Assembly (NCBI GenBank): GCA_043673925.1
Contig: JBIMKC010000004.1
Span: 1 to 44,901 of the forward strand
Source: Chromatiales bacterium
GTDB taxonomy: Bacteria; Pseudomonadota; Gammaproteobacteria; JACCXJ01
Reading direction: 5' to 3'
DNA: 44,901 nt
The first letter of the stretch is position 1. Each line of letters begins with the position of its first letter. This document shows positions 1 to 44,901 of the stretch, in pieces. Under the pieces are notes generated by a model, which made no database searches, had not been told where the DNA came from, and worked only from the letters and a program-made list of their open reading frames with translations. The position numbers and the translations under genes were made by a program.

Positions 1-52
1 TTCCCTTGCCGGGAGCGACTAATGCTTCGGCCGTTTGTCGCAGATCGGACAT
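1..52 (-). CDS. fba: Fructose-bisphosphate aldolase, class I (N-terminal 17 codons; runs off the left edge)
   Basis: The reverse strand from ATG at 52-50 reads MSDLRQTAEALVAPGKG, matching the conserved class I aldolase N-terminus (..VAPGKGILAADES). SD GAGGAA lies 6 nt upstream. The position after pyk fits the gap-pgk-pyk-fba cluster. Confidence 0.6.
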   Translation of the reverse strand, partial: MSDLRQTAEALVAPGKG

Positions 53-127
53 GGCGTGTTCCTCTGGTTCATGGTAATGATAGTCTAACGTAGTTCGCGC
101 GGGTCGCGTGGAAACCGCATTGATTAT

Positions 128-1573
128 TCATAACGCCGATTCCGCGGCCAGCTCCCCTACGCGAACGATCTTCATGCCGTTGGTTCCACCTTGTTTACCG
201 CGCAAATCACCTTTGGTAATGACTACGATGTCTTCTTCGTGTACCGCGCCGCGCTCGAGCAGGATGTCGATCATTTCACGGTTGACGCGCAGGAAATCGG
301 TGTGCGTGACGTCGAAATCGATCGGGTAGACGCCCCGGTACAGCGTCACCCGCCTGAGCGTCTCGGGACGGCGGGTGAAGGCGAAGATCGGGATCCCGGT
401 GAGCACGCGCGACATCCATATGCCGGTGGCGCCGGTCTCAGTGAGCGCGAGAATGGCTTTGGCGCCGATATGGTTGGCCGCGTAGACCGTGGACATGGCG
501 ATCGCTTCATCGATGCGGTCGAAAGCCGAATCGATGCGGTAGTCGGCACCCCGGAGGCCCCACTGGGTTTCCGTCTCCAAGCAGATCCGATCCATCGCCT
601 CGACGGCTTTGCGCGGGTACTTGCCCACGCTGGTTTCGGCGGAGAGCATGACGGCATCCGTGCCGTCCAACACGGCATTGGCGACGTCGAAGACTTCGGC
701 CCGTGTCGGGATCTGGTTTTCGATCATCGACTCCATCATCTGCGTGGCCGTGATGACCAGGCGGTTCTCGTTACGGGCTTGCTGGATCAAGCGTTTCTGG
801 ACCGGGGGGAGGGCCGCATCCCCGATCTCGACGCCGAGATCGCCGCGCGCGATCATGATCCCGTTCGAGGCCCGCAGGATCTCATCGATACACTGTAAGG
901 CTTCGGCGCGCTCGACCTTGGCGATGACGCCGCAGTTTCCGTTGCTCTCGGCAATCAAACGGCGGGCTTCCTCGATGTCGGCGGCATTGCGCGGAAAGGA
1001 TACGGCGATGTAGTCGGCGCCGATGCCCACGGCGTGGCGGATATCCGCGCGGTCCTTGGAAGTCAGCGCGCCCGCCGAGAGCCCGCCGCCGGCCCGGTTC
1101 AAACCCTTGCTGTCGGAGAGCCCGCCGCCCACCCGCACCACGCATTCGACGCCGGTCCCCATGACGCGCTTGACTTCAAGCGCGATACGGCCATCGTCAA
1201 TGAACAAGGTGTCGCCGCGCTTGACATCTTTCGGGAGATCCGCGTAGGTAACTCCGACGCGGCGTTCATCTCCGTCCGCGGGCGGGATGGCGGTGTCGAG
1301 CGTGAAGGAGGCCCCTTCCCGCAGTTCCACACAGCCGCCGCGGAATCGCTGGATGCGGATCTTCGGGCCTTGCAGATCGGCGATGGCGCCGACCTGCGTG
1401 CCGCGCACCTGGGAGCAGGCCCGCAGTTGGTCGATCCGGCGTTTATGGCTGTCGTGGGAGCCGTAGGAGTAGTTTAGCCGGATGACATCCACCCCGGCCG
1501 CGATGAGGCCATCGAGCACCTTGGGATCGTCGGTAGCCGGGCCGAGGGTGGCAACGATTTTCGTTCTGCGCAT
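128..1573 (-). CDS. pyk: Pyruvate kinase
   Basis: 481-aa ORF starting MRRTKIVATLGPATDDPKVL..., with pyruvate kinase motifs throughout (IIAKVER, MIARGDLGVEI, MLSAETSVGKYP). Confidence 0.95.
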   Translation of the reverse strand: MRRTKIVATLGPATDDPKVLDGLIAAGVDVIRLNYSYGSHDSHKRRIDQLRACSQVRGTQVGAIADLQGPKIRIQRFRGGCVELREGASFTLDTAIPPADGDERRVGVTYADLPKDVKRGDTLFIDDGRIALEVKRVMGTGVECVVRVGGGLSDSKGLNRAGGGLSAGALTSKDRADIRHAVGIGADYIAVSFPRNAADIEEARRLIAESNGNCGVIAKVERAEALQCIDEILRASNGIMIARGDLGVEIGDAALPPVQKRLIQQARNENRLVITATQMMESMIENQIPTRAEVFDVANAVLDGTDAVMLSAETSVGKYPRKAVEAMDRICLETETQWGLRGADYRIDSAFDRIDEAIAMSTVYAANHIGAKAILALTETGATGIWMSRVLTGIPIFAFTRRPETLRRVTLYRGVYPIDFDVTHTDFLRVNREMIDILLERGAVHEEDIVVITKGDLRGKQGGTNGMKIVRVGELAAESAL

Positions 1574-1644
1574 GAGGGGCGTCGCGAGCCTAATTCCCTG
1601 TATCGATGAATGCCTGATCTAGTGCCGCCGCCCGGGACGTGGCA

Positions 1645-2850
1645 TTAATAACCCTCGCTCGGATGCACGTAATCGGGATGGGCGCGGGCGCGCTCTTGCA
1701 GGATGGCGACAGCAGGTAGGGTTTTTCCCTCGAGAAACTCCAGGAACGCCCCCCCGCCGGTGGATATATAGGACAGCCGCTCGGCCACCCCGTACTTCGC
1801 GATGGCCGCGAGCGTCTCGCCGCCGCCGGCGAGGGAATAAGCTTGGCTCGCGGCTATCGCCATCGCGACCGCCCGCGTCCCCTGGCCGAATTGGTCAAAT
1901 TCAAACACCCCGAGCGGGCCATTCCAGACGATCGTTTGAGCCTGTCCAAGCAACGCGGTGTAGCGCCCCGCGGTGCGGGGACCGACATCCAGGATGAGAT
2001 CGCCGGCTGCGACATCGGAAATATTCTTTACCGTGGCCGTCGCGGTTTCGGAAATCTCCCGGGCGCAGACCACGTCCTCGGCCAAGGGGATAGCCGCGCC
2101 GCGCGCGGCTGCCCGCCCGAGAAGCCGCGAGGCTACCTCGACCAAGGGATCTTCAACCAGGGACTTACCGACTGCACGGCCCGCGGCGCGAAGGCACGTA
2201 TTGAGGATCCCGCCGCCGACAATGAGCTGATCCACGGTCTCGACCAGCGATTCGAGTAGCGCGAGCTTGGTCGAAATCTTCGACCCGCCCACAATCGCCA
2301 CCAGGGGGCGTGCCGGTTGTTTCAAGGCTTGGCTCAAGGCATCGATCTCGGCCTCGAGCAGCGGCCCGGCACAGACCTGGGGAGCGTACTTGGCGATCCC
2401 GTGGGTCGACGCCTCGGCACGATGGGCCGTGCCAAAGGCATCATTCACGTACACATCGCAAAGCACCGCTATTTTTCTGGCCAAGGCGTCGTCGTTATTT
2501 TTCTCGCCGATCTCGAAGCGCACGTTTTCGCATAGAGCCGCTTGGCCGGGTTCGACGCTGACGCCACTGATCCAATCTTTAACCAGCGCGATGTCTCGAT
2601 GCAGCAACTCGGATAAGCGGGTAGCGACCGGTGCCAAGCTCAGCGCCGCGTCGTACTGGCCTTCTTTCGGGCGGCCTAGATGCGAGACAAGCATTACCCG
2701 GGCGCCCGCCGACAAAGCCTTGCTGATGGTAGGGAGCGCTGCCCGCAAGCGTGTGTCATCGAGGATCCGGCCCGCTTGGATCGGTACGTTGAAGTCTTCC
2801 CGGATCAACACCCGTTTCCCGGCAAGGCTCAGATCGGACATCGACATCAT
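1645..2850 (-). CDS. pgk: Phosphoglycerate kinase
   Basis: 401-aa ORF with [28 protein letters not shown] and [14 protein letters not shown] motifs typical of PGK. Confidence 0.97.
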
Positions 2851-2865
2851 GGACGGAATCGGTCC

Positions 2866-3876
2866 TTACTTGGCGTTCATCAGGGCGATCGTGACGTCCA
2901 ACATGCGGTTGGAAAAGCCCCATTCGTTATCGTACCAGGACAAGACTTTGACCAGTGTGCCTTCGATGACACGGGTCTGGGTGGCATCGTAAATGGACGA
3001 GGCGGGGTGGTGATTGAAATCGACCGAGACCAGCGGCTTGTCGTTATACTCCAGAAGTCCCTTGAGCTCGCCTTGGGCGGCCTCTCTCAATACCGCATTG
3101 ATCTCCTCCTTGCTGGTCTCGCGCGCGGCGACGAAGCTGAGATCCACCAACGATACGTTGAGCGTGGGGACGCGCACGGCGTAACCGTCCAGTTTTCCGT
3201 TCAACTCGGGAAGCACCAAGCCGACGGCCGCGGCCGCGCCTGTCTTGGTCGGGATCATGGACTGCGTCGCGGACCGCGCCCGGCGCAGATCGCTATGGTA
3301 GACGTCGATCAATACCTGATCATTGGTGAAGGAATGGATCGTGGTCATGATGCCGCGCAGAATACCGATGCGCTCATGCAGCGGCTTCACCAAGGGCGCG
3401 AGGCAGTTGGTCGTGCAAGACGCATTGGAGATCACCGTGTCGCTCGCTTTTAGGGTCTGATGATTCACGCCATAGACGATCGTGGCGTCGACCTCGGTCC
3501 CCGGAGCCGAGATGATGACCTTTCTGGCGCCTGCTTTGAGGTGGGCGCCGGCCTTGGCCTTAGTGGTAAAAAGTCCGGTGCATTCGAGGACCACATCGAC
3601 ACCGAGCCGGGCCCAGGGGAGCTTGGCGGGATCGCGCTCGGCGAGAATGCGGATAGGATCGCCGTCGACCACCATCGACTGGTCCGTGACCGTGATCTCG
3701 CCCGGAAAGCGCCCGTGGACGCTATCGTAGCGGGTTAAATGCGCGTTGGTCGCGACATCACCGAGATCGTTGATCGCGAGGATTTGGATCTCCTGAGTCC
3801 GCCGCGACTCATAGAGCGCGCGCAGAATATTGCGGCCGATACGGCCGTAGCCATTGATTCCAACCTTTATTGCCAT
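2866..3876 (-). CDS. gap: Glyceraldehyde-3-phosphate dehydrogenase
   Basis: 336-aa ORF starting [16 protein letters not shown], with active-site [12 protein letters not shown] and [17 protein letters not shown] lies upstream. Confidence 0.97.
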
Positions 3877-4010
3877 CTATCTCTCCAATTGGCGCCCGGG
3901 TGCCCGGACTTGGCTTTCTGGACCGCGTCCATCGCCAAGGCGCGTATGGCGTTGGCAAGCTCTTTCCGTCGCAGTGGGTAGTTTTCCTTGAGCTTCGTCG
4001 GTGCTCTCAT
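3867..4010 (-). pseudogene. tkt: Transketolase 5' remnant (47-codon stub; tkt similarity covers codons 1-40 at 3891-4010, then reads into the gap start region)
   Basis: Hand translation gives [73 protein letters not shown] is near-identical to the TktA N-terminus. Similarity stops 14 nt before the gap ATG. The stop TAA at 3869-3867 overlaps gap. Confidence 0.8.
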
Positions 4011-4024
4011 GGTTTCTCGTGCGG

Positions 4025-4582
4025 TTAATCCTTGGACCATTTTATCGAACAGCCCATGCTCGCGATCTGATCCCGAGGTCCGTGCCCGGTGCGAGCGATC
4101 TGGACCATGGCCTCGAACAGCTCGCGCCGAGCGCCCGGTGCAGCGGCTTCCCGTTTGCTATCATCGAGGCGGCCGCGATACTGCAAACGCAACTCCGCGT
4201 TATAACCGAAGAAATCCGGGGTGCACACCGCTCCGTAAGCCTTGGCCACCGCTTGGGTACTATCGATCAAATACGGGAACGGATACGCGAAACGCTTGGC
4301 CGTTTCTACCATGTTTTCAAACCTATCTTCCGGATAATCGGTGGGATCGTTGGGCATGACGGCCACGCTTCTTATACCGTGGTCCAAAAGCTCCCGGGTA
4401 GCGCGTACCATGCGCTCTTGGATGGCTTGAACGTAGGGACAATGGTTGCAAATAAACATCACTAAGGCGCCGTTGTCGCCCTTGCATTGTTGCAAGGTCC
4501 AGGTCTTGCCGTCGATTCCAAGCAGGGCAAAATCGACCGCCGGAGTGTCGAATGCACAGATCGGGGTGCTCAGGAGTGCCAT
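4025..4582 (-). CDS. Thioredoxin-fold protein (AhpC/TSA / redoxin-like thiol-disulfide oxidoreductase)
   Basis: 185-aa ORF with a CNHCPYV (CxxC) motif in a thioredoxin-like context ([19 protein letters not shown]) and no signal peptide. Confidence 0.75.
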
Positions 4583-4782
4583 GCTAGGTTATGCCTGGAA
4601 CTATACATATGTCATAAATCTTGCTTTGCGAGCGGATTGGTTCGCGCGGCCAACGTAAAACTACCGTCATTCCTCGAGGGCGTCCCCAGTTTGAAGGCGG
4701 GGATGTTAGCTGTTAATCCTCGATTTATAAAGTAAACTGATGCACTTTTCCCAGCACATTAAAATTCCCACGAGAAGATATC

Positions 4783-5982
4783 ATGGACAATACCCGCTTG
4801 TTTACTTCCGAGTCAGTCTCCGAGGGTCACCCCGACAAGATCTGTGATCAGATCTCCGATGCGGTGCTCGATGCGATCATCGCGCAGGAACCGGACGCGC
4901 GCGTGGCGTGCGAAACGCTGGTCACGACCGGCTTAGTGACCGTGGCGGGAGAAATATCCACCTCTTCCTACGTGGATATCCGCAACGTCGCCCGGCAGGT
5001 TATCCGTGATATCGGGTACGATAGCTCGGAGATGGGGTTCGATTGGGAGTCCTGCGGCGTCATCGTCTCCATAGGACAACAATCGGCGGATATCGCCCTC
5101 GGCGTCAACGAAAGCGGCGCGCACGAACAAGGCGCGGGCGACCAGGGATTGATGTTCGGATATGCCTGCAACGAAACCGACGTGCTCATGCCGGCGCCCA
5201 TCACCTACGCGCACCGCCTGGTCCGGCGGCAAGCCGAAGTCCGCAAGACGGGCCGCCTGCCCTGGCTGCGCCCGGATGCCAAGAGCCAGGTGACGTTTCG
5301 CTACGCGAATGGCCGTCCCTGCGGCATCGACGCCGTGGTCCTCTCGACCCAGCATAGCCCCGAGATCAGCCATGAGGTCCTCAAACAGGCCGTCATGGAT
5401 GAGATCGTGCTTCCGGTGCTGCCGAAGGAGTGGCTAAGCCCTACGACCCGATTCTTTGTCAATCCGACCGGCCGCTTCGTGATCGGCGGGCCCATGGGTG
5501 ACTGTGGGCTGACCGGGCGCAAGATCATCGTCGATACCTATGGCGGCATGGCGCGCCACGGGGGCGGCGCGTTTTCGGGCAAGGACCCTTCCAAAGTAGA
5601 CCGCTCGGCCGCCTACGCGGCGCGTTACGTGGCGAAAAACATCGTGGCCGCGGGCCTCGCCGATCGCTGTGAGATCCAACTATCCTATGCCATCGGCGTG
5701 GCGGAGCCGACATCGATCAGCATCGAGACCTTTGGTACGGGCAACGTGGACGAGTCGAGGTTGATCGCGGCGGTGCGCAAGAATTTCGATCTGCGGCCCA
5801 AGGGGATCATCAAGATGTTGAACCTCTTGCGCCCGATCTACCGGCAGACCGCCGCTTATGGGCATTTCGGCCGCACCGAGTTCGATCTCACTTGGGAGCG
5901 CACCGATAAGGTTGATGCCTTGCGCGAGAGCCTCGGGATAGCCGAATCGATGCCGCGCGAGGCATTGGTCCGGGCGAGTTAG
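4783..5982 (+). CDS. metK: S-adenosylmethionine synthetase
   Basis: 399-aa ORF starting [24 protein letters not shown], with [12 protein letters not shown] and [19 protein letters not shown]. Confidence 0.98.
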
Positions 5983-6014
5983 TTTTCTACCCTACATATA
6001 TCAGGAGTCGATTT

Positions 6015-7328
6015 ATGAGCACGCAACCGATGGAAAAGATCACGCCGGATTACAAGGTAACGGATCTCAAGCTCGCCGAATGGGGGCGCAAGGAGATCAA
6101 CATCGCCGAAGGGGAAATGCCGGGCCTGATGGCCTTGCGGGAAGAATACCAGGGTAAAAAGCCGTTGGCGGGGGCCCGCATCGCGGGCTGTCTGCACATG
6201 ACCGTGCAGACGGCGGTGTTAATCGAGACCTTGATCCAGTTGGGCGCCGAGGTGCGGTGGTCATCCTGTAACATCTTCTCGACCCAAGATCATGCCGCCG
6301 CCGCCGTGGCGGCCGCGGGTATTGCTGTCTTCGCGTGGAAAGGGGAGACGGAACAGGAGTTCTGGTGGTGCATCGAGCAGAGTATTTTCGGCCCCGGCGG
6401 CTGGCGCCCGAATATGCTGCTCGACGATGGCGGAGATCTGACCCAGGTGATGCATGAGCGTTATCCGGAGATGCTCCAAGAGGTGCGTGGTTTGTCGGAA
6501 GAGACGACGACCGGCGTGCGGCGCTTGTATGAAATGGCAAAGACCGGCGCGCTGAAGGTGCCAGCGTTTAATGTCAATGATTCGGTCACGAAATCCAAGT
6601 TCGATAACCTCTACGGTTGCCGGGAATCCTTGATGGATGGTCTAAAGCGGGCCACGGGGGTGATGATCGCAGGCAAGATCGCCGTGGTGCTTGGCTATGG
6701 CGATGTCGGCAAAGGCTGCGCTCAGGCCTTGAAGGGTCTCGGCGCGACCGTCTGGATAGCGGAGATCGATCCCATCTGCGCGCTGCAGGCGGCGATGGAG
6801 GGGTATCGGGTGGTGCGCATGAACGATGTCGCGGCGCGCGGGGACATTTTCGTCACCGCCACGGGCAACATCCGAGTGATCACCCACGATCACATGCGGG
6901 CCATGAAAGACCAGACCATCGTGTGCAATATCGGCCATTTCGACTCCGAGATCGACGTCGCTTCGTTGCGCCAGTACCGATGGGACAACGTCAAACCGCA
7001 GGTGGATCAGATCCTGTTTCCCGATGGCAAGCGCATCATCCTTCTGGCCGAGGGCCGCTTGGTCAATCTGGGTTGCGCCGCGGGGCATCCGAGCTTCGTC
7101 ATGTCAGCGTCGTTTAGCAACCAAGTGCTGGCGCAGATCGAGCTCTGGAACAACTTTAAAAGCTACCAGAACCGCGTCTATACACTGCCCCAGCACCTTG
7201 ATGAAAAGGTGGCGCGCCTGCACCTGGCGAAAGTCGGTGCGGACCTCACGGTGCTCACCCAAGAGCAGGCGGAGTATATCGGTGTCTCGATCGAAGGGCC
7301 TTACAAACCAGAATATTATCGCTATTAA
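6015..7328 (+). CDS. ahcY: Adenosylhomocysteinase
   Basis: 437-aa ORF with [38 protein letters not shown] and [10 protein letters not shown] (NAD site). SD AGGAG lies upstream. Confidence 0.97.
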
Positions 7329-7397
7329 TGCCCGCCGTGGTAGTGATCGCTGCCGCGCGGGCGATTAAAACGCACGGCGGTTCCGTCAACAAGCGCC

Positions 7398-8276
7398 ATG
7401 GAAACTCCAAACAGCCATAGCTTCAGCTTCGAGTTTTTCCCGCCACGGACTCCGGAGGCGATCGGCAAGCTTCAGGTCACCCGCGATCGGCTCGCGCGCC
7501 TCAAGCCGGATTATTTCTCGGTCACCTTCGGGGCGGGAGGCAGCACCCGCGAGCTTACCTTCGAGACGGTGCAAGAGATCCGCGCGGCGACCGGGATCGC
7601 GGCCGCTCCGCATATATCGTGTATCGGGAGTCCCATCAGCAGCCTGCGTGAGATCTTAAGCACCTACAGGAGCGCCGGCATCAAACATATCGTGGCATTG
7701 CGCGGCGACCTGCCCTCCGGCGCGGCGGGCCACGGTGAGCTGCGTTACGCCAATGAGTTGGTGGAGTTCATCCGTGAGGAGAGCGGCGACTATTTTTTTG
7801 TGGAAGTCGCCGCCTATCCGGAGTTTCACCCGCAGGCGCCGAGCGCGGACATGGATCTCAGGAACTTCAAGCGTAAGGCGGAGGCCGGGGCCGACCGCGC
7901 GATCACGCAATATTTTTATAACCTGGATGCCTATTGGCGGTTCGTGGAGAGCTGCGGGGCGCTCGGGGTCCAGATCCCGATCGTCCCCGGTGTCATGCCC
8001 ATCATCAACTGTACGCAGTTGCTGCGCTTCTCGGACGCCTGTGGCGCCGAGATCCCGCGTTGGATCGTGCGGCGCTTACGGGATTTTGGGGATGACCGCG
8101 TCTCGATTCGCAATTTCGGCATTGATGTGACCACCGATCTGTGCCGTCAGCTCTTGGACAAGGGGGCGCCGGGGCTGCATTTTTACACCATGAATCAAGC
8201 CGAGGCGTCCGAGGCGATCTGGGCTAACCTCGGGTTGCGCCGCGAAAGGCCCGCGGTGAAGCTCTCAGGCGGCTAG
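7398..8276 (+). CDS. metF: 5,10-methylenetetrahydrofolate reductase
   Basis: 292-aa ORF with SFEFFPPRT, HISCIG, ALRGD and GAPGLHFYTMNQ motifs. Confidence 0.93.
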   Translation: METPNSHSFSFEFFPPRTPEAIGKLQVTRDRLARLKPDYFSVTFGAGGSTRELTFETVQEIRAATGIAAAPHISCIGSPISSLREILSTYRSAGIKHIVALRGDLPSGAAGHGELRYANELVEFIREESGDYFFVEVAAYPEFHPQAPSADMDLRNFKRKAEAGADRAITQYFYNLDAYWRFVESCGALGVQIPIVPGVMPIINCTQLLRFSDACGAEIPRWIVRRLRDFGDDRVSIRNFGIDVTTDLCRQLLDKGAPGLHFYTMNQAEASEAIWANLGLRRERPAVKLSGG

Positions 8277-8292
8277 CGGACCATCGCCACCC

Positions 8293-9714
8293 TTGTCCGC
8301 GCGGCTTTCCACACGGCCTCCCAAGACCCCGCTTCTGCTGGTCGATGACGATGCGTTGATCGTGGAATCGCTGGCGCTGGTTTTGGAGGACGATTACGAA
8401 GTCCATACCGCCGCCACGCGGCCGGAAGCCAAGGCCTTGTTACGCAAATTGGATTATCGAGTACCGTTGGCCTTGGTGGATCTCGGACTGCCGCCGACAC
8501 CGCATAGTCCGGAGGAAGGTTTTGCGTTGATCGGCGAGCTGCTGGCGGTCGATCCCAGCGCGCGCGTGCTGGTGCTCTCGGGGCAGAATACGCGCGCCAA
8601 TATTCAGCATGCGCTCACCTTGGGCGCCGTGGATTTCATTCCGAAACCCGCGGACCCCGCGTTGCTGCAAGCACGTTTGACCCATCACGCGATGATCCGG
8701 GAGGTCGAGGAGGCGGCGGCGCCGCGCGAAGGCCTGGTGGAAATGCTCGGTCATAGTCCCGCCATCGACGCCCTCCGGGAGCAGATCCGCCAGTTCGCCG
8801 ATGCCCCCTTCGCCGTGCTCATCGAGGGCGAATCGGGAGTCGGCAAGGAACTGGTCGCGAACCGCTTGCATTATGAAAGCCGGCGTGCTCGATTTCCCTT
8901 GGTGACGATTAACTGCGCGGCCTTCACGCCGGAGCTGCTGGAGGCGCAGTTGTTCGGACAGATCAAAGGCGCGTTCACTGGAGCGAGCGCGACCAAGAGC
9001 GGTGTGTTGGAGGAGGCGGGTGGCGGCAGCTTGGTCCTGGATGAGGTCGGCGAGCTGCCGCCGGCGTTGCAGGTTAAGCTGCTGCGGGTGCTGGAAAACG
9101 GCGAGTACTACCGGCTGGGCGAGACCCAACCGCGGCGCTCCCAAGCAAGGGTCGTCGTGGCGACGAATCTCGATCTACGCGCTGCCGTCAGGCGCGGTTC
9201 GTTTCGCCACGATCTGTATTACCGCTTGAGCGTGCTGGCGATTCAGGTGCCTCCCTTGCGTGAGCGTGGCGACGACTGCTTGCTGCTGCTGGAGCATTTT
9301 CAGCGTTTGTACGCGGCATCGGTGGCTCCGTTCACCTTACACGAGGCGGCAAGAGAAGATCTGCTGTCTTATGCTTTCCCCGGTAACGTGCGCGAACTGC
9401 GCAATATCGTGATTCGCCTCGGTGCGAAATATCCGGGCAAGCAGATCTCGGCCGCGGCGCTGGCGGGAGAGCTTGAAGCCGACATGGCGCTGGCGCCCGG
9501 GACGGGAGAGGCCGACTTCGATAGCGCGGCCGAGCGGCAACTGCGAACGCCCGGATTTTGCCTCGATGAAATCATGGAATGTTGGGAGCGGCGCTACATC
9601 GACGCGGCGCTCAAGCTCAGCCATGGAAACCTGAGCCAAGCAGCTCGCGTGTTGGGCATCAACCGCACTACCCTGTATAGCAAGATCGAACGGTTCAATC
9701 ACCCGCGACGCTGA
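8293..9714 (+). CDS. Sigma-54-dependent response regulator (receiver + AAA+ sigma-54 activator + Fis-type HTH), PrsR-like
   Basis: Receiver domain: LLLVDDD, acceptor Asp in ALVDLGLPP, DFIPKP. AAA+ domain: Walker A GESGVGKE and GAFTGA. C-terminal HTH: GNLSQAARVLGINRTTLYSKI. The DLGLPPxxxxxxEG segment recalls PEP-CTERM-box regulator PrsR. The only in-frame start is TTG at 8293, with no clear SD, 16 nt after the metF stop. Confidence 0.88.
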   Translation: MSARLSTRPPKTPLLLVDDDALIVESLALVLEDDYEVHTAATRPEAKALLRKLDYRVPLALVDLGLPPTPHSPEEGFALIGELLAVDPSARVLVLSGQNTRANIQHALTLGAVDFIPKPADPALLQARLTHHAMIREVEEAAAPREGLVEMLGHSPAIDALREQIRQFADAPFAVLIEGESGVGKELVANRLHYESRRARFPLVTINCAAFTPELLEAQLFGQIKGAFTGASATKSGVLEEAGGGSLVLDEVGELPPALQVKLLRVLENGEYYRLGETQPRRSQARVVVATNLDLRAAVRRGSFRHDLYYRLSVLAIQVPPLRERGDDCLLLLEHFQRLYAASVAPFTLHEAAREDLLSYAFPGNVRELRNIVIRLGAKYPGKQISAAALAGELEADMALAPGTGEADFDSAAERQLRTPGFCLDEIMECWERRYIDAALKLSHGNLSQAARVLGINRTTLYSKIERFNHPRR

Positions 9715-10715
9715 TGTATTACTCCTATTTCGGCTTGCGCCAGCCACCCTTCAAGATCACGCCCGACACGCGCTTGTTCTTTCCGGGCGGCAACCGCGGG
9801 GCGGTCCTGGAGGCCTTGGTCTACGCGATTTCAACCGGCGAAGGCATCATCAAGGTCGTAGGCGAGGTGGGAAGCGGCAAGACCATGCTCTGCCGCATGC
9901 TGGAGCGTGACTTGCCCGAGAACGCCGAGATCGTGTATTTGGCGAATCCCAGTCTCTCTCCGGACAACATTCTGCACGCCATCGCGTTTGAATTACATCT
10001 GCCGGTCGCGGGGGGCGAGGATCGGCTCAAGGTGATGCACGCGCTGCAAGAATACTTGGTAAGGAAACACGCGGAGAATCGGCGCATCGTCGCGTTTGTC
10101 GAAGAAGCCCAGAGCATGCCGCTCGAAACCCTGGAAGAGATCCGCCTGTTAAGCAACCTGGAGACACAGGATGAGAAGTTGTTGCAGATCGTTTTGTTCG
10201 GACAGCCGGAGCTGGATGAATCCTTAATGAATCCGCGCATCCGGCAACTGAAAGAGCGCATTACCTACAGCTTTTATTTGCATCCGTTTTCGATTGCCGA
10301 GGTGCGGGACTATCTAAGCAGCCGTTTGCGGGCGAGCGGCTACAAGGGAATGGGGATCTTCACGCGCGCTGCGATTCGAAGCCTTACGCGCTATTCCAAG
10401 GGGCTGCTGCGCAGGATCAATATTCTCGCCGATAAGTCCATGCTCGCCGCCTACGCCGGGGGCGAGATCAAAGTGAGAACCAGACACGTGCGCAGGGCGG
10501 CGCGGGACACGGAGTTTGTCGCCAAACCGGGCGCCGCCGCGCTGGCGCTGGCGCTGACCTTTTGTCTTGCCGTCGCGGCGATCGGCTGGTTCGCGTGGCA
10601 GCGTTTCATTCCAGTGAGCGCGCTCGTCGAGGATACGCGCTCGTTCAAGGACGTGCCGTTATCGGGGGCCATCGGCCGCGAGCTTGAAGGCACCGATTCT
10701 CCAAAGCAGCCATGA
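9714..10715 (+). CDS. ExeA/MshM-like AAA ATPase with one C-terminal TM helix (similar to the PEP-CTERM-locus secretion ATPase family)
   Basis: Starts MYYSYFGLRQPPFKITPDTRLFF, with Walker A GEVGSGKT and Walker B-like VAFVEEAQ. TM segment AAALALALTFCLAVAAIGWFAW near the C-terminus. The ATG overlaps the upstream TGA (TGATG). Confidence 0.8.
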   Translation: MYYSYFGLRQPPFKITPDTRLFFPGGNRGAVLEALVYAISTGEGIIKVVGEVGSGKTMLCRMLERDLPENAEIVYLANPSLSPDNILHAIAFELHLPVAGGEDRLKVMHALQEYLVRKHAENRRIVAFVEEAQSMPLETLEEIRLLSNLETQDEKLLQIVLFGQPELDESLMNPRIRQLKERITYSFYLHPFSIAEVRDYLSSRLRASGYKGMGIFTRAAIRSLTRYSKGLLRRINILADKSMLAAYAGGEIKVRTRHVRRAARDTEFVAKPGAAALALALTFCLAVAAIGWFAWQRFIPVSALVEDTRSFKDVPLSGAIGRELEGTDSPKQP

Positions 10716-11689
10716 AACCGGTGCTTGTGACAGGCGGGGCCGGTTACATCGGCAGTCACGTCGTGCGCCAGCTCGGGGAGGGCGGCCGGGCGGTCGTCGT
10801 CGTGGACAATCTGTCTACCGGGTTCGAGAAGGCCGTTGTGCATGGGACCTTTATCGCCGGCGATGTCGGCGATCGCAGCCTAATGGAGCGCGTATTGAGG
10901 GAACACGGCATCGACACCGTCATGCATTTCGCCGCCCATACCGTCGTGCCTGAATCGGTCCGTGATCCCCTGAAATATTACGGCAACAACACCTGTAAGA
11001 CGCGCGCCTTATTGGAGGCTTGTGTGCATGCCGGTGTAACGCATTTTGTATTTTCCTCCACCGCCGCGGTCTATGGCATTCCCACGACACCGCTGGCGCG
11101 CGAAGACAGCCCAACCTGCCCGATTAATCCTTATGGGACGTCGAAGCTCGTGAGTGAATGGATGCTGCGCGATGTCGCGGCGGCCTCCCGGCTGCGCTAT
11201 GTGATCTTGCGCTATTTTAATGTCGCGGGCTCCGATCCGGAGGGCCGGATCGGACAATCGACGCGCGAGGCGACGTTATTGATCAAAGTCGCCGCCGAGG
11301 TCGCGCTGGGTAAGCGCGCCGTGCTCTCTATTTTTGGAAGCGACTATTCCACCCCTGACGGGACCGGCATCCGGGATTACATCCACGTGGATGACCTCGC
11401 TTGCGCCCACCTGCGGGCGCTCGATTATCTAGAGCGTGGCGGCGAGCCGGTGCTCCTAAACTGCGGTTACGGACACGGCTATAGCGTGCGGGAGGTCATT
11501 CGCGCCATCGAGAAGATCCACGGACAGCGTCTCAACGTGCGGGAGGAGCCCAGGCGCGCGGGCGATCCGCCGACGCTCGTGGCCGGCGCCGATCGGATCC
11601 GGTCTGTTTTGGCGTGGCGCCCGCGCTACGATGACCTGGAGTTTATCGTAAAGACTTCGCTCGACTGGGAGCAATGCAGGTTCTATTAG
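10712..11689 (+). CDS. galE: UDP-glucose 4-epimerase
   Basis: 325-aa ORF with VLVTGGAGYIGSH, an SSTAAVYG..YGTSK catalytic triad context and RYFNVAG. ATGA overlap with the upstream gene. Confidence 0.9.
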   Translation: MKPVLVTGGAGYIGSHVVRQLGEGGRAVVVVDNLSTGFEKAVVHGTFIAGDVGDRSLMERVLREHGIDTVMHFAAHTVVPESVRDPLKYYGNNTCKTRALLEACVHAGVTHFVFSSTAAVYGIPTTPLAREDSPTCPINPYGTSKLVSEWMLRDVAAASRLRYVILRYFNVAGSDPEGRIGQSTREATLLIKVAAEVALGKRAVLSIFGSDYSTPDGTGIRDYIHVDDLACAHLRALDYLERGGEPVLLNCGYGHGYSVREVIRAIEKIHGQRLNVREEPRRAGDPPTLVAGADRIRSVLAWRPRYDDLEFIVKTSLDWEQCRFY

Positions 11690-11736
11690 CACCCAGGCCA
11701 GGGTCTCACTTGTGGTGACTCAAGCGAAAACGCATT

Positions 11737-13104
11737 TCAGAGAGCGTGGTACATGGTTGAAAAGGATTCTACCGTATAGCGCCAAACCTGAAGGGTTTCG
11801 GGATCGGCATCTTGAGAAATTCCGGCTTTCCGTTTCAATTCGCGCAGAAATTCCGCGCGTCCCGGTAGCGATTCCCAGACCGCCGGCAAAAACGTCGCCC
11901 GCCGGTCCTGTTGCTGGAGGAGCACGCCGTCGGCACCAGGAGCGAGTTGATCCAAGAGCTCCGTTTCGGATTTGAAATCTAACGCGACGGGCGCATTCAA
12001 CACCGAGATGTGGATGGCAAGGCTTGCGCACTCCTCGGGGATCAGGGGCCGGAAACGCGGATCGCCGAAGGCTGCCGCGCGCGCATTCTCGGCAACATCC
12101 ATGAACAGGGGCCGATGAGGCTCCAGGCTGCCAATGCATCCCCGCAATTGGCCATGCGTTTTTAAGGTCACGAACGAGGCCCGGTGGACGCGCAGGCGTT
12201 GCGGATAATCGGCGCTGTTAATCGCCGTGTCCGGGACATGCTCGAAGCCTCGGGCGATAGAGCGAGAGGCGGCGTCCAAGAGGAGATGGCGGTCTTCCGG
12301 GCGCAAGGGGAGTGATTCGCTAGGCGAATAGAGCGCGAAAGCGCCATAGCCGACGACGCGATCCCTCGGGCCGGCCGTGTCGCCCGAATTGCGCACATCG
12401 AGCGCGGCGATGTGGAGCTTATGCTTGCGCGCGAAATGGAGTAAGCCGTTGATAGGCGCGCACCCGCACGCCTGCTCCGGGCTAAGGGTGGCCGTGCAAC
12501 TCACGATCGCGGCGGCCGTCGCCCGGTCAATTTCCCGCGCTGTCTCATAGTCGTGGTAGTGACTGAGGTCGGAGCTGACGACGATGAGAGTCTCGGCCTC
12601 CTCCCACAGCGCCTCGATGACGACGCTGACATCCTCCGGCGCGGCGCCGCCCACCACCAGCGGCACGATGGTAAATTGCTCCAGGACCGTTTGTAGGAAC
12701 GGGATCTGGACCTCGATACTATGCTCAAAGGCATGCGCGTGATCCATCACTCTAACCTGCGGGAATACTGCCAGTTTCTGGGTGGCGCCCGGGTCGAGCG
12801 CGACCTCCCCCAAGGGGGTCGCGAAGTGCTGGGCGCTCGGCAACGCGAGGCCCGGGACATAAACCCGGTGCCCCGGCCCCAAGAGAACGACCCGGCGAAT
12901 ACGCGCGCGAGCATCCGCGAGACAAGCATAGGCGGATCCTGCGACGGCTCCGGAATAAATGTAGCCGGCATGGGGTGCGATTAGGGCTTTCGGGACTTGC
13001 GAGCCGGCCTCTTGTGTCCCCAAATAACCGCCGATCATCCGGCGCAGGTCCATAGGATCGCTGGGATAAAACTGTCCCGCGACGGCGGGGGGACGCGTGT
13101 ACAC
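11737..13104 (-). CDS. Memo-like (AmmeMemoRadiSam system protein B) fused to AMMECR1 domain (protein A)
   Basis: The N-terminal ~270 aa are Memo-like: PAVAGQFYP, APHAGYIYSG, HAFEHSIEVQIPFL, SSDLSHY. The C-terminal ~180 aa are AMMECR1-like: ASFVTLKTHGQLRGCIGS. GTG start with SD AGGAG. Confidence 0.85.
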   Translation of the reverse strand: MYTRPPAVAGQFYPSDPMDLRRMIGGYLGTQEAGSQVPKALIAPHAGYIYSGAVAGSAYACLADARARIRRVVLLGPGHRVYVPGLALPSAQHFATPLGEVALDPGATQKLAVFPQVRVMDHAHAFEHSIEVQIPFLQTVLEQFTIVPLVVGGAAPEDVSVVIEALWEEAETLIVVSSDLSHYHDYETAREIDRATAAAIVSCTATLSPEQACGCAPINGLLHFARKHKLHIAALDVRNSGDTAGPRDRVVGYGAFALYSPSESLPLRPEDRHLLLDAASRSIARGFEHVPDTAINSADYPQRLRVHRASFVTLKTHGQLRGCIGSLEPHRPLFMDVAENARAAAFGDPRFRPLIPEECASLAIHISVLNAPVALDFKSETELLDQLAPGADGVLLQQQDRRATFLPAVWESLPGRAEFLRELKRKAGISQDADPETLQVWRYTVESFSTMYHAL

Positions 13105-13136
13105 AAGGCTCCTCGCTTAGGCTCTCTATGGATTCG

Positions 13137-13142
13137 ATTATA
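13137..13142 (-). promoter_or_regulatory. Putative -10 box (perfect TATAAT on the minus strand) for the Memo-AMMECR1 gene
   Basis: The plus strand reads ATTATA at 13137-13142, 33 nt upstream of the GTG start at 13104. No good -35 was found. Confidence 0.3.
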
Positions 13143-13226
13143 AGCCGAAAGCGTCCTGGAAGCTGTCCGCACCACCGTTACCCGGGTTCGCGGCGCGGGC
13201 GGGCCGCTCTAATTGCCCGAACGCAC

Positions 13227-13255
13227 TTGAAAAAAGTACCTCAGAACCCTATCAT
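13227..13255 (+). promoter_or_regulatory. Putative sigma-70 promoter of the tRNA-fMet/rimP-nusA-infB operon
   Basis: TTGAAA (13227-13232), 17-nt spacer, TATCAT (13250-13255), 15 nt upstream of the tRNA 5' end. Confidence 0.45.
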
Positions 13256-13270
13256 TATCGGTCCGACCAT

Positions 13271-13347
13271 TGCGGGGTGGAGCAGTCTGGCAGCTCGTCG
13301 GGCTCATAACCCGAAGGTCGCAGGTTCAAATCCTGCCCCCGCTACCA
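13271..13347 (+). tRNA. metY: Initiator tRNA-fMet (anticodon CAU)
   Basis: 77-nt cloverleaf folded by hand. Anticodon loop CTCATAA, three consecutive G:C pairs closing the anticodon stem (GGG/CCC), unpaired 1:72, T-loop TTCAAAT, encoded CCA. Near-identical to E. coli tRNA-fMet and in the same position upstream of rimP-nusA-infB. Confidence 0.95.
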
Positions 13348-13348
13348 T

Positions 13349-13376
13349 AGCCCCGAGAGCCGGGGCTTTTTATTTT
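13349..13376 (+). terminator. Rho-independent terminator/attenuator between tRNA-fMet and rimP
   Basis: 7-bp stem AGCCCCG/CGGGGCT (13349-13355 / 13361-13367), 5-nt loop, then TTTTATTTT. Confidence 0.7.
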
Positions 13377-13386
13377 AGTCGGTAAC

Positions 13387-13875
13387 GTGCACGTGGATAC
13401 GAGGGAGTTAGAAGCCATCATCGAGCCCGTCGTGGCGGGCCTCGGGTATGAATTTGTCGGCATTGAACGTACCGTCGCCAGACGCGCGCCGTTGATACGG
13501 GTGTATATCGATAGCGCCAGTGGAATTACATTGAGAGATTGTGAACGCGTGAGCCAGCAGGTGAGCAGTGTCATGGATGTTGAGGATCCCGTCACCGGGT
13601 CCTATACGCTTGAGGTTTCTTCCCCGGGATTGGACCGCCCGCTGTTTACTCTCGATCAGTATTCGCGTTTTCTTCAAAGCACCGTGAGCATTGAGACGAT
13701 ACGTTTGGTCCACGGGCGCCGAAAATTCCGCGGGCGCTTGAACGCGGTCACCGTTAACGAGATCAGCTTCACCGAACAGGAAGGGGAACCCTATACGCTG
13801 CCCTTCGATCTCATACACCGGGCCCGCTTGGTGCCGCAATTCGAGTCCAAAAAACCGGCGAGGCGTAGCAGATGA
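13387..13875 (+). CDS. rimP: Ribosome maturation factor RimP
   Basis: 162-aa ORF with GTG start. LGYEFVGIE and [13 protein letters not shown] align position-for-position with E. coli RimP. Confidence 0.9.
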
Positions 13876-15443
13876 ACAAGGATATCCTTACTGTCGTCGA
13901 GGTTGTTTCCAACGAGAAGGGGGTAAATAAGGAGATCATTTTCGAGGCCTTGGAAGCGGCGCTTGCGAGCGCGACAACCAAACGTTATCGCAACGACATC
14001 GATGTGCGCGTATCCATCGACCGGCAGACCGGGGACTATGAAGCCTTCCGGCGTTGGCAGGTTATCGATGAGACCGTAGCCACCCTTGCGGCGGAGGCCG
14101 GAACCGATGGCGCCCCGATCGGCACGGGCGGGATCGAGTTTCCAGAGCGTCAAATCTCTCTCAGCAAGGCGCGCGAGATCCGTCCCGAGGTGAGCCACGG
14201 CGAATATATAGAGGAACCCATGGAGGCTGCGGCGTTTGGGCGTATCGCCGCGCAAGCGGCGAAGCAAGTCATCGTTCAGAAGGTGCGCGAGGCCGAACGC
14301 AAGCAGATTGTGGAAGCCTATGAGAGCCGCATGGGCCAGCTAATTACCGGCGTCGTGAAGCGCGTCGATCGCGGTAGCGTGACATTGGATCTCGGCGGCA
14401 ACGCGGAAGCGATGATTGCGCGCGAGGATATGATCGCGCGCGAAGCAGTGCGGCCGGGGGATCGGCTACGAGGATACTTGAGCGAAGTGCGGCCGGAGAA
14501 ACGCGGTCCGCAGTTATTCGTCAGCCGCACGGCCACGAAGCTCCTAATCGAGTTGTTCAAGATCGAGGTTCCCGAGATTGGTGAAGGTCTCATCGAGGTG
14601 CTCGGGGCGGCGCGCGATCCGGGTCTGCGCGCGAAGATCGCCGTCAAAAGCAAGGACCCTCGGATCGATCCGGTCGGCGCCTGTGTCGGCATGCGCGGGT
14701 CGCGCGTGCAAGCTGTCTCCAACGATCTCGCCGGAGAACGGGTCGATATTATCCTTTGGAATGAAAACCCGGCGCAGTTCGTCATTAACGCCATGTCGCC
14801 CGCCGAAGTCGTGTCCATCATAGTGGATGAGGATGCGCACAGCATGGATGTGGCGGTCGTGGAGGAGCAACTATCGCAGGCGATCGGCCGTAACGGGCAG
14901 AACGTCCGGCTCGCGAGCCAACTGACCGGCTGGGAGCTGAATGTGATGACCGAAACCGAAGCGGCCGACAAGACCGAGGCGGAAGCCCAGCGTATACAGC
15001 AGATATTCGTAGAAAATCTGCATGTCGACCAGGAAGTCGCTAACATTTTGACGCAGGAAGGCTTCTCGAGCATCGAGGAAGTCGCGTTCGTTCCGGAACA
15101 GGAAATGATCGAGATCGAGGAGTTCGATGCGGATCTGGTGGCCGAGTTACGCAATCGGGCCAAGGATTGGTTATTGACCAAGGCCATCGCCACCGAGGAA
15201 CGTCTCGGTGATGTCATGCCGTCGGAAGATCTGCTCAATATGGAAGGCATGGATCCAGAGCTAGCCTACCGGTTGGCCGCGGGGGCAATTGTGACAATGG
15301 ACGATTTGGCGGAGCAGTCGGTAGATGAGCTGGTAGAAATCGGTGGCATCAGCGGCGAGCGGGCCGGCCGGCTCATCATGACCGCCCGCGCCCCGTGGTT
15401 TAAGGCTGCGCAGGAAGAGACCGGGGAGCAGGTGCATGGCTGA
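13872..15443 (+). CDS. nusA: Transcription termination/antitermination factor NusA
   Basis: 523-aa ORF starting [18 protein letters not shown], with S1 and KH domains ([35 protein letters not shown]) and C-terminal acidic repeats. ATGA overlap with rimP. Confidence 0.97.
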
Positions 15444-17961
15444 AGTGACGGTTAAGCAGTTCGCGGACGTGGTTGGAATTTCCATCGACCGGCTGCTCGC
15501 GCAACTGGGCGAGGCCGGGCTGCCGGATAAACAACCCGGCGATCCAATGAGCGATCGGGAGAAAAACCAATTGCTTGTCCATCTGCGGCAGCTGCACGGG
15601 CGCGCCGATGAAAGCGCCGAACCGAACCGCATCGTCCTGCGCCGCAAGACCATCAGTGAAATCAAGCTCCCTACCGATCGGCGTAGCGTGCGCAGCAGCA
15701 GCAGCACAAAAACGGTGAGCGTCGAGTTCCGCAAGAAGCGCACCTATGTGAAACGTAGCGTATTCGCGGAGGCAGAGGCACAGCGCCGAGCCGACGAGAC
15801 CGCGGAACAAGAACGGTTGGTGGCCCTGAAGCTCGGCCGCGCCCGCGAGGAAGAGGTCAAAACCCAGGAGCTGGAAGCGCGCCGGCGTGCCGAGGAAGCG
15901 GAGGCTCGCGCACGGGCCGACGCCGAGCCGGAACGAGTCTTAGCGCCGGTGGAGGAGGCGCTCCGCGAAGCGCCACCACGGATCCCGATCCCGGCCGCTG
16001 CGGAGCCGCTGGTAAAACGCCAAGCCCACACCGATAAGGTCCCGGCCAAGCGCCAAAAAGAGCCGTCAAGCGAACCGGTCATCGATCAGCGAGAGTTGCA
16101 TGTTGCAATCAATAGAACGACCCGCCGGAAGAAGAAACCGGGGCCTCGGCGAATGGTCGTGCCGCTCGCGCCCAAGCACGGTTTCGAGATGCCGACGGCG
16201 CCCATCGTGCGTGAGATCGCGATCCCTGAACGGGTCACCGTCGCCGAGTTGGCGCAACGGATGTCGGTCAAGGCGGCTGAGGTCATCAAAGTCATGATCA
16301 ACCTCGGGACGATGGCGAGCATTAATCAAGTGCTCGATCAGGAGACGGCGGTGATAGTGGTTGGGGAGATGGGCCACAAGGCCAAGCCGCTTAAAGACGA
16401 TGCGGTGGAGGCGGAACTACTCGGAGTTCCCGATACCATCGAGTGGGAGAAAGTGGCGCGCCCCCCCGTGGTCACGATCATGGGCCACGTCGATCACGGC
16501 AAGACTTCATTGCTCGATCACATACGCCGCACCCGGGTTGCTGCCGGAGAGGCCGGCGGGATCACGCAGCATATCGGCGCTTACCATGTGCTCGTCCGGG
16601 AGGGCTCCATTACGTTTTTGGATACGCCGGGTCATGCGGCTTTTACGGCCATGCGGGCGCGCGGCGCTAAAGTCACCGACATCGTGGTATTAGTGGTCGC
16701 GGCCGACGACGGGGTGAAAACGCAAACGATCGAGGCCGTGCAGCATGCGCAGGCGGCGAATGCGCCGATACTGGTCGCCGTCAATAAGATCGATAAGCCG
16801 GGCGCGGACCCCGAGCGCGTTAAGCAAGAGTTAACGGGGCACGGCATCGTACCGGAGGAGTGGGGAGGGGATGCGATATTCGTGAACGTTTCCGCTAAGA
16901 CTGGGGAAGGTATCGACCGCTTACTGGAATCGATCCTGCTGCAGGCCGAGGTTCTCGAGCTCCTGGCGGTGCCCACCGGACCGGCGTCCGGGGTGGTGAT
17001 CGAATCCCGATTGGACAAGGGGCGAGGCCCGGTCGCCACGATCTTGGTGCAACAAGGCCTGCTCAAGCGGGGAGATATTTTACTCACGGGCCAGGAATTC
17101 GGCCGCGTCCGCGCGATGTTGGATGAAAACGGGCTATCGATCGAGGAAGCCGGGCCGTCGCTGCCCGTGGAAGTCCTGGGCTTGTCGAGTGCCCCCAATG
17201 CGGGCGATGAGGCGGTGGTCGTCGCCGATGAACGCAAGGCGCGCGAGATCGCCCAGGTTAGGCAGGGTAAGACTCGAGAAGGCAAGCTCGCACGGCAACA
17301 AGCAGCCAAGCTCGATGATGTTCTGCTGCAGATGGAGGAAGGAAAAACCAGTAGCCTGAACGTCTTGATTAAAGCCGACGTGCAAGGATCCGCGGAAGCC
17401 TTGGTCGATGCCTTGACTAAACTCGCCACCGACGAGGTGCGCGTCAACGTCATCGCGAACGGTGTGGGCGGGATCAGCGAGTCCGATGTGAATCTCGCCG
17501 TGGCGTCGAAGGCGATCGTGATCGGGTTCAACGTGCGCGCCGATGCCAGCGCCCGGAAGTTGGTCGAAGAAACCGGCGTGGAGCTACATTATCACAGCAT
17601 TATTTACAACGTGATCGATGAAATGAAAGCGGCATTGAGCGGTATGCTCGCACCGGAGGTCAAGGAGCAGATTATTGGCATGGCGGAAGTACGCGATGTG
17701 TTTCGATCGTCGAAGTTTGGCGCGATCGCGGGTTGTATCGTCACGACCGGCGCCGTGCGCCGCGCCAACCCTATACGCGTGCTGAGAAATAACATCGTGA
17801 TTTACGAAGGGCAACTGGAGTCGCTGCGCCGCTTTCGGGACGATGTCAACGAAGTGAAATCCGGCACCGAATGCGGAATCGGCGTTAAGGACTACGACGA
17901 TGTGAAGCCGGGCGACCAGATTGAAGTCTTCGAGCGCATCACGCTCGCTCGCAGCATCTAG
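15436..17961 (+). CDS. infB: Translation initiation factor IF-2
   Basis: 841-aa ORF with a charged N-terminal region and a GTPase domain ([27 protein letters not shown]). 8-nt overlap with nusA. Confidence 0.97.
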
Positions 17962-17967
17962 AGCGCA

Positions 17968-18333
17968 ATGGGACAGGAATTCGGCCGCAAGCTACGCCTT
18001 GCGGAGCAAATCAAACGGGAACTCGCGCCGCTCGTATCGCGGACCGCGCAAGACGCCCGTTTGGGTCTGGTGACCGTCACGGCGGTCGATCTCACGGCGG
18101 ACCTGCACGACGCCAAGGTCTATGTATCCTGCCTCGGGGGCAGCGCAGAGGAGGTCGTGGCCCGGCTAAAGCGCGCTGCGGGGTGTTTCCGAACGGTCCT
18201 GGCTCGGCGTTTGAGCCTCCGGGCGGTCCCGCGCCTGCTCATCCATCATGACGAGACGTTGGAGCGAGTCGAACGTCTGGCGGCGCTGCTCAAAGGGACC
18301 GATTCCGGCGGGGAAGTTCCGCGTTCGCGCTAG
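17968..18333 (+). CDS. rbfA: Ribosome-binding factor A
   Basis: 121-aa ORF with LVTVTAVDLTADLHDAKVYVS, in the conserved position after infB. Confidence 0.92.
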   Translation: MGQEFGRKLRLAEQIKRELAPLVSRTAQDARLGLVTVTAVDLTADLHDAKVYVSCLGGSAEEVVARLKRAAGCFRTVLARRLSLRAVPRLLIHHDETLERVERLAALLKGTDSGGEVPRSR

Positions 18334-18350
18334 AATTGGCGTTGAGCCCG

Positions 18351-19268
18351 ATGGCGAACCGTCACGGCCGGCAGGGCCGAGATATCCACGGGATCTTATT
18401 GTTCGACAAGCCTCCCGGCCTTAGCTCCAACGATGTCCTGCAACGGGTTAAGCGCTTATTTCACGCCCGCAAGGTTGGGCACACGGGGAGCTTGGATCCC
18501 TTGGCCACGGGCCTGTTACCGTTCTGCTTTGGCGAGGCGACCAAGCTTTCTGGGTTTCTCCTGAACGCGAATAAACGTTACCTCGCCACGGTAAAACTGG
18601 GCGTCTCGACCACCACCGGCGATGCCGAAGGCGACATCACGCGCGCGGTGACGCCGCCCGCATTCGAGCTGGAAACGCTCCACGAAGTGCTGGCATCGTT
18701 CACCGGACGCTTACAGCAGACCCCGCCCATGCATTCGGCGATCAAGCACCAGGGCCGCCGGCTGTATGAGCTTGCACATCAAGGGATCACGGTCGCGCGC
18801 ACGGCGCGTACGGTGGTCATACATGCGCTGCGTTTGCTGCGCTATGGCGATGACGGTGTGGACATAGCGGTTGAGTGTTCCAAGGGCACCTATATCCGAA
18901 CCTTAGCTACAGATATCGGTGAGCGGCTGGGTTGCGGCGCCCACGTGCGGGCGCTGCAACGGGTTGGAGTCGGGCCTTTCGACATCGATGCCGCGCTCGA
19001 TTTCGAAACGCTGCAGCGATTAGCGCAGGAAGGACTGGAGGCGCTGACGCGCTCGTTGCTCGATATTGATAGAATTTTATTCGCTGAGCCGCATATCGCT
19101 TTGTCTCGGGACGCCGCCTACTACTTGTGCCGCGGCCAAGCGGTGGTGGTGCCGCATGCGCCGACGCACGGCCTAGTCAGGCTCTACGACCACCACATGC
19201 ATTTTTTGGGTGTCGGGCAGGTGCTCGAAGATGGCAGAATCGCGCCGCGGCGCTTGCTGCGGCGGTGA
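18351..19268 (+). CDS. truB: tRNA pseudouridine-55 synthase
   Basis: GILLFDKPPGLSSNDVLQRVKR...GHTGSLDPLATGLLP. ATG at 18351 is preferred over the track's 18336 by alignment to the E. coli TruB N-terminus. Confidence 0.93.
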   Translation: MANRHGRQGRDIHGILLFDKPPGLSSNDVLQRVKRLFHARKVGHTGSLDPLATGLLPFCFGEATKLSGFLLNANKRYLATVKLGVSTTTGDAEGDITRAVTPPAFELETLHEVLASFTGRLQQTPPMHSAIKHQGRRLYELAHQGITVARTARTVVIHALRLLRYGDDGVDIAVECSKGTYIRTLATDIGERLGCGAHVRALQRVGVGPFDIDAALDFETLQRLAQEGLEALTRSLLDIDRILFAEPHIALSRDAAYYLCRGQAVVVPHAPTHGLVRLYDHHMHFLGVGQVLEDGRIAPRRLLRR

Positions 19269-19307
19269 AAAGCAGCGCTTGTCCGAAGCTGCGTTTATGC
19301 GTGTTCC

Positions 19308-19336
19308 TTGTTCGGACCCGGAGCGCTCGTTACAAT
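19308..19336 (+). promoter_or_regulatory. Putative sigma-70 promoter of rpsO
   Basis: TTGTTC (19308-19313), 17-nt spacer, TACAAT (19331-19336), 41 nt upstream of the rpsO ATG. Confidence 0.45.
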
Positions 19337-19377
19337 AACCGGTTCAAATCGTGAGTTGCATAGGTTTAGGGGGTCTG

Positions 19378-19647
19378 ATGGTACTGCCGCCGGCACTAAA
19401 AAAAGATGTCATAGATAAATTCAAGCGCTCCCCGGGCGACACCGGATCGCCCGAGGTGCAGGTCGCGCTTATTACCCGCCGTATCGAGGATCTGGCGGAG
19501 CATTTTAAAACGCACCAATCCGACCACCACTCTCGCCAGGGCTTGCTAAGGATGGTCAACAAACGGCGTAAGTTACTGGATTATATCAAGCAATTTAATA
19601 TGCAGCGCTATCGAGAGTTAATCAGCGGCTTGGGATTGCGCAGATAG
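19378..19647 (+). CDS. rpsO: 30S ribosomal protein S15
   Basis: 89 aa from ATG 19378 (SD AGGGGG) with [13 protein letters not shown]...[20 protein letters not shown]. The track ORF start at 19351 is an N-terminal over-extension. Confidence 0.95.
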
Positions 19648-19672
19648 GCAATCGTTATCGCCTTAGACTACT

Positions 19673-19690
19673 CGCCGCATCGATGCGGCG
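19673..19690 (+). terminator. Perfect 18-nt palindrome/hairpin in the rpsO-pnp spacer (rpsO terminator or pnp-leader processing stem)
   Basis: CGCCGCATCGATGCGGCG is its own reverse complement. It is followed by GTTTGC, so there is no strong U-tract. Confidence 0.5.
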
Positions 19691-19728
19691 GTTTGCACCT
19701 ACCATTTTCCATTTAGTCGAGCACCAGC

Positions 19729-21831
19729 ATGCGCCTTGTAAAAAAATCATTCCAATACGGATCCCATGTTGTTGTTCTAGAGACAGGGGAAATCGCGCGC
19801 CAAGCTTCGGCGGCGGTGACAGTGAGCATGGGGGATACCGTGGTATTGGTTTCCGTGGTAGGAAACAAGGAACCGGTGCCGGGCCGGGATTTCTTCCCCC
19901 TAACCGTGGATTATCAGGAACGCACCTACGCGGCGGGCAAGATCCCTGGAGGGTTCTTCAAACGCGAGGGCCGTCCGAGCGAAAAAGAAACCCTCACCTC
20001 GAGGTTGATCGATCGGCCCTTGCGTCCGTTGTTTCCCGAGGGAATGACGAACGAGGTACAAATCATCGCCACGGTGCTATCGCTCGATCCCGAGATCGAT
20101 CCGGACATCCCAGCGCTCATCGGCGCGTCGGCGGCCGTAAGCATCTCGGGGATCCCGTTTAAGGGGCCGATTGGGGCAGCGCGCGTTGGCTATCTGGATG
20201 GAAACTATGTGCTCAATCCGACCTTCAGCCAGATCAAGTCGTCGCGCCTCCACCTCGTTGTGGCCGGCACCCAATCCTCGGTGCTCATGGTCGAATCGGA
20301 GGCCGATCAGCTCGCCGAGGATGTCATGCTGGGCGCGGTGATGTTCGGCCACGAACAGATGCAGGTCGTGATCCGTAACCTCCGGGAATTCGTCCATGAG
20401 GTAGCGCCGGTCCCCTGGACCTGGCAGCCCGCGGTACAGGACACGGCCCTGATGAGCGCGGTCGAATCACGGGTCGGGCAGGCTATTCGCGAGGCGTATG
20501 CGATCACCGATAAGCTCGCGCGCCGGAGCCGAATTAATGCCCTTCGCAAGCAGGCGCAGGAGACGCTCGGCGGGCCGGCGGACGGCGCTCCGTGGGCCGC
20601 GCAGGATCTCGTGAATGCGTTCGAGGAGATCGAACAGCGGGCCGTCCGGGGGATGATCCTTGATGAACGGCGCCGTATCGATGGCCGCGCCATGGATGCG
20701 GTTCGCCCGATCACTGTCCGCGTCGGGGTATTACCTCGCACGCACGGTTCGGCGCTGTTTACACGGGGCGAAACCCAGGCCTTGGTTATCACCGCCTTAG
20801 GAACGGGGCGGGATGCGCAGATCATCGACGCCATCGAGGGGGAGCGCAAGGAAGCCTTCATGTTGCATTATAACTTTCCGCCGTTTTGCGTCGGCGAGAC
20901 CGGGCGGGTGGGTTCACCCAAGCGGCGAGAGATTGGACACGGGCGGCTGGCGAAGCGAGGAATTCAAGCCGTGATGCCGGATGCTTCCGAGTTTCCATAC
21001 GTGGTTCGCGTAGTGTCAGAAATCACCGAGTCCAACGGCTCAAGCTCGATGGCTTCCGTGTGTGGAACCAGCCTGTCATTGATGGATGCCGGTGTCCCGC
21101 TCAAGGATGCGGTCGCCGGGATCGCAATGGGCCTCGTGAAGGAAGGTGAGCGGTTCGCGATATTATCCGACATCATGGGTGATGAGGATCATCTCGGCGA
21201 CATGGATTTCAAGGTTGCGGGAACGGCGCATGGCGTGACGGCGCTGCAGATGGACATCAAGATCGATGGGATCACCCGTGAAATCATGGATCTGGCGCTG
21301 CGGCAAGCCCATCAGGGCCGTTTGCATATACTTGAGCGAATGAACGCCGTGATCGCCAAACCGCGGCCGGAGATGTCGGAGTACGCGCCGAGGATTATCA
21401 CCATCAAGATCGACCCGGAGAAAATCCGGGACGTCATCGGTAAGGGCGGTTCGACGATTCGTGCCATCACCGAGCAGACCGGGGCCGTCATCGACATCAG
21501 CGACGATGGCACAGTGAAAATCGCCTCCATTGATAATGCCGCGGGGCAAGAGGCGCGGCGCCGCGTCGAGCAAATCACGGCCGACGTTCAAGTGGGCATG
21601 ATCTATGAGGGCCGGGTCGCCAAGCTTATGGACTTCGGTGCGTTCGTGACCATCTTGCCCGGGAAAGACGGCTTAGTGCATATATCGCAGATTTCCGACG
21701 AGCGCGTCGAAAACGTGAGTGACAAGCTGCGCGAGGGCGATACCGTGCAGGTAAAAGTGCTCGAGGTCGATAGGCAAGGGCGTATTCGCTTGAGCATGAA
21801 GGCGGTGAACGCCGGAGGGACGGCGAATTAA
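19729..21831 (+). CDS. pnp: Polyribonucleotide nucleotidyltransferase (PNPase)
   Basis: 700-aa ORF with two RNase PH domains, a KH domain ([15 protein letters not shown]) and an S1 domain ([13 protein letters not shown]). Confidence 0.97.
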
Positions 21832-21897
21832 AGCGCGGCGCGGTTTGGCTGCATAGAGCGGGGACAGAATGATTAAACTGAAGCGGTTAGGATCAAC

Positions 21898-22143
21898 ATG
21901 GTTAGCATTCGTTTGAGCCGGCACGGCACCAAGAAAAGGCCTTTCTACCACATCGTAGTCACCGACAGCCGCAACCAGCGCGACGGGCGTTACCTTGAGC
22001 GCGTCGGTTTCTTCGATCCGCTCGCGGCCTTGAGTGACAGCAGCCTGCGTATCGATAAGGAACGCGCCGGCTATTGGATTTCCAAGGGCGCCAAGGTTTC
22101 CGAGCGCGTCGCCACGTTGATGAAGCACGGTTCCGCTGCGTAA
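21898..22143 (+). CDS. rpsP: 30S ribosomal protein S16
   Basis: 81-aa ORF starting MVSIRLSRHGTKKRPFYHIVVTDSRNQRDGRYLERVGFFDP. Confidence 0.95.
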   Translation: MVSIRLSRHGTKKRPFYHIVVTDSRNQRDGRYLERVGFFDPLAALSDSSLRIDKERAGYWISKGAKVSERVATLMKHGSAA

Positions 22144-22166
22144 GGGTTCCCATCGCCGCGGTTAGA

Positions 22167-22688
22167 ATGCGCTCAGCCGTGGCAGGAGATGTTGACGGTT
22201 TCGTTGTCGTAGGCCGTTTCGTGGGGATCCACGGACTGCGAGGCGATGTTAAAGTTTTATCGTACACGCATCCGCGGGAAGGCATCTTGCGGTACGCGCC
22301 CTGGTATGGGTGCTTTGAGGGCGAATGGCGCGAAATAGCGCCTGGAAGCGCAACCGTCAAGGGTAAGGGATTGGTGGCGCGATTCGCGCACCATTCGGCC
22401 CCTGAAGACGGGCAGCGGCTCATGGGGGTCCCCATCGCCGTGCGCCGCAGCCAGTTTCCGGTACTGCCTCTTGGGGAGCATTATTGGCACGATCTCATCG
22501 GCCTTGACGCGGTCGCGGAGGATGGGGCGCCCCTCGGTCGGGTCGTGGATGTCATCGCGACCGGCGCCAACGATATACTTGTGGTTAGGGGACGCCGCGA
22601 GCACCTGATACCCTATGTACTCGGTATCTACGTGCAGCGCGTGGATTTGGAACATTCCCGGATCGAGATCAATTGGGACCCCGAGTAA
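22167..22688 (+). CDS. rimM: 16S rRNA processing protein RimM
   Basis: VVVGRFVGIHGLRGDVKV and a PRC-barrel C-terminus. ATG 22167 was chosen because the track start at 22074 overlaps rpsP. Confidence 0.88.
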   Translation: MRSAVAGDVDGFVVVGRFVGIHGLRGDVKVLSYTHPREGILRYAPWYGCFEGEWREIAPGSATVKGKGLVARFAHHSAPEDGQRLMGVPIAVRRSQFPVLPLGEHYWHDLIGLDAVAEDGAPLGRVVDVIATGANDILVVRGRREHLIPYVLGIYVQRVDLEHSRIEINWDPE

Positions 22689-22747
22689 TTAATTTTCAAA
22701 TCCCATCGCTAAGGTCCCTGCGGCAAGACTGCGGGGAATATATTTGA

Positions 22748-23527
22748 ATGCTACACCTTGGGGTCGTGACGCTATTTCCCGAGATGCTCCATGCGCTCAC
22801 GGGATATGGGATCAGCGGCCGAGCGGTCGAGCGGGGTCTGGTCCAACTGCGTCTCTGGGATCCTAGGGAGTTCACCCGCGACAAGCACCGCAGCGTCGAT
22901 GATCGCCCCTATGGCGGCGGGCCGGGCATGGTGATGATGTATGGGCCGCTGCGGGACGCGATCCGCGCCGCGGCGGCGTGGCTTGGGGATGACGCTTGGG
23001 TGGTCGCCATGACACCGCAAGGGCGGCGTTTGGAACAGACCTACCTGGCAGAATTGGTCGCGCGCGGCAAGTTGATGCTCGTGGCGGGCCGCTACGAGGG
23101 TATGGATGAACGCTTGATCGAGGCGGAAGTCGACGAGGAATGCTCGATTGGAGATTATGTCATCAGCGGGGGCGAGTTGGCTGCCATGGTGTTAATCGAC
23201 GCGCTGGTGCGCCTGTTACCGGGAGCCTTGGGTCACCAAGACTCGGCCCGCGAGGACTCATTTTACACCGGTCTCTTGGATTATCCCCACTACACCAGGC
23301 CGGAAAATATCGATGACAGGGCCGTGCCGCCGGTATTGCTCAGCGGCAACCACGAGGCGATCCGCCGCTGGCACTTAAAACAGGCCTTGGGACGAACCTG
23401 GTTACGGCGTCCGGATCTGCTTAAAAATAGGCCATTGCGGATCGAAGAGCAAGAATTGCTGGATGAATTTGTCACCGAACGGGCCGCCGAAACGGGTGGT
23501 AGCCGCGCCAATTTCAAGGGATCGTAA
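22748..23527 (+). CDS. trmD: tRNA (guanine37-N1)-methyltransferase
   Basis: 259-aa ORF with [31 protein letters not shown] and [16 protein letters not shown]. Confidence 0.95.
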
Positions 23528-23579
23528 ACGCAAGGTGCGAGCATGCTAAGATAGCGATGAATCGGTAGGGAGTTCGCTC

Positions 23580-23933
23580 ATGAATCAGATAGTCAGCCAG
23601 TTAGAATCCGCGGCCATGGACCGCAAGGTGCCCGATTTTCGTCCGGGGGACACGGTCGTTGTCCAGGTGAAGGTCAAAGAGGGCGACAGGGAGCGCCTGC
23701 AAGCGTTCGAAGGGGTCGTGATCGCGAGGCGCAATCGTGGTTTTAACTCTTCACTCACGGTACGCAAGATATCGCACGGCGAAGGGGTGGAACGCGTGTT
23801 CCCCCTGTATAGCCCTCTGCTCCAGGACATCGTCGTTAAACGCCGTGGCGACGTGCGCCGGGCCAAGCTATATTACACGCGTAAACTAAGCGGTAAGGCC
23901 GCCAGAATTAAGGAAAAGATAAAGCGCCAATAG
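23580..23933 (+). CDS. rplS: 50S ribosomal protein L19
   Basis: 117-aa ORF with [35 protein letters not shown]. Confidence 0.96.
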
Positions 23934-24134
23934 TGCGAACCTAGGCAATCGACGACGGCGTCTGCGATGCGGGGCGATGCTATGACGCGGTGCTAATGAT
24001 CCCGGTAGGATGCTTAGGGATCCGGATGCGAGGTGGGGCGCTGATCAGCTTAAGCTATTTGAGTCATCCGGTGGCGTGCCCGGTGCTCCCCTCGGACGAT
24101 CGATCACTTGAAATCAAGCGCTGGCTCCTCACCC

Positions 24135-25049
24135 ATGAAACCGGCGCCGGGTATTGAAACCGCGCTTGACGCGGCCGATGTGGCGGTCATCGGGCGTTTT
24201 CTCGATTGCCTCTGGATGGAACGCGGGCTAGCCAATCATACTCTAAGTGCCTATCGTTCGGATCTCACCGCCTTTAGCCGCTGGGTGAGAAAGGAGGCGC
24301 GCGAACTTCACTGCGTGGATCGTGGCGATTTGTTGCGATATCTCGGCAATGGCGTGTCGGCAAGGACCACGGCGCGCCGGCTATCGAGCTTGCGGGTCTT
24401 CTATCAGTACCTATCACGGTTAGGCTTGGTGAAGGAGGATCCCACGAATCGAGTGCAAGGACCGCGACTAGCGCGATCGCTGCCCGGAACCTTGTCGGAA
24501 GCGGAGGTGGATGCCCTGCTGCGGGCGCCCGATGGCGACAAGCCCATCGGCATGCGCGACCAAGCGATGCTTGAGCTAATCTACGCAACGGGTTTGCGGG
24601 TGTCGGAGTTGGTCACGCTCACCTGCAGCCAGATCAATCTACGGCAAGGTGTGTTGCGCGTGACGGGCAAGGGGAATAAGGAACGGCTGGTGCCGATGGG
24701 AGAGACCGCATTGGGCATTATCAGCCGGTATCTAGATCTCGCGCGCCCGGCGCTGCTGGCGGGCGGGGGGGCGGAGGTCTTGTTCATAAAAAAGTGCGGT
24801 CAAGGCATCACGCGCCAGGCTTTCTGGAAAATGGTTAAGCGGTATGCATGGCAGGCTGGAATTCACAAATCTATTTCTCCGCACACCTTGCGGCATGCGT
24901 TCGCGACTCACCTTTTGAATCACGGCGCCGATCTTCGCGTCGTGCAACTCCTCCTCGGACATAGCGACATCGCGACGACACAAATCTATACCCACGTGGC
25001 GCGAAGCCGGCTCAAGGAACTGCACGCGGCGCACCATCCGCGCGGTTAG
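24135..25049 (+). CDS. xerD: Site-specific tyrosine recombinase XerD
   Basis: FLDCLWMERGLANHTLSAYRSDL at the N-terminus. Catalytic R..HxxR..Y context in the C-terminus: LRHAFATHLL, GHSDIATTQIYTHV. ATG 24135 is preferred to the track start 24108. Confidence 0.9.
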   Translation: MKPAPGIETALDAADVAVIGRFLDCLWMERGLANHTLSAYRSDLTAFSRWVRKEARELHCVDRGDLLRYLGNGVSARTTARRLSSLRVFYQYLSRLGLVKEDPTNRVQGPRLARSLPGTLSEAEVDALLRAPDGDKPIGMRDQAMLELIYATGLRVSELVTLTCSQINLRQGVLRVTGKGNKERLVPMGETALGIISRYLDLARPALLAGGGAEVLFIKKCGQGITRQAFWKMVKRYAWQAGIHKSISPHTLRHAFATHLLNHGADLRVVQLLLGHSDIATTQIYTHVARSRLKELHAAHHPRG

Positions 25050-25235
25050 CAGTAGCCTTAAATTCAGAAGTCCTGGCTCTTTTGCGGGTGTATATCGGCT
25101 GTTACACGGGTCCTTTTAGACACGTTCACGCCTTCCGCGCCAACTGAATGTGCCGGGCGTGATAGGAACATACTTAACTAACATCGGGTCAGAAGGGAGT
25201 ACCCCGTCTGGGGGAACATAAGCGAGGAATATGAG

Positions 25236-25958
25236 ATGCGTATACCAATGGCCATCGTAGCGGGAGCCGTGTCCGTCGCACATGCCGCCGTCTTAGCGGA
25301 TACCTCGGTGGAACAAAGGCTTAGGTCTGTTCTTAGCGAAGCCTTACCAGGGATCGAGATAGCGTCGATACGCCCGGCGCCGCTCAAGGGGATGCACGAA
25401 GTCGTGCTCGGAGGAGAGGTGATCTATGTTTCCGATAACGGACGCTTCATATTAAAAGGCGATCTGATGGATCTCAAGGACAAAAGGAATATCAGCGACG
25501 AGCGGCGGGCCCAGGCGCGGATTACAGGCTTAAAGGCAGTCCCACCCAATACCATGATCGAGTTTGCGCCGCCGGACACCCAGCACGTGTTGTACGTGTA
25601 TACCGATGTCGATTGCGGCTACTGCCGTAAATTCCACCAGGAAGTCGGGGCCTTGAACGCGGCAGGTATCGCGGTCCGGTATCTCGCATTTCCACGCGCG
25701 GGCGTAGGTTCGGAATCCTTCAAGAAATCGGAATCGGTCTGGTGTGCTGCGGACAGAAAAGCGTCCCTTACCGAGGCCAAAGCCGGCAAGCCCGTGCCAG
25801 CGGCGACTTGCGATAATCCTGTTAAGACGCATTACGAGCTCGGAACGCACATGGGGGTGAGAGGTACGCCCGCCCTCATCAGCGAAGACGGGCAGGAGTT
25901 GGGAGGCTACGTTCCGGCGGAGCAACTGATTCAATATGTAAGGAAGGGCCGGTCGTAA
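25236..25958 (+). CDS. dsbC: Periplasmic thiol:disulfide interchange protein DsbC (or DsbG-like)
   Basis: Signal peptide, N-terminal dimerisation domain and a CGYC active site. The xerD-dsbC adjacency matches E. coli. Confidence 0.82.
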   Translation: MRIPMAIVAGAVSVAHAAVLADTSVEQRLRSVLSEALPGIEIASIRPAPLKGMHEVVLGGEVIYVSDNGRFILKGDLMDLKDKRNISDERRAQARITGLKAVPPNTMIEFAPPDTQHVLYVYTDVDCGYCRKFHQEVGALNAAGIAVRYLAFPRAGVGSESFKKSESVWCAADRKASLTEAKAGKPVPAATCDNPVKTHYELGTHMGVRGTPALISEDGQELGGYVPAEQLIQYVRKGRS

Positions 25959-26000
25959 CCACCGAACGGCGAGCCGGCGCAGCTGCGGAACCGTACCCGC

Positions 26001-26744
26001 TCAGCGCGTTATTGATTCGTCGCGCCGGGGGTTTTCGGGAATACCACTACCCCGTTCGATAAGCGCCGTGATGCGCCTACCGTTTCTCGACGTGGTGTCC
26101 ACGCGCACGGGTAAATACCGCCACTGAATCGCGCACCAGAACGTTGTCGAGCGCTTACTCTTTCCTTGCCGCCGTTCGAGTCTGACGGCGCGTATCTGTC
26201 CGAGCGGCGTGTCCACCACTTCCTCCCCGAGATACGCAAAACGGTAATCCTTGATTTCGCCGCCATCGACAATTTGATAGGCGAGGACTCGCTTTCCGGC
26301 GGCGAGATCGCGCATGATGGCGATCTGGTATACCAATTTGTCGAATAGGTTCGGCGTCAAGCGTAAACGCCAACTCTTGTTATCCTCGCTGTTATCAATC
26401 GTCTTGGCGCGCCAGTCGAAACGTACGGTTTGGACGCTGTTTTTGCTGCCGCTTTGACGATAGATGTAGCGTAGCGGATGGATGTCTTCTCCGGAGAGTA
26501 ACCAGGTGCTCTTTTCGATCACATGATCGTTAACAAAGAGCGCAAGGATCCCGCTGGAGCGGCTTTCGGAACGAAAAACATACCGCCCGTTTCTGTCTTT
26601 CTCGAGTGCACGCACGGACTCGCCCACCTTTAGACCGTTCGTGTGCAACGAATAGGAGACCGAGAAGGGTTGCGGGATTTCAGCTAGCGCCGTGAGCGAA
26701 ACGAGAAGGTTGATGGACGTCGCGCGGAGGTAGGATCGAAGCAT
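26001..26744 (-). CDS. DUF3108-like exported protein of unknown function
   Basis: 247-aa ORF with an N-terminal signal-like segment. The beta-rich repeat pattern resembles the DUF3108 family by eye. Visibly more AT-rich than its neighbours. Confidence 0.55.
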   Translation of the reverse strand: MLRSYLRATSINLLVSLTALAEIPQPFSVSYSLHTNGLKVGESVRALEKDRNGRYVFRSESRSSGILALFVNDHVIEKSTWLLSGEDIHPLRYIYRQSGSKNSVQTVRFDWRAKTIDNSEDNKSWRLRLTPNLFDKLVYQIAIMRDLAAGKRVLAYQIVDGGEIKDYRFAYLGEEVVDTPLGQIRAVRLERRQGKSKRSTTFWCAIQWRYLPVRVDTTSRNGRRITALIERGSGIPENPRRDESITR

Positions 26745-26932
26745 GACTTTAGTTAAGGGCCGACGATTCGGCTAGGTCGGTACCACTCTAAGAGTATCTC
26801 GTGGCCGCTGCAAGTCGGCTACGATCAGACTTCGGTATGCTTCGATTAGCCGACCGCCGCCAGGCTGTATGGTACTATTCCCGCAGTCCATTCGAGCTGT
26901 TAGATCTCCTTAGCGACGACAAGCCGATAGCG

Positions 26933-28369
26933 ATGGTATCCCTCTCCTTCCATACGGCCTCGGTTTTGGTGGTTGGCGATATCATTCTCGACCGTTATTG
27001 GTCGGGGGCAACCACTCGTGTGTCGCCCGAGGCGCCGGTACCCGTCGTGCGCATCACGGACAGCGAGGATCGTCCCGGCGGGGCCGCCAACGTCGCCGTG
27101 AATGTGGCGAGCCTTGGAGCCCGCGTCACGCTCATCGGGATCACCGGCGTCGACGAAGCCGCGCAGCGGGTCTTGGAACAGCTCCAAAAGCACCGCGTCA
27201 TTTGTGCCCTGACCCGCGTGGAAGGATTCACCACGGTCACCAAACTACGCGTACTGAGCCAGCACCAGCAGTTGCTACGGCTCGATTTTGAGGATCCGTC
27301 AGCCATACCGAAGCGCGATGGACCTACACATGATTATTGTCATCACCTTCCCGGCGCGGACATCGTGATATTGTCAGACTACGCCAAAGGGGCTTTAACG
27401 GATGCGCATACCCTAATAAAGCTCGCCCGTGACGCTGGAAAGCCGGTCGTGGTCGACCCGAAGGGCCGTGATTTTACCCGCTACGCGGGCGCCACTATCG
27501 TGACACCGAACCTGAAGGAATTCTGCGCCGTTGTCGGTCCCTGCGCGAGCCAGGATGAGATCATCGCCAAGGCGCGCGACCTCTGCTCCGCCATGGATCT
27601 CGAAGCCTTGTTGGTTACGCGCGGAGAGCATGGCATGACGCTCGTTCCGCGCCACGGCGAAGCGTGCCATTTGGAGGCCAAAGCGCGCGCCGTGTACGAT
27701 ATCACCGGCGCCGGGGATACCGTGGTTGCCGTCTTGGCCACAGCCCTTGCCGCGCGGTTCGACCTGCCACGCGCGACCGCGCTGGCGAACGTGGCCGCCG
27801 GCCTGGTCGTGGCGAAGCTCGGCGCGGCCGCGGTCACGGCAGCGGAGATCGAGGCGTCTTGGAACGGGGCCGGCGCTACGGACGCCGCCGTTGTGACGGA
27901 AGAGGCCTTAATCGAGCGCATCGCGCTCGCCCGCGGGCGTGGCGAACGCATCGTCATGACCAACGGTTGCTTCGATGTCTTGCACGCGGGTCACGTGCGC
28001 TATCTCGATGAGGCGCGAAAATTGGGATCCCGCTTGGTCGTCGCGGTGAACGACGATGCCTCGGTAGCCCGCCTCAAAGGCGCGGGCCGGCCGGTGAATC
28101 CGCTCGCGCAGCGCATCGCGGTGCTTGCGGCGCTGAAGCCGGTGGATTGGGTGGTGCCATTCTCGGAAGACACCCCGAGGCGAATAATCTGCCGCGTTTC
28201 ACCCGACGTGCTGGTCAAGGGCGGTGACTATGCCATTGCCGAGATCGCCGGGCATGACTGCGTCATCGCCGCGGGCGGGCAAGTGGTGACCCTGCGTTAC
28301 CAAGAAGGGTGTTCGACGTCGAAGCTCCTCTCGGAGTTGGCGCGCTTGCGCGAGGCCGAGCCGCTTTGA
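26933..28369 (+). CDS. hldE: Bifunctional D-beta-D-heptose 7-phosphate kinase / D-beta-D-heptose 1-phosphate adenylyltransferase
   Basis: N-terminal PfkB kinase domain (VLVVGDIILDRYW, DITGAGDT) and C-terminal cytidylyltransferase domain (TNGCFDVLHAGHVRYL). ATG 26933 is preferred over the track start 26801. Confidence 0.93.
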   Translation: MVSLSFHTASVLVVGDIILDRYWSGATTRVSPEAPVPVVRITDSEDRPGGAANVAVNVASLGARVTLIGITGVDEAAQRVLEQLQKHRVICALTRVEGFTTVTKLRVLSQHQQLLRLDFEDPSAIPKRDGPTHDYCHHLPGADIVILSDYAKGALTDAHTLIKLARDAGKPVVVDPKGRDFTRYAGATIVTPNLKEFCAVVGPCASQDEIIAKARDLCSAMDLEALLVTRGEHGMTLVPRHGEACHLEAKARAVYDITGAGDTVVAVLATALAARFDLPRATALANVAAGLVVAKLGAAAVTAAEIEASWNGAGATDAAVVTEEALIERIALARGRGERIVMTNGCFDVLHAGHVRYLDEARKLGSRLVVAVNDDASVARLKGAGRPVNPLAQRIAVLAALKPVDWVVPFSEDTPRRIICRVSPDVLVKGGDYAIAEIAGHDCVIAAGGQVVTLRYQEGCSTSKLLSELARLREAEPL

Positions 28370-29343
28370 TCCTGGTCACCGGCGGCGCCGGTTTTATTGG
28401 CAGTCAACTCATTAAAGGGCTGAATGCCAAAGGCCACGAGGACATCCTGGTGGTCGATAACCTCGAACGCGGAGAAAAGTTCAAAAACCTAACCCGCTGT
28501 CGGATCCGGGATTATTGGGACAAGGATGATTCCATCGCCGAGTTGCGAAGCAATCTCAAGCTGGGTGTTTGTCCAGAAATCGTATTCCATTGCGGCGCCT
28601 GCACCGTAACCACCCTCTGGGACGGGCGCTACATGATGCGCAACAACTATCATTATTCCAAGGAGTTGCTCGAGTACTGCCTGGAACGTGGGGTACGGAT
28701 GATTTACGCCTCGAGCGCGGCCGTCTATGGACACAGCCAGGCGTTTTCAGAATCGCAATCAGCGCTGATCCCGCTCAATGTTTACGGGTACTCCAAGCTG
28801 CTCTTCGATGACTATGTCCGGCGCCGGCTGCCCGAGATCCGAACGCAGGTAGTGGGGCTGCGGTTATTTAACGTTTATGGCCCGGGCGAGGGCCATAAAG
28901 GGCCGATGGCGAGCCTCGTTTATCATCTCGATCGCCAGTTGCGGGAGCACGGAGCGGTGCGATTATTTTCTGGCAGCCACGGCTTCGGCGACGGCGAACA
29001 GCGGCGCGATTTCGTCTATATCGACGATGTTGTCACCGTGTGCCTATGGTTCCTGGAGCACCGCGAGCCTTCCGGCATTTTCAACCTCGGCAGCGGCAGC
29101 GGCCGATCGTTTAATGAACTGGCCCGGGCGGTCACGGCGTGGCACGGGAAAGGAACGATAGAGTATATTCCCTTCCCCAAGGAGCTGACCGACCATTATC
29201 AGCCGTTTACCGAGGCCGATCTCGGCGCGCTCCGGGCGCTCGGTTACGACCGGCCCTTTATCGCCCTGGAAGAAGGCGTGCACAAATACCTCGATTGGCT
29301 GAACGCTTGCGGCGGATCTATACCCTCGTCCTCTATCTCCTGA
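28366..29343 (+). CDS. hldD: ADP-L-glycero-D-manno-heptose 6-epimerase
   Basis: LILVTGGAGFIGSQLIKGLN aligns with E. coli HldD MIIVTGGAGFIGSN. A TTG start at 28366 overlaps the hldE TGA. SSAAVYG..YGYSK motif. Confidence 0.88.
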   Translation: MILVTGGAGFIGSQLIKGLNAKGHEDILVVDNLERGEKFKNLTRCRIRDYWDKDDSIAELRSNLKLGVCPEIVFHCGACTVTTLWDGRYMMRNNYHYSKELLEYCLERGVRMIYASSAAVYGHSQAFSESQSALIPLNVYGYSKLLFDDYVRRRLPEIRTQVVGLRLFNVYGPGEGHKGPMASLVYHLDRQLREHGAVRLFSGSHGFGDGEQRRDFVYIDDVVTVCLWFLEHREPSGIFNLGSGSGRSFNELARAVTAWHGKGTIEYIPFPKELTDHYQPFTEADLGALRALGYDRPFIALEEGVHKYLDWLNACGGSIPSSSIS

Positions 29344-30593
29344 CGCCGTTGTTATTGGTCCGGCTTGCGCTTCTAGGCGTGCGCAACCGTGGCTATTGGG
29401 AGCGCTGGCGGGAACGCCTGGGCTTTGTGCCGGCGCTCCCAGCGGCTGGACCCAACCTGTGGGTACACGCGGTCTCGGTTGGCGAGGCGCAAGCGGCTTC
29501 CGCGCTGGTGCATGCACTGCGGGCGCGCATCTCGCCGATGACGATCATGGTGACCACCACGACCCCCACCGGAGCGGCCACGGTGCGCCGCCTGTTTCGG
29601 GATGAGGTACGGCATTGCTACCTGCCCTTCGATCTCCCCACCGCGTTAGCGCGCTTTATCGAACGAGCTCGCCCCGCCGCCTTGGTGATCATGGAAACCG
29701 AGCTGTGGCCCAATCTATTGCACTGCTGCCGCCGCGCGCGAATCCCCGTGCTCATCGCCAACGCGCGGTTGTCAGAGCGATCGTTCTCCCGGTACCGGCG
29801 CTGGCCGGCCAGCGTGCGCGGGATGTTGGCGGCGGTCACCGCGGTCGCCGCGCAGTCGCGGGCCGATGCCGAGCGGTTCATGGCGCTCGGCGCGGCCGTG
29901 TCTCGGGTGCATGTCACCGGAAACATCAAGTTCGACGTCACTGGCCCGGGCGATCTCCAAGACCGCGCCTTGCGGTTGAAGCAAGAACTCGCTCCCGGCC
30001 GGCGGGTATGGATGGCTGCCAGCACCCACGAAGGTGAAGAAGCGGCGGTGTTGTCGGCGTTCGCTGTCCTGCGCCAGCGCGATCCGGGACTGCTGCTGGT
30101 GCTGACTCCGCGTCACCCCGAGCGTTTTGGAAAGGTCTTTGATCTCTGCCGGCAGCGTGGCTTCGCGACTACGAGGCGCACCGCCCCTTCGAGCGAGCGG
30201 CCGGACGTGTTTCTCGCGGACACGATGGGAGAGCTGCCGTTATTCTACGCGCTTTCGGAGGTGGCCTTCGTAGGCGGCAGCCTCGTGGCCGTGGGTGGTC
30301 ACAATCCTGTCGAGCCCGCCGCTCTTGGGATCCCCGTCGTCACCGGCCCGCATATCTTCAATTTCACCGCCGTGTATGGTCTTCTTACCGATTCCCAGGC
30401 CGCGTGGGTGGTCAATGATGCGGACGAGCTTCTGTCCCGGCTCCTGATCTTGCTCGCCGATTCCGACTTGCGCGCAACCGCCGGGCGCCGCGCTCAAGCG
30501 GTGGTGGCCGAGAACCGCGGCGCCGTGGACCGCGTCATGGAGATCTTGGTGCCCCTGATGGAGCCGCCGGCAAACCAATCAGTCGCGGATTAA
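29307..30593 (+). CDS. waaA: 3-deoxy-D-manno-octulosonic acid (Kdo) transferase
   Basis: (M)RRIYTLVLYLLTPLL...WVHAVSVGE aligns with the E. coli WaaA N-terminus. The start is uncertain (TTG 29307 or TTG 29295). The track start at 29139 lies deep inside hldD. Confidence 0.85.
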   Translation: MRRIYTLVLYLLTPLLLVRLALLGVRNRGYWERWRERLGFVPALPAAGPNLWVHAVSVGEAQAASALVHALRARISPMTIMVTTTTPTGAATVRRLFRDEVRHCYLPFDLPTALARFIERARPAALVIMETELWPNLLHCCRRARIPVLIANARLSERSFSRYRRWPASVRGMLAAVTAVAAQSRADAERFMALGAAVSRVHVTGNIKFDVTGPGDLQDRALRLKQELAPGRRVWMAASTHEGEEAAVLSAFAVLRQRDPGLLLVLTPRHPERFGKVFDLCRQRGFATTRRTAPSSERPDVFLADTMGELPLFYALSEVAFVGGSLVAVGGHNPVEPAALGIPVVTGPHIFNFTAVYGLLTDSQAAWVVNDADELLSRLLILLADSDLRATAGRRAQAVVAENRGAVDRVMEILVPLMEPPANQSVAD

Positions 30594-31354
30594 GGCAGAT
30601 ACGCCAAGGTATTACTCAGGTGCTTCGTAAGCTGATAGCCTTGGGCCGTCAGCAGGTTCTCGCATTGCCGCCTCGTTTCGCGCCACAGGTGCTTATGCTC
30701 GTAGATGATCATCCGCGGTCTAAAGCGCGCGAAGTCGATCTGCTTGATTACCTCGAAGTCATGGCCTTCCGTATCGACGGACAAGAGATCGATTTTCTCG
30801 ACCTGATGCTTGCGGATTAAGGTTGAAAGCGTGATACAGCGCACCGGCTCGGCGACGATCGCGTCTTCCAGATCCGGAATCACCCAGCGGTGTTTCTTGA
30901 TGACGTCCAGGTGCAGCGAGGCGAGGCCCTTGGACCAGGCCGGAAGCTCGGCGGCGGGATCATCGATGCGGTAAAGAGTTCGGGTGCCCTCGGAGATCGA
31001 GATCGCCGACTGCTCGATGACGACAGTGGGAACACCTTGGTAATGGGCGCGCAAGAGATCGCAGTATGCCGGGACAGGCTCGACGAGGATCCCGCGCCAT
31101 CCATGCGTCTGAATGTAACGGTGCAAGAAGTCGTGGGTCACGCCGTCATTGGCGCCGATCTGCACGAAGAAGAAGTCGCTGCTGTCAGCGGAATGCTTGG
31201 TGACCAGTTCGTCAAATGCGCGCCACTCGGGGCGGTACACCCGATAGAACAGATCGTTCGCAAGCTTGCTGAGCGTACGGGCAACGCGGCGCTTAAGCGC
31301 GTGGACCCGTGCCGGCCGCGCGCACCTCTCCGTGCCGGCTCTAGAGTGCATCAT
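30590..31354 (-). CDS. FkbM-family SAM-dependent methyltransferase
   Basis: FFFVQIGANDGVTHD...ILVEPVP and IDLLSVDTEGHDFEVIKQIDF are typical FkbM-family (Methyltransf_21) blocks. Confidence 0.75.
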   Translation of the reverse strand: MMHSRAGTERCARPARVHALKRRVARTLSKLANDLFYRVYRPEWRAFDELVTKHSADSSDFFFVQIGANDGVTHDFLHRYIQTHGWRGILVEPVPAYCDLLRAHYQGVPTVVIEQSAISISEGTRTLYRIDDPAAELPAWSKGLASLHLDVIKKHRWVIPDLEDAIVAEPVRCITLSTLIRKHQVEKIDLLSVDTEGHDFEVIKQIDFARFRPRMIIYEHKHLWRETRRQCENLLTAQGYQLTKHLSNTLAYLP

Positions 31355-31826
31355 CCCGGATCAGGACGCGGGTACCGACCTCGACTCGGTCGAAGAGATC
31401 GATAACGTCGGCGTTACGCATACGGATGCAACCGCGCGACCCCGGTGTGCCCATCGCGACCTCATCGGGGGCGCCGTGGATGTATATGAAGCGATTCTTG
31501 GTGTCGATCGAGCCGCCCTGGTTAAAGGCCGGCTGTAAGCCGGTCAACCATAGGATGCGCGTGAGGATCCAATCCTTTCCCGGATAGAGGGTGCGAAACT
31601 CGGGAACATAGACCCTGCCTTCCGGCTGGCGGGCAACGAACACCGTGCCGCTCGCGCAGCCCGCGCCGATCTTTTCACAGATCGCATGCCAACCGCGCGG
31701 CGTGCATTCGCTGTTGTCCATCTCCCCGGGGCCGTTCTTGGCTGTCGAAACGGAATAGCGGCGAACAATCTCGCGCTCTGACAGCAACCATAGTCCTTGT
31801 TGCCGCAGTCTGATCTCGATGTGCAT
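31341..31826 (-). CDS. L,D-transpeptidase (YkuD) catalytic-domain protein without a recognisable signal peptide
   Basis: IHGAPDEVAMGTPGSRGCIRM matches the His/Gly-x-Ser-x-Gly-Cys-(I/V)-Arg active-site signature. 14-nt overlap with the downstream FkbM gene. Confidence 0.8.
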   Translation of the reverse strand: MHIEIRLRQQGLWLLSEREIVRRYSVSTAKNGPGEMDNSECTPRGWHAICEKIGAGCASGTVFVARQPEGRVYVPEFRTLYPGKDWILTRILWLTGLQPAFNQGGSIDTKNRFIYIHGAPDEVAMGTPGSRGCIRMRNADVIDLFDRVEVGTRVLIRDDAL

Positions 31827-31969
31827 GGTGCAGGGCCCAACAGATGGCTGCGTGCGAATTAGGATATCCTATGTTGTGCCCGGTGTCCCGCGGGCCTTTC
31901 GCGCGCGAAGGTTCTTCCCCGAGAAGCGAAGAAGCAATTGATTGCCAGGTTAATGCAAGCTAAATCCAC

Positions 31970-33001
31970 GTGCCATTAGGTCCTCTCATGTTTGATCTCC
32001 AGGGACCCGAGCTGATGCCCGGCGAACGGGATCTGCTGGCCCATCCGGCCGCTGGGGGCGTGATCCTTTTCACGCGCAATTACACCAACCGCGAGCAGCT
32101 CGCGCGCCTGGTCGCGGAGATCCATGCCGTGCGCGATCCACCCTTGCTCGTGGCCGTGGACCACGAAGGGGGACGGGTGCAACGTTTCCGTCCCGGCTTT
32201 ACCGCGCTGCCTCCCTGCGCAGCATTGGGGCGGCTCGACGACAAGGATCCGCAACGCGCCCGGGTCATGGCTCGGGAGTATGGTTGGCTCATGGCGATCG
32301 AGCTGCGTACCCTGGGTGTCGATTTCAGCTTTGCGCCCGTGCTCGATCTCGGGAGCGGGGTGAGTCAGGTGATCGGAGACCGGGCGTTTCACCCTAACCC
32401 GCGGACGGTCACCCGGCTCGCTCAGGCCTATCTCGATGGGATGCACGAGGCGGGTATGGTGGGTGTCGGCAAGCACTTTCCCGGTCACGGATCGGTCGCG
32501 GCGGATTCCCATTGCGAGATCCCCGTGGATGGCCGGAGCTTTGAGGCCATAACTAGCGCGGATCTGGCGCCGTTTGCGGGTTTGGTTCGCGCGGGGCTAG
32601 ACGCCGTCATGGCGGGGCATGTCATTTACTCGGAAGTGGACACGGCGCCCGCCGGTTTCTCGGAGGTATGGCTGCGCCAGGTGTTGCGGAAGGATCTCGG
32701 ATTTCAGGGCGCCATCTTCAGCGATGACATCGATATGGCGGGCGCCCGTAGGGCCGGTCCTCACAGCGAACGCGCGCAGCGCGCACTCGCAGCCGGGTGC
32801 GATATGGTGCTCATGTGTAATCGGCCGGCGGCGCTGCCCGCGGCACTGGACGCATTGAGCGCCTCGCGAGAACTTCTAGGCGAGGCGCGGCTTGCGCGCA
32901 TGCGCGGCCGGGCGGTGGGGAGCGAACGAGCGCTGGAAGAGCGCCGGCGCGCCGCCAGGGCGAGCGTCGCCGCCTTGGCGAACGACGGAGCGGCAGGGTG
33001 A
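31970..33001 (+). CDS. nagZ: Beta-N-acetylhexosaminidase NagZ (peptidoglycan recycling)
   Basis: GPLMFDLQGPEL..ERDLLAHPAAGGVILFTRNY aligns with the E. coli NagZ N-terminus. Motifs VDHEGGRVQRF and KHFPGHG. GTG start. Confidence 0.92.
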   Translation: MPLGPLMFDLQGPELMPGERDLLAHPAAGGVILFTRNYTNREQLARLVAEIHAVRDPPLLVAVDHEGGRVQRFRPGFTALPPCAALGRLDDKDPQRARVMAREYGWLMAIELRTLGVDFSFAPVLDLGSGVSQVIGDRAFHPNPRTVTRLAQAYLDGMHEAGMVGVGKHFPGHGSVAADSHCEIPVDGRSFEAITSADLAPFAGLVRAGLDAVMAGHVIYSEVDTAPAGFSEVWLRQVLRKDLGFQGAIFSDDIDMAGARRAGPHSERAQRALAAGCDMVLMCNRPAALPAALDALSASRELLGEARLARMRGRAVGSERALEERRRAARASVAALANDGAAG

Positions 33002-33008
33002 TGTATCG

Positions 33009-33917
33009 ATGAAACGGTTGCTGGCCGTTGCGCTGCTCTGGAGCCTCGCTGGGCCGTGCGGGGCGCTCGAATGCAAACCGCTCGTGCCAGCCGCGACGCC
33101 TGCCACCTTTGCCGCGGGCAAGTATGCGCAGGGGCTTTTATTTCGGATCTCGAAAGCGGGTGTTCCACCGAGTCATATCTTCGGGACGATCCACCTTGGC
33201 GATCGACGCGTGCTCGATTTACCCCGAGTGGTCTCGGCCAGCTTCAAGCAAAGCCGCCGCTTTGTCATGGAGGCCGTGCTCGATGAGGCCGGTATCGCTG
33301 AATTCTCGAACCTGATGTTTTATGGCGATGCTACCTCATTCAAGGAGCAGGTGGGCGCGGAGCTCGCAGGCGCGGCTGAACCGCTTCTTGCCCGCTACGG
33401 TATTACCGCGGAAATCGCGCATCGCATCAAGCCTTGGGCCGCGTATATGACGCTCAGCCTACCTCCGCCTTCCAGCCTGCTACCGCTCGATCTCGCGTTG
33501 ATGCAACGAGCCAAGGCGCATGGGATGGCGATTTCGGGACTGGAGTCGCTTGCGGAACAGGCAGGGGCATTGAGTGATCTGCGTCTCGAAGACCAAATCG
33601 CCTTGCTTAAGGATGCCGTTTGCCACTACGAGCTACTGCAGCAAGACCTCGAGCCGCTGACCGCGTTGTACCTAAAGCGTGACCTCGGGGGATTGATGGC
33701 GCTTGCCGGCAAGTATGAAACCAGCTCGGCGCACTACTACGAACGCTTCCTGGACAGCCTGCTTTGGAAACGCAATCGCCGCATGGCCGCACGCGTGCGG
33801 CCGTGGCTGAAGGAGGGGAATACCTTTGTTGCGCTCGGGGCATTACACCTCGTCGGGGACAAAGGAGTGCCGGCGTTGCTGGAGCGGGCCGGATATCGCG
33901 TGACGCGCTTGTACTAG
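33009..33917 (+). CDS. TraB/GumN family protein (exported)
   Basis: Signal peptide MKRLLAVALLWSLAGPCGA, GTIHLGD near the N-terminus and ALGALHLVGDKGVPALLERAGYRVTRLY at the C-terminus. ATG 33009 is preferred over the track start 32892, which lies inside nagZ. Confidence 0.7.
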   Translation: MKRLLAVALLWSLAGPCGALECKPLVPAATPATFAAGKYAQGLLFRISKAGVPPSHIFGTIHLGDRRVLDLPRVVSASFKQSRRFVMEAVLDEAGIAEFSNLMFYGDATSFKEQVGAELAGAAEPLLARYGITAEIAHRIKPWAAYMTLSLPPPSSLLPLDLALMQRAKAHGMAISGLESLAEQAGALSDLRLEDQIALLKDAVCHYELLQQDLEPLTALYLKRDLGGLMALAGKYETSSAHYYERFLDSLLWKRNRRMAARVRPWLKEGNTFVALGALHLVGDKGVPALLERAGYRVTRLY

Positions 33918-34062
33918 ATCAGCATTTCTAATCCAAGATTTTTGACATAGACTACACGCCGCAACGCGCGCCTTCTGCGGCGCACGCCAAAGTGTGGAGG
34001 ACGCGCTTACAACCTGATTTGCCGCGGCGTTTTTGGCGCCCGGCTTGATGTGAGGACTTGAT

Positions 34063-34647
34063 ATGTTGTATGCAGTAAAAAACTTCGTCGATACGCTGGC
34101 TGGGATCACTCGGCTTGAGAAAGGTCCTCAGCACCTTCCAACCTCGTATGCGTTGCTGATCACGAGCGTCCTTGTCTACACGCTTACGCGCTTCGGCGTC
34201 TATATCTACAAAGTGCCGATCGGATCCGCGGCGATCATGGGATTAGCCGATACCGCGATTACGGTGGGGATCATCGTATTGTTGCTCGCGGTGCGCGGAG
34301 TGACGTTCCGAGCCCCCCAAATGCTCACAGCTTTTACCAGCATCGCCTCGGGATTTGGGTGGGCCGTCATTTTCTCGCTGGGGCTGATCAGTTTGATACC
34401 AGACGTCCCGATGGTGCAGGGTTTTAGAAACGTCGTGATTTTTCCGCTCGTTCTCGTTAACGTCGTGATCAACGGCCACTTGTTTCGGGCGTCGCTGACG
34501 ACGAATCTCGCCACCGGGGTCCTCATCTCATTGGTGTTATTATTCACCGTCACCAACGTGACCGACCGCTTCGATCCGACGCTGGAACGTACGGGAGCGG
34601 GCTCGGCGCGCATGACTCCCTCCCCACAGACGACACCCGAGCGCTAA
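34063..34647 (+). CDS. Hypothetical polytopic inner-membrane protein (about 5 TM helices)
   Basis: 194-aa ORF with SD GAGGA upstream, several hydrophobic 20-aa stretches and a polar Pro/Thr-rich tail. No family recognised. Confidence 0.5.
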   Translation: MLYAVKNFVDTLAGITRLEKGPQHLPTSYALLITSVLVYTLTRFGVYIYKVPIGSAAIMGLADTAITVGIIVLLLAVRGVTFRAPQMLTAFTSIASGFGWAVIFSLGLISLIPDVPMVQGFRNVVIFPLVLVNVVINGHLFRASLTTNLATGVLISLVLLFTVTNVTDRFDPTLERTGAGSARMTPSPQTTPER

Positions 34648-34705
34648 GCGGGCCGCACGGTCAAGCTGCTTTCCGCAAACGCACTGGCGGGACGCATCAC
34701 ATAAA

Positions 34706-35338
34706 TTACAGATCTCGGTGCTTGCGCGTCCTGGCGATCACCGCGGCGATCTCGGCCTTGCGGCGAAGGGAATCACGCTCGATCTCGGCCAGCCGCGCCG
34801 TGGGATCGGCTGCGGGCGCATTCTCGGTAGGATTTGCGAGCCGCCCATTGCGCGCCTCGAAGCGTGCGCGGGCGGCGTCCGCGTGCGTTTGATCCCAATT
34901 GAGGCCGGCGGGGACCATTTCGATGCAATCCATGGGGCAGGGCGGTAGGCATAATTCACAGCCCGTACAGAGATCCTGAAGCACGGTGTGCATGTGCTTT
35001 GCCGCCCCGAGGATGGCATCCACCGGACAAGCTTGAATACACTTCGCACAGCCGATACAAAGCTCCTCGATGACATGCGCGGTACGGAACGGTTGCTCGG
35101 CGCCGTAGCGAGGATCGAGGGGTATGGGGCGGCGCCCAAGCAGGCCGGCGAGCCGTTCGATCGTGTGGCTGCCACCCGGTGGACATTGATTTATGCCGGC
35201 CTCGCCGCGGGCAATGGCCTCGGCATAAGGGAGGCATCCCGCATACCCGCATCTACGGCACTGTGTCTGCGGTAGCAGGGCATTGATCTTTCCGGCGAGA
35301 TCATCGGAGCCGTGGCGCGGCGTTGTCAAGTCAGTCAC
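34706..35338 (-). CDS. RnfB/RsxB-like Fe-S protein (soluble; no N-terminal membrane anchor)
   Basis: RnfB-type N-terminal cluster motif CRRCGYAGC...QCPPGG plus two ferredoxin motifs, [12 protein letters not shown] and [12 protein letters not shown]. Confidence 0.8.
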
Positions 35339-35423
35339 TGGTAAGATGACTCCACCATTAATCGCGCGTTAATACGAGGTTAACCAAGTCGTGTGCCCTG
35401 CTTCGGCTCGAACCCAGGCGGTG

Positions 35424-36620
35424 TCAGAGCACCCTGCAAATCGCCGCCTTGAGATAATTGGTCTCGGGGATTGCGGGGTGAATGGGATGATCCGGCGATT
35501 GGTGCCCTTGCTCCAACAGTTGTATCTCCCGCCCGGCACGTAGCGACGCTCGCCGCAACACATCCACGAAGCCCTCGTGCGTGAGGTGATAGGAGCAGGA
35601 GGCGGTCATCAAGATCCCGCCGTGCCGAACGAGCCCGAGCGCCGACTGGTTGAGGCGCCGGTAAGCCAAAAGCCCTGCGGCTAAATCTTTTTTCTTTTTA
35701 ATAAAGGCCGGCGGATCCAAAATCACCACATCATAGCTTTCCGCGGCGGACTGCAAGGCTTTGAGCGTCGCGAAGGCTTCGCCATGCACAGCCGCAACCC
35801 GCACGTCATTTTCCCGCGCATTGCGTTCGATATAGCGCAGCGCATCGACTGAAGACTCGATGGATTGCACGGAAAGGGCGCCGGCGCATGCCGCCTGGAT
35901 GCCCCATGCCCCTAAGTAGCTAAACACATCGAGGACGCGCACGCCTTTGACATAGCGCAGCATACGCGCGCGGTTAGCGCGCTGATCGTAATACCAACCA
36001 GTTTTCTGTGCGCTAAGCACGGGGACATAGAACCGGACGCCATGCTCCGTGAGGCAAATCTCCTCGGGCACTTGACCAAACGCCGCTTCAACGTACAAGT
36101 CGAGACCTTCGAGGAGGCGGCTCGCGGAATCATTGCGCAACAGGATCGCCTTCGGATCGATGACCTCCCGCATCGCATCGATGACATCGCTCAGGCGCCT
36201 TTCCATCCCGGCTGTGTTGAATTGCGCCACCAAGAGATCACCGTAGCGATCGACCACGAGCCCAGGGAGACCGTCCGTGTCCGCGTACACGAGGCGATAA
36301 TAGGGTTCGTCGAACAGGCGCTCGCGCAAGGCCAGCGCGCGCTTCAGGCGCTCTCTGCACAGCGCCGCCGACCAAGGGCGGTCACGATCCAACAGGCGCG
36401 CGCAGATCAGCGAATGCGGATTCACGTACCCCGTCCCCATGGCTTTACCGCTGCTGGTGAGCACCGTGACGCTGTCGCCGGGGGTAAGCGCCTGCAAAGG
36501 CGTCGTATGGGTATCCACCTCATTGCTGTAGACCCAGAGATGACCGGCGCGCAGGCGCCGATCCTCGCCCTTCTTTAACACCAAGGGTTTTGCAGGCATG
36601 CTGTGATCCGCGACTGTCAT
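35424..36620 (-). CDS. rlmI: 23S rRNA (cytosine-C5) methyltransferase RlmI-like (PUA + class I SAM MTase)
   Basis: 398-aa ORF with LVLKKGEDRRLRAGHLWVYSNEV (PUA-like N-terminus), DVFSYLG and DPPAF motifs. Confidence 0.8.
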   Translation of the reverse strand: MTVADHSMPAKPLVLKKGEDRRLRAGHLWVYSNEVDTHTTPLQALTPGDSVTVLTSSGKAMGTGYVNPHSLICARLLDRDRPWSAALCRERLKRALALRERLFDEPYYRLVYADTDGLPGLVVDRYGDLLVAQFNTAGMERRLSDVIDAMREVIDPKAILLRNDSASRLLEGLDLYVEAAFGQVPEEICLTEHGVRFYVPVLSAQKTGWYYDQRANRARMLRYVKGVRVLDVFSYLGAWGIQAACAGALSVQSIESSVDALRYIERNARENDVRVAAVHGEAFATLKALQSAAESYDVVILDPPAFIKKKKDLAAGLLAYRRLNQSALGLVRHGGILMTASCSYHLTHEGFVDVLRRASLRAGREIQLLEQGHQSPDHPIHPAIPETNYLKAAICRVL

Positions 36621-36648
36621 ATTCGTAGCATTAGGGACTGGTCTCTCA

Positions 36649-37290
36649 TTGAACCGCTACCAACGTGCCCAGGTCTTCGATCGCCTCCAAGCACAGAGAC
36701 CTCATCCGGCCACCGAGCTTGAGTATCGAACGCCATTCGAGCTGCTGGTGGCGGTGATCCTTTCGGCCCAGGCGACCGATGTTAGCGTCAACAAAGCGAC
36801 GCGGCGACTGTTCCAGGTCGCGAATGAACCCGCGGCCATCCTCGGTCTCGGGGAGGAGGGTCTGAAATCGTACATCAAAACCATTGGGCTTTATAATGGT
36901 AAGGCTAAAAATATCATCAATACCTGCGGGATCCTTTGCGCTAAGCACGGCGGACAGGTGCCCCATGACCGAGGGGCATTAGAACAATTGCCCGGCGTCG
37001 GGCGCAAGACGGCCAATGTAATTTTGAATACTGCCTTCGGAGAACCCACGATCGCGGTGGATACGCATATTTTTAGAGTCGCGAACCGCACCGGACTCGC
37101 CCCGGGTAAAACTCCCGCCGTAGTGGAACGGACGCTCATGGCCGCGGTACCGAAGCGATTTAGGCAAGACGCGCATCACTGGTTAATCTTGCATGGGCGC
37201 TACGTCTGTCAGGCGCGAAAACCGCGCTGCGGCGAATGCATCATCCGTGATCTCTGCGAGTGGAACGAAAAGGCGATAGGTCGCGTTTAG
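36649..37290 (+). CDS. nth: Endonuclease III
   Basis: PFELLVAVILSAQATD, the HhH motif LPGVGRKTANV and the C-terminal cluster CxxxxxxCxxCxxxxxC (CQARKPRCGECIIRDLC). TTG start fits the E. coli N-terminal length. Confidence 0.95.
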   Translation: MNRYQRAQVFDRLQAQRPHPATELEYRTPFELLVAVILSAQATDVSVNKATRRLFQVANEPAAILGLGEEGLKSYIKTIGLYNGKAKNIINTCGILCAKHGGQVPHDRGALEQLPGVGRKTANVILNTAFGEPTIAVDTHIFRVANRTGLAPGKTPAVVERTLMAAVPKRFRQDAHHWLILHGRYVCQARKPRCGECIIRDLCEWNEKAIGRV

Positions 37291-37292
37291 CT

Positions 37293-37721
37293 GTGCTGGT
37301 GCAAGATCAACCGTCGGCAAGGGAGTATTTCATAGATGTATGGAGTAAACACCCGGCGGGCGATGCCCTACAGCCGATCGAGAACCTGATTTTAAAGGTG
37401 ATCCTCGCTCACCCCGAATACCACGCATTACTACGGGATCGAGAGCAGGCTCTATCCAGGCGCTATACCCCCGAGGGCGGCGAGACCAATCCCTTCCTGC
37501 ATATGGCTATGCACGTGGCGATTGAGGAGCAGTTGCTAGCGGATCGGCCTGCCGGTATTGCACGTATCTATACGGATCTGCGAAGGCGTTGCCCCAACTA
37601 TCACGATGCCCAACACGAAATGATGGATTGCCTGGTCGAGGCCTTATGGCAAGCGCAACGCACTTACGCGCTTCCCGATGAGCGGCGCTATCTGGAGTGC
37701 TTAAGAAACCGGCAGCGGTAA
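37293..37721 (+). CDS. DUF1841 family protein
   Basis: AREYFIDVWSKH...ILAHPEYHALL...NPFLHMAMHVAIEEQL matches the DUF1841 pattern. The start is uncertain (GTG 37293 or 37299). The track start 37260 overlaps nth. Confidence 0.65.
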   Translation: MLVQDQPSAREYFIDVWSKHPAGDALQPIENLILKVILAHPEYHALLRDREQALSRRYTPEGGETNPFLHMAMHVAIEEQLLADRPAGIARIYTDLRRRCPNYHDAQHEMMDCLVEALWQAQRTYALPDERRYLECLRNRQR

Positions 37722-37737
37722 CTCGCCCGCTTGCTAT

Positions 37738-37759
37738 ATCGAGCATCCGACGGCTCGAT
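37738..37759. terminator. Hairpin between convergent DUF1841 and FHA genes (possible bidirectional terminator)
   Basis: 7-bp stem ATCGAGC/GCTCGAT with an 8-nt loop and no U-tract on either side. Confidence 0.3.
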
Positions 37760-37767
37760 GAGGTGGC

Positions 37768-38484
37768 TTAAACCGCGAGAAACTCCATTTTTATGCCCGC
37801 CAATTCAATGACATCACGATCTTTGAGCTGATGACTCCGCGCCCCAATCGGTTGCCCGTTGATAACCGGATAGATCGGTTGTTCGGCGGTCCCGCCCTCG
37901 ATATGCGTAATGAAATAACCTTGTGGTCGCCGTGATATCACGGCAACCTGCACGCCGGGCTTACCCAAGGTAATCGAGGCCTTGATCAGCTCGAGCTGCT
38001 TGCCGGCAACGGGCCCGTTTACAATGTTCAGCCGCCCCAGTGGCGAGCTCGTGGGCTGCAAGCTCGGCGAAGCCGCCGCACCAAAGCTTGGCGCAATTGA
38101 CGTACGCCCGATGGCCTTCGCGAGCGCCACGGCCGGTGTGGCCGTTCCGGGGCGCATAATATTGGTTTTTTCGAACTCGTCGTCATCGGCGGTGGCGTGC
38201 TCGTTGACATACCGGATCTCGTGTTTCCCGATGCTGATGACATCGCCGTTCCGTAGGGCGTGTTTCTTTATGACCTTGCCGTTGACGAATGTCCCGTTCG
38301 TGCTCCCGAGATCTTCAAGAAAGGAGTCGTCCAAGATTGTGATGACCAGGGCATGTTTACCGCTAACCGCAAGATTGTCGACCGGAATATCGTTGTCCGC
38401 TTTGCGGCCAATCGTCATGTGTTCTTTGGTAAGCGGATAGTCTCCTTGTACCACGCCGTTTAGACTAAGGACGAGTTTTGACAT
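37768..38484 (-). CDS. Double FHA-domain protein (canonical N-terminal FHA, degenerate C-terminal FHA-like domain)
   Basis: N-terminal domain: MTIGRKADNDIPVDNLAVSGKHALV...DLGSTNGTFVNGKVI..GDVISIG. C-terminal domain: ITLGKPGVQVAVISR...PVINGQPIG...DRDVIELAG. A Pro/Ala/Ser linker joins them. Confidence 0.85.
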   Translation of the reverse strand: MSKLVLSLNGVVQGDYPLTKEHMTIGRKADNDIPVDNLAVSGKHALVITILDDSFLEDLGSTNGTFVNGKVIKKHALRNGDVISIGKHEIRYVNEHATADDDEFEKTNIMRPGTATPAVALAKAIGRTSIAPSFGAAASPSLQPTSSPLGRLNIVNGPVAGKQLELIKASITLGKPGVQVAVISRRPQGYFITHIEGGTAEQPIYPVINGQPIGARSHQLKDRDVIELAGIKMEFLAV

Positions 38485-38501
38485 AACGACGCTCTATACG
38501 A

Positions 38502-38642
38502 TTAACTAACCCATCGTTGTAATTTTTTACGGGGCCAAGCAAAAATCGCTCTCCGATACGCACGCAGCCTAGCGATGACGAGAGAAATATTATCATGACC
38601 CCCGCGCTCATTGGCTAGAGCGATTAATCGGTCCCCCGCTCC
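38502..38642 (-). pseudogene. C-terminal relic of a PP2C-family Ser/Thr phosphatase (no start codon)
   Basis: The frame reads ..GDRLIALANERGGHDNISLVIARL..*, matching the terminal PP2C motif (L..A...GG.DN.T). There is no in-frame ATG/GTG/TTG after the fdxA stop. Upstream, this frame is merely an out-of-frame reading of fdxA. Confidence 0.6.
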
Positions 38643-38655
38643 TACCTCGCTGGCG

Positions 38656-38979
38656 CTAGCGCTGCAGCATGTCCAACTTTCCCTTGACCTCGCGCCACTC
38701 GTCGGCGTCGGGAGGCGCCGGTTTGCGCTGGTTGATGACCGGCCACGCCTTCGCCAACTCCGCGTTGAGGTCGAGGTAATGCCTTTGTTGTTCAGGCAAA
38801 TCATCTTCGGAGAGGATTGCATCCACCGGGCACTCCGGTTCACAGAGCGTGCAATCGATACACTCGTCGGGGTCGATGACCAGCATGTTGGGGCCTTCAT
38901 GGAAGCAATCGACAGGGCACACCTCCACGCAGTCCGTGTACTTGCACTTTATACAGGGTTCGATAACGACGAACGTCAT
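38656..38979 (-). CDS. fdxA: 7Fe ferredoxin (Azotobacter FdxA type)
   Basis: 107-aa ORF starting [52 protein letters not shown] perfect TATAAT on the minus strand (plus-strand coordinates 39009-39014) lies upstream. Confidence 0.95.
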
Positions 38980-39058
38980 TGCTTGTTTTTGTCCAAAGGT
39001 CTCTTGTTATTATAACCGGGAATCGGGCCGGTGCATTAAGCATTGCCCATCCGCGAGG

Positions 39059-41622
39059 CTATTCCACCAGCGCGCGCAAGCGGTAAATCTCTTCCAAGGC
39101 TCGCCGCGGGCTTAAGCCATCGGGATCTAAGGCGCGCAGCACCGTGAGGGCTGGCGGTTCCGCGACCTCATCGAATAACTCCATCTGTGGCGCGGACGGT
39201 TGAGGCGTCTCCAACCGTCGCCGCCGTTCCAGCCGCTGCAGCTTGTCCCGGGCACGGCTTACCACGGCGCCGGGGACTCCCGCCATCCGCGCCACCTGCA
39301 GTCCGTAGCTTTGATTTGCCGGGCCCTCTTGCACCGAGTGCAGAAAGACGAGCCGATCACCGTGTTCCACAGCATCAAAATGCACATTCGCAACTCCTTC
39401 CATTTCGACGGCCAACTCCGTTAACTCGAAATAATGCGTCGCGAACAGCGTATAGGCGCGTATTTCCCGCGCTAAGTGTTCGGCGGTCGCCCACGCGAGC
39501 GACAGACCGTCGAAGGTGCTGGTGCCCCGTCCGATCTCATCGATCAAGACCAAGCTCTGCGAGGTCGCGTTGTTGAGAATGTTAGCGGTTTCGGTCATTT
39601 CGACCATGAACGTGGAACGTCCACTCGCCAAATCATCCGCCGCGCCGATGCGCGTAAAGACGCGATCCAACGGACCAATTTTCGCCTTCGCGGCCGGAAC
39701 GTAACTCCCGCTGTAGGCGAGGATCACGATCAACGCCGTCTGCCGCATATAGGTCGATTTCCCGCCCATGTTCGGGCCGGTGATCATCAACATGCGCCGC
39801 TCATCGGCGAGGTGAAGATCATTGGGCACAAAAGGCGTCTCGTGGACCCGTTCGATCACCAGGTGCCGGCCGCCGTCGATCGACACCCCGCTGTCGCCGC
39901 AGAGCTCCGGGGCGTTCAGAGCGAGCGTCTCGGCTCGTTCGGCAAACGACGCGAATACATCGGCTTCGGCCACGGCGGCGCTCGCTGCCTGCAACAACGG
40001 CAGTTGTTGAATCAAGCGCGTAAGGATCTCTTGGTAAATTTCTTTTTCCTTGTCGAGCGCCCGCTGTCCCGCCCGGAGCGCCTCGGATTCAAGCGCGGCC
40101 AGTTCCGGCGTGATATACCTTTCCGCCGCCTTGAGCGTCTGCCTGCGCACGTAATCCGCCGGGATTTTCTGCTGATGAGCCCGGCCGATCTCGAGGTAAT
40201 AGCCGTGCACGCGGTTGTAGCCGACCCGGAGGTTCCCGATGCCCGTGCGTTCGCGCTCGCGGGCTTCGATCGCAACCAGCACCTGCCCGACGTCATCGCG
40301 CAAACGCCGCAATTCGTCGAGCTCGCGATCGTAACCCGTCGCGATGACACCGCCATCGTTTATATGGGCGGCGGGATCCTCCGCGATGGCCGCCTGGAGT
40401 AAGGTGCGCTGCTCGGGGAATCCCGCGATCGCTTGGGCGAGCGATTGCAGCCTGGGACTGTCGATCTCATCGAGCCGGCGGCTCAATTCGGGTAAGGCTT
40501 CGAGCGCGTTCCGGAGCTGAACGAGGTCCCGAGGACGCGCCGACCGAAGCGCGATGCGGGCCAGTATGCGTTCGATATCCCCGATCGCCCGCAGCGGCTG
40601 CCGCAATCCGTGCCAAAGGGCGTTCATCAGCAGGGCGCCGATCGCGTGATAACGCTGCCGGAGCGTGGCTTGGTCGCGGATCGGGCGATTCAACCAACGC
40701 CGCAACATGCGGCTGCCCATGGGCGTCACCGAGCTATCCATGATCCCGATGAGGCTGTGCTCCTTGGCTCCGAAAAGGCTGGCGTTTATTTCCAGATTGC
40801 GGCGCGTCGCGGCATCGAGGATCAGGCTCTCTTCCCGCCGTTCCACGCAGAGCTTGCATAAATGCGGCAAGGCGGTGCGTTGGGTATCTCGCGTGTATTG
40901 CAACAGCCACCGGCCGCCGCCAAGGCGGCGTCCAGGTCCTCGCACCCGAACCCCGCCAGGTCTTGGACTTCAAACTGCTGGGCTAATGCGCGTTTGGCGT
41001 GCTCTGTGTCGAAATGCCAAGGCGGCCGCCGGCGCAGGCGTGGGTCCGCGGTAAACCACGGCACGAGATCGGACGCTTCGCTTAAGAGCAACTCCGCGGG
41101 CTGCAGCCGCTCGATCTCGCCGCCAAGCGCCTCGCGCCCCGTGATTTCGAGGACGCTGAACCTGCCGCTGGCGAGGTCCAACGTGGCAAGGCCGATGCAC
41201 TCCCCTTGCGCGTGCACCGCCGCCAGCAGGTTGTCGCGGCGTTCTTCGAGCAACGCCTCCTCGGTCAGGGTTCCCGGGGTTACGATACGCGTGACGCGCC
41301 GTTCCATCGGCGCTTTGCCCGACTGCTCGCCCACTTGGTCGCAAATCGCGACTGAGTACCCCATACGCACGAGCTTGGCCAAGTACGAATCCACCGCATG
41401 CACGGGCACGCCCGCCATCGGGATAGGCGCCCCGGCCGAGATCCCGCGCGTGGTCAGGACAATGTCCAGTAAGCCCGCGGCTTTCTCGGCGTCGTCATAA
41501 AATAGCTCGTAGAAATCGCCCATGCGGTAGAATAAAAGCATCTCCGGGAAGTCCCCCTTGATGCCGAGGAATTGCCTCATCATGGGCGTATGTTCGCCGC
41601 CGCGATCCGCGCTCGCCGCCAT
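39059..41622 (-). pseudogene. mutS: DNA mismatch repair protein MutS, split by a 1-nt frameshift near 40904-40912
   Basis: ORF 40822-41622 encodes the N-terminus ([17 protein letters not shown]). ORF 39059-40945 encodes the rest ([41 protein letters not shown]). The frames switch within GCCGGTGGCTGTTGC (AAAG / LLQY). The span is 2564 nt, one short of a multiple of 3. Confidence 0.85.
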
Positions 41623-41744
41623 GCGAGTCAGTGTAGCGGATACGCCGTCCGTTGCAACGCAACGAGCGTAGTCGATACACTTAGAAACCCGTGCATGCTT
41701 GCTAGCGATGACGGCGCATCGTTTTATCCGGAGATTTAAAACCC

Positions 41745-43625
41745 ATGAGTCATGACACCCAGACGGAAACCCGAGGTTTCCAGGCCGAGGTCCGCCAGTT
41801 GCTGGACCTGATGATCCACTCGCTTTATAGCAACAAAGAGATATTTCTCCGCGAGCTCATCTCCAATGCGTCCGACGCGGCCGAGAGGCTGCGCTTCGAG
41901 GCGCTCGGCAACGCGGCTTTATTCGAAAGCGACAGCGAGATCAAAATCGAAGTGGAGTATAGCGAGAACCTCAAGACCATCACGGTGCGTGACAACGGCA
42001 TCGGTATGTCACGCCAAGAGGTGGTCGAAAACCTCGGGACCATCGCCAAGTCGGGCACCCAGGAATTTCTCAAGGCCCTGACCGGCGACCGGCAGAAAGA
42101 CTCACAGCTCATCGGGCAGTTCGGGGTGGGATTTTACTCCGCCTTCATCGTCGCCGAGGAGATCACCGTCACGACCCGGCGCGCGGGCTTGGGCACTGAA
42201 GAGGGCGTGCGTTGGCAGTCCGATGGGAAAGGCGAGTACAGCGTCCGTACGGTGCCGCGTAAACTGCGCGGCACCGAGGTGGTTTTGAAGCTACGCTCCG
42301 GCGAGGAGGAATTCCTGAACGGCTACCGCTTGCGGGACATCATCGGCAAGTATTCGGACCACATCACCTTACCGATCCTCATGCCCAAGGAAGGCAAGGA
42401 CGCGAGCGGCTACGAACGGGTGAACGCGGCAACCGCGCTCTGGTCGCGGCCGAAGGGCGAGATCAGCGACGAAGAATACAACGAGTTTTATAAACATGTG
42501 GCGCATGACCATGAGGCGCCGCTCGCCCGCATCCATAGCAAGGTCGAGGGCAAGCTCGAATACACGCTGCTGCTCTTCATCCCGAAGCACGTGCCTTTCG
42601 ACCTCTGGGACCCCGAACACCGGCGCGGGGTGAAACTTTTCGTGCGCCGCGTGTTTATCATGGATGACGCCACGCAGTTGATGCCGCGCTACCTGCGCTT
42701 CGTGCGCGGTGTCGTCGATTCCAACGATCTGCCGCTCAACATTTCGCGGGAGATCCTGCAGGACAATAAGACCATCGACGGTATGCGCGCGGGCGCCGTA
42801 AAAAAGGTTCTGGGACTGCTGGAAGAGCTAGTGACCAAGGGCGAATACGGGGCCTTCTGGAAAACCTTTGGCCGGGTCCTCAAGGAAGGCTTGATCGAGG
42901 ACGCCCCGAACCGGGATCGGCTCGCCAAGCTCGCCCGTTTCTCGAGCACGCATACCGATAGCGAGGTTCAAGAGGTCTCGCTCGATGACTACCTGTCGCG
43001 TATGAAGGAAGGTCAGAGCGCGATCTATTATGTCGTCGCGGACGGTTTTGCCACCGCCAAGAACAGCCCGCATCTCGAGGTATTCCGCAAAAAGGGCCTC
43101 GAAGTCCTGCTGCTGTCCGATCCGGTGGATGAGTGGGCCGTGACCCATCTAACCGAGTACAACGGGAAGCCCTTGAAATCCGTTAGCAAGGGCGCGCTCG
43201 ATCTCGGGGTGCTGGAAGATAAGGAAGGCAAGGCAGCGGCGGAAGCCGGCGAGTACCAGGATCTCGTCGAGCGGATCCGCAAGAGCCTGGGCGAACGGGT
43301 CAAGGAGGTGCGAGTGACTCACCGCTTAACGATCTCACCGGCCTGTCTGGTTGCCGATGAACACGAGCTTGGCGCCAACCTGGAACGCCTGCTCAAGGCC
43401 GCAGGCCAGGACTTGCCGGCGACCCAGCCCATTCTGGAGATCAATCCCGAACACCCCATCGTGCGCCGCCTGCAGCGTGAACAAGAGGGCCCGCGATTCG
43501 AGGATTGGGCGCGCATCCTCTTCGACCAAGCGCTACTGAGCGAGGGCGGACGGCTCGATGATCCGGCCGGTTTCGTCCACCGGCTCAACGAGATGTTCTT
43601 AGTCATCAGCGGCGAGGCCGCGTGA
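41745..43625 (+). CDS. htpG: Molecular chaperone HtpG (Hsp90)
   Basis: 626-aa ORF with [35 protein letters not shown] and [12 protein letters not shown]. Confidence 0.97.
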
Positions 43626-44566
43626 GTCACGCGCGAGCCGTGCGCGAGCGCCCCTGCAATCTTGCCGAGGCGCACAGCGCGCGTGAGTTGGTTTATTGGG
43701 CCGAGCGCCGCTTTCTCGGCGCCGGGCTATGTTTCGCTCACGGAACCACGAACGCACGCGAGGAAGCGGTGCTGCTGGTCTTCCATGCGCTCGGGCTGCG
43801 CTTCGATACCCCCGAAGACAGGCTCGACCGCCGCCTGACCGAGGAAGAAAAAGCGCGTGTGGTGGGGCTCCTGCGGCAACGTGTGCAGACCCGCAAGCCG
43901 GCCGCGTATCTTCTCGGTGAGGCCTGGTTCGCGGGCTTGCCGTTTTATGTGAACGACCAGGTGCTGGTCCCGCGATCGCCGATCGCGGAGCTCATCGAAT
44001 CCGGTCTCTCGCCTTGGGTGGGCGAGGCCGATCACATACTGGACATCGGCACCGGGAGCGGCTGCATCGCCATCGCCTGTGCGCTGGCATTCCCCGAGGC
44101 GCGGGTCGATGCCGTCGATCTTTGCCCGCGGGCCTTGGAGGTAGCGCGCCGTAACGTCATGCGCCATCAGGTTCAAGACCGGGTGCGGGTACTTCAATCG
44201 GATCTATTCGCCGCGCTCGCCGCGGAGCACTACGATCTCATCGTGAGCAACCCGCCGTATGTCCCGACACGGCATATGGCGGCGCTCACCCCCGAGCACC
44301 GCCACGAGCCCGCCCTCGGCCTCGATGGCGGCCCCGATGGCCTCACCGTCGTCAACCGTATTCTGGAAGATGCGTCGCATCACCTGACGGATAACGGGGT
44401 GCTGGTCGTGGAGGTCGGTGAGAGCGCCGGCGTCTTGGAGGAGCGTTATCCGCGCCTCCCCTTTGTTTGGCTCGAAACTGCACGCGGCGAGGACGGGGTG
44501 TTCTTAATCGAGGCCGACGAGTTGCACAAGCATTTCGGTCGCGCAGGGTCCCACCGACCGACATAG
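43622..44566 (+). CDS. prmB: 50S ribosomal protein L3 glutamine N5-methyltransferase
   Basis: GLCFAHGTTNAREEAVLLV, DIGTGSGCIA and NPPY motifs. The GTG start overlaps the htpG stop (GTGA). Confidence 0.85.
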   Translation: MSHARAVRERPCNLAEAHSARELVYWAERRFLGAGLCFAHGTTNAREEAVLLVFHALGLRFDTPEDRLDRRLTEEEKARVVGLLRQRVQTRKPAAYLLGEAWFAGLPFYVNDQVLVPRSPIAELIESGLSPWVGEADHILDIGTGSGCIAIACALAFPEARVDAVDLCPRALEVARRNVMRHQVQDRVRVLQSDLFAALAAEHYDLIVSNPPYVPTRHMAALTPEHRHEPALGLDGGPDGLTVVNRILEDASHHLTDNGVLVVEVGESAGVLEERYPRLPFVWLETARGEDGVFLIEADELHKHFGRAGSHRPT

Positions 44567-44714
44567 GCAAACAGCTAAAATACCGTTGGCAGCGCTTGGA
44601 CGGCGGGGGTCACGGAGGCCCCTATCTCCGCGACCATGACTTTCCGAAGGCCTATTCTAAAATAGCCGCATGATGTACTTTGTCAAATGCAGTCACGGTG
44701 GAAGACTCTATACC

Positions 44715-44901
44715 CTACGGCACGCCGCGCGGCTGTTCGCAGCGCGTGGCCGTATCGGTTCCGCTGCCGCCGTTGCAGCTATCGTCGGAACCGCGGCCCC
44801 CGTCCATGGCGTCGTCGCCGCTCCGCCCGAACAGCCGGTCGTTGTCTCTGCCTCCCTTCAAGACATCGTTCCCACCCCCGCCGAAGAGTTGGTCCTTGCC
44901 T
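44715..44901 (-). CDS. C-terminal end of an RTX-type calcium-binding repeat protein (5' part lies beyond the right edge)
   Basis: Hand translation of the reverse strand gives [61 protein letters not shown]. This contains four to five tandem GGxGxDxUx nonapeptides. Stop TAG is at 44717-44715. Not in the ORF track because it has no start in the window. Confidence 0.7.

What the first reader, a model, noticed from the sequence alone, without database searches (positions are those of the whole stretch)
3867..4010. Transketolase reduced to a 47-codon stub joined directly to the gap ribosome-binding site
The 148-nt 'intergenic' gap upstream of gap is actually coding. The reverse strand from ATG 4010 reads [40 protein letters not shown], then NWRDRWQ and a stop. 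Residues 15-40 nearly match the invariant TktA N-terminus (E. coli [34 protein letters not shown]). Similarity ends abruptly at 3890/3891, right where the gap SD (GGAGAG) begins, and the stop (3869-3867) overlaps the gap ATG (3876-3874). About 620 codons of tkt therefore appear to have been cleanly deleted from a canonical tkt-gap-pgk-pyk-fba cluster. The start codon and upstream context remain, 14 nt after the thioredoxin-like gene. The stub may now act as an upstream ORF translationally coupled to gap. The supplied ORF track misses it because it is under 60 aa.
Basis: partly seen in the sequence, partly recalled or inferred. Interest (0 to 1): 0.65.

Follow-up and report, generated by a model that had tools for sequence, protein, structure and literature searches.

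The report
Transketolase gene remnant upstream of gap
In this cave methane-oxidising bacterium (USC-gamma / wb1-P19 group), a real 2-kb deletion has cut the transketolase gene in front of the glycolytic gap operon down to a 40-codon leftover; it is an ordinary dead gene fragment, but the same gene has been deleted independently, in different ways, in many close relatives.

Summary
The minus-strand ORF 4010..3867 reads MRAPTK…KSGHPGA|NWRDRWQ*. Residues 15-40 match transketolase: Pfam E=8e-8, and 25 of 26 residues identical to E. coli TktA.

The deletion reading is supported. A relative with about 95% DNA identity (L094) is colinear with the window over 7.3 kb. It carries redoxin, a 680-aa tkt, gap, pgk, pyk and fba. 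The window lacks exactly 2,069 bp of it, with the breakpoint at 3892|3891.

The junction is not an assembly artefact. An independent 60-nt unitig in the source run spans it at 137x, against 158-200x in the flanks.

The organism belongs to the USC-gamma atmospheric methanotroph clade. Within that clade this tkt is intact in some lineages. In others it has been removed by at least six different, non-nested deletion alleles, even between strains with 99.3% identical gap genes.

A published USC-gamma MAG annotation lists two other tkt genes, so this copy is probably redundant.

The idea of a coupled upstream ORF is not supported by conservation across alleles.

Verdict: a recent, non-functional gene remnant. 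Interest is moderate and comes only from the recurrent loss in a group whose carbon assimilation is unresolved.

The parts
3892..4010 (-). Remnant of tkt: the native start codon, codons 1-39 and two bases of codon 40 (MRAPTK...KSGHPG[A]).
   Evidence: Translation. Pfam, NCBIfam and PDB matches. 91.6% nt identity to the 5' end of the intact tkt of L094, with residues 18-40 identical.
3891..3892 (.). Deletion junction. 3892 is the last tkt base and 3891 is the first base of the retained tail of the tkt-gap spacer.
   Evidence: blastn against L094 (window 7336-3892 = L094 363-3810; window 3891-1 = L094 5880-9706) and against L092. The X1 unitig 3862-3921 at depth 137.5 has no mismatch.
3867..3891 (-). 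Tail of the stub ORF (NWRDRWQ*). It is read out of frame from the last 15 nt of the old tkt-gap spacer and the first 10 nt of gap. It is not tkt-derived.
   Evidence: Sequence. The same spacer...GGCTTAATCAATTGGAGAGATAGATG, follows intact or C-terminal tkt remnants in L092, L087 and L082.
3881..3886 (-). Shine-Dalgarno-like GGAGAG of gap, 4 nt before the ATG, kept intact by the deletion.
   Evidence: Sequence. Conserved in the clade alleles read and in L001; L081 reads GGAGAA. Function inferred.
2866..3876 (-). gap (type I glyceraldehyde-3-phosphate dehydrogenase, 336 aa).
   Evidence: Pfam Gp_dh_N and Gp_dh_C. 94-99% identical proteins in USC-gamma MAGs.
1645..2850 (-). pgk (phosphoglycerate kinase).
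   Evidence: Pfam PGK, E=4e-138.
128..1573 (-). pyk (pyruvate kinase). The class I fba that follows it in relatives lies beyond the window end.
   Evidence: Pfam PK and PK_C. fba lies downstream in L082, L087 and L094.
4011..4024 (-). Native 14-nt spacer between the redoxin stop and the tkt start.
   Evidence: L094 has the same arrangement, where the tkt start is GTG.
4025..4582 (-). AhpC/TSA-redoxin family gene (185 aa). It is the first gene of the string and is intact here.
   Evidence: Pfam AhpC-TSA and Redoxin. Orthologues sit in the same position in L086, L087 and L094.
4583..4782 (.). Divergent intergenic region between metK (+) and the redoxin gene (-). It is the presumed site of the promoter that now drives redoxin-stub-gap-pgk-pyk.
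   Evidence: Inference only. The consensus scan found no sigma-70-like site and no terminator-like site between redoxin and gap.

Best explanation
The 3867-4010 ORF is a non-functional leftover of a transketolase gene (tkt).

**Origin.** In the recent ancestor the order was metK<- ->redoxin-tkt-gap-pgk-pyk-fba. A deletion of about 2 kb, with no microhomology at the final junction, removed tkt from the last base of codon 40 onward. It also removed the stop codon and all but the last 15 nt of the tkt-gap spacer. The native start of tkt and the ribosome-binding site of gap were left untouched. The loss may have happened in one step or in two nested steps.

**What the stub is.** It carries only the first helix and the GHPG turn of the thiamine-diphosphate domain, so it cannot be an enzyme.

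**Expression (inferred).** gap-pgk-pyk is now most likely transcribed together with the redoxin gene. If ribosomes start at the old tkt ATG, they would run out of frame through the gap ribosome-binding site and stop 5 nt after the gap ATG. This is a by-product of the deletion, not a selected device.

**Wider pattern.** The event is one instance of recurrent loss. In the USC-gamma / wb1-P19 methanotroph clade this operon-linked tkt is intact in some lineages and has been deleted independently, with different endpoints, in many others. The most likely reason is that it is redundant with other tkt copies in these genomes.

**Shown:** homology, junction, colinearity, allele diversity. **Inferred:** co-transcription, translation of the stub, redundancy in this particular genome.
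For: **Homology of the stub.** Supported.

**Intact syntenic counterparts.**
- L094: tkt of 680 aa scoring 959 bits on TIGR00232.
- L092: full-length tkt with one frameshift.
- L086: outgroup with redoxin-tkt-gap.
- A cluster of 680-697-aa orthologues.

**Colinearity.** The window matches L094 over 7.3 kb with a single 2,069-bp gap, which is 1,942 bp when measured against L092.

**Junction in the source run X1.** A 60-nt unitig at 137.5x spans it, against flanks at 158 and 200x. A 440-nt unitig at 38x shares both flanking 30-mers.

**Different remnant alleles.**
- L081: 61 codons.
- Taylor type (L082-84, L088-90): an N-terminal piece of tkt (about 22 residues aligning to positions 14-35 of the L086 protein) plus the last 22 codons.
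- L087: C-terminal remnant only, although its gap is 99.3% identical to the window's.
- L085 and L093: no tkt at all.
- Further alleles appear in runs X7, X10 and X23.

**Age of the stub.** There is no extra decay in the conserved part of the window stub, which fits a recent event.

**Other tkt copies.** The USC_AKS MAG has K00615 on two other contigs, one beside zwf and tal, while its metK-x-gapA-pgk contig has none (PMC13333085 supplement). Cave MAGs are reported to have a complete pentose phosphate pathway (PMC12871462).
Against: - No other tkt lies in the 44.9-kb window. I could not search the rest of this genome, so redundancy here is inferred from a related MAG.
- Laying X1 contigs on a relative's tkt showed no tkt-like contig at the depth of this genome. 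The method only sees at least 80% DNA identity.
- The stub ORF is open, has its native start and ends next to the gap start. A role in translation therefore cannot be excluded.
- Single-step and stepwise deletion cannot be told apart. Possible intermediates are an L081-type allele, seen in X6, and the 380-nt-longer minor allele in X1.
Confidence: 0.85

Rival explanations
1. Assembly artefact. A full-length tkt is present in the organism, and the assembler collapsed or mis-joined the contig at 3891/3892.
For: - The de Bruijn graph of the source run branches exactly at the junction.
- Other alleles, including longer tkt sequence (…HPGAPMGMADIAEV), join the same flanks in X1, X3, X4, X5 and X6.
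- Elsewhere in the window, around 40889-40909, the consensus disagrees with the dominant X1 unitig. Local consensus errors therefore do occur.
Against: - All 31-mers crossing the junction form a unitig at 137.5x in X1. The only alternative joining the same two 30-mers is at 38x, and the flanks are at 158-200x.
- Independent assemblies from other samples carry sister deletion alleles.
Confidence: 0.03
2. The stub is kept as a functional upstream ORF or leader peptide. Its translation, started at the old tkt ATG and ending inside the gap start region, would couple gap translation to the upstream message.
For: - The native start codon and its context are kept, and the ORF is open.
- The stop lies 5 nt after the gap ATG.
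- L081 and the Taylor-type allele of L082 also have ORFs ending at the same TAA.
- In outgroup L086 tkt and gap overlap (ATGA), and in L092 they are 16 nt apart. Close coupling is therefore ancestral.
Against: - The ORF is not conserved. L088 has a 1-nt insertion that breaks it.
- L087 and L092 have only a 15-codon TTG ORF.
- L085, L093 and L094 lack the TAA, because their gap codon 3 is ATT.
- Any upstream frame meets a stop within a few codons of the gap ATG, so ending there has about a 1 in 3 chance.
- gap keeps its own GGAGAG.
- Stub peptide sequences differ freely between alleles: 9 of 40 residues between the window and L081, including the invariant His.
Confidence: 0.08
3. The organism has truly lost transketolase activity. 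The deletion would then mark a metabolic change, with no non-oxidative pentose phosphate branch and no RuMP- or CBB-type sugar rearrangement.
For: - There is no other tkt in the window.
- No tkt-like contig at this genome's depth was found in X1 at 80% identity or more.
- USC-gamma MAGs lack hps/phi and RuBisCO, and their carbon assimilation is unresolved (PMC13333085, PMC12871462, PMC5589543).
Against: - The USC_AKS MAG has two K00615 genes on other contigs, one in a zwf-tal-…-tkt cluster, and none at the metK-gap locus.
- Cave MAGs are reported to have a complete pentose phosphate pathway.
- Without tkt a free-living bacterium has no standard route to erythrose-4-phosphate (established biochemistry).
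Confidence: 0.08

Closest known systems
Bacterial pseudogene remnants left by deletion (gene erosion under deletional bias)
   Same: - A truncated piece of a known gene sits in its ancestral syntenic position.
- The essential domains are missing.
- An intact orthologue is present in close relatives.
- Sister lineages have different, non-nested deletion endpoints.
   Different: - The remnant still has an open frame with its native start.
- The conserved part shows no detectable decay, so the event looks recent.
- The loss recurs many times within a clade about 95% identical in DNA, which is more than is usual for a housekeeping-type gene.
tkt/cbbT-gap-pgk-pyk-fba clusters of Gamma- and Betaproteobacteria (for example the cbb-linked cbbT…cbbG cbbK cbbA genes of Cupriavidus, or tkt-gap-pgk-pyk-fba of Nitrosococcus-like genomes)
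   Same: Gene order and orientation are the same. About three quarters of 80 GTDB relatives have tkt directly upstream of gap. Outgroups L001 and L086 and in-clade L094 show the full cluster.
   Different: Here tkt is reduced to 40 codons. No RuBisCO or hps/phi is reported in this clade (literature), so the cluster no longer serves a CBB or RuMP cycle.
Translationally coupled upstream ORFs and leader peptides (overlapping stop-start arrangements such as ATGA or TAATG)
   Same: The ORF stop lies within a few nucleotides of the downstream start codon, on the same strand, with no terminator between them.
   Different: - The stop lies after the start, giving a 10-nt overlap.
- The downstream gene has its own ribosome-binding site.
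- The ORF is not conserved across alleles.
- There is no evidence of translation.
MITE/IS-associated deletion hot spots
   Same: Relatives carry a MITE of about 147 bp (inverted ends GGAAGCTCTGCAAAAG … CTTTTGCAGAGYTTCC), or pieces of it, abutting the tkt remnants. Examples are L087 and L081, and by eye the tkt-gap spacer of L094.
   Different: No copy of the element or its ends is present in the window. The window junction shows no microhomology or element scar.

Membership tests
Transketolase (TIGR00232 / Pfam PF00456+PF02779+PF02780) | Sequence homology to the N-terminal thiamine-diphosphate-binding domain | tested here: met
   Pfam E=8e-8, profile positions 2-28 only. TIGR00232 E=8e-7, positions 1-25 of 654. 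25 of 26 residues identical to E. coli TktA residues 4-29.
Transketolase (TIGR00232 / Pfam PF00456+PF02779+PF02780) | Full three-domain architecture of about 660-690 aa, scoring above the family cut-off | tested here: not met
   The stub has 47 aa and scores 27.8 bits against a cut-off of 682. There is no Transket_pyr or Transketolase_C domain. The intact counterpart in L094 scores 959 bits.
Transketolase (TIGR00232 / Pfam PF00456+PF02779+PF02780) | ThDP/metal-binding motif (GDG…N) and the catalytic residues beyond the first His | tested here: not met
   The sequence stops at GHPGA. The GDGCLMEG and HDSIGLGEDGPTHQ motifs seen in L094 and L092 lie in the deleted part.
Gene remnant produced by deletion (pseudogene fragment) | Intact orthologue at the same syntenic position in close relatives, with flanks colinear across a single gap | tested here: met
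   L094: window 7336-3892 = L094 363-3810 (95.2%), and window 3891-1 = L094 5880-9706 (93.2%). 2,069 bp are missing. Against L092, 1,942 bp are missing.
Gene remnant produced by deletion (pseudogene fragment) | The junction is present in primary data, not only in the assembly | tested here: met
   X1 Logan unitig 3862-3921: depth 137.5, no mismatches. Only contig-level data were available, not single reads.
Translationally coupled upstream ORF / leader peptide | The ORF has a start codon, and its stop is adjacent to or overlaps the downstream start | tested here: met
   ATG at 4010, TAA at 3869-3867, gap ATG at 3876-3874.
Translationally coupled upstream ORF / leader peptide | The ORF, or at least its frame and stop position, is conserved among relatives | tested here: not met
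   It is absent or broken in L085, L087, L088, L092, L093 and L094.
Translationally coupled upstream ORF / leader peptide | Evidence that the ORF is translated and affects the downstream gene | not testable with these tools
   Only contig-level metatranscriptome data exist, and for a different allele. An X27 RNA contig of 3,086 nt carries the remnants in the gap leader.
IS/MITE-mediated adjacent deletion | A mobile element or its terminal repeat lies at the deletion junction | tested here: not met
   No match to the MITE end in the window, even with 3 mismatches allowed. The element is present at or near junctions in L081 and L087.

The most novel reading that the evidence does not exclude
The repeated, independent removal of the operon-linked transketolase in USC-gamma / wb1-P19 atmospheric methanotrophs may not be neutral erosion of a spare copy. 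It could instead be selected, or be the visible tail of the recent dismantling of a sugar-phosphate regeneration module of RuMP or CBB type. That module's key enzymes (hps/phi, RuBisCO) are already missing in this clade. On this reading, the presence or absence of tkt at this locus, intact in some lineages and deleted in at least six ways in others, would mark lineages that differ in central carbon flow. It would also give a datable genomic handle on the unresolved carbon-assimilation route of these organisms.
Probability: 0.15. Interest if true: 0.6.

Novelty: new member of a known kind. Interest (0 to 1): 0.35.

Why it matters
Taken alone, the stub is an ordinary dead gene fragment that annotation pipelines skip because it is short.

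It matters for three reasons.
- It corrects the annotation. The 148-nt "intergenic" stretch is a tkt remnant, and gap has lost its upstream partner.
- It places the window in the USC-gamma / wb1-P19 cave methanotrophs. How these organisms assimilate carbon is an open question (PMC13333085, PMC12871462).
- It shows that a central-metabolism gene at this locus is polymorphic, being intact, frameshifted or deleted in many different ways among very close strains. MAG-based pathway calls of "present" or "absent" for tkt and the pentose phosphate pathway in this group therefore depend on strain and locus and should be checked per copy.

If the recurrent loss turned out to be selected, it would be a clue to how these organisms route carbon.

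Tried and rejected
1. Exact-protein look-ups of the window's redoxin and GAPDH found nothing on record.
2. I laid X1, X3 and X4 contigs on the tkt of L001 to look for a second tkt at this genome's depth. The result was inconclusive. Only fragments at 80% DNA identity or more are seen, and those have depths of 3-36x plus a few higher conserved segments.
I therefore could not read what follows the L081-type junction in other runs.
4. The sigma-70 promoter and terminator scan of 3700-4900 found no promoter-like site and no terminator between redoxin and gap. This is uninformative about the real promoter.
5. An Rfam scan of 3600-4900 found no known RNA element.
6. I considered a MITE-mediated deletion for the window allele. 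I rejected it because neither the element nor its ends are in the window.
7. I considered whether an apparent mutS frameshift pointed to a mutator background. I rejected it because the dominant X1 unitig has the extra G that restores the frame.
8. I considered a conserved upstream ORF ending at the gap start. I rejected it on the allele comparison.
9. The homologue search with the 40-aa stub returned only short proteins. It was still useful, because it found the sister stub P0001.

Full report
**1. The observation**

On the minus strand, an ORF from ATG 4010 reads [47 protein letters not shown] and stops at TAA 3869-3867. The frame is open from ATG 4040.

The genes around it are as follows:
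- gap, 3876-2866
- pgk, 2850-1645
- pyk, 1573-128
- upstream, on the same strand, an AhpC/TSA-redoxin gene, 4582-4025
- divergently, metK and ahcY

The transketolase match is significant despite its length:
- Pfam Transketolase_N gives E=8e-8 and 32 bits against a cut-off of 22, covering profile positions 2-28.
- TIGR00232 gives E=8e-7.
- Residues 15-40 are 25 of 26 identical to E. coli TktA residues 4-29.

A tblastn search with a relative's Tkt finds nothing else in the 44.9-kb window. The rest of the window is ordinary chromosome: metF, nusA-infB-truB-pnp, rimM-trmD, xerD, dsbC, hldE, waaA, mutS and htpG.

**2. Is the junction real?**

The sequence comes from a cave metagenome, and run X1 holds 96% of its words.

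In Logan's independent contigs of X1, the unitigs break exactly at 3891|3892:
- 3711-3891 at 200x
- 3892-4482 at 158x
- a 60-nt unitig, 3862-3921, made of precisely the 31-mers that cross the junction, at 137.5x with no mismatch

A second unitig of 440 nt at 38x starts and ends with the same two 30-mers. About a fifth of the population in that sample therefore carries an allele with 380 more bases at this point.

The assembly thus reports the major allele correctly. As a control on the method, the same approach did expose a disagreement elsewhere (see section 8).

**3. What was there before**

About three quarters of 80 GTDB relatives found through GAPDH have a full tkt immediately upstream of gap.

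A protein search with the window's GAPDH found a tight group of about 35 sequences at 94-99% identity. It includes "Chromatiales bacterium USCg_Taylor". After that group, identity jumps down to 87% and below. The window therefore belongs to USC-gamma, also called wb1-P19 or Ca. Methyloligotrophales. These are the uncultured atmospheric methane oxidisers that dominate many caves (10.1101/2024.08.23.608578, PMC12871462).

The outgroup L086 (87% GAPDH identity) has metK<- ->redoxin-tkt(690 aa)-gap-pgk-pyk.

Inside the clade, L094 has redoxin-tkt-gap-pgk-pyk-fba. Its tkt is 680 aa counted from the start that corresponds to the window's ATG 4010, and it scores 959 bits on TIGR00232.

The window is colinear with L094 over 7.3 kb:
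- window 7336-3892 = L094 363-3810, 95.2% identity
- window 3891-1 = L094 5880-9706, 93.2% identity

The window lacks L094 3811-5879, which is 2,069 bp. Measured against L092, whose tkt-gap spacer is only 16 nt, the loss is 1,942 bp.

The junction reads …CACCCGGGCGC|CAATTGGAGAGATAGATG. The intact gene continues |GCCGATGGGC… (HPGAPMGMA), and the intact spacer ends …TTAAT|CAATTGG. There is no microhomology.

Thirty-nine codons plus two bases of tkt remain. About 640 codons, the stop and most of the spacer are gone. The last 15 nt of the spacer, with GGAGAG, are kept.

The 14-nt distance from the redoxin stop to the tkt start is native, because L094 has the same arrangement.

**4. Not a one-off: many alleles**

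Searching with the stub found P0001, a 68-aa ORF on an independent ENA contig (L081). It retains 61 tkt codons before what may be the same spacer point. It also carries damaging changes: GHPG to GRPG, and PMGM to PMDM.

| Locus | State of the locus |
|---|---|
| Window | Redoxin intact; tkt codons 1-40 only |
| L081 | 61 tkt codons, decayed |
| L082-84, L088-90 (Taylor type) | No redoxin; an N-terminal tkt piece (about 22 residues aligning to positions 14-35 of the L086 protein) joined to the last 22 codons plus the full spacer |
| L087 | Redoxin, a MITE fragment and only the C-terminal about 30 codons of tkt |
| L085 | A broken 5' piece of redoxin joined to the spacer |
| L093 | metK region joined directly to the spacer |
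| L092 | Full-length tkt split by a 1-nt frameshift |

Soil and ice runs show still other junctions.

By gap nucleotide identity, the loci pair up as window with L087 (99.3%), L081 with the Taylor type (98%), and L085 with L093 (96.5%). In the first two pairs the remnants are not nested. The window has only the 5' end, and L087 has only the 3' end. For L085 and L093 nesting is not excluded.

The ancestors of these pairs therefore still had both ends of the gene, and it was deleted independently several times. Exchange of alleles by recombination is an alternative I cannot exclude.

Intact orthologues also exist. One 90% cluster has 19 members, several of them 680-697 aa. The gene is thus polymorphic in the clade.

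The conserved part of the window stub, residues 18-40, is identical to L094. All differences lie in the variable N-terminal extension. This fits a recent deletion.

The window allele could also have arisen in two steps. One route is from an L081-type allele by a 63-nt in-frame loss; that junction type is present in X6. The other route is from the 380-nt-longer allele seen in X1.

**5. Why the gene can be lost**

The published KEGG table of the USC_AKS MAG lists transketolase K00615 on two other contigs, one with zwf and tal. Its metK(_29)-x(_30)-gapA(_31)-pgk(_32) contig has none (PMC13333085 supplement).

The cave MAGs of PMC12871462 are described as encoding a complete pentose phosphate pathway.

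The most likely reading is therefore loss of a redundant, operon-linked copy. I could not verify a second copy in this window's own genome. Laying X1 contigs on a relative's tkt was inconclusive.

USC-gamma genomes lack hps/phi and RuBisCO, and their carbon assimilation is called enigmatic. A tkt attached to gap-pgk-pyk-fba is the kind of copy that serves CBB or RuMP regeneration in relatives. That link is inference.

**6. How the locus probably works now**

- There is no terminator-like site between redoxin and gap, and no sigma-70 consensus match in the region. There is no Rfam element.
- The genes lie 14 nt apart or overlap, so co-transcription of redoxin-stub-gap-pgk-pyk from the metK/redoxin divergent region is the simplest model (inferred).
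- In a true metatranscriptome (X27), a 3,086-nt contig of a Taylor-type allele carries the tkt remnants upstream of gap. Such remnants can therefore sit in the gap mRNA leader. Contigs have no direction or depth resolution, so this evidence is weak.
- The stub would be translated if the native tkt start is still used, and ribosomes would stop 5 nt past the gap ATG.

This arrangement is not conserved:
- L088 breaks the frame.
- L087 and L092 have only a 15-codon TTG ORF.
- L085, L093 and L094 lack the TAA.

Any incoming frame meets a stop within a few codons of the gap ATG, and gap has its own GGAGAG. I therefore regard coupling as a by-product of the deletion, with about 8% probability that it matters.

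**7. Comparison and verdict**

The feature is homologous to transketolase but fails the family's defining features of architecture, score and cofactor motifs. It is a gene remnant, not a member.

It meets the tests for a deletion pseudogene: an intact syntenic orthologue, a single colinear gap, and a junction present in primary data.

It does not meet the conservation test for a leader ORF. It shows no mobile-element scar, although MITEs sit at this locus in relatives.

The four USC-gamma papers whose text or supplements I searched say nothing about this locus, and the main texts of the three I searched contain no mention of transketolase. Literature coverage was limited to open-access text.

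Overall it is a new example of a known kind. Interest is moderate and comes from the recurrent loss in an ecologically important, metabolically unresolved group.

**8. Side check**

The window's mutS appears split by a frameshift near 40905. The dominant X1 unitig, at 96x, has an extra G there plus three substitutions. The frameshift is therefore probably a local consensus error or a minor variant, not a mutator genotype.

Noticed in passing
window 40822-40945 (minus strand), around 40905: mutS is split into two overlapping ORFs: 266 aa with MutS_I and II, and 628 aa with MutS_III-V. This implies a 1-nt frameshift. The dominant unitig of source run X1 (96x) has an extra G behind 40905 and three substitutions (40889, 40894, 40909). 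The frameshift is therefore probably a consensus error or a minor variant.
   Followed up: yes
L088 466-612; L081 about 4443-6073; L087 3324-3383; L089 468-483: A MITE-like element of about 147 bp has inverted ends GGAAGCTCTGCAAAAG … CTTTTGCAGAG(C/T)TTCC. A complete copy lies in the metF|ahcY spacer of L088. Its two ends flank about 1.5 kb of extra genes in L081, just after the redoxin stop. One end plus about 60 nt abuts the tkt C-terminal remnant in L087. It is absent from the window.
   Followed up: partly
window 3891|3892, run X1: A 440-nt unitig at 38x begins and ends with the same 30-mers that flank the junction. A minor allele in the same sample therefore has 380 nt more at this point. 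Its sequence could not be read with the tools.
   Followed up: partly
L092 1425-3484 (GCA_030154905.1): An in-clade full-length tkt is called as two ORFs of 567 and 119 aa. The cause is a 1-nt loss in a C-run (CGGCCCAGGTGATT, where L094 has CCCCAG-like sequence). It may be an early pseudogene or a sequencing error.
   Followed up: partly
L085 4762-4990: The redoxin gene itself is a broken remnant here. About 70 codons remain, with an internal stop or frameshift, joined directly to the gap spacer. Deletions at this locus are not confined to tkt.
   Followed up: partly
L081 596-3762 and 4443-6310: A close relative has about 3.2 kb inserted between metK and redoxin, and about 1.9 kb between redoxin and the tkt stub. 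The inserts hold small genes (one with DUF4177, the others without Pfam hits) and REP-like palindromes (ctccctctcccgccgggagagggttggggtgagggg). L092 shares the REP-like part upstream of its tkt.
   Followed up: partly
L094 5735-5894: The tkt-gap spacer is 160 nt here, against 16 nt in L092. By eye, the extra part resembles the core of the MITE (…CGCGAAGCCGACGAGCGAGCGACGAGACATACC…).
   Followed up: no
L041 5698-5922 (Steroidobacteraceae MAG): Only the last 75 residues or so of Tkt are detectable just upstream of gap in this unrelated MAG. It may be another tkt remnant at the same kind of locus.
   Followed up: no
window 34063-34647 (+): A 194-aa ORF has no Pfam match.
   Followed up: no

Follow-up and report, generated by a model that had tools for sequence, protein, structure and literature searches.

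Does a mutS gene that is broken into two reading frames on a contig of an uncultured clade record a real loss of mismatch repair (MMR), an error in the consensus sequence, or a gene whose product is made in some other way? The stretch of DNA analysed here, referred to as the window, is 44,901 bp long. The disrupted mutS occupies positions 39059–41622 of the minus strand. It is flanked directly downstream by a gene for an fdxA-type ferredoxin (38656–38979, minus strand; Pfam Fer4 and DUF3470) and on the other side by an intact, divergently oriented htpG (41745–43625, plus strand; HSP90, 4.5e-129), which carries an in-frame 6-nt indel relative to its relatives.

In the six-frame ORF list, mutS appeared on the minus strand as two ORFs of 266 and 628 aa in different frames, overlapping at positions 40822–40945 as the first-pass annotation had described. 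The upstream ORF (40822–41622, minus strand) begins with an ATG and was matched by Pfam MutS_I at residues 12–122 (4e-39; 4.2e-39) and MutS_II at residues 131–240 (3e-22). The downstream ORF (39059–40945, minus strand) begins in its longest form with a GTG and was matched by MutS_III, MutS_IV and MutS_V, with E-values down to 3e-86. These Pfam matches agree with the earlier assignment of the mismatch-binding domain and part of the connector to the upstream ORF and of the core, clamp and ATPase domains to the downstream ORF. Based on translation and frame arithmetic, the upstream ORF encodes native MutS residues 1–239, continues out of frame for 27 residues and terminates at a TGA, and the downstream ORF carries native MutS sequence from Leu240 (position 40906).

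The length of the disrupted gene, 2564 nt, is of the form 3n+2 and one short of an 855-codon gene, as had been pointed out. The addition of any single base between plus-strand coordinates 40907 and 40906 produced one ORF of 854 codons plus a stop. The site of the missing base was placed by DNA alignments at 40906–40907 (minus strand; GGT GG|C TG in the window), inside the range of 40904–40912 that the first reading had estimated. What is lost can be written equally well as the last base of the Gly239 codon or as one C of GGC|CTG. Residues 9–853 of the repaired protein aligned with the full-length Escherichia coli MutS structures 7ou2, 7ai5 and 1e3m (E = 0 to 1e-294) with nearly one-to-one numbering, which puts the break at about residue 238–239. 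This position belongs to connector domain II, and in the alignment to the E. coli structures it was located inside a connector-domain helix, off any domain boundary. The Phe-X-Glu motif of domain I (GxFYE) was present as MGDFYELF in the 266-aa ORF and aligned with E. coli MutS. The connector, core, clamp and ABC-type ATPase of domains II–V were likewise identified, with the Walker A motif GPNMGGKST, Walker B and DEIGRGTS in the 628-aa ORF. The domains are distributed over two frames rather than the one continuous reading frame that a functional protein requires; in all other features tested, the gene conforms to canonical MutS1.

The downstream frame is open from position 40969, giving 148 nt of shared sequence up to the end of the upstream stop at 40822. 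Start candidates for this frame in the overlap were GTG 40945, TTG 40903, TTG 40870 and GTG 40846, and the public gene call for the downstream piece uses TTG 40903, for a product of 614 aa (P0142). The downstream ORF had been credited with an ATG of its own, which did not hold: the longest form starts at GTG 40945, and the first in-frame ATG is found only at 40741, 81 nt past the stop of the upstream ORF. For initiation of the downstream frame, the overlap offers neither an ATG nor a well-spaced Shine-Dalgarno sequence, and stop-start coupling is likewise absent.

To compare the site with that of sister strains, as the first-pass annotation had proposed, relatives L083 and L084 were retrieved using the identical ferredoxin gene beside mutS as the anchor; the ferredoxin protein encoded in both is identical to that of the window. 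L083 (GCA_973365495.1) was syntenic and 96.8 % identical over 11.9 kb, with an intact MutS of 854 aa, and L084 (Logan SRR24042732), 97.9 % identical over 3.1 kb, showed no break at the site. L001 (GCA_050740555.1; 95.8 % identical) and L085 (a JGI metagenome contig; 93.3 % identical) were also intact there. In all four relatives compared at the DNA level (93–98 % identity), the reading frame is therefore unbroken here, and the window alone lacks the base. The site reads GCC GGC GGC CTG TTG in L083, L084 and L085, GCC GGG GGT CTG TTG in L001 and GCC GGT GG- CTG TTG in the window. One base is therefore gone from the window, and the simplest account is that the CC in GGC|CTG lost one of its two Cs. 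The restored sequence had been expected to resemble the AAGCLLQY of E. coli; the close relatives instead have AAAG-G-LLQY.

Clusters of proteins at 90 % identity contained at least eight full-length MutS sequences (841–854 aa) from the clade, and no other copy of the truncated MutS was found in them, the members being either full-length or truncated by contig ends. An exact-product look-up of the 266-aa ORF returned nothing beyond the window's own contig. A metagenome-wide pattern scan across the site, matching either allele, returned one contig only, the intact L085. For a pattern scan of genome contigs on conserved motifs, the closest among the matches listed had 61 % identity.

The affiliation of the window was also considered. 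In an exact-sequence look-up, the window's exact proteins were present on this one contig only. The clusters holding window proteins contained HtpG and MutS of "Chromatiales bacterium USCg_Taylor", and the rest of their members were from soil-metagenome MAGs. The USCg_Taylor contig (L090) was 95.8 % identical to the window over 12 kb, and USCg_Taylor is a MAG of the uncultured upland soil cluster gamma (PMC12871462). The window, an entire contig of an uncultured clade, almost certainly belongs to a metagenome-assembled genome.

The age of the lesion was assessed from changes private to the window. Private codons in mutS comprised 18 synonymous and 7 non-synonymous changes, the latter mostly conservative, and no second lesion was found in the window's mutS. 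Purifying selection must therefore have acted on the gene up to a very recent time. In a 12-kb multiple alignment, 114 substitutions were private to the window (70 transitions and 44 transversions, 61 % transitions), compared to 176 (66 % transitions) and 89 (69 %) in the intact-mutS relatives L092 and L091 respectively. For reference, MMR-deficient mutation-accumulation lines of Pseudomonas aeruginosa showed 98.8 % transitions and indels confined to homopolymers (PMC4702332). A mutator signature, in the form of a transition excess or a longer branch, was looked for in the 12-kb alignment and none was seen in the window lineage; the first-pass expectation of a mutator strain therefore finds no backing in the sequence. 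An old pseudogene was rejected based on the single lesion and the low dN/dS, and a long-standing MMR-less lineage based on the proportion of transitions and the normal branch. The missing mutator signature fits a young allele and equally fits a non-existent one. Judged from these comparisons, the deletion would be either extremely young or not real, that is, a very recent or artefactual lesion and neither an old pseudogene nor a case of programmed recoding.

We give about an even chance to the reading that the deletion is a genuine, evolutionarily very young mutS loss-of-function allele in the population or haplotype represented by the contig. Under this reading, a recently functional MutS gene would have lost one C from GGC-CTG at Gly239-Leu240 in the connector domain. 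Since the upstream ORF provides only its 239 native plus 27 aberrant residues and the downstream frame only weak internal starts, the locus as it stands encodes no intact MutS. Translation of the core, clamp and ATPase part would depend solely on GTG or TTG codons as weak internal starts, and its product would be missing domain I, with the Phe-X-Glu mismatch-binding motif, as well as most of domain II. From MutS structure and function, a fragment without the Phe-X-Glu domain could not recognize mismatches. Cells carrying the allele would be expected to be MMR-deficient mutators, and the allele would have been too short-lived for a mutational signature or secondary decay to accumulate.

Loss of mutS is in itself a familiar event. 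Null alleles of mutS are the classic cause of natural mutator strains, and they are unusually frequent in nature as mutators hitch-hike with adaptive mutations; LeClerc in 1996 and Oliver in 2000 reportedly found mutS nulls behind natural mutator strains, and Li in 2003 and Oliver in 2002, both cited in PMC5296598, are said to have reported likewise. In favour of a real young allele, the gene is undamaged apart from one uncompensated 1-nt deletion. The contig is also otherwise clean, with mostly synonymous private changes in mutS, so that its substitutions look real. In addition, mutS loss is demonstrably tolerated in the clade, as seen in the 590-codon deletion of a sister lineage described below. 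The deletion is furthermore outside long homopolymers, which are the usual site of long-read consensus errors (PMC9262707). Against a real allele are its restriction to one contig, the lack of a mutator signature, its origin in a metagenome consensus and the clustering of private changes around it in a repeat rich in GGC, GGCC and CCGG.

The strongest competitor, to which we assign a probability somewhat short of even, is an assembly or consensus artefact, in which the organism has an intact mutS and the contig consensus omits one C of GGCCTG. This could have come about through an error in long-read consensus calling, thin coverage of the very GC-rich tandem repeat or the collapse of a strain bubble. 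Frameshifting consensus indels are well documented in MAGs (PMC9262707, PMC12007338), and the contig, which the window covers in full, represents an uncultured clade and carries an allele that was seen nowhere else. The lack of secondary decay, the low dN/dS and the absence of a mutator spectrum are also just the picture expected of an intact gene that carries a single consensus error.

The accuracy of the contig bears directly on this explanation. The 41 other window genes that were checked had essentially complete Pfam domain coverage with one exception, a 194-aa ORF that had no Pfam match and was syntenic and of equal length in L083; for positions 1–11.9 kb, the check consisted of Pfam completeness only. 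No other mid-gene frameshift was found among these 41 genes, about 40 kb of coding sequence. The rate of indel errors is therefore low, which argues against an artefact. However, zero events in about 40 kb of coding sequence give a 95 % upper bound of roughly 1 indel error per 13 kb, and this bound therefore leaves room for a single residual error. A generally indel-ridden assembly was rejected as a blanket explanation, given that the 41 other genes look full-length and show no further mid-gene frameshift.

The indels that do distinguish the window from its relatives were also compared. Relative to the same-species MAG GCA_973365495.1 (L083 plus L092, about 30.5 kb aligned at 96.4–97.3 % identity), nine indels were found. 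Five were intergenic (four of 1 nt and one of 3 nt), two were in-frame 6-nt indels in htpG and a DUF3108 gene, one, of 2 nt, fell in the final codons of that DUF3108 gene, and the ninth was the mutS deletion. Relative to five further relatives (93–96 % identity), the other coding indels that were not multiples of three were all either at gene 3′ ends (waaA 30583, a methyltransferase 44550 and DUF3108 26035) or compensated, as in a −1/+1 pair 9 nt apart in DUF3108 (26589/26598). Such a pattern marks real, selection-filtered variation, unlike random consensus errors. In support of an artefact, close-relative contigs with a Flye-style assembly (L086 and L091, from ERZ25039565) had about 5 gene-breaking indels per 20 kb, with nusA-infB, pnp, xerD, memo and waaA among the genes broken, and thus exemplify an error-rich assembly of this organism.

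The immediate surroundings of the deletion provided a further line of evidence. Three transitions private to the window flank it within 21 nt (40889–40909, minus strand): 40909 C>T (Gly, synonymous), 40894 G>A (Ala>Thr) and 40889 G>A (Arg, synonymous). This was the sole cluster in mutS of at least three private changes in 22 nt, and the ancestral site is a perfect tandem, (GGCGGCC)x2, with GGCC, CCGG and GCCGGC motifs. In a 12-kb control region, four clusters of at least three private changes in 22 nt were found, namely one in nusA near 14086 (8 changes, including 4 amino-acid changes), one in infB near 16974 and two in intergenic sequence, all of them frame-preserving. The probability of the deletion coinciding by chance with such a cluster was about 0.02. 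The cluster and the deletion could together reflect either one complex event or an imported patch, or else a locally poor consensus in a GC-rich tandem-repeat patch. The cluster pulls towards the artefact reading without settling the question. Against an artefact, comparable private clusters elsewhere, in nusA and infB, keep their frame, and the site itself is a 2-nt run rather than a long homopolymer. A haplotype switch or chimeric join at the site was rejected, as the mismatch profiles against L083 and L084 were even on both sides. Also counting against an artefact is that real null alleles are unusually common in mutS in particular, with a real one in a sister lineage.

This sister lineage, about 93.5 % identical to the window, has an in-frame deletion of 1770 nt (590 codons) in mutS. 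Through it, MutS residues 1 to about 187 are joined to roughly the final 77, and the remnant lying between htpG and fdxA has 264 aa; only a short (about 4–6 nt), imperfect microhomology was found at the junction. The deletion was present in Logan SRR27067780 (L002) and Logan SRR27067772 (L097), as well as in a 74.7-kb contig of the NCBI MAG GCA_975305705.1 (L096). A fourth carrier, Logan product P0167, had the same junction plus a further frameshift. The deletion-bearing copies differed from one another by about 0.4 %, with a few amino-acid differences in the remnant, so the deletion must be older than the split between them. An assembly artefact is improbable here, since a k-mer assembler is not expected to join across so short a microhomology. 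Ratios of transitions to transversions among the carriers were 8/6, 7/1 and 8/1, all of them small counts.

In a broader interpretation, these uncultured, slow-growing relatives of the upland soil cluster gamma would lose MutS repeatedly and tolerate the loss, with the window frameshift as a real, independent second inactivation. We regard this as unlikely. Read in this way, the 590-codon deletion has been kept while its carriers diversified by 0.4 %, and no obvious transition-dominated spectrum has emerged, on the small counts given above. If it were true, either MMR-less populations would be normal in the population structure of the clade or another repair route would replace MutS.

Far less probable is that the window encodes a naturally split but functional MutS, in which the two halves are made separately and form a non-covalent mismatch sensor, or in which the C-terminal fragment has taken on a new role. 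Both halves are open and undamaged, candidate GTG and TTG starts occur in the overlap (e.g. TTG 40903, preceded by GGTGG), and a 614-aa product was predicted by the gene caller. However, the arrangement is absent from all relatives, including those at 97–98 % identity, and is thus maintained in no lineage. The break is also within a helix of the connector domain, the upstream piece ends with 27 nonsense residues, and an ATG, a well-spaced Shine-Dalgarno sequence and stop-start coupling are all lacking. We know of no precedent for a functional two-piece MutS1.

Restoration of full-length MutS by programmed −1 ribosomal frameshifting or transcriptional slippage, for which the −1 shift needed to pass from the upstream to the downstream frame and the 148-nt frame overlap are the only points in favour, was rejected as exceedingly improbable: scans of the 148-nt overlap found no X_XXY_YYZ heptamer, no A or T run for RNA polymerase slippage and GGGG at 40954 as the sole run of four or more, in agreement with the first reading that the site has neither homopolymer nor slippery heptamer, the two-frame arrangement is not conserved, every relative encodes one ORF and, to our knowledge, no recoded mutS has been described.

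The lesion matches two well-known categories, natural mutS null alleles and MAG consensus indels, and is nothing new in mechanism. Like the natural null alleles of E. coli, Salmonella and P. aeruginosa isolates, which are typically young and transient, it is the one small defect of a canonical mutS that is intact in all other respects. Unlike those isolates, the window allele is known from metagenome-derived contig sequence alone and has no accompanying mutator signature. In mutS nulls, the rates of transitions and homopolymer indels are raised about 100-fold or more (PMC4702332). As in the indel errors described for MAGs and long reads (PMC9262707, PMC12007338), a conserved single-copy gene is split by a 1-nt indel absent from relatives; unlike those errors, the split is the sole break in 44.9 kb, is not at a long homopolymer and is accompanied by other indels that are selection-filtered. 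Environmental populations with a disrupted mutS at appreciable frequency are exemplified by Vibrio splendidus, in which a mobile element is found in mutS (PMC5296598), and by the sister lineage L002/L096/L097. The lesions in those cases are large insertions or deletions, potentially reversible by excision in V. splendidus, whereas that of the window is a point deletion with no repeat favouring reversion.

If the allele is artefactual, the locus illustrates that lone frameshifts in MAG genes are no basis for biology without read support. If the young null allele is real, the contig would stem from a subpopulation with deficient MMR, within an uncultured clade related to atmospheric methane oxidizers, which would affect how within-population diversity and recombination in this clade are read. 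Combined with the deletion in the sister lineage, a real allele would also be a hint that mismatch repair may be dispensable in this group.

The window (positions 1-44901) is a complete public contig of 44,901 nt, and it was placed within the 'Chromatiales bacterium USCg_Taylor' clade, with approximately 96% identity to GCA_002007425.1 across 12 kb. Its identity to individual relatives was mosaic; for example, identity to L086, a contig of a close relative, was 98% at 11.9–24 kb versus 92–95% at 24–31 kb.

L086 (contig_54991) and a second contig from ENA ERZ25039565, L091 (contig_30484), were aligned to window positions 11.9–31.4 kb at 96.6–98% identity. Both carried many gene-breaking indels of 1–2 nt, with nusA and infB fused and infB, pnp, xerD, memo/AMMECR1 and waaA split. 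This indel pattern is typical of unpolished long-read assembly, and the two contigs are helpful for comparison with the window, which is clean.

Gene content was polymorphic at two spacers. Most relatives (L086–L091 and L093–L095) encode a Ser/Thr protein kinase of 261–288 aa in the xerD–dsbC spacer (window 25049-25236); this gene was absent from the window and from L092, a same-species MAG contig. In the spacer between the FHA-domain gene and fdxA (window 38484-38656), the lineage with the mutS deletion, represented by L096, a contig of MAG GCA_975305705.1, has genes for DUF4124, protein kinase and PP2C phosphatase proteins, all of which were missing in the window and in L083, a contig of the same-species MAG GCA_973365495.1.

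The minus-strand DUF3108 gene carried a compensated −1/+1 pair of 1-nt indels, 9 nt apart (window 26589-26598), relative to the USCg_Taylor group, together with in-frame indels of 6 and 33 nt; the gene is fast-evolving with its frame retained. Window-private multi-substitution patches that kept the frame were found in nusA (14080-14110; eight changes in 22 nt, converting TPAVDLG to TLAAEAG) and infB (16970-16995; three changes in 22 nt, including Ala to Thr). Counting two intergenic clusters, the frequency was approximately one patch per 3 kb. The patches may have been imported, may have arisen by complex mutation, or may reflect problems in the consensus.

In a sister lineage with approximately 93.5% nucleotide identity, mutS has an in-frame internal deletion of 590 codons, corresponding to window 39297-41058, which leaves a remnant of 264 aa. 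Carriers were two Logan runs (SRR27067780, L002:1298-2092; SRR27067772, L097:2522-3316), the NCBI MAG GCA_975305705.1 (L096:6001-6795) and a fourth copy, the Logan product P0167, which was more decayed than the others. The deletion copies diverge from one another by approximately 0.4%, and the mutS deletion in this sister lineage is therefore real and established.
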